Below, piece after piece: positions 1-64,000 of a DNA stretch of 64,000 nt. Position numbers and translations under genes: made by a program. This stretch comes from Candidatus Eiseniibacteriota bacterium (GTDB taxonomy: Bacteria > Eisenbacteria > RBG-16-71-46): assembly GCA_963717505.1 (NCBI GenBank), contig OY970342.1, positions 3,872,001 through 3,936,000 of the forward strand. Direction: 5' to 3'. The stretch's first letter is position 1; each line of letters opens with the position of its first letter. A model generated the notes under the pieces. That model was given only the letters and a program-made list of their open reading frames with translations, did not search any database and was not told the DNA's origin.

Positions 1-260
1 GTCGAACTGGAACAGCCGGTCGATCGCGGCGCGCACCTCGGCCTCGCTTGAGCGTGGCCAGGTAGGTCAGCTCGGTCTGGGCCAGGATCTGGATGCGCTC
101 GGGCAGGAAGTTCTCGACGAAGCCCATCAGCGCCATGCCCGGGCCGATGGATGTCGCTGACGGTGATCTCGCGGCGAGATGCGAGCGACTCGGTGAGCGG
201 CTCGAGCTGGAGTTCCTGCTGCTGGTCTTCGAACAGCCGCGCGACGCTGAGGGTCTGCAC
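1..260 (-). CDS. hprK: HPr kinase/phosphorylase, N-terminal part (runs off the window)
   Basis: Manual translation from GTG at 260 (GAGGAGG upstream): VQTLSVARLFEDQQQELQLEPLT...EITVSDIHRPGMALMGFVENFLPERIQILAQTE. The HRPG.AL.G...ERIQI motif and the position after rpoN-hpf fit hprK; small indels present. Confidence 0.85.
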   Translation of the reverse strand, partial: MQTLSVARLFEDQQQELQLEPLTESLASRREITVSDIHRPGHGADGLRRELPARAHPDPGPDRADLPGHAQARPRCAPRSTGCSSS

Positions 261-267
261 GCCGGGC

Positions 268-679
268 TCAGTCCTCCTCGCCTTCCAGGAACTCCAGATC
301 GCCCTCGGCGGAACCCGTCGGCTCCGCGCTCCGCTCGGAAGCGGTCGTCACGGAATCCTCGGGGGCTCGACCATTGACGATGCGTCCACGCTTGCGATCG
401 ACCCGCTACTCCTTGAGCCGCCGCAGCTGTCGCTCCAGCCGGTCCGGCCGCCAGGTCGATCGCGAGCGCGGCCTCGTCGGCCTCCTCGCGACTGACCAGC
501 TCCCGGCCCTTCAGCCGCAGCGTGATTTCGGCAGTGTAGCGATATCCCTCGCCGGTGACGATCAGGTGGGCTTCCTGGAGGTCCCGGGCGTAGCGGCCGA
601 GCTTCTCGATTCGGGTTTGCGCGATCAGGCGCACTTCAGGGTCCAGCTCGCAGTGGCGGGCGGTGGTGTGGATCTGCAT
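268..679 (-). CDS. hpf: Ribosome hibernation promoting factor (HPF/RaiA), frameshifted in this read
   Basis: MQIHTTARHCELDPEVR...EAHLIVTGEGYRYTAEITLRLKGRELVSREEA...RLERQLRRLKE, directly after rpoN. In-frame TAG at 406-408, then the frame stays open to TGA at 268. Confidence 0.8.
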
Positions 680-736
680 GGACACCTCGGCGACCGGCGC
701 CCGGCGGGCTCGGGGCCGGCGGTTGGAGCGGGCGAC

Positions 737-2179
737 TCAGGCGACGCGCCGGCGGAATCGCGCCGGCAGGACGCTGAGCTGCTCGCGGTACTTGGCCACG
801 GTGCGTCGTGCGATCTTGAGTCCCTTCTCGTGGAGCAGCTCGGCGATCCGCTGGTCCGAGAGCGGGTCCTTCTTGTCCTCCTCGTCGATGAGCGTCTTGA
901 TGATGTTCTTGGCGGTGCGCGCCGAGACGTCTTCGCCATCCTCGGTCTCGAGGCCGCTCGAGAAGAAGAACTTGAGCTCGAAGACGCCGCGCGGCGTCTG
1001 CACGTACTTGCCGCTGCACACGCGGCTCACCGTCGATTCGTGCATGTCGATCTGGCGGGCCACCTGCTGCAGCGTCAGCGGGCGCAGGAACTGCGATGCC
1101 CTTGTCGAAGAACTCGCGCTGCTCGCGGATGATGCAGTTCATCACCTTGATCATGGTGCTGCGCCGCTGCTCGATGGTCTGGATCAGCCAGCGCGCGGAG
1201 TTGAGCTTGCCCTGGATGTACTCGCGGGTCTTCTGCTCGTCCGAGCTCGTGTCGGCCTTGCTCTTTTCGCGCAGCACGCTCTCGTAGGCCGACGAGATCC
1301 GCAGCCGCGGCAGGTGCCGGTCGTTGAGCAGCGACGACGTACTCCTCGTCGACCCGCTCCACCAGCAGGTCGGGCACGACGTACTTGGGATCCTCGCTCG
1401 ACACCTGGAGCCCCGGGCGCGGGTTGCAGCGTCGCGATGACGTCGGCCGCGGCCTGGACCTCCTCGACCGCGCACTTGAGCTGGCGCGCGATCTCGGGGA
1501 AGCGCCGGTTGACCAGGTGGTCGAAGTGGTCGTGGATGATGCGCCAGGCCAGCGTGTCCTGCTCGCCGCGGGCCTCGAGCTGGATCAGCAGGCACTCGCG
1601 CAGGTTGCGCGCCCCGACCCCGGCCGGCTCGAGCGCCTGGATCACTTTGAGCACCTTCTCGCACGTCCTCGACGGTACAGCCCGAGGCCTCGGCGACATC
1701 CTCGAGCGGCGTCGCGAGCCAGCCGCTGTCGTCGAGCGAGCCGACCAGGAACTCGGCGACCGCTCATGTAGCCGTCCGGCAGGTTCAGGAAGTGGAGCTG
1801 CTCGAGCAGGCTCTCGGCCAGCGTGCGTGCGCGTGACCGGCACCTTCTCGAGGAACTCGACGCTTGTCTCGCTCTGCGGCACGTAGGTGCGGTCGAGCAC
1901 CGTCCTGCAGGTAGTCCGACCAGTCGATCGGATCCTCTTCGCTCGGGATCCTCGGCCTCCTCGTTGGCCTTCTCCTCGGGCGAGTCCTCCTTGCGCGAGG
2001 TCCTCGTTGTCGGTGAGCTCGTCGACCTCCTCGAGCAGCGGGTTCTGCATGATCTCCTGCTTGAGGATCTGCTGCAGCTCGAGGGTCGGCACCTGGAGCA
2101 GCTTGAGCGCCTGCTGCAGCCGCGGCGTCATGATCAGCGCCGGCCGCAGCGACAGGTTGAGCGAGGGTTTCATTTCCAT
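737..2179 (-). CDS. rpoN: RNA polymerase sigma-54 factor (split by indels)
   Basis: N-terminus MTPRLQQALKLLQVPTLEL...NPLLE, central GVGARNLRECLLIQL, and C-terminal HESTVSR plus RpoN box ARRTVAKYRE, spread over several frames. Confidence 0.95.
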
Positions 2180-2194
2180 GGTGGCAGTCCCGTC

Positions 2195-2975
2195 CTAGAG
2201 GCTGAAACGTTCGCCGAGGTAGATCTCGCGCGCTCTCGGAGTCGCTCGCCAGCTCCTCGGCCGTCCCTGCAGCAGGATCCGGCCCTCGTACATGATGTAG
2301 GCGCGGTCCGTGATGCGCAGGGTTTCGCGCACGTTGTGATCGGTGATCAGCACGCCCAGTGCCGCGGTCGCGCAGCCGCGCGACGATGTCCTGGATCTCG
2401 GCGACGGCGATCGGGATCGATGCCGACGAACGGCTCGTCGAGCAGCATGAACGACGGGCTCGCCGCGCCAGCGCGCGGGTGATCTCGACGCGCCGCCGCT
2501 CGCCGCCCGACAGCTTGGTCGCCTGCGCGGTCGGCCAGGTGCGTCAGGTTGAGCTCCTCGAGCAGCTCGGCCAGGCGCTCCTCGCGCTCGCTGCGACGTC
2601 AGCTTCATGGTCTCGAGCACCGCCAGCACGTTCTCGCGCACCGTGAGGCGGCGGAAGATGCTGGGCTCCTGCGCCAGGTAGCCGAGCCCGCGACGCGCCC
2701 GCCGGTACACCGGCTCGTCGGTGATGTCGCTCGCCCTCGAGCAGGATGCGCCCGTGGTTCGGGCGCAGCAGACCGACGATCATGTAGAAGGACGTGGTCT
2801 TGCCGGCGCCGTTGGGCCCGAGCAGACCGACGACCTCGCCGCGCCGCACTTCGATCGTGACGTCGTTCACCACGCGCCACTTGCCGTAGTAGCGGACCAG
2901 ATTCTCGGCACGCAGCTCGGCCGCCACCGCCGGGGTTTCGGCCACGGGCGCCTGATGTTCCTGGGTCACGGTCAT
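2195..2975 (-). CDS. lptB: LPS export ABC ATPase
   Basis: [51 protein letters not shown] and [11 protein letters not shown]; frameshifted. Confidence 0.92.
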
Positions 2976-3565
2976 TCCGGATCCCGCGGTCGCACCAGGC
3001 CTTCGGTGTCCGAGCGCACCGTGGCCTTCACCGCACGCTTGAACTCGAAGTGCCTGAGGTCGGGATCGCTCTCGAATCCATACCCGGTCAGCACGTCGCC
3101 GCCGCGCTCGACGCGCACCAGCTGGTTCGTCGGGGACCATGCATCTTCTGCGCTTGGTTCAGGAACCGCAGCTCCTCGGTCGACAGCCGCGTGCCCTCGG
3201 TGGTCTGGAGCACGACGTTGCCGCGGGCGATCATGTCGCGGGTGCGCTGGTTGATCTCGCCCTCGCGGGCGATCAGCTCCGAGGAACGCTCGCCCTGCTC
3301 GTTGAAGAAGTCGACGCGGACCGCCTGGGCGATGGTCAGGTTGCGCGCGTTGTAGGTGGCGGCGCTGCGCGCGTAGAGCTTCCACTGCGACGCGGCCGTC
3401 GTCGGTCTCGGTCAACGCGAAGTCCGAGACCTCCTGGTCGGGCAGTTCCTGGGCCGGGACCGCCGGGTTCGGCCGGCGCTGCTCACCACACGCGGAAAGG
3501 CTGGCCACGGCAAGCATCGCCAGCAGCATCCATCCGACGTTGGGGATAGGGCGTCGTCTCCGCAT
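2972..3565 (-). CDS. lptC: LPS export periplasmic protein LptC
   Basis: Hydrophobic lipoprotein-like N-terminus (ASLSAC), [13 protein letters not shown] and [12 protein letters not shown]; lies between kdsD and lptB; frameshifted. Confidence 0.75.
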
Positions 3566-3656
3566 GGGACCTTTCGGTTTCTGGATGCCGCGAGGCGGCG
3601 CCTGCGCCCCCGCCGCGCGGGTCGAAGGGCGACGCTAGCAAAGGTATGGGACCCCG

Positions 3657-3675
3657 GCAAGCACAGCTTGTGCCA
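3657..3675 (-). promoter_or_regulatory. Putative sigma54 (-24/-12) promoter of lptC-lptB-rpoN-hpf-hprK
   Basis: Minus strand reads TGGCACAAGCTGTGCTTGC, i.e. GG-N10-GC with TGGCAC, about 90 nt upstream of lptC. Confidence 0.55.
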
Positions 3676-3769
3676 AATGCCCCTGCCTCGTGATACGTGG
3701 TTATTATCGGAAGGGTTACGCCGTTTCTTGACCCCGGGGTGTCCGCATTCGGACCCGGGGGTGACGGCC

Positions 3770-4804
3770 CTAGGGCGCCGACCGTAGACAGTCGTGCAGG
3801 TGGAGGACCCCGACCGGCCGGCGGTCGCCGTCGACCACGACCAGCGCCGTGATCGGACCGGCCTCGCGCTCCTCCATTTGCCGCACCGCGGCCGCCACGA
3901 GCGCGTCGGGCGCGATCGTGCTCGGCGTGCGGCTCATGACGTCGCGCGGCCGTCAGCCGCCAGGGATCCGGATGCTTGATCAGGATGCGCTTGAAGTCGC
4001 CGTCGATGACCACGCCGGCGAGCCGTCCGGCGGCATCGACCACCGTGGTGAGCCCGAGACGCTTCTCCATGATCTCGAGCATCACGTCGCGCAGCCCGTG
4101 CCGACTCGCTCACCCGCGGCACGTCGTCGCCCCCGTGCATCAGCTCGTCCACGCGCCGCGACGCGGAGCGCCCGAGCACGCCGCCCGGGTGCAGGAAGCG
4201 GAAGTCCTCGGGCTTGAACCCGCGCCGCTCGAGCAGCGCGACCGCCAGGCAGTCCGCCCATCACCTGGCCAGCGTCATGCTGGTGGTCGGCGTCAGGTCC
4301 ATCGGGCAGGCCTCGCGCAGCGGACCGGTGACCAGCGTCACTTCGCTCTTGCGCGACGAGCGCGGAACCGGCGACCGCGACGATGCTGACCAGCGGGAAT
4401 GCCGTGGCGCTCGAGATAGGGCATCAGCGCCAGCAGCTCCTCGCTGCCGCCGCTCTTCGAGATGAACAGCGCGAGCGTCTCCGGGCGTGAACAGTCCGGC
4501 GTCGCCGTGCAGCGCGTCCGCCGGATGCAGGAACACCGCGGGCGTGCCGGTGCTGGTGAAGCGTCGCGGCGATCTTGTGGGCGATGAGTCCCGACTTGCC
4601 GACGCCCGACACGATGACCTTGCCGCGGCAGGCGGCGAGGAGCTCGACCGCGCGCGAGAACTCGGGCCCCATTCGCGACTCGAGTGCCGCCACCGCCGCC
4701 GCCTCGATGCGCACCACCTCGCGCGCGATCTCGAGGTCGCGTTCCGCAGCACTCGCGGCAGGGGCCGCGGCAGCGCCGCGGGTGGAATCCGCGGTCGGGC
4801 TCAT
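3770..4804 (-). CDS. kdsD: Arabinose-5-phosphate isomerase (KpsF/GutQ, SIS + CBS domains)
   Basis: GKVIVSGVGKSGLIAHKIAA, STGTPAVFLHPADALHGD, EACPMDLTPTTS, and C-terminal GVLHLHDCL; frameshifted. Confidence 0.9.
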
Positions 4805-5306
4805 TTCGCCTCGTAGCGCTGCGAGCACGTCGGCCCAGGTGCCGTTGTGCCGGAGGACGCTCTCGACCACTTCGCGCACCGCGCCCTGGCCGCCGCAGGG
4901 CCCGCGTCACCGTCTTGGCCACGCGCCGCACCTCGGGGCTCGCGTCGCCGACCGCGATCGGCCAGCCGACGCGGCGCATGCAGCGGCACGTCCGGCAGGT
5001 CGTCGCCGACCATCACGCACTGCGGCCCAGGTGCGCGCCCTCGCGCGCGAGCACGCGCTCGGCGACCGCGCACCTTGTCCTTCGACGCCCAGGTAGTGCT
5101 CGAGCTTGAGGTCGAACATGCGCGCTCGACCGGCGATCGAGCCGCGGCCGGAGATGACCACCGGCAGCACGCCCGAGCTCGCGCGCCCACTCGAGCGCGA
5201 TCCCGTCGCGAATCCAGAAGTTGCGCCCGTCACCCGCGCCGTCGAAGTGGATTCCGCCGTCGGTCAGCGTGCCGTCGACGTCGAGGAAGATGATCCTGAT
5301 CGCCAC
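4801..5306 (-). CDS. kdsC: KDO-8-phosphate phosphatase (HAD family)
   Basis: IIFLDVDGTLTDGGI, MVGDDLPDV and REVVESVL; sits in the kds cluster; frameshifted. Confidence 0.85.
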
Positions 5307-5400
5307 ACGAGCATTCCCGCCGCCGCGCCGCGCGGGAGTCGGGACCCGCCTTGTTGGCCGTGCACCGGTGCGCGCTTCTTTCGGAGCGCTCGACGACTTC

Positions 5401-6236
5401 CTAGGCATGCGCCCGTCTCCGCACCGCCTGGCGCACGCGCGCGGCCTCGTCGAGGAACGCCTCGACCACTGCGAGCGGCAGCTGGGTCGCAGCGTCGGAC
5501 AGCGCGCGCGCCGGATCGGGATGCGTCTCGAAGAACAGCCCGTCCACGCCGCACGCCACCGCCGCGCGCATCAGCGGGATCGCGCATCGCGCGATCGCCG
5601 CCGGTCTCGGCGCCGCCCGGCTGCTGCAGGCTGTGGGTGGCGTCGTAGACCACCGGCCAGCCCAGGCGCGCGCATACGCACCAGCCCGCGCATGTCGACC
5701 ACCAGGTCGTGGTAGCCGAAGGTCGTGCCGCGCTCGGTGAGCAGGATGTCGCTGGCCGCCCGCGGCCGTCGAGCTTGTCGACGACGTGCGCCATGTCGTC
5801 CGGGCGCCAGGAACTGACCCTTCTTCACGTTCACCGCGCGCCCGGCTGCGCGCCGCGGCCTGGAGCAGCGCGGTCTGCCGGCAGAGGAACGCCGGGATCT
5901 GCAGGCAGTCGGCGACCTCGGCGGCCGCCTCGACCTCGGCGATCTCGTGCACGTCGGTGAGGATCGGGACGCCGATCTCGCGCTTCACGCGCGCCAGGAT
6001 CGCGAGCGCCTTCGGCGACCGGCAGTCCCTCGAACGACGCGGCCGCTCGAACGGTTGGCCTTGCGGTACGACGCCTTGAACACGAACGGCAGGCCGCGCG
6101 CCGCGCAGGCGTCACTGCAGCTTTGCGCGCGATCTCGAGGCACATCTCGGCGCTCTCGATCACGCACGGCCCGGCGATCACCAGCACGCCGGACCTCCGA
6201 CTTGCGCCCCCGCGATGTCGAACCGTTTCACGTCGC

Positions 6237-6240
<4 letters not shown>
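5401..6240 (-). CDS. kdsA: KDO-8-phosphate synthase
   Basis: [49 protein letters not shown] and FFETHPDP; frameshifted. Confidence 0.95.
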
Positions 6241-7961
<1,721 letters not shown>

Positions 7962-8168
7962 GGCTGGTCTCCTGGAATGGGTTGGCCGCTAGAAACGAGA
8001 CGCGCCGCCCCGGGACCCGTCAGGCCCCGAAACGGCAGCGCGAAGAATTCCATGCACGTGTGGCACGGACTCGGAGGCTAGCACACGGCCTCCGGGGAAT
8101 CGAGCGCAGCACCGCATGCGAAGGAAGGACGCGGCGCCGGACCGGCGAATCTGCCCCGGCCGGTCGGT

Positions 8169-8928
8169 CTAGCGGCCCGGGCCGCGCGCTTCGAGTGCCG
8201 CCAGCTGTTCCGGCGTGTCCACGCCGCTCGCCGGTTTCTGGCTCTCGAACACGCGGATCTCGACGCCACGCTCGACTGCGCGGAGCTGTTCGAGCTGCTC
8301 GCGCCGCTCGCCATCGCCTTCGGGCCAGCTCGAGAACTCGAGCAGGAAGTCGCGTCGATAGCCGTAAACGCCGACGTGGCGCATCACCAGTCCGCCCCCG
8401 GGTGGCGGCCAGTCGTCGCGTGAAGTAGCGCGCCACGCCCTGATCGAGGCCGACCTTGACCACGTGCTCGGACTCGAGGGTGGCCGGATCGTCCTCGGAA
8501 TGGGCGAGCGTCGCCATGACGATCGTGGGATCGTTCACCATGCCGGCGACCATTTCGTTGACCGCGTCGACGTCGAGTTCGGGCTCGTCGCCCTGGACGT
8601 TGACGATGATGTCGGCGCCGGGGTAGCGGCGCGCGACTTCGGCGACACGGTCGGTGCCCGAAGTGCGGCCGAGTGCGGTGCACTCGACCACGCGCTCGAA
8701 GCGTTGCGCCGCCGCGACGATCCGTTCGTCGTCGGTGGCAATGATCACGCGCTCGACGCCGCGAATCCGCTGGGCGCCGCTCCCACACGTGCTCGCAGCA
8801 GTGGTCTTGCCCCACAGCTCGGCGAGCGGCTTGCCCGGAAAGCGCGTCGCGCCGTAGCGAGCCGGGATCACCACCAGCACGCTGGCGTTGGCCAGGGCTC
8901 GTGATGCGGCAATGGTGTCATCCACCAT
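8169..8928 (-). CDS. kdsB: CMP-KDO synthetase
   Basis: IPARYGATRFPGKPL, SGTDRVAEV, NVQGDEP, HVGVYGYR, EQLEQLR and GVDTPE; start uncertain. Confidence 0.9.
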
Positions 8929-8972
8929 GGACGGCGTTCCTCACCGAATGTGCGGCGCGACCCTGGGCCCGT

Positions 8973-9915
<943 letters not shown>

Positions 9916-10012
9916 GGCATCCCTCCGTGCACGCGGTCTCGCGTTCAAACCGAAACGCCACGCCGCCGGAGGCGAAGCCCGAGGCGACGTGGCGCTCGAG
10001 TCGAACGACGGC

Positions 10013-10286
10013 TCAGTTCGTCTCGCGCCGCGCGCGGAACGACGTGCACCTTCTTGCGGGTGCCGCGATAGCGCGTGAACTTGACCTCGCCGTCCACCAG
10101 GGCGAACAGCGTGTCGTCCTTGGCCCGGGCCCACGTTGACGCCCGGGGAAGATCTTGGTGCCGCGCTGGCGAACCAGGATGTTGCCTGCGCGTCACCTTC
10201 TCGCCGCCGAAGCGCTTGACGCCCAGGCGCTGCGCGTTCGACTCGCGGCCGTTCTTGGACGAGGACTGACCTTTTTTATGAGCCAT
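10013..10286 (-). CDS. rpmA: 50S ribosomal protein L27
   Basis: [28 protein letters not shown]...[14 protein letters not shown]; 3' end approximate because of indels. Confidence 0.95.
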
Positions 10287-10295
10287 GGCTGCTCC

Positions 10296-10609
10296 CTAGG
10301 CCGTGATCGCGGTGACGCGAAGCGCGTGCAGCTCGTCGCGATGGCCCGGCGGCGCCGGTATTCGCGCCGGCGCTTGAACTTGAAGATGCGGAGCTTTCGG
10401 CCCGCGGAAGTGTTCGACCACCTCGACCGTGAGGCTGGCGCCCTTCACGTAGGGCTGGCCGACCGAGATCTTGTCGCCGTCGGCGACCATCAGGATCTGG
10501 TCGAAGGTCAGCTGGCCGCCCGGCTCGCCGGTCAGGCGCGGCACGACGAGCACTTCGTCGGGCGTCGACCCGGGTCTGGATTCCCGTTGATGTTGACGAT
10601 CGCGTACAT
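10296..10609 (-). CDS. rplU: 50S ribosomal protein L21
   Basis: MYAIVNI...FDQILMV...VGQPYVKGA..VEVVEH..IFKFKRRREYRR, directly upstream of rpmA. Confidence 0.92.
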
Positions 10610-10698
10610 GAATGGCTCCGAAGAGTTTCGGCCTGGCGGCCGGCGCCAAAGCTCGGGCGCGGCGTCCGGAGCGGCAGGAGCCGCTGGACAGAACGGGT

Positions 10699-10728
10699 TT
10701 TGTACCACGGGAGACGCAGGGGTGTCAA
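10699..10728 (-). promoter_or_regulatory. Putative sigma70 promoter of rplU-rpmA
   Basis: TTGACA-N18-TACAAA with an extended-10 TG. Confidence 0.45.
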
Positions 10729-10807
10729 AGCCAGCCCGGTTTCCCGCCTTCCGTCCGAAGGCATCGTCTGGATGCGGTAGTTTGGTCGCTCATCAGGGAG
10801 GGCTGTC

Positions 10808-11359
10808 ATGAAACCATGGAACGCTGTTGGTTTGGTCGCGACCGGCTGCCTGATCGGCTGCGTGGCGTCGGGTCCGCCGCTGACCGCCGAGGGCCCCGAG
10901 ACCGTCGAGCGTGCGTTCGTCCCCTGCGCGCCGCTGGTCATCGACCGCGGCGACATGCGTCTGGGCACGACCGTCTACTTTTCTCGGCTGCCCGATGCCG
11001 GGCAGATTCACGATCTGACGAGCGAGCGCGGCCTCGCCCACGTCGTCCTGACGCTCGACGAATGGCCCGATGACATCAGCCGGCTCACGGCGCTCGAAGC
11101 CGTGCCGCCCGAGGCGGATGTCATCGTCGTCCTCCGCGGCTATCCCCCGTCGCGAGGCGCGGTCGATCTGTGGAAGCTGGTGAGTGCGCGTCTACGGCTG
11201 GTGGTGCTGGTCACCGAGCCACCGATGAACCCGCTCACGCTCGACTGGCTCAACGAAGCGCCGGCACTCGAACGAGTGATCGCCGAGATGGAGATCTCGT
11301 CGCGCGCGGGCTTCGAACGGCTACAGCGGCCGCTGAGCTTTCGGCGGGTGGTGCTCTAG
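10808..11359 (+). CDS. Hypothetical lipoprotein
   Basis: Clean 183-aa ORF with a signal peptide ending LIGC and a GGAGG SD. Confidence 0.65.
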   Translation: MKPWNAVGLVATGCLIGCVASGPPLTAEGPETVERAFVPCAPLVIDRGDMRLGTTVYFSRLPDAGQIHDLTSERGLAHVVLTLDEWPDDISRLTALEAVPPEADVIVVLRGYPPSRGAVDLWKLVSARLRLVVLVTEPPMNPLTLDWLNEAPALERVIAEMEISSRAGFERLQRPLSFRRVVL

Positions 11360-11422
11360 AAGCGGAACCCCAAGACGGATCCGGAGAGCGGGCCCCGCCG
11401 CCGCACCCCGCGACCCGGTCGC

Positions 11423-12967
11423 CTAGGTCGCGGGCACCGCGCCGACCACCTGCTTGGTCAGGTCGGCCTTCTTCTCGGTGAACACCTTCATGTCGCCGCG
11501 CTTGAGCTGCGGATCGTCCTTCAAATCCACCTGCAGCTTAAAGCGCTTCTCCAGCTCGGCGAACCGCCGCGCCTCCTGCTCGACGAAGAACAGCGCGATC
11601 TCGGGCGACACCTTGATCGTGACCCGCTTCTCGGTCCCCATCGCACGCACCCGACGCATGACGCGCTCCAGCTTGACCAGCATGGTCTCGGGCGAGGACA
11701 CCTTGCCCAGGCCGCCACAATGCGGGCAGTCCTCGGTGTAGTAGTGGAGCAGGCTCGAGCGCTCGCGCTGCCGGGTCATTTCGACCAGGCCGAGGTCCGA
11801 CACGGCGAACGCCTTGGTGCGCGCCCGGTCTTTGCGCAGCTCGTTGCGCAGATCGTCGAACAGCGCCCGCTTGTTGGCTTCGATCTCCATGTCGATGAAG
11901 TCGATGACGATGATGCCGCCGATATCGCGCAGCCGGAGCTGGCGCGGAATCTCGCGCGCCGCTTCCATGTTGGTGCGGAAGATCGTGTCTTCCTGATTCT
12001 TCTTGCCGGTGAAGCGACCGGTGTTGACGTCGATTGCGGTCAGCGCCTCGGCATGGTCGATCAGGATGTAGCCGCCCTTCTTGAGCCACACCTTGCGCTC
12101 GAAGGTCTTCTCGATCTGGGGCTCGATCTCAAAATGGTCATAGATCGGATCGGCTTCCTTGTAGAGATGCACGCGCTCGCGCAATTCGGGCGAGACGCTC
12201 TTCAGGTAGTCCTGGATCTCCTCGAAGGCATCCGCGTCGTCGATCCAGACCTCGTCCACTTCATCGGTGAACAGGTCGCGAATCAATCCGGCGGTCATCT
12301 CCAGCTCGCGGTGCACCAGCGACGGGGCGCGCGACGACGACGCCTTGCGGTCGAGCTTCTGCCACACCTTGGTCAGGTGCTTGACGTCGGCGGCGAACTC
12401 GGGGTCGCCCTTGCCTTCGCCGGCGGTGCGGGCGATCAGGCCGACCCCTTTGGGCTTGAGGTCGTTGATGATCGCCTTGATCCGCTGGCGCTCGGACCGA
12501 TCCTCGATCCGGCGCGAGACCCCGACGTGCTCGACGCCGGGCATGAGCACGCAGAAGCGTCCAGGCAGGCTGACCTGCTGGGTGACGCGCGGGCCCTTGG
12601 TGCCGATCGACTCTTTGGTGATCTGGACCAGGATCTCCTGGCCCTTCTTCAGGTGGTCTTCGATCTTGGGCACCGGAGCACGGCGACGGCGGCGGTTGCC
12701 GTTCTCCTCGATGTCCGACAGGTCCTCCATGTCGCTGAGCGACTCGGCCAGATCCGAGGCATGAAGGAACGCGGTCTTGGGCAGGCCGAGATCGACGAAC
12801 GCCGCTTGCATCCCGGGGAGCACGGCATTCACCCGGCCCTTGTAGATGTCGCCCACGTGTCGCCGCTGTTCGGCGCGTTCGACAAACAGCTCGGTCAGCT
12901 CGCCGTCCTCGAGGATGGCGATACGGGTCTCGTAAGAGTCTGCGTTGATGACGATCGAGTGTTTCAC
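11423..12967 (-). CDS. Rne/Rng family ribonuclease
   Basis: GDIYKGRVNAVLPGMQAAFVD, IDVNTG, RLRDIGGIIVIDFIDM, and CPHCGG Zn-link; GTG start after AGGAAG. Confidence 0.95.
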   Translation of the reverse strand: MKHSIVINADSYETRIAILEDGELTELFVERAEQRRHVGDIYKGRVNAVLPGMQAAFVDLGLPKTAFLHASDLAESLSDMEDLSDIEENGNRRRRRAPVPKIEDHLKKGQEILVQITKESIGTKGPRVTQQVSLPGRFCVLMPGVEHVGVSRRIEDRSERQRIKAIINDLKPKGVGLIARTAGEGKGDPEFAADVKHLTKVWQKLDRKASSSRAPSLVHRELEMTAGLIRDLFTDEVDEVWIDDADAFEEIQDYLKSVSPELRERVHLYKEADPIYDHFEIEPQIEKTFERKVWLKKGGYILIDHAEALTAIDVNTGRFTGKKNQEDTIFRTNMEAAREIPRQLRLRDIGGIIVIDFIDMEIEANKRALFDDLRNELRKDRARTKAFAVSDLGLVEMTRQRERSSLLHYYTEDCPHCGGLGKVSSPETMLVKLERVMRRVRAMGTEKRVTIKVSPEIALFFVEQEARRFAELEKRFKLQVDLKDDPQLKRGDMKVFTEKKADLTKQVVGAVPAT

Positions 12968-13007
12968 ACGGACTTCCTCGCGGCGTTCCGCCGCTTCCGC
13001 GCGAATG

Positions 13008-15731
13008 TCAGGCCCCCCGGGTCTCGAGCAGGTCCAGCGGATCGAGCCGCCGGCCGTCCCGTTCCACCCACAGTCGCGTCCGCTCGATGTCGGTCGAACG
13101 CGCATCGGCGTGGGGAATCAGGAGGGCGACGATTTCGTCGGGTCGGACCTGGGCACGCACCGTGAAGCGAAGGTGCGCGTCGAGCACCGGCAACCCCGCG
13201 TCGCTCCCCACTTCGAGGGCAGCGATCGAGGGTCGGGCGTCGAATTCGCGGGTCTTGCCTTCACTCGTCCGGCGCACGAGCACGTGCTCGCGCGCCAGCA
13301 GCCCCTCGATCGCGGCGCCCAGCGTGGCGCGCAGCGCGTCGACCGAAAGTCCGGCGCCGGCCAGGAACGTGGCCGGGAAGCCGATGCGGTACGACGCGCC
13401 TTCGAGCAGGCTCATGAGGGAAGGCGTCTTGAACAGAATGGGTCGAAAGTCGAGGACCGCGAGCCCTTCCGGCAGCACCGGATCCAGCCGGCCGGCGAGA
13501 TCCGCCGCCGGAGGCTGAGAGAACTCGAGGTCGAACGCCTCGGCCCGTGAACGAAACCCCAGGGGCAACGGGGGGCCAAACGACATCTTGAGATGCGGAT
13601 GGTGACCCTGGGTGAATGCGAGCGGCAGGCCCGAGCGCCGGAGCGTCCGTTCCCACGTCCGCATGAGATCGAGGTGCGAGGTGAAACGCATCGGTGCGCC
13701 CTTGGCGAACACGATGCGGAATCGGGTGCTGGTGGCGACGCCGCGCGCCGGAGCTCCGGCGTGCCCGTTGCGCCGCGACACCGGCAGCGCGTCGTGGCGA
13801 CGCGCGCGCCGGCCGTACGGTTGGGCGTTGGCGCGCGCCTGGGCCATGTCGAGTGGTACGTGCGGGGTCTTGACCCACGGCCGCTGCGGGCACTCCGACA
13901 CGCCGCACGAGAAGCAGATGTCCTCGAGCCGGCAATCGTCGGTGATCGCCGCGCGGTCGGCGCGCAGCTTCTCGCGCACCAGGAACTTCCGGGTCACCGG
14001 TGAGTGGATGACGTCCCACGGCTGATCGAGGTCGGTCGAGCGTTCGCGCAGCTGGCGCTCCGCGTCCATCCCCAGATCGCGGAACACGTCCATCCAGGTA
14101 TCGAACTTCAGGTGTTCGGACCACGCGTCGAACCGGCAGCCGCGGCGGTAGGCCTCGGCGACGGCTTCGCCCAGCCGGCGATCGCCGCGGGTGAACACAC
14201 CTTCCAACAACGACGTCTCGGCGTCTCGGTACTTGAGGGTGAGTGGCTTTCCGCGCGCGGCCGAGCGCAGCAGGCTCAGGCGGCGGTTGAGCTCCGCGGT
14301 CGACACCTGCTCGGCCCACGCGAACGGCGTGTGCGGCTTGGGCACGTGCGGCGAGACGCTGACCGTGATTCGGAAGTTGTGGTTGCCTTCGGCGCGCGCG
14401 CGCTTGCCGGCCTTGTGCCCCAGATCGAGGATCGCTTCCAGGTCCGAGTCGGTCTCCCCCGGCAGCCCGCACATGAAGTAGAGCTTGGCGCTGGTGTAGC
14501 CCTCGCGCGCGGCCGTGCCCACCGACTCGAGCAGTTCTTCCTCGGTGTGGTTCTTGTTGATCACGTCGCGCATGCGTTGGCTGCCGGCCTCGGGAGCCAG
14601 CGTGATCGAGCCCTTCCGCTGCGACGCCATCCGGCGCGCAACCTCGACCGGCACGTTGTCGGGCCGGGTCGACGGCAGCGAGATCTGGACCCGGGTCGGA
14701 CACAACTCGTCGGCGAGCGCGTTGACCTGATCCACGATCTGGGTGTGGTCGGTGCTCGACAGCGAGATCAGTGACACTTCCTCGAGCCCGGTGGCGGACA
14801 GGCCGCGCAAAACTTCCTCGACCACCTGCTGGGCCGGCTTCTCGCGCACCGGCCGATTGATCATCCCCGCCTGGCAGAAGCGGCAACCGCGTGTGCACCC
14901 ACGCATGATCTCGACCGACAACCGGTCGTGCGTGATCTCGCCGACCGGGAGCAGCGGGGCGGCCGGGTAGTACTCGCTCTTGAGCGCGGGGACCCACACC
15001 GACTGGACGCGCGCGGGAAAACCCGGGCGCGCCTGCGGCACCAGCCAGCCCTCGGGGGTCTCGCGCAGCTCGTAGCCCGACGGCACGTAGACGCCGGACA
15101 CGTGAGCCAGGGCGCGCAGGAGGCGCGGGCGATCCCAGTGCTCGCGCTTCGACTGGCGTACGGCGTCGACGACTCGATGGATCGCCTCTTCGCCGTCGCC
15201 GATCACGAACGCGTCGATGAACTCCGACATCGGCTCGGGGCTGAACGCCTGCGCCCCGCCCGCGATCACCAGTGGATGGCGCGCCTCGCGGTCGACCGCA
15301 CGCAGCGGGACGCCCGCGAGGTCGAGCATCATCAGCACGTTCGTGTACTGCAGCTCGTACTGGAGCGAAAAACCGAGGACGTCGAACTGGTCGGCGGTCG
15401 CATGCGAGTCGAGCGAGAAGAGCGGGATCCCGAGCTGGCGCATCTCGGCCTCGGCGTCGGGCCATGGCGCAAACGTCAGTTCGGCGGCGACATCCGGACG
15501 CTGATTCAGAACATGGTGGATGATCCGGATCCCCATGTTCGAGAGCCCGATCTCGTAGGCGTCGGGAAACGCCAGCAACACTCGGACTTCGGCGGCTGCG
15601 AGCGGCTTGCGCGGCACGTGCAGGGCGTTGCCGAGGTAGCGATTGGGCTTCGAAACCCGGGGCAGGAGCTGATGTTCGATCAGCTCCCGGACCGACGGGC
15701 GGCTCGGGATTTCAGCGGTTGCGAGAGTCAT
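13008..15731 (-). CDS. TIGR03960-type radical SAM protein fused to a DUF2344 (TIGR03936) domain
   Basis: FPDAYEIGLSN, GCTRGCRFCQAG (CxxxCxxC), LAPEAGSQRMR, PKPHTPF, and C-terminal RFTSHLDL..WER..RR..F.QGHHPH. Confidence 0.88.
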   Translation of the reverse strand: MTLATAEIPSRPSVRELIEHQLLPRVSKPNRYLGNALHVPRKPLAAAEVRVLLAFPDAYEIGLSNMGIRIIHHVLNQRPDVAAELTFAPWPDAEAEMRQLGIPLFSLDSHATADQFDVLGFSLQYELQYTNVLMMLDLAGVPLRAVDREARHPLVIAGGAQAFSPEPMSEFIDAFVIGDGEEAIHRVVDAVRQSKREHWDRPRLLRALAHVSGVYVPSGYELRETPEGWLVPQARPGFPARVQSVWVPALKSEYYPAAPLLPVGEITHDRLSVEIMRGCTRGCRFCQAGMINRPVREKPAQQVVEEVLRGLSATGLEEVSLISLSSTDHTQIVDQVNALADELCPTRVQISLPSTRPDNVPVEVARRMASQRKGSITLAPEAGSQRMRDVINKNHTEEELLESVGTAAREGYTSAKLYFMCGLPGETDSDLEAILDLGHKAGKRARAEGNHNFRITVSVSPHVPKPHTPFAWAEQVSTAELNRRLSLLRSAARGKPLTLKYRDAETSLLEGVFTRGDRRLGEAVAEAYRRGCRFDAWSEHLKFDTWMDVFRDLGMDAERQLRERSTDLDQPWDVIHSPVTRKFLVREKLRADRAAITDDCRLEDICFSCGVSECPQRPWVKTPHVPLDMAQARANAQPYGRRARRHDALPVSRRNGHAGAPARGVATSTRFRIVFAKGAPMRFTSHLDLMRTWERTLRRSGLPLAFTQGHHPHLKMSFGPPLPLGFRSRAEAFDLEFSQPPAADLAGRLDPVLPEGLAVLDFRPILFKTPSLMSLLEGASYRIGFPATFLAGAGLSVDALRATLGAAIEGLLAREHVLVRRTSEGKTREFDARPSIAALEVGSDAGLPVLDAHLRFTVRAQVRPDEIVALLIPHADARSTDIERTRLWVERDGRRLDPLDLLETRGA

Positions 15732-16057
15732 GGATGGCGGTCGTGGAGCGCGCTCCGGTACTGGCCGTGCCGGCGGCCGCGGCTGGATCCGCGCGGCGTC
15801 CTGCCTCGACGAAAGGCACGGCGTGCTCGGCCCAGATGGCCGGCGGACTCCGTTGGCGCGGAGTAAGTTAGCACAGCAGTCCTGGGCTGCCAACGGTTGC
15901 GCCGGAACGGCTGTGGGGGCCGCTCAGCGCTGGCGGGGCGCCCAGGCGGTCGGTCCAATCGGAACCACGCAGATTTCATGGGGTTGTCCTCGGGTAGCCG
16001 ATACCATGGACACGCGACTCGCGTCCCGGCAGGACGCGACCGTCCCCGAGGAGTCCG

Positions 16058-18307
16058 ATGTTCAACTGCGTGGTGGCAGTGCTTCCCCTCCTGCTCGCCG
16101 CGCCTGCCATGCAGGCGACCGTCACGGGCACGGTTCGCGATGCCGAAACCGGGCAGGCGATCGCCGGCGCCATCGTGACCCTGACCGATCTGGATCGCGC
16201 GGCCGCAACCGACTCGACCGGTCGCTACGTACTGGCCCAGGTCCCGGCCGGACCCCAGCATCTCGCGGTCCGCTTCATAGGCTACTCGGGGCGTTCGCTG
16301 CACGCGCTGGTGCCGCGTGAGGGCGTTCTCGAGATCGACGTGTCGCTGCGCCCGCTGCCGGTCTTGCTCGAGCCAGTCGAAGTCCGCGCTCCGGTGAGCA
16401 TTCGCGGGATCGAAGGCGGGAGCACGACGCCGTTCCCCGACCGCGAGATGTCCTCGGCCGCGATCGCGAACCATCCGCTGCTGGCCGAGCCGGATGTATT
16501 CCAAGCGCTGGGTGGCGGCGAGGTCCAGGTGCGGCCGGAATCGCCGGACGGGGTTCACATCCGGGGCGGATCCACCGACCAGACGGCATACGTGCTGGAC
16601 GGAATTCCAGTCTTCAGCCCCTACCACGCCGCGGGTGTCGCCAGCGCCTGGAATCCCGACGCGGTGTCGCGGCTAACACTGGCCTCGACGTCGCCCCCTG
16701 GGACCAATGCGCATGCGCTCTCCGGGGTGATCGAGGCGTCGACGCGTAAGCCCGGAGATCGAATGACCGCGCGCGGCAGCCTGAGCACCACCCAGGCGCG
16801 GCTCACCCTCGATGGCCCGCTCGGCTCGAGCGGTGCCGGCCACGTCCTGAGCATGAGGCGCGGGATGCACGACGCCATCGCTCCGCGCGGCGAGCCGTCC
16901 TACCTCCAGGGGGGCACCGGCGACTGGCTGGCGAAAGTCGAAGCGCCCGCATGGGGCGGCCGGGCTCGCCTGCTGGGTTACGGCAACTCCAACGAGATCG
17001 GCGCCGCCGACAATGTGAATCCCCCGATCCGCCGCAACCGTTTCGAGTGGTACAGCCTGTCCCTCGGCGCGGACTGGAAGCGCGAATTCGGAGCGGCAAA
17101 CCTGCGCCTCCTGGGATGGGGCGCAAGCGGCGACGCCGGGGCGTCGTGGAATTCGGCTGCCGGACCGCTGGACCTCGCGGCCAATCGGCAGGACGAAGGA
17201 TTCGCGGTGGCCATCGAGCGACGATCGAAGCGGGCGACCACCGCACTCGAGGTGCGGCTCGAACGCAGCCGGACGACCTATCGGGTGACCTCCGATTCCG
17301 CGGGCGGACCCGCCACGCGGCTGGAAGCCGAGACACCGGTAGCCACCGCGCTCGGGCGATGCGCATGCTCGATCGGCCAGCGGCTGGAGTCCGACCTGGG
17401 AGCCGCTCTGGCGCTGAGCGGCGACGACGTCTACCCCGAGGCTCGTGCCCAGCTGCGGTGGCAGGCCACCGAGCAATGGGTGCTTTCCGGCAGCTATGCC
17501 CGCACCCACCAATTCGCGCAGTCGCTGCGGAACACGGAGTCGGTGGTCGGACATCTGTTCCCGGTCGACGTGTTCATGGGCGCCGGCGCTCCCGAGATTC
17601 CGGTGGCGCGCAGCGATCAAGGTGTGGTGGCCGCCGACTATCGTCCACTCCCCGGCCTTCGCCTGGGGCTCCAGTTCTACGAGCGCTCATCCGACGGCCT
17701 GGTGCTGGTGGCGCCGCGAGACGGCGGTCCCTTCACCACCGGACGCTTCGTGGTCGGCTCGGCGTCCGCCCGCGGGCTCTCGATCGAGGCGGCAGCGGGT
17801 GCCGCGCGCTACGGCTTCATCGCGAGCTACGGCTGGCAGGACCTACGCTACGCGTACGGCGACACGAGCTACGTTCCCGAGCACGGTGCCGAGCACGTCC
17901 TCGAAGGCGGGCTCATCGTGTTCCCGTCGGCCTCGACCGCGATCCGCGTCGGCGTGAACGCCGCATGGGGACGCCGGACGACCACGATCCCCGACGGGCT
18001 CGAGTGGGAGTCGTGCAATCTCCTCGACCAGGGTTGTGAGTTCGTCGGCAGCCCCGACTACGGCGACGAGCCGCTCGGCGCGACCGAACTGCCCGCTTAT
18101 CTCCGCGTCGATCTGGGGCTGCGCCAGCACTGGCACATCGAGATCGCCGGGCGCGACGCGTCGCTCGCGATCTTTGGCACCTACACCAACCTGCTCGGGC
18201 GGACCAATCTGCTGACCTACGCGCGCGACCCGGTGACCGGGGAGCTCAAGGGGATCGAGCTTCGACCCTCGGGGCCGCTGGTGGTCGGGCTCGACTGGCG
18301 CTTCTGA
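16058..18307 (+). CDS. TonB-dependent outer-membrane receptor with carboxypeptidase regulatory-like N-domain
   Basis: Signal peptide, VTGTVRDAETG, plug motif IRGGSTDQTAYVLDGIPV, LPAYLRVDL, and C-terminal WRF. Confidence 0.85.
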   Translation: MFNCVVAVLPLLLAAPAMQATVTGTVRDAETGQAIAGAIVTLTDLDRAAATDSTGRYVLAQVPAGPQHLAVRFIGYSGRSLHALVPREGVLEIDVSLRPLPVLLEPVEVRAPVSIRGIEGGSTTPFPDREMSSAAIANHPLLAEPDVFQALGGGEVQVRPESPDGVHIRGGSTDQTAYVLDGIPVFSPYHAAGVASAWNPDAVSRLTLASTSPPGTNAHALSGVIEASTRKPGDRMTARGSLSTTQARLTLDGPLGSSGAGHVLSMRRGMHDAIAPRGEPSYLQGGTGDWLAKVEAPAWGGRARLLGYGNSNEIGAADNVNPPIRRNRFEWYSLSLGADWKREFGAANLRLLGWGASGDAGASWNSAAGPLDLAANRQDEGFAVAIERRSKRATTALEVRLERSRTTYRVTSDSAGGPATRLEAETPVATALGRCACSIGQRLESDLGAALALSGDDVYPEARAQLRWQATEQWVLSGSYARTHQFAQSLRNTESVVGHLFPVDVFMGAGAPEIPVARSDQGVVAADYRPLPGLRLGLQFYERSSDGLVLVAPRDGGPFTTGRFVVGSASARGLSIEAAAGAARYGFIASYGWQDLRYAYGDTSYVPEHGAEHVLEGGLIVFPSASTAIRVGVNAAWGRRTTTIPDGLEWESCNLLDQGCEFVGSPDYGDEPLGATELPAYLRVDLGLRQHWHIEIAGRDASLAIFGTYTNLLGRTNLLTYARDPVTGELKGIELRPSGPLVVGLDWRF

Positions 18308-18318
18308 GGATCCGCGGA

Positions 18319-18349
18319 TGTCACGAACCGGGCCGCTCGTGGGTTCCTT
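18319..18349 (+). promoter_or_regulatory. Putative ECF sigma promoter (copy 1)
   Basis: TGTCAC-N18-GTTCCTT immediately upstream of the ECF gene; identical boxes and spacing recur at 20714-20744. Confidence 0.6.
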
Positions 18350-18364
18350 GGCCGGAGCATTCGC

Positions 18365-18961
18365 GTGAATGACGAGAATCGGGCTCACGGCAAGACATCG
18401 CTCGCGCGGATCGGCCGCCCACGGGAGGAGGACGCCGCGCTGTCGGATGCGACCGCATCGTTTCACGATCGGTTCGTCGAGCTGTTCGAGTCGCATTTCG
18501 CGCGCCTCCACCGCGTCGTGGACCGGCTGTCGGGCGACTCGGAACTGGCCGCCGACGTCGTTCAGGAAGCATTCGTTCGGCTCTATCGGCGAGGCTCGAT
18601 GCCCGATGTTCCAGCGGCCTGGGTGATCACCGTGGCGTTGAATCGATTCCGGAACGAGCGCACCACCAGAAGTCGGCGACTCCGACTGCTGACTCCGGCG
18701 CGCAGCGAGCACGCGCTCGGTGATCCGCCGCCCACGCCCGAGCAAGCGATGAACGCCCTGGACTCGCGGCGGCACGTGCGCTCAGCGCTCGATCGACTGC
18801 CCGAACGGGATCGGCACCTGTTGTTGCTCCACGCCGAGGGATACCGGTATCGCGAGATCGCAACCGCCTTGAAGCTGAACCCGGCCAGCGTCGGAGTGAT
18901 GCTGGCGCGCGCCCGCACGTCGTTCCGCGCCCTCTACCAGGAAGCCACCCATGCATCTTGA
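18365..18961 (+). CDS. ECF RNA polymerase sigma factor
   Basis: Region 2 AADVVQEAFVRL...AWVITVALN and region 4 LPERDR..LLL..EGYRYREIA..L. Confidence 0.9.
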   Translation: MNDENRAHGKTSLARIGRPREEDAALSDATASFHDRFVELFESHFARLHRVVDRLSGDSELAADVVQEAFVRLYRRGSMPDVPAAWVITVALNRFRNERTTRSRRLRLLTPARSEHALGDPPPTPEQAMNALDSRRHVRSALDRLPERDRHLLLLHAEGYRYREIATALKLNPASVGVMLARARTSFRALYQEATHAS

Positions 18962-19697
18962 CCAGGAACGGATCCGGCGTTTCCTGGACGGTGAGCTCCT
19001 GGAGCCTCAGGCGCTCGAGGCGCGCGAGCATCTGGCCGCGTGCGCCGACTGCAGGAGCCGGGTCGAGGACGCACGCCGTGAAGACCTCGAGGTCGATTTC
19101 CTGCTGCGTGGCCTGGATCACGCGACACCACCGGTGCGCGTGGAGGACGTGGTCCAGGCGGCTGCGATGCGCCGCGGTCCGAGCGAAGCACCGCTCGCCC
19201 GAATCGTGGCGGGATTCGTGATTGCTGTGGTCCTGGCCGGCGCCGCCTACGCGATTCCCGGCTCGCCGCTGCCGCGGTGGGCGGATGCGGTGTTCGAGTG
19301 GATCGCGGCCCGCTCGGCTCCCCCAGTCTCGGATCCGGCGGCGCCGGACACCGGCGTTGCCGGGATCGCCGTCGTTCCCGGGGAGGCACTGCTCATCGAG
19401 TTCACGGCCCATCAGTCGGCCGGGCTGGTCCGGCTCTCCCTCTCGGACGCCGACCCGCTCACGGTGCGCGCCTCGATCGGTGCCGCGACCTTCCGCTCGG
19501 ATGTCGACCGACTCGTGATCGACAACCGTGGCTCCAGCGCGAGCTTCGAGATCCGGATTCCCCGCGGCGCGCCGCGGGTCGAAGTTCGTTCGAACGACCG
19601 GACGGTTTTCCTCAAGGAAGGTCCACGCATCCGTGCCGAGGGGCCAGTGGACGCGTCCGGTTTCTACGTCGTACCGTTGACCTCGGCTGGGCGATAG
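18951..19697 (+). CDS. Zinc-finger (zf-HC2) membrane anti-sigma factor
   Basis: HLAACADC (HxxxCxxC) and one TM helix; overlaps the sigma stop. Confidence 0.85.
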   Translation: MHLDQERIRRFLDGELLEPQALEAREHLAACADCRSRVEDARREDLEVDFLLRGLDHATPPVRVEDVVQAAAMRRGPSEAPLARIVAGFVIAVVLAGAAYAIPGSPLPRWADAVFEWIAARSAPPVSDPAAPDTGVAGIAVVPGEALLIEFTAHQSAGLVRLSLSDADPLTVRASIGAATFRSDVDRLVIDNRGSSASFEIRIPRGAPRVEVRSNDRTVFLKEGPRIRAEGPVDASGFYVVPLTSAGR

Positions 19698-19756
19698 CCT
19701 GTGTTCAAGTATCATCGTCGTTTGGCGTGGCGCGCCGGGAAGTTCACGTCGAATCG

Positions 19757-20683
19757 ATGACCCCTTGGTCCGTCACCTCGGAGGGCTCGGTCTTGATCAA
19801 GACGATTCGCAATTCAAGCGCCTCCATCGAGGGTCATCGCGACTCCGCGATCGTCCGGGTCGGCCGCGAATCGGCCCGGCTCGTCACCTCCGGACTGCTC
19901 GCGATCCCGCTCGTGGTAATCACGCTTCTCATCGAAGAAGTGGCGGAACGGGAGGCTTTCAGCTGGGATGGTCCGCTTATCGGCGTCGTCCGCGGCATGG
20001 ATAACTCGTTCTACGACGCCGCCCTCCAGTGGGTGTCGACGATCGGTGGCGGGATGGGTCTGTTGCTGCTCCTGATCCCACTGATGACCTACCTCATCCT
20101 GCGGGGCACGGTCGCGGGTGCAGCCTTCGTCGCCATCGCCGTACTCGGCGCAAGAGCTCTGGGGATCATCTTGAAGGGCCTTCTGGGGAGACCCCGGCCA
20201 CCCGGCGCGGACTTCAATTCTCTGTTTACGCTCATCGAGCTCATGTGCACCGTCGGACTGGTCGTCGTCGTTTGCGCCCTGGTGTTCTGGAGGAACCAAC
20301 GTCGCATGCGCTCGCTGATCCCTTTCATGGCGGTGATGGTCGTCGTGGTCGTGGTGTCGGTGGCGCTGATGTTCGTCCCCAGGCTTACCGGGGTCGACGG
20401 TCTTTCGTTCCCGAGCGGCCACGCGGTCAGTTCGATGGCGCTTGCGGCCGCCATCGGCTTCCTCGCGTGGCCGACCGCGCACCGCTGGCTGCTGTGCGGA
20501 GTGGGCACGCTGTTCGTCGCCGCCGTGGGGCTGTCACGAGTCTATTTTGGCCTCCATTACCCTTCCGACATCATCGGGGGTTGGTGCCTGTCGCTGCTCT
20601 GGGTGGCCGCCGCATGGACGTTGCTTCGACCCATTCTTCAGCCCATGGCCGTAAGCCCTCTGCAGGCACCACAGCCAGGATAG
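19757..20683 (+). CDS. PAP2 family membrane phosphatase
   Basis: K...GRPRP, SFPSGH and SRVYFGLHYPSD motifs with several TM helices; start uncertain. Confidence 0.85.
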   Translation: MTPWSVTSEGSVLIKTIRNSSASIEGHRDSAIVRVGRESARLVTSGLLAIPLVVITLLIEEVAEREAFSWDGPLIGVVRGMDNSFYDAALQWVSTIGGGMGLLLLLIPLMTYLILRGTVAGAAFVAIAVLGARALGIILKGLLGRPRPPGADFNSLFTLIELMCTVGLVVVVCALVFWRNQRRMRSLIPFMAVMVVVVVVSVALMFVPRLTGVDGLSFPSGHAVSSMALAAAIGFLAWPTAHRWLLCGVGTLFVAAVGLSRVYFGLHYPSDIIGGWCLSLLWVAAAWTLLRPILQPMAVSPLQAPQPG

Positions 20684-20713
20684 GCGCGCCGAAGCCCCCG
20701 CTTCCCCTTCGCC

Positions 20714-20744
20714 TGTCACAGGCTGACCCCCTCATCTGTTCCTT
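20714..20744 (+). promoter_or_regulatory. Putative ECF sigma promoter (copy 2)
   Basis: TGTCAC-N18-GTTCCTT, about 45 nt upstream of the 20789 ATG. Confidence 0.6.
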
Positions 20745-20788
20745 CTCGCGGAACGTGCCACATCCACCCACCGAGAAGGAGCACGGTC

Positions 20789-21574
20789 ATGAGAATCCGC
20801 TGGAGTCTGTTTCTCGGCCTGGCGCTACTGGCGGTCCTCGCCGGTGCAACGGGCTGCCGTTTGCTGGACGATTCGAACCCGCTTGCCCCGGTCGAAGTGG
20901 ATCCGACCTCCGCGCGGGGCGCCGATCACGATGACGAGGATGACGACGGCGATGGCGAGGACTTCGATCCCAAGGACTTCGTACGCGGGGTCAACCACCC
21001 CTACTTCCCACTACCTCCGGGCACCGCCTGGTCGTACGAGAAGGAAACCGACGAGGGACTCGAGACCGTCGAGGTCCGGGTGCTGCACGACACGAAGAAC
21101 ATCCTTGGCGTGCGCGCCACGGTGGTGCGCGATCAGGTCTTCGTCGACGGCGAGTTGAAGGAAGACACGTTCGACTGGTACGGGCAGGACGAGGACGGCA
21201 ACGTGTGGTACCTGGGCGAGGACACCAAGGAGTACGAAGACGGCAAAGTCGTGAGCACGGCCGGATCCTGGGAGGCCGGCAAGGACGGCGCCACTCCTGG
21301 GTTCATCATGCTCGCCCATCCGCGCCGGGGTAACGAGTACGCGCAGGAAGTGGCGCCCGGTGTCGCCGAGGACCGAGCCGAAGTGATCAGCCTGCGCAGG
21401 ACGGTGCGGGTGCCTGCCGGGCGCTTCCGCGATTGCCTGCAAACCCTCGAGACGACGCCGCTCGACCCGAACGCGCGAGAGTTCAAGTACTACGCCCGCG
21501 ACATCGGCTTGGTGTTGGTCACGGACGAGGAAGGCACCGACCGCGAGGAGCTGGTTTCGGTGACCCGCAAATGA
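20789..21574 (+). CDS. Acidic hypothetical lipoprotein
   Basis: AAGGAG SD, signal peptide ending ATGC, an Asp-rich tract, and NHPYFPLPPG..W.Y. Confidence 0.75.
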   Translation: MRIRWSLFLGLALLAVLAGATGCRLLDDSNPLAPVEVDPTSARGADHDDEDDDGDGEDFDPKDFVRGVNHPYFPLPPGTAWSYEKETDEGLETVEVRVLHDTKNILGVRATVVRDQVFVDGELKEDTFDWYGQDEDGNVWYLGEDTKEYEDGKVVSTAGSWEAGKDGATPGFIMLAHPRRGNEYAQEVAPGVAEDRAEVISLRRTVRVPAGRFRDCLQTLETTPLDPNAREFKYYARDIGLVLVTDEEGTDREELVSVTRK

Positions 21575-21600
21575 TGAAGTCCCACATCAGGAATCAGTCC

Positions 21601-22470
21601 ATGAAACCCGAAAGACTCATCGCCCTCGCCGCGCTCGCGTCGAGCCTACTCCACCCTGGATCCGCCGGCTCGCAGCCGGCGGATCCATCCCCTGGCTCGC
21701 GGATCGCGGCACCGGCGTGCGCACGTCGATCTTCGGGACGTACGTGCAAGCCCGGCGAATTGCTGGTCTCGCCGTTCTTCGAGTACTACCTCGACGACGA
21801 CTTCGAGTATGCGCCGTCCGAGCTCGGGTACGGCCTCGATGAGGACTATCGCGGCCGATATCGGGCGAGCGAGGGGCTGATCTTCCTCTCGTACGGTTTC
21901 TCCGATCGCTTGGCGATCGAGCTCGAAGCGGCGGTGATCAGCGCCTCGTTGGAGAAGTCGCCCGAGGACCCGAGCTCGATGCCCGCGCGCATCGAAGAGT
22001 CGGGGCCGGGCGACTGGCAGATGCAGCTCGACTGGCGCATCGCGCACGAGACCGCGAAGCGTCCCGAGTACTTTGGGTTCCTCGAGGTGGTGCCGCCGTC
22101 CAACACCAACAGCCTGCTGATCGGAACCCCCGACTGGGAGTTCAAGGCGGGCCTCGGGGCCACGCGGGGTCTGCCGTGGGGCACGGTGACGGTCCGCACC
22201 GCCGCGGCCTATTCGCTCGAGGAATCGGCGCTCGAGCTGGGCGAGTACGCCGTCGAGTACCTCAAACGACTGTCGCCGCGCTGGCGCGTCTATGCCGGCA
22301 TCGAAGGCGAACAAGACGAAGTCGAGTTGATCGGGGAAGTTCAGTGGCACGCGTCCGAGTCGGTCTATTTCAGGTTCAATACCGGCTACGGCCTGACGTC
22401 CAAGGCGACCGACTGGGCGCCGGACATTGGAATCGTGTTCGCCCTGCCGATCGCGCGGGACTCTCCTTAA
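21601..22470 (+). CDS. Hypothetical exported/outer-membrane beta-barrel protein
   Basis: Signal peptide and alternating beta-strand pattern with aromatic residues. A short stretch near 21690-21750 reads better in another frame (WLADRGTGVRTSIFGTYV), suggesting compensating indels. Confidence 0.6.
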   Translation: MKPERLIALAALASSLLHPGSAGSQPADPSPGSRIAAPACARRSSGRTCKPGELLVSPFFEYYLDDDFEYAPSELGYGLDEDYRGRYRASEGLIFLSYGFSDRLAIELEAAVISASLEKSPEDPSSMPARIEESGPGDWQMQLDWRIAHETAKRPEYFGFLEVVPPSNTNSLLIGTPDWEFKAGLGATRGLPWGTVTVRTAAAYSLEESALELGEYAVEYLKRLSPRWRVYAGIEGEQDEVELIGEVQWHASESVYFRFNTGYGLTSKATDWAPDIGIVFALPIARDSP

Positions 22471-22511
22471 GGCGCTTTCGCCCGAGCCCGATGTGGGCCA
22501 GAATGCATCGC

Positions 22512-23420
22512 ATGAGCTTTGCCACCGATCGCGACTCCGGCTCCTCCCAAGTCGCCCGCTCGTTTCTCGGCGCACTCGAAACCTGGCTGGCCACCGACCG
22601 ATCGCTCTCGGCGCCCGCACTGCGCACAGCACTGGTGCCGTGGCTGCGCACCGCGCAAATGGCGCAGCCGACGATGGCGCTGGTCCATCAACTCGCCGCC
22701 CGGGCCCTCGACGTCGCCGACGCGGGTGTTGCGCGCGAGGACAAGCCGGCCGACCTGCGGTCGGCACTCGCGGCCTCGTGCGCCACCGAGCGCAAGGACC
22801 TCGAGAGCCAGCAGCGCGCGGTCGCACGCACCGCGGCGGCTTTGATCACCAGTCGCGAACCGTGGATCGCCACAGTGTCGGCGAGCGGGGCGGTGCGGGA
22901 TGCCGTGCTCGAATTGCACGCCCAAGGGAGCCAACCGCGCGTCATGATCGGCGAGAGCCGGCCGCGTTACGAGGGCCGCGACCTGTCCGCCGCACTCGCC
23001 GCCGCGGGAATTCCGGTCTGGCTGGTGGTCGACGCCGCACTGCCGCTTCTGGTCGCCGGCGCGCGCATGGCGTGGATCGGCGCCGATGCCGTCACGGATC
23101 GGGGTGTGATCAACAAAGTCGGCTCATTCGCGCTGGCGCTAGCGGCGCGCGAACATTCGGTGCCGGTCTACGCGCTCGCCTCGCGGCGCAAGTTCCTGCC
23201 CGCCGTCACCGGCGCGCTGCGCATCGGCGAGATGCCGCCGGACGAAGTGTGGAAGGACCCGCCCTCCGGCGTGCGCCCGCGCAACGTCTACTTCGAGCTG
23301 GTGCCGTTCGAACTGTTGCGCGGCGTCGTGGTCGAAGACGCGGTGCTCGGCGCCTCCGAGTCGCGCACCGTGGCGTTCGAGCGACCGCTGCCCGACGAAC
23401 TGGCGGCCGCTCCCGCATGA
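22512..23420 (+). CDS. eIF-2B alpha/beta/delta-like (sugar-phosphate isomerase fold) protein
   Basis: QPTMA, ESRPRYEG, GIPVWLVVDAA, GADAV...VINKVGS and FELVP. Confidence 0.8.
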   Translation: MSFATDRDSGSSQVARSFLGALETWLATDRSLSAPALRTALVPWLRTAQMAQPTMALVHQLAARALDVADAGVAREDKPADLRSALAASCATERKDLESQQRAVARTAAALITSREPWIATVSASGAVRDAVLELHAQGSQPRVMIGESRPRYEGRDLSAALAAAGIPVWLVVDAALPLLVAGARMAWIGADAVTDRGVINKVGSFALALAAREHSVPVYALASRRKFLPAVTGALRIGEMPPDEVWKDPPSGVRPRNVYFELVPFELLRGVVVEDAVLGASESRTVAFERPLPDELAAAPA

Positions 23421-23483
23421 GCATCCCGAGCCGGACCGGATCGTGGTGATCCACCCGATGACGTTCGAGGACCTCGACGGCCG

Positions 23484-24038
23484 CTAGCGATCCGAGAACG
23501 AGACGACGATCTTCCCGTTGATGCCCATGTACTGGGCGGCGTCGTCGTGGAACACGTTGTGGATCGAGACATCGGCGCCGAAGCCGATCTTGGACGTGGC
23601 CGGCATGTACAGGAGACCGCCGACGAAACTCAGTCCGACGTCGCCCTCGGTCTCCTCTGCGATCGCCGCCTCGGCCTTCCGGTTGTAGTAGGCCAACGCA
23701 ATCTGGCCGTACGGCAGCATCGGACCGCCACTTCTCCCGCCCAGGTAGCCCGTGAGGTGCGCGCCAACCTGGAGAATGGAGAAGTCCGTGTCTGCCGCGA
23801 GCACCTCACCGCTGGTCGCGCTGTAGAAGAGATCGAAGCCGTAGCCGAAGTCCTTGCGGACCCGGTTGTCGAGCTGCACGCCGCCATCCCACCCGGTGTC
23901 GGCGATCTCGCTGTAGTCGCCGAGGGGCAGGTGCGCGCCGAAGGCGCCGGACAGCAGCCACTCCGGCTGCGCCGATGCGGGGGCAGCCGCGAAAACACAT
24001 CCGAGTGCGATGAACAAGACGAGCCGCTTGCGGTTCAT
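23484..24038 (-). CDS. Small outer-membrane beta-barrel protein
   Basis: Signal peptide (ASA-Q), 8-stranded OmpA-like pattern, and AGGGAG SD. Confidence 0.7.
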   Translation of the reverse strand: MNRKRLVLFIALGCVFAAAPASAQPEWLLSGAFGAHLPLGDYSEIADTGWDGGVQLDNRVRKDFGYGFDLFYSATSGEVLAADTDFSILQVGAHLTGYLGGRSGGPMLPYGQIALAYYNRKAEAAIAEETEGDVGLSFVGGLLYMPATSKIGFGADVSIHNVFHDDAAQYMGINGKIVVSFSDR

Positions 24039-24128
24039 GAATTTCTCCCTGAGGGTGAGTCCTTTCCGGCTCCGCGTCGCGGGCGCACCGTACCATCCGT
24101 CACCCATGGGGCCCAAGGGACCAGTGGC

Positions 24129-24587
24129 TCAGCTTCTCGATTCCCGCGAGCGAACCGTGCCACCGACTACCAGCGCCGCGGCAATGATCAGCAGGTTCTT
24201 CACGATGTATTGGCCGGCCAGCGTCAGTCCGTAAGGAAACCGGCCCGGCTGGAACGTCATGTCCGGCAGGAACACCAGCGGCATGAACGTCCCCATCATC
24301 TGACCCGCGAGCAGCGCGATCGCGATTCGTATCGTGCGCCGGAACAGGAACAGCACGCCGATCGTGACTTCCCACCAGCCGATGATCACGAGCCAGGTGT
24401 GCGGCGAGAAGAACGGCAGGCGCTCGACCGTGGCCAGCACCAGCGGCTCGGCCGGAGACAGACCGAGTGGCTTCAGAATCCCGAACCAGACGAACACGAT
24501 CGCGAGCGCGATCTGGAGCGCGCGCACGCCCCAGCGCTGCATGAAGCGCGCGATCTGGAGATCGATCGCGTCGAAGTCGGGTTTCAT
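24129..24587 (-). CDS. DoxX/DUF417-like membrane protein
   Basis: Four hydrophobic helices, FVWFGILK and GQYIVKN. Confidence 0.7.
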   Translation of the reverse strand: MKPDFDAIDLQIARFMQRWGVRALQIALAIVFVWFGILKPLGLSPAEPLVLATVERLPFFSPHTWLVIIGWWEVTIGVLFLFRRTIRIAIALLAGQMMGTFMPLVFLPDMTFQPGRFPYGLTLAGQYIVKNLLIIAAALVVGGTVRSRESRS

Positions 24588-24633
24588 TCGTCGCTCACCC
24601 GGGAACCCTCACCTCTGTCGGCACCCATCGTTA

Positions 24634-26082
24634 CTACCCCTTCACGACCAGGAACGGCTTGAGCCGCGCGACCGGCTTGGCGAGATCGGCGCCCTCGACC
24701 ACCCGGACGACATCGGCGACGTCTTTGTAGGCTTCGCTCGTTTCCTCGCGAAGCGTGTCGCGCCCTTCGTAGCGAACGGTCACGCCCAGGGCGCGCAGTT
24801 CCTCGACCAGATCGCGGCCCCGAGTCTCGCGCACCGCCTGGGTGCGGCTCATCTGCCGGCCGGCGCCGTGGCAGCTCGAGCCGAACGCGTTGGCCATCGC
24901 GCCCTCGCCGCCGACTAGCACGTACGAGTAACGCCCCATGTCGCCCGGCACCAGCACCGGTTGCCCGATTGCGCGGTAGGCCTCGGGCACGTCCCGGTGC
25001 CCGGCCGGAAATGCGCGCGTCGCGCCTTTGCGGTGCACCAGGCAGCGCACGCGCCCGGCCGACGTCTGATGGGTCTCGAACTTGGCGATGTTGTGGGCGA
25101 CGTCGTAGACCAGACCGAGCCCCATGGACTCGGCGCTGCGGCTCAGCGTGCGCTGGAACGCGCGGCGCACGCCGTCGGCGATGCACTGCCGGTTCGCCCA
25201 CGCGAAGTTGGCGGCGGCGTTCATTGCACCTAGATACGCCTCGGCTTCGGGCGTTCCGAGCGGCGCGCACGCGAGCTGGCGGTCGGGCAGCACGATCCCC
25301 CATCCGGCCAGCTTGTGCGACACGTCGCGAACGTAGTCGGTGCACACCTGGTGGCCGAGTCCGCGCGAGCCGCAGTGAATCATCACGGTCACATTCCCGG
25401 GCTCGAGCCCCATCGCGCCGGCGGCGTCTTCGCGATAGACGGCTTCTACCTCCTGGACTTCCAGGAAGTGGTTGCCCGAGCCGAGTGTCCCCAGCTGATC
25501 CTTGCCACGAGCACGGGCACCCTCGCTGACCTGGGACGGATCGGCGTTGGCGAGCCGACCGCCTTCTTCGCAGTGGTCCAGATCGCTGGCCCAGCCGCGC
25601 CCCTGCGACACCGCCCACGCCGCACCCTGCCTGAGCACATTCATCAGCTCGCCCATCGACAGGCGCACCGCCCCCGACGAACCAACGCCGCACGGCACCT
25701 CGCGAAACAACGCATCGGCCAGGCGTTCCAGGTGCGGGCTCAACTCGTCGCGCGTGAGCCGGGTCCGCATCAGCCGCACGCCACAGCCGATGTCGTAGCC
25801 GACCGCACCCGGCGACACCACGCCACGCTTGGGATCGGTCGCGACCACCCCGCCGACCGGCAGACCGTAGCCCCAATGGGCGTCCGGCATGGCGATCGAG
25901 GCTTCGAGGATCCCCGGCAGGTGCGCAGCGTTTCGCACCTGATCGGGCGTGCGGTCCGAGAGCATGCGTTCGACCAGCGGACGATCGGCGAACAGAATCC
26001 CGGGGACTCGCATGCCGCCGGTCGCCGGAATGCGCCAGCGGAACTCGTCGATTTGCTCGAGTTCAGAGAGCGCGAGCGCCAT
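24634..26082 (-). CDS. rtcB: RNA 2',3'-cyclic phosphate/3'-P ligase RtcB
   Basis: MPDAHWGYG, VGYDIGCG, GTLGSGNHFLE, HCGSRG, HNIA, HRKGAT, PGDMG, HGAGR and AYKD. Confidence 0.95.
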   Translation of the reverse strand: MALALSELEQIDEFRWRIPATGGMRVPGILFADRPLVERMLSDRTPDQVRNAAHLPGILEASIAMPDAHWGYGLPVGGVVATDPKRGVVSPGAVGYDIGCGVRLMRTRLTRDELSPHLERLADALFREVPCGVGSSGAVRLSMGELMNVLRQGAAWAVSQGRGWASDLDHCEEGGRLANADPSQVSEGARARGKDQLGTLGSGNHFLEVQEVEAVYREDAAGAMGLEPGNVTVMIHCGSRGLGHQVCTDYVRDVSHKLAGWGIVLPDRQLACAPLGTPEAEAYLGAMNAAANFAWANRQCIADGVRRAFQRTLSRSAESMGLGLVYDVAHNIAKFETHQTSAGRVRCLVHRKGATRAFPAGHRDVPEAYRAIGQPVLVPGDMGRYSYVLVGGEGAMANAFGSSCHGAGRQMSRTQAVRETRGRDLVEELRALGVTVRYEGRDTLREETSEAYKDVADVVRVVEGADLAKPVARLKPFLVVKG

Positions 26083-26084
26083 GG

Positions 26085-27092
26085 TCAGCCCTCGTCGCTG
26101 CGGGTGCGCTGGCTCAGGTAGATGGTCGAAGCGCCGCCGGCGATCAGGCACACACCGACGAACACGCCGAGGAACCGCTCGCTGCTCGCCGGCCAGCGCA
26201 GGTAGACCATCAGCGCGCACACCACCATGACGAAGCCGGCGCCGAGCGTGCCGGACCAATTGCGGATCGGCCGGCTGAACAGGCCGACGGCGAGTTTCGA
26301 GATCCCGTGAAACGCGAGCACCGCGGCGATCAGGACGCCGACGCCGACGACCGCCAGCGATGTGTTGACCAGGAACAGCACCGCGGCCACCAGGTACTGG
26401 ACCGCGAAGAACAGGATGGGAACCGCCGTGCGCAGATCGCGGCCGTGAAACGCGTAGATCGCGTTCGACACGCCGGTCGCGGCGAAGAACACGCCGAGCA
26501 GGATGGTGAACGACACTGCCGAGAAGGCCGGCGCCAGCATCGCGGCGATCCCGGCGAGGATCGCGACCGCGCCCATGCCGATCGAAGCCGGCTCGGTCGG
26601 TGGCACCCAGGCGGTGCGTTCCGGTTTGACCACGACCCCGGGCGCGCCACTCTCCATCAGTTGGCCCGGTTCGAGACTCCATTCGCGTTCCACGCGTCGC
26701 GCCTGGCGCCGCAGCCGGTCGACCCAGTCTTGGCACTGGTTGCTGAAGAACGAGTAATAGTAGCCGTCCTGCTGCCGGCTCAGCGCCTCGCGCATGACCT
26801 CCGGCGCATAGATCCGTCCGGTCAGGAAGTAGCCCGCGCGCTGCAGGTCCTCGAGCGTGTGGATGGGCTTGCCGAAGTCGGCTTCGCTGAAGCGCCTGCC
26901 TTTCTCGCTGTAGCCGATGTCGTCGAGCACGCGATTGCCGTCGATGAAGAACAGCTGCTCATGACGCAGCTCGAGATTGAGGGCGTCGCCGAGCGGGTTG
27001 TTGAGCAGCGGTGCGACCCACGACATCTTTTCGAGGTCGCGCTTGGCGAATCGTGCATACGGCCGTGGCTCGGCGGGCGTGCGCTCGGTCAT
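26085..27092 (-). CDS. Permuted papain-like domain fused to an HdeD/DUF308-type membrane domain
   Basis: Soluble N-half with HEQLFF and YSFFSNQCQDWV; C-half has about six TM helices ending VGVCLIAGG. Confidence 0.6.
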   Translation of the reverse strand: MTERTPAEPRPYARFAKRDLEKMSWVAPLLNNPLGDALNLELRHEQLFFIDGNRVLDDIGYSEKGRRFSEADFGKPIHTLEDLQRAGYFLTGRIYAPEVMREALSRQQDGYYYSFFSNQCQDWVDRLRRQARRVEREWSLEPGQLMESGAPGVVVKPERTAWVPPTEPASIGMGAVAILAGIAAMLAPAFSAVSFTILLGVFFAATGVSNAIYAFHGRDLRTAVPILFFAVQYLVAAVLFLVNTSLAVVGVGVLIAAVLAFHGISKLAVGLFSRPIRNWSGTLGAGFVMVVCALMVYLRWPASSERFLGVFVGVCLIAGGASTIYLSQRTRSDEG

Positions 27093-29911
27093 GCGATCTT
27101 GCGTGGCGGATCGGACGCCGTGTCGCGCAGGAAGCGGCCGGTCCAGGACTCCTCTGTGGCGATGATGTCCTCGGGCGCCCCCTCGGCCACCAGGCGCCCT
27201 CCGCGATCCCCGCCGTCCGGGCCCAGGTCGACCACCCAGTCGCAGTTCCGGATCACGTCGAGGTTGTGCTCGACCACGATCACGGTGCCGCCGCGTCCGG
27301 TCAGGCTGTCGAGCACGTCGAGCAGGCGCTGGACGTCGACATAGTGGAGTCCGACGGTCGGTTCGTCGAGCAGGTAGAGGGTTCGGCCCGACTGCTTCTC
27401 CCCCAGCTCGCGCGCGACCTTGAGCCGTTGTGCCTCGCCGCCCGAGAGCTGGTTCGCGGGCTGGCCGAGACGCAGATAGCCGAGGCCGACCTGTCGCAGC
27501 AGGTGGAGGGCCCGAGTAAACCGCGGCTCACGGGCAAAGTGCTCGAACGCCTGGTCGACGGTCAGGTCGAGCGCTTCGCGGATGTTGACGCCGCGGTAGC
27601 GGACCTCGAGCACCTCGGGTCGAAAGCGCGCGCCATCGCAGGTCTCACACGGCACGGTCAGGTCGGCGAGAAAGTACATCTCGACCGTGACCCAGCCGGC
27701 GCCCTGGCAGGTTTCGCACCGGCCGCCGGCCGTGTTGAACGAGAACGCGCCATCCTTGAGTCCACGAGCGAGGGCGGCCGGCTGGCGTGCGTAGATCTGG
27801 CGCAGCGGCGCGTAGGCTCCGAGGTACGACACCGGGCACGAGCGCGGCGTCCGTCCGATCGGCGACTGATCGACCAGGACGACCCGATCGATCGCGTCGA
27901 GCCCGTGGATCGCGCGGTGCGGGCCGGGAGCGTCCGCGATCGTCTCGCCGATCGCGCGCGCGGCGGCGCGGTACAGCACCTCCTCCACCAGGCTGCTCTT
28001 GCCCGAGCCCGAAACCCCGGTCACCGCGGTCAGCCGGCCGAGCGGAAAACGCGCGGTCACGTCCTGGAGGTTGTGGTGGCTCGCCCCCTCGACCGTGAGG
28101 AACTGATTCGGAGTCGACGCGTCCCGCTTTCGGGTGATCTTCTTCTCGCCGCGCAGGTAGCGGGCGGTCTCGGTGTCGACCTGGGCGAGCGCGCCGCCTC
28201 CGCGCCCGGCGTAGAGCACGTGGCCCCCCTGCTCGCCGGCTCCGGGACCCAGATCGACCAGGTGGTGCGCGGCCTGGATCACACGCGGCTCGTGCTCGAC
28301 CACCACCAAGGTGTTCCCGCGCGAGGCCAGCTCGTCGAGAATTTCGATCAGCCGGTCGGTGTCGCGCGGATGGAGGCCGACGGTGGGTTCGTCGAGCACG
28401 TAGAGCGTGTCGGCCAGATTCGCGCCCAGGGCATTGGCCAGCTCGATTCGCTGCGCTTCGCCGCCCGACAGCGTGCGGGTCAGCCGATCGAGCGTCAGAT
28501 AGCCGAGGTCGACCCGCAGTAGAAAACGCACGCGGGAGCTGAGCTCGGTGAACAAGGAGGCGGTGATGGTTCGCTCGCGATCGTCGAGCGAAAGCGCGGC
28601 GATCCACTCGGCGACCTGGACCACGGTCATCGCCGTGACCTCGGCGATCGTGCGGCCGCGCAGCGTGACCGCGAGGGCTTCGGGCCGCACGCGCGCCCCG
28701 CCGCAGCCCGAGCATGGGCGAGCGGTCTGGTACTTCTTGACGATGAAGCGATTGCCGACGTCGTAGGCCTTCTTCTGGAGCCGCTCGAGAAACGGGATCG
28801 CGCCCCGGAAGCCTTCGCCGCCCTCGAGCAGCAGTTTGCGGTCGGCGGCCGGCAGCTTGCGCCACGGCCGATCCATGGGGATTCCGCGTTCACGCGCGAA
28901 CGCTTCGAGCTTGGGCCCGAACACCTTCTTCCACGATCCCGCCCACGGCCGGATCGCGTCGTCGCGCAGGGTGCGGTTCTCGTCGGGAATGATCAACGTC
29001 GGATCGAAGGTCAGGACGTCTCCGAATCCACGACACACCGGGCAGACCCCGAGCGGGCTATTGAACGAGAACAACGCCGGCTCGGGCTGCATCGCGGGTT
29101 CACCGCAGTTCCGGCACTCCCAGCGCTCGGTGCGCGGCTCCGGCTCGCGCGCGCCGCGCACGATCTCGAGCTTGCCTTCGCCTCGGCCGTAGGCCTGTTC
29201 GCACGCCTCGGCCAGCCGGCTCTCCTCGCCCGGTTGCCAGGTGAAGCGATCGGCGATCACCCGAACCTCGCGACTGCCGCGCGGCAAGCTCGGCAGCGGC
29301 TCGAGCGGCGTCACCTGGCCGGCGAGCAGGATGCGCGTGAAGCCCGCCTGCAGCAGGTGATCCGCCTGCTCCTCCCAGGTCGCATGCGCGAGCCGCGGCA
29401 CCCGCGCCAGCACCAGGATCGTCTCCCCCGCCGGCCACGAGACGGCCTCGCGGGTGATGAGGTCCGGCGTGTCGGCGACGATCGGCTCCCGGCAGTTGCG
29501 GCAATGGACCGTGCCGAGCCGCGCGAACAACAGCCGCAGGTAGTCGTGGATCTCGGTGGTCGTCCCGACCGTGGAGCGGGCGCTGCGCGCCGGCGACACC
29601 TGCTGGATGGCCACCGCCGGCGTCAGGCCGGTGATCGAGTCGACCTCGGGGCGCGGAAGCCGGTCCAGGTACTGCTTGGCGTAGGTCGAAACCGACTCGA
29701 CGTAGCGGCGCTGGCCCTCCGCATAGAGGGTATCGAAGGCGAGCGACGACTTTCCCGAGCCGGAGACCCCGGTGATCACGGTGAGCGCGCCGCGCGGCAG
29801 ATCGACGTCCACGCCCTTGAGATTGTGCTGGCGCGCGCCCCGAACCTCGATGACATCGGCGGGGCGCTGGGCAACCGCGGCGGGCTCGGGAGCAGGGGTC
29901 GATGCAGGCAC
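27089..29911 (-). CDS. uvrA: Excinuclease ABC subunit A (UvrA family, possibly a paralogue)
   Basis: ARQHNLK, two [10 protein letters not shown] Walker A motifs, two LSGGEAQR motifs, and several CxxC Zn fingers. Confidence 0.93.
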
Positions 29912-30117
29912 CAGAGGTCGCAGAATAGCAGACGACCCGCCCATCCATGGGCGGGTCGCTGCGCCGAACTGGAGGGAGACGGCCAGCCCTAGCGCAAAAC
30001 CTCCAGCTCCTACTGCGGAGTCCTCGGACACCGACCCGTGACCCCCCACGGCTCCCTTGACCGTGAGCGATCGACGCCCCGGCGCCGCCGCTCCATCGGC
30101 GGCGCTGGATGCGAAGT

Positions 30118-30153
30118 GGGGACTGGCCGGCAGTTACCCGCCAACCAATCCCC
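30118..30153 (-). terminator. Long hairpin downstream of the small basic peptide gene
   Basis: Minus strand GGGGATTGGTTGGCGG-GTAA-CTGCCGGCCAGTCCCC pairs over 16 bp including G-U pairs; U-tail is weak. Confidence 0.5.
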
Positions 30154-30188
30154 CTCAGGACGTGCCAGGTCCGGAATCTGTATTTGAA

Positions 30189-30257
30189 CTACTTGCGCTT
30201 CTTCGCAGCCTTCTTCTTCGTTCCCTTCTTCTTCGCAGCCTTCTTGCGCTTCGGCAC
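30189..30257 (-). CDS. 22-aa Lys-rich basic peptide MPKRKKAAKKKGTKKKAAKKRK
   Basis: GTG start 6 nt after the SD GGAGGTG, uniform AAG codons, TAG stop; too short for the ORF track. Confidence 0.75.
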   Translation of the reverse strand: MPKRKKAAKKKGTKKKAAKKRK

Positions 30258-30397
30258 GAAAATCACCTCCCCGACTGTCAGCCTTCGGGGCGCACGGTCC
30301 TTCCGTGGCCACCATCCGTGGTCCGGCTACGCTTCGCGCAGCCCATGCAGCCACGACCGGCCGCTCCCGAGCGCGCCGGATGGCTTCGTTGCACACT

Positions 30398-30416
30398 GCA
30401 AGCACGCCGCGTGCCG
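30398..30416 (-). promoter_or_regulatory. Putative sigma54 promoter of the basic peptide gene
   Basis: CGGCACGCGGCGTGCTTGC, i.e. GG-N10-GC, with an AT-richer upstream region. Confidence 0.55.
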
Positions 30417-30626
30417 TGATCATGAAGTTCGAGCGTGACTTTCAGTATGTGCCGTATTCGCAACACGTAATCATCCGAAATAAGTTCGCGAATCGACCAC
30501 ACCGAATGTGGATCATCTGTGGATCGTCGCTGTAAGTGTCCAAAACGTGGGGAGTTCCGGCTTCGGCGCGCGGCAAGCTTTTGCGGCAACGGTACCTAGA
30601 CGGAAGTGTCTAGTTTCTTGTGAGCG

Positions 30627-32008
<1,382 letters not shown>

Positions 32009-32012
<4 letters not shown>

Positions 32013-33112
32013 CGCTCGTCCTCGGCGCGGCTCGCGGGTTCGTTGGGCACCGGGAACGCGACGCGCAGGGTGGCACCGCCCCCGGGGTTGTTGCGCACCG
32101 TGACCCGACCGCCGGCTTCGCGCACGATCTGGACGGAGATCGGTAGCCCGAGCCCGGTGCCCATCGATCGGGTGGTGAAGAACGGGTCGAAGATCTTCTC
32201 CATCAGCTCGCGCGGGATCCCGACTCCGGTGTCGCGAAACGACACGTCGGCCATCGATCGGCGGGTGCGGTAGCGCTTGAGCTCGGTGGCGATGTGCAGC
32301 TCGCCGCCCTGCGGCATGGCCTGGATCGCGTTCAGACAAAGATTCAGGAACGCCTGCTGGACCAGATCCGGGTCGGCGTAGACCTCGGGCAGGTCGCCGG
32401 CGTACTCGCGCACCAGCCGAACCTGGGCATCGCCGAGCTGGAGGTCGATCATGTCCAGCGTCTTGTCGAGCACCTGGTGCAGGTTGCACGGGCGCGGACG
32501 CGCGGACGGCGGCTTCGCGAACATTAGGAGGCCGGTGATGATCTGCTCGATCCGGTCGAGTTCCTTGATGACGTCCTCGAGGTCCTCCCGGCGCGGGTCG
32601 CGGCGCTTGAGCTTGGAACCGACGAACTGGACCGTGGTGCGAATCCCGGTCAGCGGGTTGCGGATCTCGTGCGCGACGTAGGCCGACAGCTCGCCGAGCG
32701 AAACCAGCCGATCGATGTTCTTCTGGAACTCGCCGTCCTCGCTCTCCGAGATCGGGTCGGCGAGGATCACCGAGCCAATCGGGTCGCCTTCCTCGTCGCG
32801 AATCGGAAAGGCCTCGGCCTTGAGGGTCAGCTCGCGGCCTTCGGTCTCATGGCGAAATTCCCGGGGCTCGCGGGACGCCCCCTTGAGCCACCGAGCGTCG
32901 GCGCCGGGGAACAGGCGCGCGGCCGGAGCGCCCATCAGGCTGCCCTCTTCGGCGCCCAGCAACTCTTCGATCCGGCGATTGTGGAACACCACGCGGCGAT
33001 CGCGATCGAGCGCGACCACAGCCTGCTCGAGCGCGTCGAGGGCCTGAATCGGCCAAGTCGGCACCCGCACCGGTGTCTCGGGCTCGGGCGGGCGTACCGT
33101 GGCCTCGCGCAT
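32009..33112 (-). CDS. PAS-domain histidine kinase (cytoplasmic)
   Basis: AHEIRNPL H-box, NLCLNAIQA, DTGVGI, FDPFFTT and GTGLGL; no TM helix. Confidence 0.92.
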
Positions 33113-33294
33113 GGACGTGCATCCCTCCGCTGGATGACTGGGTCGCAGCGGCCTACGGGTAGCACACCGGGAGCACGACTGCCAGCGAAAAGCGGTTTGA
33201 GCCGCGCGCACTGACGCTGATAGACTGCGCGGTTCCTTATTGTCCCCCTCTTGACCCGATTGCGCGGACCCGGGCTCGCGCCCCCGCGTTGGAG

Positions 33295-35115
33295 ATGCAG
33301 ATGCTTCGCTTCTTGCGGATGGGCAGCAAGCGCACGAAGACGATCTGGTGGATCATGATCGTCGTCACGGTCGTCACCTTCCTCGGTGGATTCGTCTTCC
33401 TGCTCGGCTCGGGGCTCGACTCGGGGTTCCAGGCCCAGGCGACCGGCGCGGTCGGCGTCGTGGATGGCGACCTGATCGGGCGCAACGAATACCAGAATGC
33501 CGTCGCCGAACAGCGCATGGCCCACCAGCGGACGTACGGCACCGATCCGCAGGACCAGGATTTGAAGAACGTCGAGGCGCAGGCCTGGCGGTCGCTGATC
33601 TATCAGCGGCTGCTGTCGCAGCGAGCTCGCGCACTCGGGCTCGGCGCCAGCGACGGGGAGGTCGTGTTCTCGCTCCGGGTTTCGCCGCCCCCCGCGCTCC
33701 AGTCCCAGCCGATGTTTCAGACCGACGGCCAGTTCGACTACACCAAGTACCAGGCGGCGCTCCAGGATCCCAACAACAACTGGGGCCCGTTCGAAGAGAT
33801 GACTCGGGAACAGATCCCGGTGCGCAAGCTCCAGGAACGCCTGCTGGCCTCGATCAAGGCCTCGGAGCCGGAGCTGCGCGACCAGTATCATGTCCAGTTC
33901 GATCGGCTCGACGCCACCGTCGTCCAGGTGCAGCCCGAGATGGGCGGCGAGGCGCGGAACGTGAGCGAGGCGGACATGGAGCGGGTGCTCGAGAAGTACC
34001 GGAATCGCTTCGTCGCCGCCGCCCACACCGAGCTGGAAGTCCTGACCGTGCCGAAGCCGATCGGCGAAGCCGAGATCGCCTCGGCGCGCGAATTGTCGCA
34101 ATCCCTGGCCGACCGGATCCGGGCCGGCGAGGATTTCAGTGATTTGGCTCGGGACTACTCCGAGGGCCCGGCCGCGGATCAGGGCGGGGTCATCGAACGC
34201 CCGTTTCAGCCCGGGGACTTCGACGGCGCACTCGGCGCCCGGTTCGCAGCGCTCGAGCCCGGCCAGATCATGGATCCCTTTCAGGACCAGACGCGTTACG
34301 TCATCGTTCGCCGACTCGAGTCGCGCGAGGGCGACCCTCCGGGCAGCATCCGATTGGCGCAGATCGTCATCCGGGTGCGTGCGAACGACGACGAGGTTCG
34401 TGCCCAGCACGAGCGTCTGACCCGGATTCGCAAGCACGCGGGCCGCATCGGTCTCGGTCGCGCAGCGACCGAAGAAGGCATGGCCACGTTCTCGACCGGC
34501 CCGTTCACCATCAACTCGCCGCCCAACGTCCTGCAGGGTGTGCCCGAAGCCGCCGACTGGGGCGTGAGTGCCAAGGTCCGCGAGATCAGCCCCCTGTTCG
34601 AAGGCCGCGACGAGTTCCTGATCGCCCAGGTGACCCGCCAGGTTCCGGCCGGACCGGCCCCGCGCGAAGAGATCGAGCCGGACCTGCGCCAAGTCGCGGA
34701 AATGGACCTGCGCCTGCAGGGGTCCAAGCCGAAGGTCGACGCGGTCGCGCAGGCGGTCGCCCAGGGCCAGACGCTCGAAGCCGCGGCCCGCGCCCAGGGC
34801 CTCGAGGTTCAGACCGTGCACAACCTGACCCGGACCGGATCGGAAACCGTGCTCGCGAATGCTCCGGAGGTGCGCGGAATGCTGTTCGGTTCCAAGCCCG
34901 GACAGGTCGTCGGCCCGTTTCAGGGTCTCGACGCGTGGTACCTGGTGCGAGTCGACGCGTTCACCGCGGCCGACACGTCGGCGTTCGGCCCATTGCGCGA
35001 ACAGGTGATGAACGACGTCGTGCAACGCCGGCAGAGAATGTTCCTGGCGTCGTACCTGAACGAGCTGCGGCTCGGGGCCAAGGTCAAGGACCTGCGCAGC
35101 ACCGGCGCCAACTAG
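33295..35115 (+). CDS. ppiD: PpiD/SurA-like membrane-anchored peptidyl-prolyl isomerase/chaperone
   Basis: N-terminal TM anchor, SurA N-like region (FQTDGQFD..KY), and parvulin motif GEDFSDLARDYSE..AADQGG. Confidence 0.8.
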   Translation: MQMLRFLRMGSKRTKTIWWIMIVVTVVTFLGGFVFLLGSGLDSGFQAQATGAVGVVDGDLIGRNEYQNAVAEQRMAHQRTYGTDPQDQDLKNVEAQAWRSLIYQRLLSQRARALGLGASDGEVVFSLRVSPPPALQSQPMFQTDGQFDYTKYQAALQDPNNNWGPFEEMTREQIPVRKLQERLLASIKASEPELRDQYHVQFDRLDATVVQVQPEMGGEARNVSEADMERVLEKYRNRFVAAAHTELEVLTVPKPIGEAEIASARELSQSLADRIRAGEDFSDLARDYSEGPAADQGGVIERPFQPGDFDGALGARFAALEPGQIMDPFQDQTRYVIVRRLESREGDPPGSIRLAQIVIRVRANDDEVRAQHERLTRIRKHAGRIGLGRAATEEGMATFSTGPFTINSPPNVLQGVPEAADWGVSAKVREISPLFEGRDEFLIAQVTRQVPAGPAPREEIEPDLRQVAEMDLRLQGSKPKVDAVAQAVAQGQTLEAAARAQGLEVQTVHNLTRTGSETVLANAPEVRGMLFGSKPGQVVGPFQGLDAWYLVRVDAFTAADTSAFGPLREQVMNDVVQRRQRMFLASYLNELRLGAKVKDLRSTGAN

Positions 35116-35147
35116 TCGGAAGCCAACGCTTGCCGTGCGGGCGACGA

Positions 35148-35354
35148 CTAGCCGATCGGCTTGTTGTCGCCCGACTTCTTGTCGTCCGGCGACTCCTCGC
35201 GCGTGATCTCGTCACCGATCTCACGCTGCGCCTTCCGGAACTCCCGCAGCGCCTGGCCCATGCCCTTGGCCATCTTCGGGATCTGACTGGGCCCGAACAC
35301 CAGCAGAATGATCACGAACAGGACCAGGAGTTCCGTGCCACCGAGTCCAAACAC
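35148..35354 (-). CDS. tatA: Twin-arginine translocase TatA
   Basis: FGLGGTELLVLFVIILLVFGPSQIPKMAKGMGQALREFRK. Confidence 0.92.
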   Translation of the reverse strand: MFGLGGTELLVLFVIILLVFGPSQIPKMAKGMGQALREFRKAQREIGDEITREESPDDKKSGDNKPIG

Positions 35355-35384
35355 ATTCCTCTCCCGCGGCCGCGGCCGCTCAGA

Positions 35385-35807
35385 TCAATCGAGGCGGAGT
35401 CGGCTGCGGTCGCTGCCGATCACCACCGTGACTTCCGCCAGATCGGATGTCCAGGACTGACGGATGACGGGCGGTCCCCCCAGGTAGCGGGCGACGGCCT
35501 GTGCCGAAGATACATCTTCCCGGCGGGCCACGACCATCGAGGCAAAGTAGTCGGAGCGGTCGGCGTTGCGCACGTCGGAGACGTGGTAGCCGCCTTCACG
35601 CAGGCGCGAGGCCACGCGCGCGGCGACCCCGGCCTCGCCCGAACCGTTGAGGACCTGCACCCGGACCACGCGATTCCCCGGGCCGTGCGTCACCTGCGAC
35701 GAGCGCGGCCGCACGCGCGCCCAGACCGCCGACAGCGCGAGCGCCACGACCACGATCCCGAGCACTCCCACGACCACACGGCCGACCGGACGATTAGCGG
35801 CGGCCAC
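35385..35807 (-). CDS. LytR C-terminal domain membrane protein
   Basis: TM helix followed by VQVLNGSGEAGVAA...NAD...VTVVIGSD. Confidence 0.8.
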   Translation of the reverse strand: MAAANRPVGRVVVGVLGIVVVALALSAVWARVRPRSSQVTHGPGNRVVRVQVLNGSGEAGVAARVASRLREGGYHVSDVRNADRSDYFASMVVARREDVSSAQAVARYLGGPPVIRQSWTSDLAEVTVVIGSDRSRLRLD

Positions 35808-36375
35808 GCGCTGGCTTCTCCGGTGATCGCGCCGCTCGGCTGAGCCGTGCCCAGGTGCGGGCGAGCGACTCGGGCAGCACCTTGGTGCCGGCAACCACCG
35901 GCATGAAATTGGTGTCGCCGTCCCACCGCGGAACCAGGTGCAGGTGCAGATGCCCGGGAAAACCGGCGCCGGCCACCCGCCCCCGATTGGCGCCGTAGTT
36001 GACGCCGTCGGGCCGGTACTCGAGCGCCAGGATTCGCTCGGCGAGTGCCGTCAGCTCGATCAGGTCGGCGCGCTCGCCGGCCTCGAGTTCGCCAAATGCC
36101 GCCGCGTGACGGCGCACCGCGACCATCAGGTGCCCCGGGTTGTAGGGAAAACGGTTGAGCATGAGCAGCGCCTTCTCGCGGCGCGCGATCACCAGGTCCG
36201 CGCGATCGCTCCGGCGCGACGACACCAGGCAGAACAGACAAGCTTCCTGGGGCGGCTTGCGGGTCCGGGCCGACGACGACCCGCGGCGCGACGGCCGCGA
36301 TGCGCGCCCGATGTAGGCGGCCCGCCACGGCGCCCACAGCCGTTCGAGACCGCGGGGGTCAGCCCTGCGTGCCAC
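35794..36375 (-). CDS. HIT family nucleotide hydrolase
   Basis: LWAPWR, CLFC, LNRFPYNPGHLMV and HLHLHLVPRW. Confidence 0.9.
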   Translation of the reverse strand: MARRADPRGLERLWAPWRAAYIGRASRPSRRGSSSARTRKPPQEACLFCLVSSRRSDRADLVIARREKALLMLNRFPYNPGHLMVAVRRHAAAFGELEAGERADLIELTALAERILALEYRPDGVNYGANRGRVAGAGFPGHLHLHLVPRWDGDTNFMPVVAGTKVLPESLARTWARLSRAARSPEKPARGRR

Positions 36376-37147
36376 GCTGGCCTCCGTTGTGACGCATCTG
36401 CTGGTAGACACGCTCGACTTCCTCGAGCTGGGCCGGGGTGTTGATGCCCATCAGCTCGCGGTAATCCGGAGCGCAGACCACCGCGACCCGCTGCCCGGCG
36501 GCACGGATCGACTCCATGGTGTCGGTGAGATAGTACTCGCCCTGATCGTTGTGGGCCGTCAGGCCAGCCAGAGCGCGGGCCAGGGCCGGGTAGTGAAACG
36601 CGTAGATTCCGGAATTGACCTCGGCGATCGCACGCTCCTTCTCGCCGGCGTCGCGATGTTCGACGATTCGCACCAGGGACTCGTCAGCGCCGCGCACGAT
36701 GCGCCCGTAGCCGGTCGGGTCGGGAAGGCGCATCGACAGCACCGTCGCCGAAGCGCCCGACCGGGCGTGGTGCTCGAGCAGCGCATGGAGCGTGCCCGCG
36801 CGCAACAAGGGCGTATCGCCGCAGACCACGAGCAGTGTCCCCTCGAAATCTTCGAGCAGCGGCGCGGCCATGAGCACGGCATGCCCGGTGCCGCGCTGCT
36901 CGGCCTGAATCACCCACTCGACGTCGCGCCCGGCGAACGTCGCCTGCACGCGGTCCCGCTGGTGGCCGATGACCACCATGGTCCGGCCGACGCCGAGGCG
37001 GTCGAGGCAGTCGAGCACGTGACCGAGCAGCGGCCGGCCCGCCATCGTGTGCAGCACCTTGGCCAGGTCGCTGTTCATGCGCGTGCCCTGGCCCGCGGCC
37101 AGCACCAGTGCCGTCACCCCAGGATGTCGGTTCAGGGCGGCCCCCAT
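36359..37147 (-). CDS. GlmU-type N-terminal uridylyltransferase domain only
   Basis: LAAGQGTRMNSDLAKVLH, QRGTGHAV, PTGYGRIVR and NDQGEYYLTD; ends before the hexapeptide acetyltransferase domain. Confidence 0.85.
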   Translation of the reverse strand: MGAALNRHPGVTALVLAAGQGTRMNSDLAKVLHTMAGRPLLGHVLDCLDRLGVGRTMVVIGHQRDRVQATFAGRDVEWVIQAEQRGTGHAVLMAAPLLEDFEGTLLVVCGDTPLLRAGTLHALLEHHARSGASATVLSMRLPDPTGYGRIVRGADESLVRIVEHRDAGEKERAIAEVNSGIYAFHYPALARALAGLTAHNDQGEYYLTDTMESIRAAGQRVAVVCAPDYRELMGINTPAQLEEVERVYQQMRHNGGQRGTQG

Positions 37148-37980
37148 TCGAAGTTGTCGATCAGCCGGGTGCCTCCGATGCGGGCGGCCACCGCGACCAG
37201 CACCCGACCGCGCACGCGGCCGACCGGAGCCAGCGAGCGGGCATCGACGATCGCGACGTAGTCTTCGCGCACGCGCGGGTGGCGCTTCAACTCCGAGCGG
37301 ATCGCGCGCAGCAGGCGCGGCACCCCCCGTTCGCCGCCTCCGAGCGCGCGCTTCGCGGCCGCGAGGCCGCGGGACAACGCCACCGCCTGAGTGCGCTCGG
37401 CAGCACTCAAATACGCGTTGCGCGACGAACAAGCCAGGCCGTCGGCTTCGCGGCGGGTCGCGCCGCGTCGCACCCGCACCGGCAGCAGCAGATCGCGGAC
37501 CATGCGCTCGACCAGTATGGCCTGCTGCGCATCCTTCTGGCCGAGCCAGAGATCGTCGGGCTGGACGGCGCCGAGCAGTTTGGCGACCACCGTGGTCACG
37601 CCGGTGAAATGGCCGGGCCGCGACGCGCCCTCGAGGACCTGATCGAGCCCCTCGACCCGCACCCGCGTACGCTCATCCGGCGGGTAGAGATCGGCGACCT
37701 CGGGCAGCCACAGCAGGTCGACGCCCGCCGATCGCAGCAACGCCCGGTCCCGGGCGAGCGGGCGCGGATAGCGGGCGAAGTCTTCGCGCGGTCCGAACTG
37801 GAGCGGATTGACGAAGATGCTCGCCACCAGTCGCCGCGCCGAGGCGCGCGCGCGGCGCACCAGGCTCAGGTGCCCGGCGTGCAGCGCTCCCATGGTCGGA
37901 ACGAATGCGATCCGTTCGCCCCGGCGGCGCCATGGGGCCATGGCCCGGCGCAAGGCGCCAACCGATCGGACGACGCGCAT
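37132..37980 (-). CDS. panC: Pantoate-beta-alanine ligase
   Basis: VPTMGALHAGH, SIFVNPLQF, RPGHFTGV, GQKDAQQ, SSRN and RLIDN. Confidence 0.96.
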   Translation of the reverse strand: MRVVRSVGALRRAMAPWRRRGERIAFVPTMGALHAGHLSLVRRARASARRLVASIFVNPLQFGPREDFARYPRPLARDRALLRSAGVDLLWLPEVADLYPPDERTRVRVEGLDQVLEGASRPGHFTGVTTVVAKLLGAVQPDDLWLGQKDAQQAILVERMVRDLLLPVRVRRGATRREADGLACSSRNAYLSAAERTQAVALSRGLAAAKRALGGGERGVPRLLRAIRSELKRHPRVREDYVAIVDARSLAPVGRVRGRVLVAVAARIGGTRLIDNFEWGPP

Positions 37981-38042
37981 GGCGCCGCCGCGCACCGCGG
38001 GGCGCCCGCCCGTCCGTGGGCGCCGGCGTCCTCGCGCAGCGC

Positions 38043-38876
38043 TCAATACGACTCCCGCTCGCTCGGGAAGCGGCGCTGCCGGACGTCGTCGACGTAACGC
38101 TCGAACGCCTCGCGCATCACCTTCGCCAGCTCGGCGTAGCGGCGCACGAATTTCGGCGTGTGGCCGAGATAGAGGCCGAGCAGGTCGTGACTGACCAGCA
38201 CCTGGCCGTCGCACGCCGGGCCGGCGCCGATCCCGATGGTGGGCACCGTGAGCCCGCGACTGATCTCGCCGCCGAGGCGCGCCGGGATGCCCTCGAGCAC
38301 GATCGCGAAGCACCCGGCTTGCTCGAGCATCCGGGACTCGCGCAGGAGGCGTTCCTGGTCGCCTTCGCCCCGGCCCTGCACCTTGTAGCCGCCCATCGCC
38401 AGGACCGACTGCGGCGTCAATCCGAGATGGCCCATCACCGGAATCCCGATCTCGACGATGCGGCGCACAGCGTCGGCGACGCGCTCACCGCCCTCGAGTT
38501 TGACCGCGTCCGCGCCGCCCTCCTGGACCAGGCGACCGGCGTTCAACACCGCCTGCTCGACGCTGACCTGGTACGACATGAACGGCAGGTCGCCGACCAC
38601 CAGTGCCGCTGTCTTGGCTCGCGTCACCGCGCGCGTGTGATGCAGCATGTCCTCCATGGTCACAGGTAGCGTGCTGTCGTAGCCGAGGACCACGGTGCCC
38701 AGGCTGTCGCCGACCAGGATCACATCCATGCCGGCTTCGTCGGCGAGGCGCGCGGTCGGAAAGTCGTAGGCGGTGACCACCGCAATCGGCTCGCTCCGCC
38801 GCTTCATCGCGGCGAGCTCGGGAGCCCTGACCTTGGACCGCGGGGTGCGCGAGGCGCCCACGCCCGGTTCGCTCAT
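38043..38876 (-). CDS. panB: Ketopantoate hydroxymethyltransferase
   Basis: TAYD, LVGDSLG, VKLEGG, MGHLGLTPQ and IGIGAG. Confidence 0.97.
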   Translation of the reverse strand: MSEPGVGASRTPRSKVRAPELAAMKRRSEPIAVVTAYDFPTARLADEAGMDVILVGDSLGTVVLGYDSTLPVTMEDMLHHTRAVTRAKTAALVVGDLPFMSYQVSVEQAVLNAGRLVQEGGADAVKLEGGERVADAVRRIVEIGIPVMGHLGLTPQSVLAMGGYKVQGRGEGDQERLLRESRMLEQAGCFAIVLEGIPARLGGEISRGLTVPTIGIGAGPACDGQVLVSHDLLGLYLGHTPKFVRRYAELAKVMREAFERYVDDVRQRRFPSERESY

Positions 38877-38904
38877 GTCACTGCCTCCTGGGCGCCCTAC
38901 GGCG

Positions 38905-39555
38905 TCAGGTCGCCGCGCCCCGGTCGATGGGCGCGTAGTACGTGGTCCCGGCCCGGTGGGTCAGGATGCGATTCAGCAGGTCCTCGAAGTCGGCGGTGTT
39001 GTTCACGAAATCGATGCCGTTGGTGTTCACGACCAGCAGCGGCGCCTCGGTGAAGTGAAAGAAGAAGTGATTGTAGGCCTCGTTGAGCTGGCGAATGTAG
39101 TCGCGTTGCATGTCTCGCTCGAACGGCCGGCCCCGCCGGCCGATGCGCATCATGAGGGTGTCCGGGTTGGCCTGCAAATAGACCACGATATCGGGTTTCA
39201 TGACGTCGAGCTCGAGCCAGCCGACCAAACGCTCGTACAGCGCCAGCTCGCGCTCCGACAGGTTGAGTCCGGCGAAGATCCGATCCTTCTGGAACAGATA
39301 GTCGGAGATCATGCGCTCGCTGAACAGCTCCAGCTGGCGCAGCGAACGCTGTTGCTGGTATCGGCTAAACAGGAAATGCATCTGCGTCTGAAACGCGAAG
39401 CGCGCCCGGTCCTGGTAGAAGTCCTTGAGGAACGGATTCTCCTCGACTTCCTCGAGCACCAGTCGGGCCTGGAGTCGTTCGCTGAGCAGGCGCGCCAGGC
39501 TGGTCTTGCCGACCCCGATCACGCCCTCGACCACGACGTAGCGATTGTCGGGCAT
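38905..39555 (-). CDS. Deoxynucleoside kinase
   Basis: VEGVIGVGKTSL, ENPFL.DFY and RGRPFE. Confidence 0.9.
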   Translation of the reverse strand: MPDNRYVVVEGVIGVGKTSLARLLSERLQARLVLEEVEENPFLKDFYQDRARFAFQTQMHFLFSRYQQQRSLRQLELFSERMISDYLFQKDRIFAGLNLSERELALYERLVGWLELDVMKPDIVVYLQANPDTLMMRIGRRGRPFERDMQRDYIRQLNEAYNHFFFHFTEAPLLVVNTNGIDFVNNTADFEDLLNRILTHRAGTTYYAPIDRGAAT

Positions 39556-39611
39556 CGGGGGTCAGCGAGTTCCGGATCGAGCCCAGGACATCGTGAGGCG
39601 CGCGGCCGGCG

Positions 39612-40139
39612 TCAGTTCCACAGCCGGTTGCCGCGCCGGACTGGTGGCCGCTCGCCGAGCCCGGACAGATGATGGAGCAGGGTCTGGCCGGTCACCGGAT
39701 GAATCAGCAGCGGCTCCAGCTCGACCAGCGGCACCAGCACGAACGATCGCCGGGTCAGCTCGGGGTGCGGGACTTTGAGGTCGGGCTCGTCGAGGATCAG
39801 CCGGTCGTAGAGCAGCAGGTCGAGATCGATCGTGCGCGGCCCCCACCGCTGATGGGGTCGCACGCGCCCCAGGCGCTTCTCGATCAGCAGCAGGTTCCAC
39901 AAGAGCTGCCGAGGCGTCAGCCCGGTCTCGATCAGGGCGACGGCATTCAGGAAGTTCGGCTGCTCGACCTCCCCGGCGGGTTCGCTGTCGTAGAGCGACG
40001 AAGCCCGCACCAGCTGGGTTGCGGGCAGGCGCGCCAGGTCGTCGAGCGCCATGCGGATCATGGTTTCGCGGTCGCCGAGGTTCGAGCCGAGGCCGACGAA
40101 GGCCTTCATCCGAATGCCGGCCTCGGGGGCGACGCTCAT
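39612..40139 (-). CDS. folK: 6-hydroxymethyl-7,8-dihydropterin pyrophosphokinase
   Basis: GLGSNLGDR, FLNAV, WGPRTIDLDLL and PHP..RSFVL. Confidence 0.95.
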   Translation of the reverse strand: MSVAPEAGIRMKAFVGLGSNLGDRETMIRMALDDLARLPATQLVRASSLYDSEPAGEVEQPNFLNAVALIETGLTPRQLLWNLLLIEKRLGRVRPHQRWGPRTIDLDLLLYDRLILDEPDLKVPHPELTRRSFVLVPLVELEPLLIHPVTGQTLLHHLSGLGERPPVRRGNRLWN

Positions 40140-40495
40140 GCCCGTCGCTCGCGGACCACTTCGATCACGGCCCGGCCTCCGGTGGTCCAACCTAGGTTCT
40201 GCTTGGCGATTCGCACCAGCACGCGCCGCACGCGGAATTGCTCGAGTACGGTTTCGGCGACGCTGGCCCCGAGGGCTTCGAGCAAGTGAAAGCTCTTGCC
40301 CTCGACCACGTCCTTTACGGTTCGGTACAGGCGATCGTAGTCCACGGCATCGGCCAGCTTATCCGAGCGTTCGGCGGCGTCGTCAGCCGGGTCCAGCTCG
40401 ATGTCGACCTCGAGCCGCTGGCCGGCCTCTTTCTCATAGGGTCGGGCACCGTGATGTCCGAACACCGACAGCCCTTCCAGCCGGATCCTGGCCAA
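40136..40495 (-). CDS. folB: Dihydroneopterin aldolase
   Basis: TTG start after AGAGGAGG; FGHHGA..EK..GQRLEVD, AVDY, FHLLE and IAK. Confidence 0.92.
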   Translation of the reverse strand: MARIRLEGLSVFGHHGARPYEKEAGQRLEVDIELDPADDAAERSDKLADAVDYDRLYRTVKDVVEGKSFHLLEALGASVAETVLEQFRVRRVLVRIAKQNLGWTTGGRAVIEVVRERRA

Positions 40496-40584
40496 CGCCC
40501 CTCCTCTGAAGACACGAAAGCGGACGGCCGAGGTCGGCCGACCGCCGATTGCCGGACGGAGGATAGGAAGGGGGTCCGGGTGGG

Positions 40585-43500
40585 TCAAACCGCCGGTAGA
40601 GCGCCCGGTTCGCGTTTGGGCGCCGCCTTGGGTCCCCACCGCCACACGCGCGCCGCCAGGTTCTGCGAGTCCTCGATCACCGTGTAGAGCATGGGCACGA
40701 GCAGCAGCGTGAGCACGGTCGCCGACGCCAGGCCGCCGATCACCGTGCGCGCCAGCGGGAAGTACATGATGTCGCCGACGTTGGCCTTGCCGATCGCGAG
40801 CGGCAAGAGGCCGAGGATGGTCACGGTCGTGGTCATCAGGATCGGACGCAGACGGTGGCGTCCCGCCTGGAGAATCGCCTCCGTGCGGTCCAGGCCGCGC
40901 TCGCGCAGCTGGTGCATGTGGTGGATGAGCACGATGCCGTTGTTCACCACGATACCCATCAGGATCAGGATTCCGATCTGCGACATCAGGTTGAACGGCG
41001 TCCCGGTGATCAGGTCGAGCCAGGCGATGCCGACGAACGCGAACGGCAGCGCAAACATGATCGCGAACGGGTGGCTCAGCGACTCGAACAGCCCGGCCAT
41101 CACGAAATAGACCAGGAACAGCGCGAGCAGCATGTTGATCAGCAGCTCCTGCTGGGTCTGGTCCTCCTCCTCGAAGCCAAACCCGTACGACCACGAGTAC
41201 CCGGCCGGGAACGTCATCGCCGTTCATCACGCGGGTGGCTTCCTTGCGCACCTCGCCGCCTTTGCTCGCGGCGAAATTGCCGCCGACCACCACGATCGAG
41301 CGGCGCTGTTGGCGCTGGATCTGGCCGGGGGTTTCGACCGTGCGGAAGTCGGCGACCGCGGCGAGCGGCACGCGCTCGCCCTCGGGGGTGAACAGCGACA
41401 TGTCTTCGAGCTGGCTCATGCGCTCGCGGTCTTCGGGAGCCAGGCGCGCGTTGACTTCGACGTCGCCATCCGGACCCCGGAACCGGGCCAGCGGCCGCCC
41501 GCGGAAGAACAGCGCGACATCCCCCGCGACTCCGGAGGGCGTGAGACCGTAGTGCCGCGTCTCGGGCCCGCGCACCGAAACCTGGACCTCGCGTCGCCCC
41601 TTCTCGCCGCCGACCGCCACGTCGGTCAAGCCCTCGACCTGCGACAGCCGGCGCTCGACCTCTTCGGCCAGCATGTCCATGCGCGGCCCGGGATCGCCGA
41701 ACAATCGCACCACCAGCCGGGACGCCCCGGATTCTTCGTCCTGCCCCTGCAGCTCGAGCTTGGCGCCCGGCAGCTCGGGAATGCGCTTGCGCATCCATTC
41801 GCGGACCTCTTGCGCCCCGTCGTCGCTTGCGTGCGAATCCTCGAGGTAGGCGCGGGTAAACGCGAAGTTGTTGGTGAAGAACGAGTAGGTGGACTTGACG
41901 TGCATCGAGTCCTTGTTCGCGCGGATCCAGGACTCGATCCGCGTCACGTAGCGCTCGGCTTCGAGATGATTCACGTTGTCCGCGAATTCGTAGGTGACCT
42001 GCACCGACTCGACCTTGGTGCCGGTGAACGCGCTCTTGTCCACCGGCATGAAGGCTGCGACCGCCGATGCGAACAGAACGAAGCCGAAGGCCGTGGTTCG
42101 CACACGGTGGACCAGCGTCCACTCCAGCAACCGCTGGTACCTGTCCCCGAGCCATTCGACCACGCCGATACGCGGCGAGATCCCGCCGGGCAGGACGCGT
42201 CCCATCGCCAGCGGAATCGCGGTCAAGCGACAGGAACAACGAGCAGAGCAGCGTGAAGATGATGGTGCGCCCGACCTCGCCGATCCAGGTCGAGATCTCG
42301 GTGCGCGCCGCCGAGCACCAGCGGCAGGAACACGATCATCGAGGTCATGGTCGAGCTGATCACCGCCGGCAGCACTTCACGCGAGCCGCGCAGCGCGGCC
42401 CGCATCCGGCCCATGCCTTCGATGCGCAGGCGCTCGATGCTCTCGAGCACCACGACGGCGTTGTCGACGAGCATACCGACGGCCAGCATCAGCCCCATCA
42501 TCGACAGGATGTTGAGTGTGCGTCCGGTGAAGAACATCAGAGCCGCGGCCGCGAGCAGCGACACCGGAATGGTCAACGCCACCACCAGCGTTGCGGCCAG
42601 CCGGCGCAGGAAGAAGAACAGGACGCCGGTCGCCAGCAACGCGCCGATGATGCCCGCCTCGAGCAGGCCGTGGATCGAGTTGCGGATCTGCTCGGCCTGG
42701 TCGGTGAAGGTCAGCACCTGGATGCCTTCCAGCGCCGGATCGTCCTTCATGGTCGCCAGCACCTTGCGGGCGCGCGACGCCACCGCCACGGTGTTGGCGC
42801 CCGATTCCTTGATGACGTTGAGCCCGATCGCGCGCGTGTCGTCGAGGTGGCGGCCGTAGTCGAGGTCGGGCTCGGCATAGGCCACGGTCGCCACGTCGCC
42901 GAGCCTCAGACCCTGGTCGTTGATCGGGAAGCTCTTCGATCTCCTCGAGGCTGCGGAACTGGTTGACGACCCGCAGCGGCCACTCCTGGTCGCCCCGACG
43001 CAACTGGCCGGCATTGAGGCTGCGGTTGGAGGCGTCGAGCTTCTCGACCACGTCCCGGGCCTCGAGCCCGTGGCGGCGGAGCGCGTCCATGCGGAACAGC
43101 GATCTGCACTTCGGGCGGATCGACGCCGTACAGCTCGACCTTGGCCACGCCCGGAACGCGGCGCAGCGGGTCGGCGATGTGGCGGTTGAGCAGCTCGTAG
43201 TCGCGCGACAGGTCGCGGTCGGCCGAGATCCGGCACTCGAGCACCGGAATGTCCGACGAGCGGAAGCTGTTGACGTGGATCTGGTCGACGTCGGCCGGCA
43301 GCTCGGTCGCGGATGCGCTCGAGCTTCTCGCGCGCCTCGACGCGCAGCGGCTCGATGTCCTCGCCCCAGTCGAACTGGACGTAGATGTTGGCCGAGTTCG
43401 CCGACGACCACGAGTTGATCCGCCGCACCCGGCTCAGCGTCGCGAGCGCCTCCTCGGCCGGGCGCGTGATCTCCTCCTCCACCTGGGCCGGCAGCGCGTT

Positions 43501-43656
43501 CGGGTACGGGATGTTGATCTCGAGCCCGGGGAAATCGACCTCGGGCAGGAACGCCAGCGGCAGGCGGGTCGCCGACACGGCGCCCATCACCAGCATGCAC
43601 ACGATCACCATGCTGGCGGTGATCGGGTAGCGCAGGCTCCAGCGCGGCAGGTTCAC
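40585..43656 (-). CDS. RND efflux permease (second subunit), split by indels
   Basis: [37 protein letters not shown] and RLRPILMTT. Confidence 0.9.
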
Positions 43657-46600
43657 GACGAGCGGTCCAAGAGTCGCGTACACCGCGGGCATCACGACCA
43701 GCGTGAGCACGGTCGCCGAACAGTGAGCCCGCCGATCAGGGTGATCGCCAGCGGACGCGCGGAGCTCGGCGCCCTCGCCGGTCGCGATCGCCATCGGCAC
43801 CAGACCGAGCACGGTGGTCAGCGTGGTCATCAGGATCGGGCGCAGCGCGGACCGAGCCGGCCTCGACCAGCGCGTCGAGCTTGGCGCGGCCCTGCGTCGC
43901 GCAGCTCGCGTTGGCGTAGTCGACCAGCACGATGCGCGTTGTTGACCACGATCCCGGCCAGCACCACCAGGCCGATCAGCACCATGACGCTGACCGAGGT
44001 GCCGGTGAGCCACCAGGGCGAGCACCACGCCGATCACGCCGATCGGCATCGTGAACATGATCACGAACGGATGCAGCAGCGACTCGAACTGGCTCGCCAT
44101 CACCAGGTAGACCAGGAAGACCGCGAGCAGCAGCGCGAACCGGAGCGAGCCGAACGACTCGCGCCAGCTCGCGGTTCTGGCCGGCCAGCGCGACCTGGAC
44201 GCCCGGCGGCAGGTCCATGCCCGCCAGCGACCGCCTCGATGTCGTCGCGCGGCCGAAGCCAGGTCGCGACCCTGGAGGTTGGCGGTGACCACCGCGGCGC
44301 GCTGCTGGCCGATGCGCCGGATCTCGCCGGGGCCGCGCGCGACCCGGACGTCGGCGACCGCGCCGAGCGGCACGACCGTCCCCTGATTGCGCCCGACTTC
44401 GAGCTGGGCGAGCTCGGCGACCATCGAGCGCTCGTCCTCGGTGGCGCGCACGCGCACGTCGATCTTGCGCTCGAGATCGTTGAACTGGGTCGCCGCCTCG
44501 CCCTGCACGGCGTTCCGCACCAGACGCGAGCGCCGACATCGGGTCCAGGTGCATGGCGGCCAGCCGGTCGCGATCGAACGCGATCTGCACCTCGGGATCG
44601 CCGAGCCGCATCGAGGCTCTCGACGTCGGTCAGCCCCGGGCATCCGCGTCCAGCTCGCGCGACCACGGTCGGCGCCAGCGGCGCGCAGCGTGTCCAGGTC
44701 GTAGGCGTAGATCTCGACTTCGATCGGCGTCTGGAAGCGGAACAGCGACGGCACTTCGTAGTCGTAGGTCAGCCCCGGGCATCGGCGTCCATCGCGTCGC
44801 GCAGCACGGTGGCCACGGCCGTCCTCGGCCTTGCGGTCGTCGGCGCGTTTCATGCACCACCGCGATCTGGCCGCGGTTGGCCTCGCGCGCCGAGCCGGCG
44901 AACGCCGCGAGATCGGTCTGCCCGGCGCTGGTGTGAACGAACTTGACCCGCGGGTCCTTGCGCACCTGGGCGGCGAGCTGCTCGAGCGCGCTGGTCGGTG
45001 ACGTGCAGCGCCGTGCCCCGGCGGCAGTCGTCACGTTGAAGCGGAACTCGCCCTGGGTGAACGGCGGGAACAGATTCCGCGGCAGCGGAGATCCGACCGC
45101 CAGCGATGCCACGAACGCCAGCGTGGACCAGCCCAGCACGGCGCACCGGCCGCGCGAGCGCCGCCGCGCAGAACCACGGGATAGCTGCGCGTCGAGCGGC
45201 GCTCATCCCGGCGTCGAACGGCTGCAGCAGACGATCGACCCACGGCCGAATGCAGATGTCCCGCCTGACGCCACCAGCCAGGTGACGAACCGGCGGCAGT
45301 GCCAGCAGGACGAAGAGCCACCCATCGATTCGCCGTCGCGCAGCGACCCGGGCGATTCGCTTCGGCTCCTATCCCCGGCGCCGGATGCGCGACGGATCCA
45401 CGACCCAGGACGCCGTAGATGGTCGGCACCAGCGTCAGGGCGACAACCAGCGAGGCCAGCTGCGAGAAGGTGATGATCAGCGCCTGGTCGCGGATCAGCT
45501 GTCCGGCCAGTCCCTCGACGAAGACCAGCGGGCACGAACACCGCGACCGTGGTGAGCGTCGAGGCGGTGACCGCCATCGCCACGTTCGCCGGTGCCGCGG
45601 CGCGCGGCGCTCGCCGGCGTCGAGGCCCTCCTCGCGCTTCGGAAGATGCTCTCGAGCACGACGATCGAGTTGTCCACCAGATTGCCGACGCCGAGCGCCA
45701 GGCCGCCGAGCGACATGAGGTTGAGCGACAGCGCCGAAGCGGTACATGACGATGAACGTCGCGAGCACCGAGACCGGGATCGCGAGCGCGATGATCAGCG
45801 TCGTGCGCAAGTCGCGCAGGAATGCGAAGAGCACCAGGACCGCCAGCAGGCCGCCCAGCAACAGCGGAGGTCATGACGTCGTCGATCGCGGCGCGATGAA
45901 GCGCGACTGGTCGGCGACCGCGACCAGCTTCAGGTCGCGAGGCAACGGGATCGCCTTGGCGCGGCCCTGGACGGCGGGGCGACCGCCACGGTGTTGGCGT
46001 CGCCCTCCTTGTAGATCCGCGATCTCGACTGATTCCTCGCCGTCGACCCGGGCCACGACCTCGCGGTCCGCGCGCCACGCGAAACTGTGGCCACGTCCGA
46101 GACCCGAACCACGCCGTCATCGCGCACCGCCAGGATGACCTCGGCGATCTCTGCGGGCTCGGCGAACTGGTTGATCGCGCGCACCAGGTACTCGGAGCGC
46201 CCTCGGTCAGCGAGCCGCCGGCCAGGTTGATGTTCTCGTCGCGCAGGCGTTGAGTGACGTCGGCGAGCGACAGCCCCACCGCCGAGAGCCGGGCGGCATC
46301 GACGTCGACCTGGATTTCCTCTTCCTCGCCACCCGACGACGCGCACCGCGGCCACGCCCGAGACGCCCTCGAGGTCGCGCTTGACCGTCTGCTCGGCGAT
46401 CCGGCGCAGCCGGCGCAGGTTGCCGCCGCCCGAGAGTCGGTAGCGCAGGATCGGGTCGAGCGCCGGGTCGAAGCGCAGGATCGCCGGCCGCTCGCGCCTC
46501 ACGCGGTAGCGTGACCAGGTCCAGCTTCTCGCGCACCGAGAGCGACGCCAGGTCCATGCGCGTTCCGGAGCTGGAACTCGAGGGTGACCTCGGACTGGCC

Positions 46601-46858
46601 GGGACGCGAGATCGAGTGCATGCGCACGAGACCGGGCACCACGCCTGCCGCTTCCTCGACCGGGCGAGTGACGAACTGCTCGACGTCGCCGGGGGCGGCG
46701 TCGGGCAGATTGGTGCGCACCGTGAGCGACGGGTAGGAGATATCGGGCAGCAGGTCGACGGCGAGGCGCGTCTGGGCTACCAGCCCGAAGATCGCCACCG
46801 CGGCGGTGGCCATGAACACCGTGATCGGCCGGCGGATCGACCCTTCGACCAGGCGCAT
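43653..46858 (-). CDS. RND efflux permease (first subunit), split by indels
   Basis: [40 protein letters not shown] and LRPILMTT. Confidence 0.88.
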
Positions 46859-46865
46859 GTGCGGC

Positions 46866-47967
46866 CTACAAGGTGACGGCGCGGATCTTCGATCCGGGCT
46901 TGAGGCCGCCCTGACCGACGGTGACGACGCTGTCCCCCGACGACACCCCGTTCAGGATCTGCGCCGTGTCGTTCTCCGACGGCTCCGACGGTCACCGAGA
47001 CCCGATTGACGCTGTCGCCGCGTGCGACGAACACGAATGACTCGCCGTCCTCGGTGATCACGCCACGGCGCGGAATCAGCAGCGCTCGATCGAACGTGCC
47101 AGTCTTGAGCCGAACTCGGGCGAACGTGCCGGGACGCAGGGCGCCCGATGAATTGGGCACTTCGACCGTGACCTTGAACGTGCCGTTGGCGCGATCCACC
47201 ACCGGATTGACGATCGCGACCCGGGCCGGGAACGACTGTCCGGGATGGGTGTCGAACGTGAGTTCGGCGATCTGGCCGAGGCGCACACGCGCCAGCTCGC
47301 GCTCGGGGAAGTAGAGGCGCGCGAGCACCGGATCGAAGTCCACGAGCCGGAAGCACTCGCGGCCCTCGGGGACGGTCTCGCCCAGGTGGACCATGCGCTC
47401 GACCAGTCGTCCCGAGAACGGCGCGACGATCCGCGTCTGGGTCAGGTCGTATCGCGCCTGCTCGAGTGCCACCCAGGCGTTGCGAACCCCCAGCTCCTTT
47501 TCATCCAGCTCCTTCTGGCTCAGGTAATCCTTGGCCTGGAGCTGCTGCCCGCGATCGTGCTCGCGTTTAGCCAGTTCCCAGGCCAGTTCGGTGCGCTCGA
47601 CCGCCAGCCGGGCCTCGGTGTCGTCGAGGCGGACCAGCACCTGCCCTTTGGTGACGTAGGCACCCTCCTCGACCAGCACCTCGACGATCGGACCCTCGGC
47701 GCGCGCCACCAGGGTCGCGGTGTTTTGGGCCTCGAGCGTCGCGGTGGTTTCGAGGAAGGTCGAGATCGGGCCCGAGAGCACCGCCGAAAGCTCGACCGGC
47801 GCGGGAGGCGGCGCTTTGTCGTCCTTCTTCTTGTCGGACTTGCCGTTGCTGCCCGCGTTGCGCGCGATCAGCAGGCTCGCGATCGCAACGCCGACAATGA
47901 CCACGCCAACCGCGGACCAGATCATGATGCGGCGCGGCCGTCGCTTGATCGGACGATCTTCGATCAC
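46866..47967 (-). CDS. RND membrane fusion protein
   Basis: TM anchor, lipoyl motif VEEGAYVTKGQVLVRLD, IVAPFSG and LRPG.F; frameshift near 46970. Confidence 0.9.
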
Positions 47968-48263
47968 GGGGACCTCCTCGGCCGCACCCGGGCGGCAGCC
48001 TGCCGGACAGCGATTCCCGGTCGAGCCGTCGCCCGTCCGGCGGGAGCCTCAGGGCGGTGCGAAATCGGACCTGGAGTCCCAAGCTGACGCGGATGTCGAT
48101 GCTTACGCAAGCCTCGACCGGTGGGTTGCGTGACTGTCGGACGAACGCGGCATTCAGGCCCCGCGAGCGCTGAACCGCCCGGGCTGAAGGTCCGTCGGAC
48201 CGGGTTCCGTCGCGGGTCCGGCATTGAGCCAGTCGACCCCGGAGGGGTATTCCGCCCGGGGGG

Positions 48264-49628
48264 TCAGCCCTGGTAGTAGCGGTCCGCCACCTCGAGGGCC
48301 TTGTCGATCGCGGCCAACCCCTCGCGCGCTTCGTCCGGCGTGGTGGTGCATGGCGGCGTCACCTGCAGCCGGTTGAAATGAGCGAACGGCCAGACGCCGC
48401 CCGCCTTGCAGGCGCTCATCAGCTCGACCATCGGCTGGGCCGCCGGCCCCGCGGCGTTGAACGGCACCAACGGCTCACGCGTGTCGCGATTGCGCACCAG
48501 CTCGATCGCCCAGAACACGCCGAGCCCGCGCACCTCGCCGACGCTCGGGTGCCTGGCGGCGATCCTTTCCAGCTCGGGACCGATCACCTCGGCGCCCAGG
48601 CGCCGGGCGTTCTCGATGATCCGTTCCTCCTTGAAGACCCCGATGCTGGCCACGATCGACGCGCACGCCAGCGGATGCCCCGAATAGGTGAGGCCACCCA
48701 GGTACACGCGATCCTTGAAGGTCTCGGCGATGCGCCGGCTGATGATCACGCCGCCGACCGGGACGTAACCCGAGTTGGAGCCCTTGGCGAAGGCGATCAG
48801 ATCGGGCGTCACCTTCCAGCGGTCGACCGCGAACCATTCGCCACAGCGTCCGAAACCGGCCATGACTTCGTCGCAAATCATGACGATGCCGTGCTTGGTG
48901 CACAGATCGCGCACGCCCTGCAGGTAGCCATCCGGCGGCACCAGGATGCCGTTGGTGCCGACCACGGTCTCGAGCACGATCGCGGCCACCGTGTGCGGCC
49001 CCTCGACCATCAGGACGTTCGACAGATGCTCGAGCGCACGCGCGCATTCTTCGGCGGCATCCCGCGCGTGGAACGCGGATCGATAGAGATAGGGACCCCA
49101 GAACTTGACGATCCCGGGCATGCCCGGCTCGCTCCCCCATCGGCGGGGATCGCCGGTCATGGTGATCGAAGTTCCGGTGGCACCGTGATAGCTGCGATAG
49201 GCGGTCAGCACCTTGTGGCGGCCGGTGTGTCCGCGCGCCATCCGCACCGCGTTCTCGTTCGCCTCGGCGCCGCCGTTGGTGAAGAACACCATGTCGAGAT
49301 CGCCCGGAGCCAGCTCGGCGATCAGGCGCGCGGCCTCGCTGCGCATGTCGTTGGCGTGGAACGGCGCAATGGTGCACAGGCGCGCCGCCTGTTCCTGGAT
49401 CGCGGCGATCAGCTTGGGATGCTGGTGCCCGATGTTGACGTTGACCAGCTGGCTGGAGAAATCGAGCCAGGTGTTGCCCTTGTCGTCCCACATGCGGGAG
49501 CCCTTGGCCCCGGCGATCACCGTGGGCTTGAGCGCCCCCTGGGCCGACCAGGAGTGGAAGACGTGGGCGCGGTCGTTGGCGTAGGCGCTGTCGAGATAGG
49601 GCGAGGTGTGCGTTTCGAGGTGGGTCAT
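48264..49628 (-). CDS. Class III PLP aminotransferase (taurine/omega-amino acid:pyruvate-like)
   Basis: VFHSWSAQ, FFTNGGAEANE, SYHG, DEVMAGFGR, AKG and GLTYSGHP. TATCAT 7 nt upstream of the ATG suggests a leaderless mRNA. Confidence 0.92.
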   Translation of the reverse strand: MTHLETHTSPYLDSAYANDRAHVFHSWSAQGALKPTVIAGAKGSRMWDDKGNTWLDFSSQLVNVNIGHQHPKLIAAIQEQAARLCTIAPFHANDMRSEAARLIAELAPGDLDMVFFTNGGAEANENAVRMARGHTGRHKVLTAYRSYHGATGTSITMTGDPRRWGSEPGMPGIVKFWGPYLYRSAFHARDAAEECARALEHLSNVLMVEGPHTVAAIVLETVVGTNGILVPPDGYLQGVRDLCTKHGIVMICDEVMAGFGRCGEWFAVDRWKVTPDLIAFAKGSNSGYVPVGGVIISRRIAETFKDRVYLGGLTYSGHPLACASIVASIGVFKEERIIENARRLGAEVIGPELERIAARHPSVGEVRGLGVFWAIELVRNRDTREPLVPFNAAGPAAQPMVELMSACKAGGVWPFAHFNRLQVTPPCTTTPDEAREGLAAIDKALEVADRYYQG

Positions 49629-51097
49629 GAAGGATATGATACGTGACGTGAGAGCACTACGAAAACTGCGGTGCAGTTGCGTGAGTCGGAGCGGGCCGGA
49701 GGCCACGCTTCCGAAATCAAGCGCCGTGGGGTAGATCGAGCACTCGCAACCGAGGTGACGATGCCCTGGATCGTCGCGAAGACGTCGGAACAGCCTTCGT
49801 CACTGGAGCGGATGCGCCACTCGCCCAAGGTGGTATCGCAGCGCGTCGGCTGGCCGACGCTGAGGTCGGCTCTCCAGCAGAGGGTGAAGGTGCGCGACTG
49901 CCCGGCGTTCAGGCTGTACGGCGGACTGCTTCCCGCACCACTGATCGTCACGCCATCGAGCAGGATGGTGCCCGTGTCCCAGCCGATTTGCTGGGCACTC
50001 AAGTTGCCGGTCTGCAGCGTGCTCGAATTGTTCTTGAGCGTCAGGCTGCCACAGCGGATCTCGCCGGGCCGGAAGTAGCCGAAGTGGATCTGCTCAGGCT
50101 GGTAGGAGCAGCCGATCACGCCGCTGCCCCAGCAGCTGAGCGGCGGGCAGCCGGCTCCGACGTTGACTTCGCAGGTGTGGTCGCCGACGTAGATCGGCTC
50201 AAAGCGCACGATGAAGGTCTGGCGCTCGCCCGGACCCAGGTCGTAGCTCGCTTGGCCGGCAATGCTGAAACCGGGGCAACTCTCGGTAACCGTGCCCGCC
50301 AGGTTGCTGGTGCCCACATTCGTGAGCTCGAAGGTGGCGTCGGAGCGAGTGCCCAGCGCCTGCTGCGGGAACAAGAGACCGCTGACGGAGAGCTGGCAGG
50401 CGGGATCGACGGGAACCCCGGTGCCGGTGCACATGATTGCTGGGCAGCCGGAGGCGGTGATCGTGCAGCTTTGGATCCCGGCTTGGCTTGGGTGGAAGCG
50501 GATCGTGAGGGTCTCTGACTGGCCTGGGCCCAAGTCGTAGCCCGTCAGGCCCTCGATCGCGAAGGCTGGGCAAGATTCGGCGAGGCTTCCGACCAGCCGG
50601 CGAGTTCCGGTGTTCGTGACGGTGAAGGTTCGATCCAGGACCTGACCGACGGTCACGCTACCGAAATCAAGGGTGGCCGGCGATACAGCACAAGTATCCG
50701 GTCCCGGGATCCCCGTGCCCTGGCAGGCCACGATGCATGCGGCCTGGCCGGTCGAGACCGTACAGCGATATGCACCCTCCGCCGGAGGAGAGAAGCGGAC
50801 CGCGATGATGACGGATTGGCCCACGCTCAGGACGTAGTCGGAGCTCCCAGCAATCAGGAAGCCGGTGCAGTTGGCGGTCAACGCTCCCGACAGGACACCG
50901 TCGCCGGCGTTGGTCAGGGTCACCTGCCGGTCCGCGGACGATCCGACGGCGACGCTTCCAAAATTCATGCTCGTGGCACTGAGCGAGCACTGGGGCGACG
51001 GCGGTGCCGTCGGGGGATCGGATTTCTTGGCACACGCCAGCGCCGCCGCAACAAGCGTGAACAGGACGTACGAGGAGATGCGAGGGTTGGGCTTCAC
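49625..51097 (-). CDS. Cys-rich lipoprotein with four tandem ASH/choice-of-anchor-D Ig-like domains; 3' end appears truncated
   Basis: Lipobox ALAC and ~95-aa repeats C.....L.FG.V.VG...D...T.TN.G...L...C..F...Y.L.PG....I.RF.P...G...C....C....C.G.G; start overlaps the recombinase stop (GTGA). Confidence 0.75.
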   Translation of the reverse strand: MKPNPRISSYVLFTLVAAALACAKKSDPPTAPPSPQCSLSATSMNFGSVAVGSSADRQVTLTNAGDGVLSGALTANCTGFLIAGSSDYVLSVGQSVIIAVRFSPPAEGAYRCTVSTGQAACIVACQGTGIPGPDTCAVSPATLDFGSVTVGQVLDRTFTVTNTGTRRLVGSLAESCPAFAIEGLTGYDLGPGQSETLTIRFHPSQAGIQSCTITASGCPAIMCTGTGVPVDPACQLSVSGLLFPQQALGTRSDATFELTNVGTSNLAGTVTESCPGFSIAGQASYDLGPGERQTFIVRFEPIYVGDHTCEVNVGAGCPPLSCWGSGVIGCSYQPEQIHFGYFRPGEIRCGSLTLKNNSSTLQTGNLSAQQIGWDTGTILLDGVTISGAGSSPPYSLNAGQSRTFTLCWRADLSVGQPTRCDTTLGEWRIRSSDEGCSDVFATIQGIVTSVASARSTPRRLISEAWPPARSDSRNCTAVFVVLSRHVSYPS

Positions 51098-51771
51098 GGC
51101 GGCAAGTCTCGATACCCGGGGGCGGGTGGTTCATGGACAAAGCCCGAGCCGACGCTTGCCGGCTGAGTCTGGTACGCCGCGCCTGAGTCCGGATGCACGA
51201 TCCACGGCGATCGCTCGAGCTGCTCGAAGAGCGCGGCGCGATGTCGGTCGGTGATCCGCGCGTAGATCGAGGTGCTCCGAATCGACTGATGTCCGAGGTG
51301 ATCCTGGACGAACTCAAGACTGACGCCGGCATCCAACAGATGCGTCGCGATCGAGTGCCTCAAGCAGTGGCAGGTGTACCGACTGGGCAGATGCGCGCGA
51401 TCGCGGTAGCGGGCGAACAGGGACTGGATCTGGCGTTTGCGCAGCGGCCCATCGCGCCCGGGGAACAGGGGACCATCCGGACGACCTGGAGCCATGGCCC
51501 GGAATGTCTGCAGCAAGCTTGCTGTCGAGCCGAACAGCGGCCGCTCGGTCCACGCCCCACCCTTGAGTCGCTTGACCACGATCCGGCCGCGTTCGAAATC
51601 GACGTCGCCACGGACAAGGAGTGCTACCTCCCCGACGCGCAGGCCGTAGTGATAGATCAGCGCGAAAAGCGCGCGGTCGCGAGGCTCCGCGATGGCCTGG
51701 AAAAAGGCACGGACTTCGATCTGGGTGAGGTAGCGGGGCAGGCGCTGACTCGCGCCCGCGGGGCGGGGCAT
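51094..51771 (-). CDS. Short FimB/FimE-like tyrosine recombinase
   Basis: 225 aa, catalytic domain only: YLT..E, YGLRVGE (R), RLKGG (K), HCLRH (HxxR), LGH and TSIY (Y). Confidence 0.92.
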   Translation of the reverse strand: MPRPAGASQRLPRYLTQIEVRAFFQAIAEPRDRALFALIYHYGLRVGEVALLVRGDVDFERGRIVVKRLKGGAWTERPLFGSTASLLQTFRAMAPGRPDGPLFPGRDGPLRKRQIQSLFARYRDRAHLPSRYTCHCLRHSIATHLLDAGVSLEFVQDHLGHQSIRSTSIYARITDRHRAALFEQLERSPWIVHPDSGAAYQTQPASVGSGFVHEPPAPGYRDLPP

Positions 51772-51801
51772 GGATTCGAGGGGATCAAGGGCGAGACCGG
51801 C

Positions 51802-51829
51802 ACTGCACCTTTTAGCGAAACGGTGCGGT
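51802..51829. repeat. Putative recombination site A (11-6-11)
   Basis: ACTGCACCTTT-TAGCGA-AACGGTGCGGT: imperfect inverted arms around a 6-bp core. Confidence 0.7.
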
Positions 51830-51964
51830 GCTTGGGCTTGAGCCGACCGGGCGGGACCTGAGGAGGGTGTCGGCCGGTCGGCCAGGTCAACCGAGGAATC
51901 AGGCCGTGGCAGAAACCGGCGTTCTTGCCGTTACTTCAGCGGATTCTGGGGGCCCAGAGGCGGG

Positions 51965-51992
51965 ACTGCACCTTCTCGCTAGATGGTGCGCT
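51965..51992. repeat. Putative recombination site B (11-6-11, core inverted relative to A)
   Basis: ACTGCACCTTC-TCGCTA-GATGGTGCGCT; TCGCTA is the reverse complement of TAGCGA. Confidence 0.7.
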
Positions 51993-52002
51993 AGGAATTC
52001 CA

Positions 52003-52031
52003 AACATACGCTCTCAAGCTCCGATCGTCAA
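52003..52031 (-). promoter_or_regulatory. Sigma70-type promoter firing into site B and the recombinase operon
   Basis: TTGACG-N17-TATGTT on the minus strand. Confidence 0.6.
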
Positions 52032-52129
52032 TCCGCTCGCGAAACCGTCCATCTCTCCTCCCTACATTCAATTCAAACGGAGCCCACGGTTACCACCCAC
52101 GCCCAGAAGGTCCCAGTGCTTTCAGCTTG

Positions 52130-52435
52130 TCAAACCTTTGAATCGCGTGTCCCTTCGGTTCTTAATCGCTTGATGGCCGCCTCAATCCTTCCCCTAAGCG
52201 CCGGATCTGTCCTCCATTGTTCATCCGGAGGAATGTCGAACCCCATCGCGTGCAGATCTTTCACTACCTCACGAACGACACGGTGGGCCGACGGCGCCCC
52301 AAAATAATCGTCCCAGTCCCATCTACGCTCCTCGCCCCTGAGAAATCGCTCTAGCGCTTCCGCCATGCCTTCGGGTTCGATTCCACCAAAGATCTTGTCT
52401 CGCAGCTCTCTCAGCCACACGATTAGAGCTCGCAT
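52130..52435 (-). CDS. Putative immunity protein of the RHS toxin
   Basis: 101-aa ORF whose ATG overlaps the RHS stop (TAATG); contains ERFLRG...WDWDDYF. Confidence 0.65.
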   Translation of the reverse strand: MRALIVWLRELRDKIFGGIEPEGMAEALERFLRGEERRWDWDDYFGAPSAHRVVREVVKDLHAMGFDIPPDEQWRTDPALRGRIEAAIKRLRTEGTRDSKV

Positions 52436-55400
52436 TACTTGTATCCTGGCCACCATCGTGGCACAGGGATGTCGATCGGATGCCGCCACCAACCACCCTT
52501 ACCCGAGCCAATGGCCACGCGGAACGTTGGATGACCCAGCCCGCGAGACGCATCCCATCCCCATCCTACTCTAAACCACCGGTTCCTATTGAAGATCCCT
52601 CCCGGATTCCCCATACCCGATTTTCCAAACCTTCCGCCCCATCTCGGGTGGAAGTCCATCAGACCAATCGCAACGCCGGTCCATTGTCCCCTCCCGTATG
52701 CCCCTCCGCATGGATCGATCTCGTCCTGCACCTCGAAACTCTCTCGAGCCCATTTCGTAGCACTCCAGTCTGTGAACGGGACACCAGACACTGCATCTCC
52801 GACACCAGCGAAGTAGTCATCCCAATCATGTCGGTCGAGCCACATCGCCGGTCCGTCGATCACATCAATCCAATCAGTCCCGTACGGATCTATTGCATTC
52901 ACAGGGTTGTTTCCAACGTACGCGTAGAGGTTCACGTCACCCCCCGCAAAGCGAATGGGATCCTTCGTCGTCCACCGCCCGAAGTTCGGGTCGTAGTCGC
53001 GCGCGCCAAAACGTACGAGATCGGTCTGCCCATCCCACAAGCCGCCAGCGTACCCAAAGCACTGGAATCCCGGCGCCGAGTCGTCGGTAACCCGACCGTA
53101 GCTGTCGTAATCCAGGCGTTGTGCGATCGATCCAGTCGAAGCATTCACCACCAGGCGCACCGAGCCCAGGTGGTCCGAGATGATCCGGTACGTCGTCCCG
53201 CCCTTCACCACATAATCCGGGACATGCGCTCGCGTCCCATAGACGTACCGTGCCGCCAGATTCCCGTTGCCGTCGAACTCCGCCACAGGCTCCAGCTGGT
53301 CCTGATAGATCCAGCGGTGCGTTACTACGCCGTTGCGCTTGCGGACCACCCGGCGGTTGCGTCCATCAACCATGTACTCAGTGGAGTCCCCACTCGCAAG
53401 CTTGACCTTCAGCAGGTTCCCGAGGGCATCATAGGTGTACAGGCTCGGGGTCGAAAAGGCTTGAGATTGCAGGTCGCCCCCTGCCGAGTACGTGAACGTG
53501 GTGTTCCGATAGCGGAGCATGCGATCCTGGCCATCCACCGTCATGGTCGCCGAGTCTCCGGGCGCATCGTAGCGCACGCGGTTGCCGTTGCCGTCGTAGC
53601 CATAGCGCTCGGTGACCGTGCCGTTCACCGTCACTCGGACCAGGAATCCCGAGTCCGAGTAAACATAGTTGATCACTTTGGTGGTGCCGCTAATGGTCTC
53701 GGTCACTCCAGTGATCCGACCGACGGAATCGCGAGTATAGATCGCGTCGTAGAAAGGCGTGGCGCTGTACGACGCAGTACGTCGCCACAGGTCCCCTTGC
53801 CACGAGTAGCTCTCGCTGGTCGTGACGTTGCCAAGCGTCGTGCCGGATATGAGCCCGTTGTCAAGTCGACGGGCAATTGCTAGAGCACCCACCCCTTCAA
53901 GGAGCCCGTCGCTGTCATACGAATAGGCGACCATGTTCGCACCGTTGACTCTCTGGCTTGAGACCCTTAGGTCACGGTTGAGGGCAAATGACACGGTGTC
54001 TGTTACATGCCCCGTCCAGATCTCGCTAGTATCTACCGGCCCATAGTTTCCAAACGTGAGAAACACGCTGTCGGGCGAGGTGAGGGACGCCAGCTGACCG
54101 GCGGAAGAATACGAAGCCGTGAACTTGCCGCGGGCGATCGTGACCGAGTCGACCGTGCCGCCTGCCCCAAAGGCCAGCGCTACATTCTTTCCATCGGGGC
54201 GATAGATTCGCATCAGCTGCCGATCGGAATTGTACGCATACTGCGTGAGCGAGTGGGGAAGGCCCATTGGCGGAGGCCGATACTTGTCGACCAGATCTGT
54301 CGGTGTGTACTCGAACTGATGTTCGTGAGGCCCCGGAGGCGTAACGCCCATAAGATTGCTTGATGCATCTGGTTCGAGCCCCACGTCGCGGTTTCCGGGA
54401 AGTTTCACGCTCGTTAAGCGATCCGCGGTGTCGTAGGAGAGAGTGGTCATGATCCCCGAAGTGTCACGTACGACTGCCAGCCGGCCGCGAGCATCGTAGC
54501 CGTATCGCAGTCCCCGTCCTCCCTGGGTGCTCCGTTCAAGCCTCCCCTGTTCATAGTGGTAGATCCAGGGCGCCAACCCTGGAACGGTCATGGTCAGCGG
54601 TCGCCCAGCGGAATCAAGTGTCACAGTGGCCGTGCGGCCCCTTGGACTGCGCATGCGGACTATCAGGCTGTCGGAGTGAAACTCGACGCGGTGGGCGCTG
54701 TCACCGTTCACGCTGTCATTCTCCGCCCACTCCCCATGCGTGAACGGTGGATTGAACAACGTCGACATCCCGCGCTGTCGTTCGACTACCCGCGTCATTC
54801 CATTCGGCAGTCGGACTCGACTGCGTCGCGAGTAGGGCGCTACAAAGCCGAAACGCGGGTCCGCCCTCACGCTATCGACGGATGAGCCCCCATCGGGCCA
54901 AGACGCAAGGACCCTCATGTCCGAACTATCCGTTCGCACATAGCGGAGCCCCGCGGTCGTTATCTCGCGCTGCCTCGTAGAATTGAGCAGCTCGGTAACA
55001 TCGTAGGTAGTCATAACCCCAGCGCCAGTCGTCCTCGTAACCGTCCGTTTGAGCCCGTCATACGAAACCGCCAACTGTTCCGAAACCCCCGTCCCAGGCG
55101 GCCCCTCGTCCTCCCACAGTCGCCCGTCCGCTCCCCACGTGAATGTATGGACGTTGCCACGTGGATCTGTGAAGGTCTCGAGTAGTCCGTCAGATCTCGT
55201 CGTCAGTTCTATCGCGTTACCAAGCGTGTCCTCGACGCTCTCCAAGCGGCCGTTGCTATCCACTGTTAGCCTCGTCCGCTGCCCGAATGGCGCAAGGATC
55301 CCGATTGGGGCTCCGGTCCCTCCCCGCTGAATCTTGGTCGTAAGGCCGTTGACGTCCCGAATGGTGGATAGCCTCCCAGCCGCGTCATAACCGAACTCGT

Positions 55401-58400
55401 GGCGCACGGCACCGGTCATCGCATCACGCGTGTAGAGGTGCCGCCCTGCTGTGGTCCCGTTCCTCGCGAACACGTAGTACTCACTTCCATCGGCGCTGGC
55501 CACCACAACTTCGGGAGTGCCTTCGCCGGCAAATGGATTCCGCACAGTATATAGTCCGACATGCCGACTCCATGCAAACGTCTCATCAGGGGCGATCGCA
55601 ATCGCTTGGACATCAAAGCCGCGTAGACTCAGAAATGGCACCCCACCAGAAGTCGCATCGCTGAGTCCGCTGAACGGACTGGTGAAGCCAAGTTGCGACA
55701 ATGTACCGTCAGGCTCGCGTTTCATGAAATACCATCTGGTTTCGTCATTCATGACCGACGAGAACAACAGCATCCCTCTAGCGTTGGCGGTTAGTGTATG
55801 GATCCGATCCCCTGGCACGTCCGATTCCATAGCAATCGTGCTCAGCATCCCGTCAGGTGACACGCGTTTGATCCGACCCTTTTCGTTGATATATAGGTTG
55901 CCCTCACCATCGGCAGCAATGTCGAGCCCGTACATTATGCTGAGGCTGGTCGCAGCGCCTGTTGAGTCGTTTGAGTTGCCCAGCCCGTTACCGGCATAGT
56001 TCCTAATTATGCCATTGGGCCCAATTCTTCGAATACGAATGTTGCCAACGGCACCATAGTTGTAGCCATAGCGCCCGTTACTAACAAATAAGCTGCCGTC
56101 AGGTCCTAGGGCAATATCTCCCACGTAGCCCACCCACGCCTCCGATGCCGGTAGGCCGTCGCCTCCCCCTTCCGTTTCCCCAGGCTTGCCGCCGATTATC
56201 TTCCGGATCATGCCGCCTGGTGTGACCACGGCGACGATGGCTTCGTCCGGCTCCGACGAACGCCCCGCGGCCAGATAGACCGAGCCGTCAGGCCCGACCG
56301 CCAGGCCGTTGATCTGGTGGGGCAGCGCCGTTGCCGTGGCTGACCCATCACCCTGGTATGAGCCAGGATTGCCGTTTCCGGCGATTCGCGTAACCGTGCC
56401 ATTCGGGTCGACCCGAAGAACTGAGTTTCGACAATCATCACCAACGTACAGCTCGCCGCGAGGGCCGTAGGCAAGCGCGCGGGAGTCGTCGAGCTTCAAC
56501 GTAGCAACGGTCGCAGAGGGTGCACCTCCAGGGCAGTCGTCAGGATCATTGTACCTTCGGACTATCGGAGTTAGCTGCTCGCCGTCAATCACGGACCCGT
56601 CGCCGAGATAGACGATGCCTTTGCCAACATTGTCGTAGAAGTGATGGGGGCTTAGCGTCCAACCGCCCAGTCCCGCGTTGTCAGCACTTGGAGCACCGAG
56701 ATTCATTGACTGCCAGCTCCATGCGATCACGGGAATCTGCCGCAGCAGGGTCGCTTCTCCTAGGGCCGTACCACTTGCCGCAGGATCTCCCAGCGACTCC
56801 GACCCCGTTCCGCCGACTACCCACCGTCTGTACTCGTAGCCCACGCCAACCCTGGCGACGACAGAACTCGTAACCTCACGGTCGTACGCATCGCGCCCAT
56901 CCCAAGTCATCGTCACGGGTGGCGTGGCGAGGGTGATCGGACCCGGGACGATCTGATGGTACCGTCGCCCAGCCACGAGAAGCTCCACGTGTACCCTATA
57001 GAGACCGATTGGAATGCTTGACCCAACAACGGGAACTCGCACGCTGCGCATGACCTTATCGCCCGGGGCACGGAAGCTGCGATAGTTCAGGCTGTAGGGT
57101 GTGCCGAGCACGCCCAAACGCTGCCCAAGCGTACGGTCTTCACAATTGATGATCGAACCAGGTACTTCGCAGGGATTCGGCGTGTGGCGATCGCTGCGCG
57201 GGGGACCAGGCCCTCCGATCGGGGGCGGCAGATAGCGGACGTTGTAGTCTGCATTCGAAAATCGGTCAACGGGCATTCGCCAGAGAACATCCCCAGCATC
57301 ATACTGTGCAGACATCGCCTGCAGCTCGGCTGATGTAACTCCTAAGCTGTCAAGTCTGGCCTGGCCATCAACCAAAGAATCCCCATTTGAGTCAATCGTC
57401 ACCGTGCCTCCGTTGTCCGACAAGATGCGGACAACCCAGCCGTCCCTTACAGCCACCCATTTCGCTGAACGGCGATCGTAGAACCCATTCGGCACGGCGG
57501 TCCCGACCGGATAGTCGAGGAAGTTACGTACGTAGCAGATCACGGGGTTGGTGAATAGCACGTCTGGGACGGGGAGGTGCGGGGCCGTGCTCTGCCCAAT
57601 GGAATCCGCCTCATCGACGCTGAAGTCAATGCAGTACGTGTAGGAGCTCGAAGGCGGGAGTAGCGCAGGCATGCTCGAGGAGCCATCCTCACCGACCGTA
57701 TACTCCGTCAGCCGGAGTCGCATTTCACTCAATGAGGCGGTATCCCCTGGAGTACGGGCGATCTTCGCGGTTGTACCTGCGTGGAACAGCACTCGTATTT
57801 CGCGATCGCCGTTTAGGTCGGATGCAAAACGGCCGCGAACAACGGTCAATGCGTTGAGATAGACGGAAGTAAACTTCGAACTGCGTCCGACCAGGGCCAC
57901 ATCATCCACAATCGAGTAGTCGTTAGCTTGCGGATGCACGTTGCGCTGGATTTCCAAGAATCCCGCTTTCGTAAATCGAAGTGTCAGCTGGGATCCCCCA
58001 TTAACGACAAGGTCAAATCGCCCGTCTTATCGCGTGATGGCGTGTCCGTATTCTGGGTGGTTAAGGACGCGGACTGTGACATTCCCAACCGGACCGAAGT
58101 CCCTGGCTCTCACCTGACCACGCACGACCGCGGCGAACGCCGGGATAAACTTGGTGCTGTCGACGCCCAGTTGCACAGCACTGGCACCAGAGAAGAGGAA
58201 CCGCACGCCCTCATAGAACGCAGTCGTCGCTGTAACGGAGAATCCGGTTTCGTCGAGGGTCGAATCAGGCGGAGTGGGTTCGCCGGCCAGCGATCTGAAG
58301 ACGAGGCGCGTGAGTTCTCTCTTGTTGTTGGCTGCGTCGACCGCACGGCACACGATCCGATTCGTGCCTAGATCGAGCCGATAGTTCGATAGCGAGAAGC

Positions 58401-59619
58401 TGCCACCATAGCCCGTCGCAACAGCCTCCCCGTCCACCGTCACCGTCGTAAACGTGGAATCACGCCAAGTACCGGCGACTGTGATTAGTGAGTCTGCGGT
58501 TGAGGGTATTCCCTCGGATGGCGTCGTCACGGTGAGAGTGGGCGCCAGAGTGTCGCGTACGATCTGCTGCGTGACGGTCGTAGTCAGCCCAGCACTGTTC
58601 CGAATCGCCATTTGTGCTGAATACCGGCCGATGCCGGGCAGGGCAAAGGGCGTTGAGAACCCAGGGCTGGCCAGTATGCGCGGACCACTGTTCACGCTTA
58701 GGCTACACGGCGTTTGATCTACTACCTGACCGATCAACGACACCGATGCAGAGTTCGTGAAGAGGGTATCGGGTGCCGGCAAGGATAGGGTCACGGCCGG
58801 CGGTGTGTCGTCGATGGCTCGGAACTGCAACTTAAGGTAGGTGTTGACTGCACTTTGGTTGAGGATCTTGACGGTGTTGTTTACAAGCAGGGTGACGTTC
58901 TTCGTGGCCGTTGCCTTGCCTGTTCCAAACTCAGCGTTCGAGAGAACCTGAGTGCCGTTAAGCCAGACTTTGCCGCTCGTCACCCGGTTTGAGCCGTATC
59001 CAGAGCCGTTGATCATTCGAAGCATCCCCACGTCGGCGGCGTTGTCGGTGTCGACCGAGAAGCTTACCCACTGCGTGTCGGCCGGGACCAGCCGCGTGAA
59101 CTGCGTCCACGGGTAAACCTGGTAACTGGGGTCGGAGACGTGAACAACGCGCGCTGTCAGCCCGGTGCCTTCTGAGCCATAGAGACCAATCGTCAATGGG
59201 ATCGTTCCTGACGTCACATCGATGATGCGCTGCGTGTTCCCCAATGTTTGCTCGTTCTCGCCAACCCATTCTTGTTGATTGACGCTGACCCGAATCTTCG
59301 ATGCTCCGTTGTCACCAATGTCCAAGAGATAGCGACGCCCGAGCGTGTTGGAGACCTGGAACTGGTCACTGTAGAGCGTCCAGATCGGCGGGTCTGATTC
59401 GTTGAGAAAATAAGTCGGTCCGTGGACGATAGCCGTGTCGGTGAGTGCATCCGTTCGGACCACGGGCTGCTTTGGTTGTGCCCCCAGGGGCGCTGACGTA
59501 GGTCTCGCGGCGATTGCGACGAACGCGAGGCTGCCCAAAAGCAGGAGAAGCGCTCCGAATGCCATCCAGGAACGCACGCGAGGGATGTCGAACCTAGTCA
59601 CGGACACCCTCGCGTGCAA
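52435..59619 (-). CDS. Teneurin-like RHS/YD-repeat protein (~2390 codons) interrupted by one in-frame TAA at 58027-58029
   Basis: Signal peptide, Ig-like domains, HPEYGHAITR*DGRFDLVVNGG, GLGGWTL..HH.YD, NHL repeats, YD repeats, and RHS core GARDYDP..GRW..KDP...NLYAYVGNNPVNAIDPYG. Confidence 0.88.
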
Positions 59620-59658
59620 ATGAGTGTTTTGTTCGAAGGGGCTTCAATGAGCGGTTCC

Positions 59659-61575
59659 TTAGCGGACGACAGGGAGTTTGACCACCCGCATCTGGGCTCC
59701 CTGCGAAAGGCGGAAGAAGTACATCCCGGACGCGATACGCGAAGGCAGACTCACGCTCACGCGGTGTTCTCCTGGCTCCAGCCCATGGAGCGACTCCCGT
59801 CGAACCCTCCGGCCCTGGATGTCGATGATCTCGTACTGCGGGTCGGCGCCGCGCGGCAGGCTGAAGCTGAGGTCCAAGCTCCGCGCGGTGGCGTCGTAGC
59901 GGGCCCACATAAGTGTCAGGACCGCGGGCGCGACGGGAATCAAGAGCTCGACCGGAGCGAAGAAGACTTTCGCCTGGGACCGCCGCAGCACCACACGGTA
60001 CTCGACTCGCGCACCCTCCGGTGCCGCTTCATCGACGTGCCGGATGTACCCGCTGTCCTGAACCGTTAGAGCAGACAGGGCTTCCCAATCGCTCGGCTGA
60101 ATGCGGCGCTCGATGGCAAGCGTTCCAATAAGCGGCTCGAAGCTCTGCCACGCCAGCCGAGCCTTCCCGGGAGTCGCCTTGGCTTCGCGCACGCGGAGCG
60201 AACGACTGGGTTCTGCCCGCCTCGCCGAAAGCAGCCCCGCCACCGAGAGCGAGTCTGACGTCATCCAAGAGACGACCATCCCGCCGGCGCCATCCGAGGT
60301 TGCGACGACACCGTATTCGTCACCGGCCTCCGCGCTCACGGCGACGCCGTTCTCGGCCCATCCATGCTCACCTGCTGCGGTGATCCGCTGGGCGTGGACA
60401 TCGCTGCCCGTCTCGCCGCGGAAGTCCTCCCAGACGACGAATGCTCCACCTGAGCCGTCCGAGACGAGACTTGGAGCGAAGAATCCGGCGCCGACTCCGG
60501 TAGCGGCCGCAGCTGAAGTCCACTGCGGCGCGGGCGTTCTATCCCCTCCGATGCGTTGAACCTGGACCCTGGCTGAGGACGGTCCGCGGGCCGTCCAGGC
60601 CACGACGTAGCCGGAGGAGTCGGGAAGCACGGCCGGGTCCGAGAGTCGTTCGCCGCTTGCACCGGCAGCAATGACCGTTGGCCTCGTCATGGTGTCGGGT
60701 GGTGAGCTGGCCGAAAGCCGTCGGGCAAGAATTTGCTCCGCGCCAAGGCCATCCTCCGACCGCCAAACCACTAGGATGGAGCCGCTTGCGGAGCTGGAAA
60801 CCGCGGGGGCACTGCTCGTTCCCTCGGCCCCTTCGATGGCCGCGCCGCCAGGCGACCAACCGGATCGTGGAGTGCCAGTTCCATCGACGTTGAGCGCATA
60901 GACGCGAAGTGCCCCGTCGCGACGGTCTTGCCACGCGATCAAGGCCCCGCCCATACCGTCCGCTGCGATCGAGGGCTGAAGCTGATCTGCACCGCCCTCG
61001 GCGATTAGAAGGCCATCCTCAAGCCAGCCCTCGGCAGGAGCGGCACTCGCCGTGATGCGCTGGAGGTAGAGATCAGCCGATTGCCCGCTGCGAAAGTCCT
61101 GCCACACCGCAAACACGCCGCCGGAACCATCGGGAGCAAGCGCGACGTTGTACTGGGACAGTTCCGCCCGGCAGACGGCGAGCCCGCCATAGGGCCAGCC
61201 GTCGGCGATCTCACCGGTGCCGGTGATCCGCTGGAGATAGATGTCCCCGAAGATGGTTCGGTAATCGACCCACGCGACATACGATCCGATGGCGCCATCG
61301 CTGGCGAGCTGCTGCGCCACTTCCTCGAGTGCGATGCCGTGGCGCGTGCTGTCCGGCTGCCAGGTCGTGTCCGCCAGCCCTGAGGACGTAATGCGTTTCA
61401 CGAAACGAAGAACGGTTCGGCCGGTTAGGGGATCGACGCAGGGAAGCAGGGCCGATTCAACCGTCGACGAGGAGTCGACCGGGGTGTCGCCCGCACGTGC
61501 GTGGCCAGCCATCGGCGGCGCTGTGGCCGCGAGGACCGCGACAAGAAGCCAAGAACTTCCGACGGATCGCATCAT
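59659..61575 (-). CDS. Secreted beta-propeller-like repeat protein with a T9SS-type-A/FlgD-Ig-like C-terminal domain
   Basis: Signal peptide (ARA), repeats DG.GG..V.W.D.R....D.Y.QRI, and C-terminal IIDIQGRRVR...SGMYFFRL......KL.VVR. Confidence 0.75.
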   Translation of the reverse strand: MMRSVGSSWLLVAVLAATAPPMAGHARAGDTPVDSSSTVESALLPCVDPLTGRTVLRFVKRITSSGLADTTWQPDSTRHGIALEEVAQQLASDGAIGSYVAWVDYRTIFGDIYLQRITGTGEIADGWPYGGLAVCRAELSQYNVALAPDGSGGVFAVWQDFRSGQSADLYLQRITASAAPAEGWLEDGLLIAEGGADQLQPSIAADGMGGALIAWQDRRDGALRVYALNVDGTGTPRSGWSPGGAAIEGAEGTSSAPAVSSSASGSILVVWRSEDGLGAEQILARRLSASSPPDTMTRPTVIAAGASGERLSDPAVLPDSSGYVVAWTARGPSSARVQVQRIGGDRTPAPQWTSAAAATGVGAGFFAPSLVSDGSGGAFVVWEDFRGETGSDVHAQRITAAGEHGWAENGVAVSAEAGDEYGVVATSDGAGGMVVSWMTSDSLSVAGLLSARRAEPSRSLRVREAKATPGKARLAWQSFEPLIGTLAIERRIQPSDWEALSALTVQDSGYIRHVDEAAPEGARVEYRVVLRRSQAKVFFAPVELLIPVAPAVLTLMWARYDATARSLDLSFSLPRGADPQYEIIDIQGRRVRRESLHGLEPGEHRVSVSLPSRIASGMYFFRLSQGAQMRVVKLPVVR

Positions 61576-61662
61576 GCGAACCCGAACCCCGGAGGTGGCC
61601 CAGTCTAGGCTTGCGGTAGTGGCTCGGGCACGAGGGAGGGAATCCGTTCCCGAGGCAGGGCC

Positions 61663-61690
61663 ACCATAGGCAGCTGAAACGTGAAGTCAA
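61663..61690 (-). promoter_or_regulatory. Putative sigma70 promoter of the secreted protein/RHS operon
   Basis: TTGACT-N16-TATGGT just inside the island's right end. Confidence 0.45.
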
Positions 61691-61723
61691 GTGATTGGTT
61701 TTTTCCGACTGCACCCGGAGAAC

Positions 61724-62560
61724 TCACACTGAAACGCCGTGCTCCCGAAGCGCCTGGTTGAGCGAGGTCTTGAGATCGGTCGACTCGCGACGCTGGCCGA
61801 TGATCAGGGCGCACGGCGTGCCGAACTCGCCGGCCGGAAATCTCTTGAGCTGTGAACCGGGAATGACCACCGCACGCTCGGGAATCTCGCCCTTGAATGT
61901 GCGCGGCTCGCTGCCGGTGACGTCGACGATCGGCGTCGACGCGGTGAGCACGACCCCGGCGCCGAGCACCGCACCCCGCCGCACCCGCACACCCTCGACC
62001 ACGATCGCACGCGAGCCGACGAAGGCGTCGTCCTCGACGATCACCGGCCGGCTCTGTGGCGGCTCGAGCACGCCGCCGATCCCGACGCCGCCCGACAGGT
62101 GGACGCGCTTCCCGATCTGGGCGCACGAGCCGACCGTCGCCCAGGTGTCGACCATCGTGCCTTCGCCGACCCGCGCGCCGATGTTCACGTATGCCGGCAT
62201 CACGATCACGCCGGGCTCGAGGAAGCTGCCGTAGCGCGCGATCCCCGGAGGCACCACGCGCACACCGGCGGCCGCCAGGCCGTGCTTGGTCGGGATCTTG
62301 TCGTGGAACTCGATCGGGCCGACCTCGAACGTGCTCGACACCCGCATGCGAAAGTAGAGACCGATCGCTTGCTGCAGCCAGCCGTGGGTCACCCAGTCGT
62401 CGCCCGTGGGCTCGGCCACGCGCAGATCACCCGCGTCGAGCCCGGCGATCGCGCCCTCGACCGCGCCGCGCACCGCCGGCTCGTCGAGCGGACGGCGCCC
62501 GTCCCAGGCTTCGTCGATGGTCGCGCGCCAGCGCGCCACCGGGTATTCGGTCACCGTCAT
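61724..62560 (-). CDS. dapD: Tetrahydrodipicolinate N-succinyltransferase
   Basis: LDAGDLRVAE, DKIP.K, VRVVPP, YVNIGA.V..GTMVDTWATVGSCAQIG and GGVLEP. Confidence 0.96.
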   Translation of the reverse strand: MTVTEYPVARWRATIDEAWDGRRPLDEPAVRGAVEGAIAGLDAGDLRVAEPTGDDWVTHGWLQQAIGLYFRMRVSSTFEVGPIEFHDKIPTKHGLAAAGVRVVPPGIARYGSFLEPGVIVMPAYVNIGARVGEGTMVDTWATVGSCAQIGKRVHLSGGVGIGGVLEPPQSRPVIVEDDAFVGSRAIVVEGVRVRRGAVLGAGVVLTASTPIVDVTGSEPRTFKGEIPERAVVIPGSQLKRFPAGEFGTPCALIIGQRRESTDLKTSLNQALREHGVSV

Positions 62561-62575
62561 CCGTTCACCCTCCCA

Positions 62576-63781
62576 TCACGAGTCGAAGCGTGCGAGTCGG
62601 ACGGCGGCTTCACGGCAACGCTCGACCGTCGGCACCAGCGCCCACCGGAGGTAGCCCGCGCCTTCGACCCCCAGGAACGAGCCCGGAGTCGCGACGATGC
62701 CGGCGCGCAACAGCCGCTCGACGAAGGCGACGTCGTCTCCCCCCGGGGCCGGCGCCCATAAGTAGAAGGTGGCCTCGCTGGCTTCGATCGTCCATCCGCG
62801 CCCCGCGAACGCCTTGAGCATGATCTCCCGCTTGGCCCGGTAGACCTCGCGCTGGCGTTCGGCGTGCGCGTCGTCGTTCCAGGCGGCGATCGCCGCGCGT
62901 TGCACGAAGTCCGGGGTCGCGACCCCGACGTTGGGACGGAAGCGGGTGAGCGCCTCGATCAGTCGCGCATCGCCGGCCATGAACCCCGAACGGTATCCGG
63001 TCATCGCCGATCGCTTGCTCAAGGTGTGGAACGCGAGGACGTTTTCCGTCCCGTGCTCGAGCATCGAACCCGGTGCGACGTCGAAGTAGATGTCGGCGTA
63101 GGCTTCGTCGGCCGCGATCCAGTAGCCGTGCCGCCGTGCATGATCGGCGATGGCTCCCAGGGCCCCGCGATCGAGCGCAGCGCCGGTCGGATTGTGCGGG
63201 TGGTTGAGCCATAGGAGCGCGGTGCGCCGCCACACCTCGTCGGGCACCAGACCGGTGTGGAACCGGAATCCGTCCTCACGTCGCAGGGCCACCCGGTGGA
63301 TCTCGGCGCCCGCGAACTGGGCCGCCGACGCGAAGACCGGATAGGCCGGCGAAGGGATCACAACGACATTGCGCGCGGACGAGCGACCGATCACCGCGAG
63401 CGGCAGCAGGAACACACCCTCCTTGGTGCCGTTGACCGGGAGCAGCTCGCAATCGGGATCGACCGTGACGCCAAACCGGCGCGCGAGCCAGCCGGCGGCG
63501 GCCACACGCAGCTCGCGCATGCCAACGGTCGCGGGATAGCTCGAGACTTCGGGGATCGCGTTCCGCAGCGTCTCGCGAATGAAGTCGGGGGTGCGCTCGC
63601 GCGGATCGCCGACGCTGAAATCGATCGGCTCGACTCCGGGCGGCACGAGCTCGCGGCTCATCGCCGCCAGGCGCACGAACGGATAGTCGCCCGTGGCTTC
63701 GAGCACCGGATTGATCGGCGGCAGGACTCGGGCCCCCGGGTCGATCGCGGAGGTGGCGGCGGGCGGCGAGGGTCGGCTCAT
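62576..63781 (-). CDS. dapC: N-succinyldiaminopimelate aminotransferase (class I/II PLP)
   Basis: YPFVRL, GTKE, NHPHNPTG, DEAY and LSKRSAMTGYRSGF; lies between dapE and dapD. Confidence 0.85.
   Translation of the reverse strand: MSRPSPPAATSAIDPGARVLPPINPVLEATGDYPFVRLAAMSRELVPPGVEPIDFSVGDPRERTPDFIRETLRNAIPEVSSYPATVGMRELRVAAAGWLARRFGVTVDPDCELLPVNGTKEGVFLLPLAVIGRSSARNVVVIPSPAYPVFASAAQFAGAEIHRVALRREDGFRFHTGLVPDEVWRRTALLWLNHPHNPTGAALDRGALGAIADHARRHGYWIAADEAYADIYFDVAPGSMLEHGTENVLAFHTLSKRSAMTGYRSGFMAGDARLIEALTRFRPNVGVATPDFVQRAAIAAWNDDAHAERQREVYRAKREIMLKAFAGRGWTIEASEATFYLWAPAPGGDDVAFVERLLRAGIVATPGSFLGVEGAGYLRWALVPTVERCREAAVRLARFDS

Positions 63782-64000: not shown

Follow-up and report, generated by a model that had tools for sequence, protein, structure and literature searches.

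A probable site-specific DNA inversion switch in the leader of a recombinase-lipoprotein operon of an uncultured soil bacterium

In the genome of an uncultured soil bacterium (4,162,540 bases, 4.16 Mb), a recombinase gene lies behind a short piece of DNA that carries two matched, opposed sites at its ends. We consider it probable, at roughly three chances in four, that this locus is a site-specific DNA inversion switch in the 5' leader of a two-gene operon, in which the recombinase gene is followed by the gene for a surface lipoprotein; comparison with related loci strongly supports this reading at the level of sequence. Our analysis shows where the sites lie, how they are arranged and conserved, and how their cores covary; flipping of the segment would most likely turn both the recombinase and the adjoining gene for a surface lipoprotein on or off. 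A preliminary description of the window, that is, of the whole 64,000-nucleotide stretch of DNA analysed here, had proposed a fixed promoter followed by a leader, part of which can flip between two inverted tyrosine-recombinase sites, and the same layout, with exactly reverse-complementary cores, was recovered in 28/28 related loci. To our knowledge, such regulation has not been described in Candidatus Eisenbacteria, an uncultured soil phylum, and our literature search found no paper joining Eisenbacteria with a recombinase.

Organization of the locus

The features of the locus, listed from the promoter onwards, are the following.

52003..52031, minus strand: predicted sigma-70-type promoter (TTGACG, 17 nt, TATGTT), outside the putatively invertible DNA
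51965..51992, no strand assigned: site B, promoter-proximal recombination site (11-nt arm, 6-bp core at 51976-51981, 11-nt arm)
51830..51964, no strand assigned: inter-site segment of 135 bp, C-rich and G-poor on the recombinase-sense strand (skew +0.22)
51893..51908, plus strand: candidate GAGG, 9 nt, GTG, antisense to the recombinase
51842..51882, no strand assigned: 17-nt inverted repeat within the segment, 82% complementary with a 7-nt loop and followed by no T-run on either strand
51802..51829, no strand assigned: site A, gene-proximal recombination site, with a core (51813-51818) exactly reverse-complementary to that of site B
51772..51801, minus strand: fixed 30-nt leader from site A to the start codon, C-rich, with CCCCTC at the SD place and no SD-like 4-mer
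51094..51771, minus strand: tyrosine recombinase, 225 aa, catalytic domain only
49625..51097, minus strand: gene for a 490-aa product, probably a surface lipoprotein, that carries three choice-of-anchor D / ASH Ig-like repeats

Direct reading of the sequence bore out the coordinates and the 11-6-11 architecture that had been proposed for the two sites, as well as the inverted relation of their cores, TAGCGA in A and TCGCTA in B. The flippable span, previously given as 157 bp, is the distance between the cores, 135 bp lying between the sites themselves, and the spacing put at about 30 nt is 30 nt from the end of site A to the recombinase ATG (51771, minus strand). Crossover within the cores would invert positions 51813-51981. 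Only sites A and B match their shared arm pattern, ACTGCACC-N12-GGTGCG, exactly, both in the window (2 matches, or 5 with up to two mismatches, compared with 1.01 expected) and in the whole genome, where there is no third exact copy. In a repeat search the two sites came up twice, once in direct orientation over 30 nt and once inverted over 25 nt, at 80% in each case, because each site is nearly palindromic; by hand count, A and B are identical at 22/28 positions when compared directly and at 20/28 when inverted, and their orientation is thus defined by the cores only. For tyrosine recombinases, asymmetric cores in inverted orientation lead to inversion and not to excision.

The promoter that had been placed outside the segment (TTGACG-N17-TATGTT, 52031-52003, minus strand) proved to be the only sigma-70-like match on either strand in 51000-52600, where shuffled sequences average 0.3, and 10 nt separate the end of its -10 hexamer from site B. 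A promoter-like site is present in the 60 nt preceding site B in 24/28 related loci, compared with 3.5% of shuffled 60-mers. On this prediction from sequence, the promoter is located outside the invertible DNA and none is predicted inside it, the arrangement of a post-promoter switch.

The recombinase matches the Pfam Phage_integrase family (PF00589) with 103.2 bits (cut-off 27.1), residues 14-175 being aligned to positions 2-170 of the 172-position profile. Its R-K-HxxR-H-Y set, reported earlier as intact, is represented by R45, K70, H135, R138, H161 and Y170, which we take to be the catalytic residues and which are invariant in 25 aligned family members. There is no N-terminal core-binding domain: the best match in the PDB, 4a8e_A (292 aa, E 1.6e-22), is aligned through its residues 99-270 to residues 9-179 of the query. 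The designation "FimB-like" in the preliminary description fits the size and architecture of the protein, the FimB/FimE-type profile match spanning positions 5-185 of 198 in a catalytic-domain-only enzyme of the ~200-aa kind, but it does not hold by sequence, given that the enzyme scores 58.7 and 59 bits with the NCBIfam FimB/FimE models NF007370 and NF007371, whose cut-offs are 221 and 222. The NCBIfam Xer models, with their cut-offs, gave 124.5/220 (XerA), 109.7/335.15 (XerC), 88.8/329.6 (XerD) and 66.8/267 (XerS), and none of the NCBIfam cut-offs was reached. Judged by these comparisons, the enzyme is closest to Xer-type recombinases, but it misses their equivalog cut-offs and lacks their N-terminal core-binding domain.

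The GTG start of the downstream gene overlaps the recombinase stop codon (GTGA) and lies 4 nt inside the recombinase gene. The earlier annotation of its product as a surface lipoprotein agrees with a signal-peptide-like N-terminus containing a Cys, in addition to the three Ig-like repeats listed above. A gene with a lipoprotein-like N-terminus follows the recombinase in 20/26 loci examined; the downstream gene begins between -55 and +29 nt from the recombinase stop, and its domains vary among loci (ASH Ig-like, fn3/BNR, PEGA, Big_9/PKD). In every locus the switch precedes the recombinase gene, which usually has a lipoprotein-like gene behind it, and it is therefore reasonable to expect that the orientation of the segment would affect expression of the enzyme itself.

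Conservation and covariation of the sites

Close homologues of the recombinase with at least 62% identity and at least 300 nt of upstream sequence (n=30) were compared. Similar site pairs upstream of homologous recombinases, which the preliminary description had suggested looking for, are present in 28 distinct loci; site B is absent in two close homologues, L006, which has IS256-like remnants upstream, and L007. In 28/28 distinct loci the order is the same: after a predicted promoter come site B, a spacer of 108-149 bp and site A, and then the gene for a recombinase of ~200-225 aa, which is usually followed by a lipoprotein gene. Relative to the start codon, site B is found at about -176 to -240 nt and site A at -40 to -67, the two always on the same side of the gene and 136-177 nt apart from start to start. 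A search with the arms only recovered the same repeat axis in 11/11 later loci, whereas just 7/186 control windows of 460 nt gave such a pair. Among homologues with 42-56% identity, a clear inverted pair was seen upstream in only 1/19 (L114), and we accordingly ascribe the architecture, as recognized in sequence, to the close clade only and not to more distant homologues. Close homologues have a patchy distribution, occurring in 14/206 genomes of the phylum, and the sequence of the inter-site segment is poorly conserved between subfamilies. Mobile or variable genes adjoin the module: RHS in the present locus, the IS256-like remnant in L006 and a reverse transcriptase in L019.

The cores behave differently from the arms. 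In 28/28 loci the two 6-bp cores are exact reverse complements of each other and non-palindromic, across 8 core types, whereas shuffling of partners yields a mean of 6.5 and a maximum of 17/28 exact pairs in 100,000 trials. In 17 loci, 102/102 core cells are Watson-Crick between A and B with zero G:U pairs, and 5/6 core positions change on both sides, in 21 cells, a result reached by 0/500 shuffles. Pairing of the arms amounts to 73.5% between sites and 75.7% within a site, and half-site position 6 (A or G) changes jointly in all four half-sites; on sequence, the arms conform to a half-site consensus and not to a helix. Perfect cores combined with consensus-only arms are, as far as sequence patterns go, the signature of inverted tyrosine-recombinase crossover sites and not of operators or of an RNA helix.

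Operators would nevertheless account for part of what is seen. A dimeric repressor, or an autorepressing recombinase, might occupy B, where transcription starts, and A, close to the start codon, perhaps looping the DNA, with no recombination involved; each site is indeed an imperfect palindrome (75.7% intra-site pairing), B occupies a classic operator position 10 nt after the -10 hexamer, A and B are slightly more alike directly than inverted (22 vs 20 of 28; 80% over 30 nt), and a single orientation is seen among the compared loci. Yet operators have no need of an asymmetric central 6 bp exactly reverse-complementary to that of the partner, as found in every one of the 28 loci with their 8 cores, and the neighbouring gene encodes a tyrosine recombinase with intact catalytic residues, and we regard this explanation as quite unlikely. 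The covariation could instead reflect base pairing between B and A in the leader transcript, controlling translation or stability, and the predicted fold of the leader does pair B with A (-102 kcal/mol, z -2.8); compensatory changes are what such a helix would produce. A selected helix, though, would tolerate wobble pairs, which are missing from all 102 core cells, and would not be perfect solely in the central 6 bp while 22 flanking positions pair in just 73.5% of cells. One protein-type consensus is common to all four half-sites, and a search of the leader against Rfam returned 0 matches at E up to 1. An RNA helix is in our opinion very unlikely.

An active recombinase might also carry out some other reaction of a mobile module, such as integration, excision, cassette exchange or dif-type dimer resolution, with the second site incidental or a decoy. 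The enzyme is closest to the Xer type, an 11-6-11 site beside the gene of one Xer-like enzyme has the geometry of dif, and the module is patchily distributed (14/206 genomes) beside mobile or variable genes. This view has to contend with the constant placement of both sites on one side of the gene at 136-177 nt, with asymmetric inverted cores in 28/28 loci, which for this enzyme class mean inversion and not excision, and with the absence of a third site from the genome; it strikes us as unlikely.

Orientation of the segment and possible mode of action

Local alignment in both senses detected 0 reversed segments among relatives, all 26 alignable segment pairs being co-oriented. Public reads from three soil-metagenome runs of one study, searched as Logan contigs, gave four matches, 151-283 nt in length and of low depth (2-3), among which no joints were seen; one of them, a 283-nt contig, crosses site A in the reference orientation and ends inside site B. 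At half-site position 2 the inner arms of the two sites show a systematic difference, which counts against frequent unbiased flipping, because such flipping would erase the difference. Half-site quality before and after in-silico inversion displays no clear asymmetry.

Candidate features of the inverted state were computed on segments flipped in silico. In the present locus, GAGG-9 nt-GTG then falls 117 nt upstream of the ATG, in frame and with no intervening stop codon. Across the loci, the numbers of SD plus start codon combinations in the inverted part are 22, 2 and 3 by frame, compared with about 8.6 per frame in shuffled sequences, and 0, 2 and 1 in the observed orientation. An in-frame combination is present upon inversion in 20/28 loci and lacking in 8/28; start positions common to related loci reduce these counts to ~11 independent in-frame cases vs 5 out of frame, and stop-codon depletion in the recombinase frame is modest (27 vs 44 and 42). 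In 13/28 loci inversion puts a GTG into the left arm of A through the inner arm of B, where 0/28 have one now. A conserved N-terminal extension was considered and rejected, the predicted extensions being unlike one another as protein. Of 120 database homologues, ~92 begin at or near the short-form start, which speaks against the flipped state, and 13 extend N-terminally through site A, a count from protein sequence only, from which contig orientation is not readable.

The C-over-G skew of the segment is positive in 27/28 loci, with a mean of +0.23 (genome background in upstream regions, mean 0.00, sd 0.09), and that of the fixed leader is positive in 17/17 loci. SD-like 4-mers are enriched at -13 to -8 before genes across the genome. 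The strand-specific C-richness, together with the presence of rho in the genome, would fit Rho-dependent termination. A search of both strands for an intrinsic terminator of the cwpV kind gave 0 terminator-like sites. In RNA folding predictions the start region is more open in the observed orientation (unpaired 0.66 vs 0.39, in 27/28 loci), a modelled result that would agree with the reverse assignment, in which the observed state is ON.

An inversion switch at this locus could operate as follows. The fixed promoter would fire into site B. B and A would act as core-type tyrosine-recombinase sites, each with a 6-bp crossover region between inverted half-sites of 11 nt and with the two crossover regions opposed, and the adjoining catalytic-domain-only recombinase should invert the ~160 bp between them. 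In the observed orientation, the operon would have a C-rich, G-poor, SD-less untranslated leader that would be poorly translated and possibly Rho-prone, keeping recombinase and lipoprotein low. We infer that the observed state is the low-recombinase, long-lived one, its long life being presumably due to the scarcity of the enzyme. In the flipped orientation, the leader would be G-rich and an SD and start codon would enter the recombinase frame in most loci, so that the operon would be translated; the recombinase of this state may be N-terminally extended, and that enzyme would then flip the segment back. The outcome would be a self-regulating phase-variation module for the surface lipoprotein.

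A more specific proposal, which we put forward tentatively and at less than even odds, is that the segment is an invertible translation-start cassette, with an SD-less short enzyme made from the C-rich, Rho-prone leader in one orientation and an extended isoform made from a translated leader in the other, where it would be coupled to the lipoprotein gene. Like FimB and FimE, but encoded by one gene, the two forms of the enzyme might recombine with different directional preference. If this is true, ON states would be self-limiting pulses, which would explain why the same state is found in every assembly.

An inversion switch here would be a compact, self-contained phase-variation module, in which a promoter and a flip segment of ~160 bp precede the genes for an enzyme of ~200-225 aa and for its cargo. 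From locus to locus this cargo changes but is nearly always a lipoprotein, which points to surface variation in soil bacteria, perhaps against phages or predators. The eight natural core variants with their matched enzymes would provide a set of possibly orthogonal minimal recombinase/site pairs and, with the enzyme under the control of its own switch, feedback in DNA switches would become directly testable.

Relation to known systems

The closest sequence relatives of the enzyme are the single-recombinase Xer systems (XerA, XerS and XerH with dif), which share with the present locus a 28-bp 11-6-11 site and a 6-bp crossover region; the 11-6-11 geometry is that of dif sites, and xerS adjoins its site difSL. 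The module differs from them in reaching no equivalog cut-off, in missing the N-terminal domain and in having two inverted sites instead of one, and its patchy distribution (14/206 genomes) implies that it is not the dimer-resolution system of the chromosome. A recombinase is also found inside the regulated operon in the mad switch of Photorhabdus, and the Tsr recombinases of Bacteroides fragilis offer a further comparison, as, reportedly, does a PhaseFinder survey of 2019.

Two inverted recombinase sites with identical crossover regions and an adjoining recombinase gene, as found in 28/28 loci, are among the attributes of an inverton. Invertons of the PhaseFinder type, as presented in the parts of the reports available to us, likewise have inverted repeats by a recombinase, lie next to surface-protein genes and are in some cases partly intragenic (10.1101/2023.03.11.532203; PMC11892184); they are defined by reads in both orientations and most carry a promoter, whereas the present locus is recognized from its sites. 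The fim system of Escherichia coli (FimB/FimE, fimS) resembles it in using recombinases of ~200 aa without an N-terminal domain, encoded beside the switch, and in having a surface target, but fimS carries the promoter, which is outside the segment here, the Fim recombinase genes are upstream of their switch, and the Fim family models are not reached by our enzyme (59 bits vs 221-222). Feedback is known there too: according to the available part of one account, the orientation of fimS feeds back on FimE via a Rho-dependent terminator (PMC9993118, citing Joyce and Dorman 2002, Hinde et al. 2005).

The nearest parallel in layout is offered by the RecV-dependent cwpV and flgB switches. At cwpV of Clostridioides difficile, 195 bp of invertible DNA are located between a fixed promoter and the gene, the published genome is in the OFF state and ~5% of cells are ON, as given in the accessible portion of that study (PMC2784873), and at flg Rho preferentially ends the OFF leader, in the corresponding portion of another (PMC7446863). 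As far as these sources describe them, both switches share with ours post-promoter invertible DNA, inverted repeats that precede the start codon by a few tens of bp, control exerted after the transcription start and a surface structure as the target. RecV, however, is encoded elsewhere and serves several switches, while in our locus the gene directly after the switch encodes the recombinase that is expected to act on it; the intrinsic terminator of cwpV was not found at our locus, which belongs to another phylum and employs an Xer-like enzyme lineage. The flipped DNA may, moreover, supply the operon with an SD and start codon, a possibility for which the portions of the cwpV and flgB reports available to us describe no counterpart.

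Results

The host genome is a single contig of 4.16 Mb with 67.7% G+C. The locus reads as follows, from the farthest upstream feature.

52435-57957, minus strand: RHS/YD-shell protein, 1840 aa
52130-52492, minus strand: ORF of 120 aa, no family match in Pfam or NCBIfam
52031-52003, minus strand: predicted promoter, TTGACG-N17-TATGTT
51965-51992: predicted site B, between promoter and segment
Between sites B and A: segment, 135 bp
51802-51829: predicted site A, between segment and leader
Between site A and the recombinase start, minus strand: C-rich leader, 30 nt
51771-51094, minus strand: tyrosine recombinase, 225 aa
51097-49625, minus strand: lipoprotein-like protein, 490 aa, its GTG start overlapping the recombinase stop

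The site sequences and coordinates in the preliminary description were confirmed, and the two 6-bp cores, read directly, are exact reverse complements. Read as a direct repeat or as an inverted one, the pair gets much the same score, since either site alone comes close to being a palindrome; the asymmetric cores are the sole guide to orientation. The arm pattern has two exact matches in the whole genome and, with up to two mismatches, five in the window (1.01 expected). On the sense strand, each site is followed by a 26-nt stretch (51772-51797, 51941-51966), and the two stretches are 73% alike in direct orientation; inversion would make of them an inverted repeat that encloses site A and extends as far as the ATG.

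The 490-aa protein combines a lipoprotein-like N-terminus with three choice-of-anchor D/ASH Ig-like repeats, and the last ~40 residues of its ORF have no domain match. Its stop (49625-49630, minus strand) overlaps an ATG (ATGA), the probable start of a class-III aminotransferase. The RHS/teneurin YD-shell protein followed by the 120-aa ORF (52130-57957, minus strand) looks like a polymorphic toxin with an immunity gene; the pair immediately precedes the switch promoter and shares its strand.

The recombinase matches Pfam Phage_integrase, and its residues R45, K70, H135, R138, H161 and Y170 do not vary in the family alignment. In an alignment with the archaeal XerA-like structure 4a8e its start corresponds to residue 99, and the core-binding domain is therefore absent. 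No NCBIfam cut-off was reached: the best match, XerA, scores 124.5 where 220 is required, and the FimB/FimE models score 59 where 221–222 is required. Given the catalytic-domain match, the missing core-binding domain and the missed Fim cut-offs, the earlier label "FimB-like" holds for size and architecture: the enzyme should work as a small invertase does, but it does not belong to the Fim family.

The recombinase family is large (of 1549 candidates, 887 proteins score E ≤ 0.001; the 120 best are 192–277 aa in length and 63–86% identical), with a patchy distribution in the phylum, a close homologue (E ≤ 1e-50) being present in 14 of 206 genomes, host genome included. Loci were drawn from relatives' genomes, genome contigs and metagenome contigs; 30 close homologues (at least 62% identity) come with 300 nt or more of sequence upstream, and three duplicates were removed. 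The search for site pairs upstream of homologous recombinases, suggested in the preliminary description, found the same pair at 28 distinct loci, with B beginning about 176–240 nt and A 40–67 nt before the start codon and 108–149 bp separating the two. For the last 11 loci the search had demanded matching cores; an arms-only search recovers the same repeat axis in all 11, and of 186 control windows from the same loci, 7 contain such a pair. Promoter-like sites occur in the 60 nt before B at 24 of the 28 loci, against 3.5% of shuffled 60-mers, their -10 hexamers ending 3–19 nt before B. Among the 26 loci with a recombinase ending inside the contig, 20 have a next same-strand ORF that begins -55 to +29 nt from the recombinase stop and encodes a hydrophobic N-terminus and, after it, a lipobox-like Cys, as judged by eye; the domains of the downstream ORF vary by locus (ASH Ig-like, fn3 with BNR/sortilin, PEGA, Big_9/PKD).

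Two close homologues have no recognisable site B. Upstream of one (L006, genome G013), the region ~40–700 nt before the recombinase holds site A only; where B and the promoter would be expected, the other strand carries frameshifted remnants of an IS256-like transposase, and the switch is probably locked or dead. The other (L007, genome G014, 69% identity) has a good site A and, in the 336 nt before the contig end, just a TAGCTT-containing remnant. Among 19 distant homologues, one with 49% identity on an AT-rich metagenome contig (L114) has a 21/22 inverted pair of very different sequence 198 and 18 nt before its start, the same positions as the A/B pair; the other 18 show no clear inverted pair. 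At locus L019 a reverse-transcriptase gene (RVT_1, 2122-3687, plus strand) lies directly upstream of the switch.

The 28 loci carry eight core types, all non-palindromic: TAGCAG (10 loci), TGGCGA (7), TAGCGA (5), TTGCAG (2), and TGTCAG, TAGAAG, TCGCGG and TAGTTA (one each). Within every locus the A and B cores are exact reverse complements (28/28), and shuffling of partners gave a mean of 6.5 matches and never more than 17 in 100,000 trials. In a 17-locus alignment, all 102 core cells are Watson-Crick, with zero G:U, and two-sided changes affect five of the six core positions (21 cells), a result reached by none of 500 shuffles; the 22 arm positions pair in just 73.5% of cells when one site is set against the other and in 75.7% when a site is set against itself. 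One consensus, ACTGCACCCTT, is common to all four half-sites, and half-site position 6 is either A or G, changing in all of them at once. For strand exchange, tyrosine recombinases need just this: perfect identity limited to the 6-bp centre, with half-sites of protein type on either side. Neither an operator nor an RNA helix calls for it. When the cores are asymmetric and oppositely oriented, recombination by this class of enzyme yields inversion. In some genomes two copies of the module share a core, TGGCGA or TAGCAG (L017 and L018 in G055, a MAG; L186 and L190 in G056; L184 and L189 in G079), which could permit recombination between distant loci; the copies in G105 differ (L185 TTGCAG, L188 TAGCAG).

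The segment is poorly conserved in sequence. On its sense strand C outnumbers G at 27 of 28 loci (mean skew of C over G, +0.23), while upstream regions genome-wide have a mean of 0.00 (sd 0.09) and only 1.8% reach +0.2. The fixed C-rich leader has no Shine-Dalgarno (SD) motif, although in general the host genome shows a clear enrichment of SD-like 4-mers ahead of its genes. When an SD-like 4-mer 5–10 nt before a start codon is counted as a case, in-silico inversion yields 22 cases in frame with the recombinase, 2 in one of the other frames and 3 in the remaining one, against ~8.6 per frame in composition-matched shuffles and 0, 2 and 1 in the observed orientation, counts that overstate the number of separate cases because related loci are not independent. 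An in-frame case appears at 20 of 28 loci. In one subfamily a conserved motif adjoining B is the reverse complement of GGAG plus spacer, and the inner arm of B (AGTGC) would contribute a GTG after inversion, gained at 13 of 28 loci (8 with an SD-like 4-mer ahead); the present left arm of A has such a GTG at none. The window's candidate start is

51893-51896 GAGG, 9 nt, 51906-51908 GTG, plus strand

and, once flipped, the GTG would sit in frame with the ATG, 117 nt ahead of it, with no intervening stop (checked by hand). Four of 120 database homologues (P0026, P0086, P0090, P0116) have annotated starts at positions 2–4 of the site A left arm; some loci therefore have a start-type codon there, whichever orientation was assembled.

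Discussion

The layout at 28 loci and the core covariation support the proposed inversion switch at sites A and B, ahead of recombinase and lipoprotein, to which we give a probability of about three in four.

How expression is controlled, and which state is ON, are hypotheses. Given the C-rich, SD-less leader on the one hand and the in-frame SD-preceded starts after inversion on the other, we favour an observed state in which recombinase and lipoprotein are both scarce, perhaps with a further contribution from Rho (rho is present in the host genome) acting on the C-rich untranslated leader, and a flipped state that would be translated and highly expressed. A switch governing its own enzyme should sit mostly in the low-enzyme state, a prediction that fits the same orientation in every assembly: alignable segment pairs are co-oriented in 26 cases and reversed in none. 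The only public runs with this stretch are low-depth contigs, one of which spans 51688-51970 in reference orientation and ends inside site B, so that it carries no weight for or against inversion.

The observed state could instead be ON. At 27 of 28 loci RNA folding predicts that the start region is more open in that state (unpaired fraction 0.66, compared with 0.39 when flipped), and at 26 of 28 that inversion makes the leader fold more stable; the eight loci that lack an in-frame SD and start, together with the modest stop-codon depletion in the recombinase frame of the inverted form, count against the flipped state being ON. The in-frame starts and the skewed leader lead us to prefer the flipped state as ON.

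In their logic the C. difficile cwpV and flgB switches come closest: their invertible DNA follows the promoter, and control comes after transcription initiation (PMC2784873; PMC7446863); there the reference genome is OFF at the switch (PMC2784873) and the flg OFF leader is a Rho target (PMC7446863). Another close parallel is the E. coli fim switch, since fimS orientation controls FimE via a Rho-dependent terminator (PMC9993118). Unlike in these systems, the recombinase here is the first gene of the operon under its control and a minimal Xer-like enzyme, each related locus has its own core, and the flipped DNA may itself provide the translation start.
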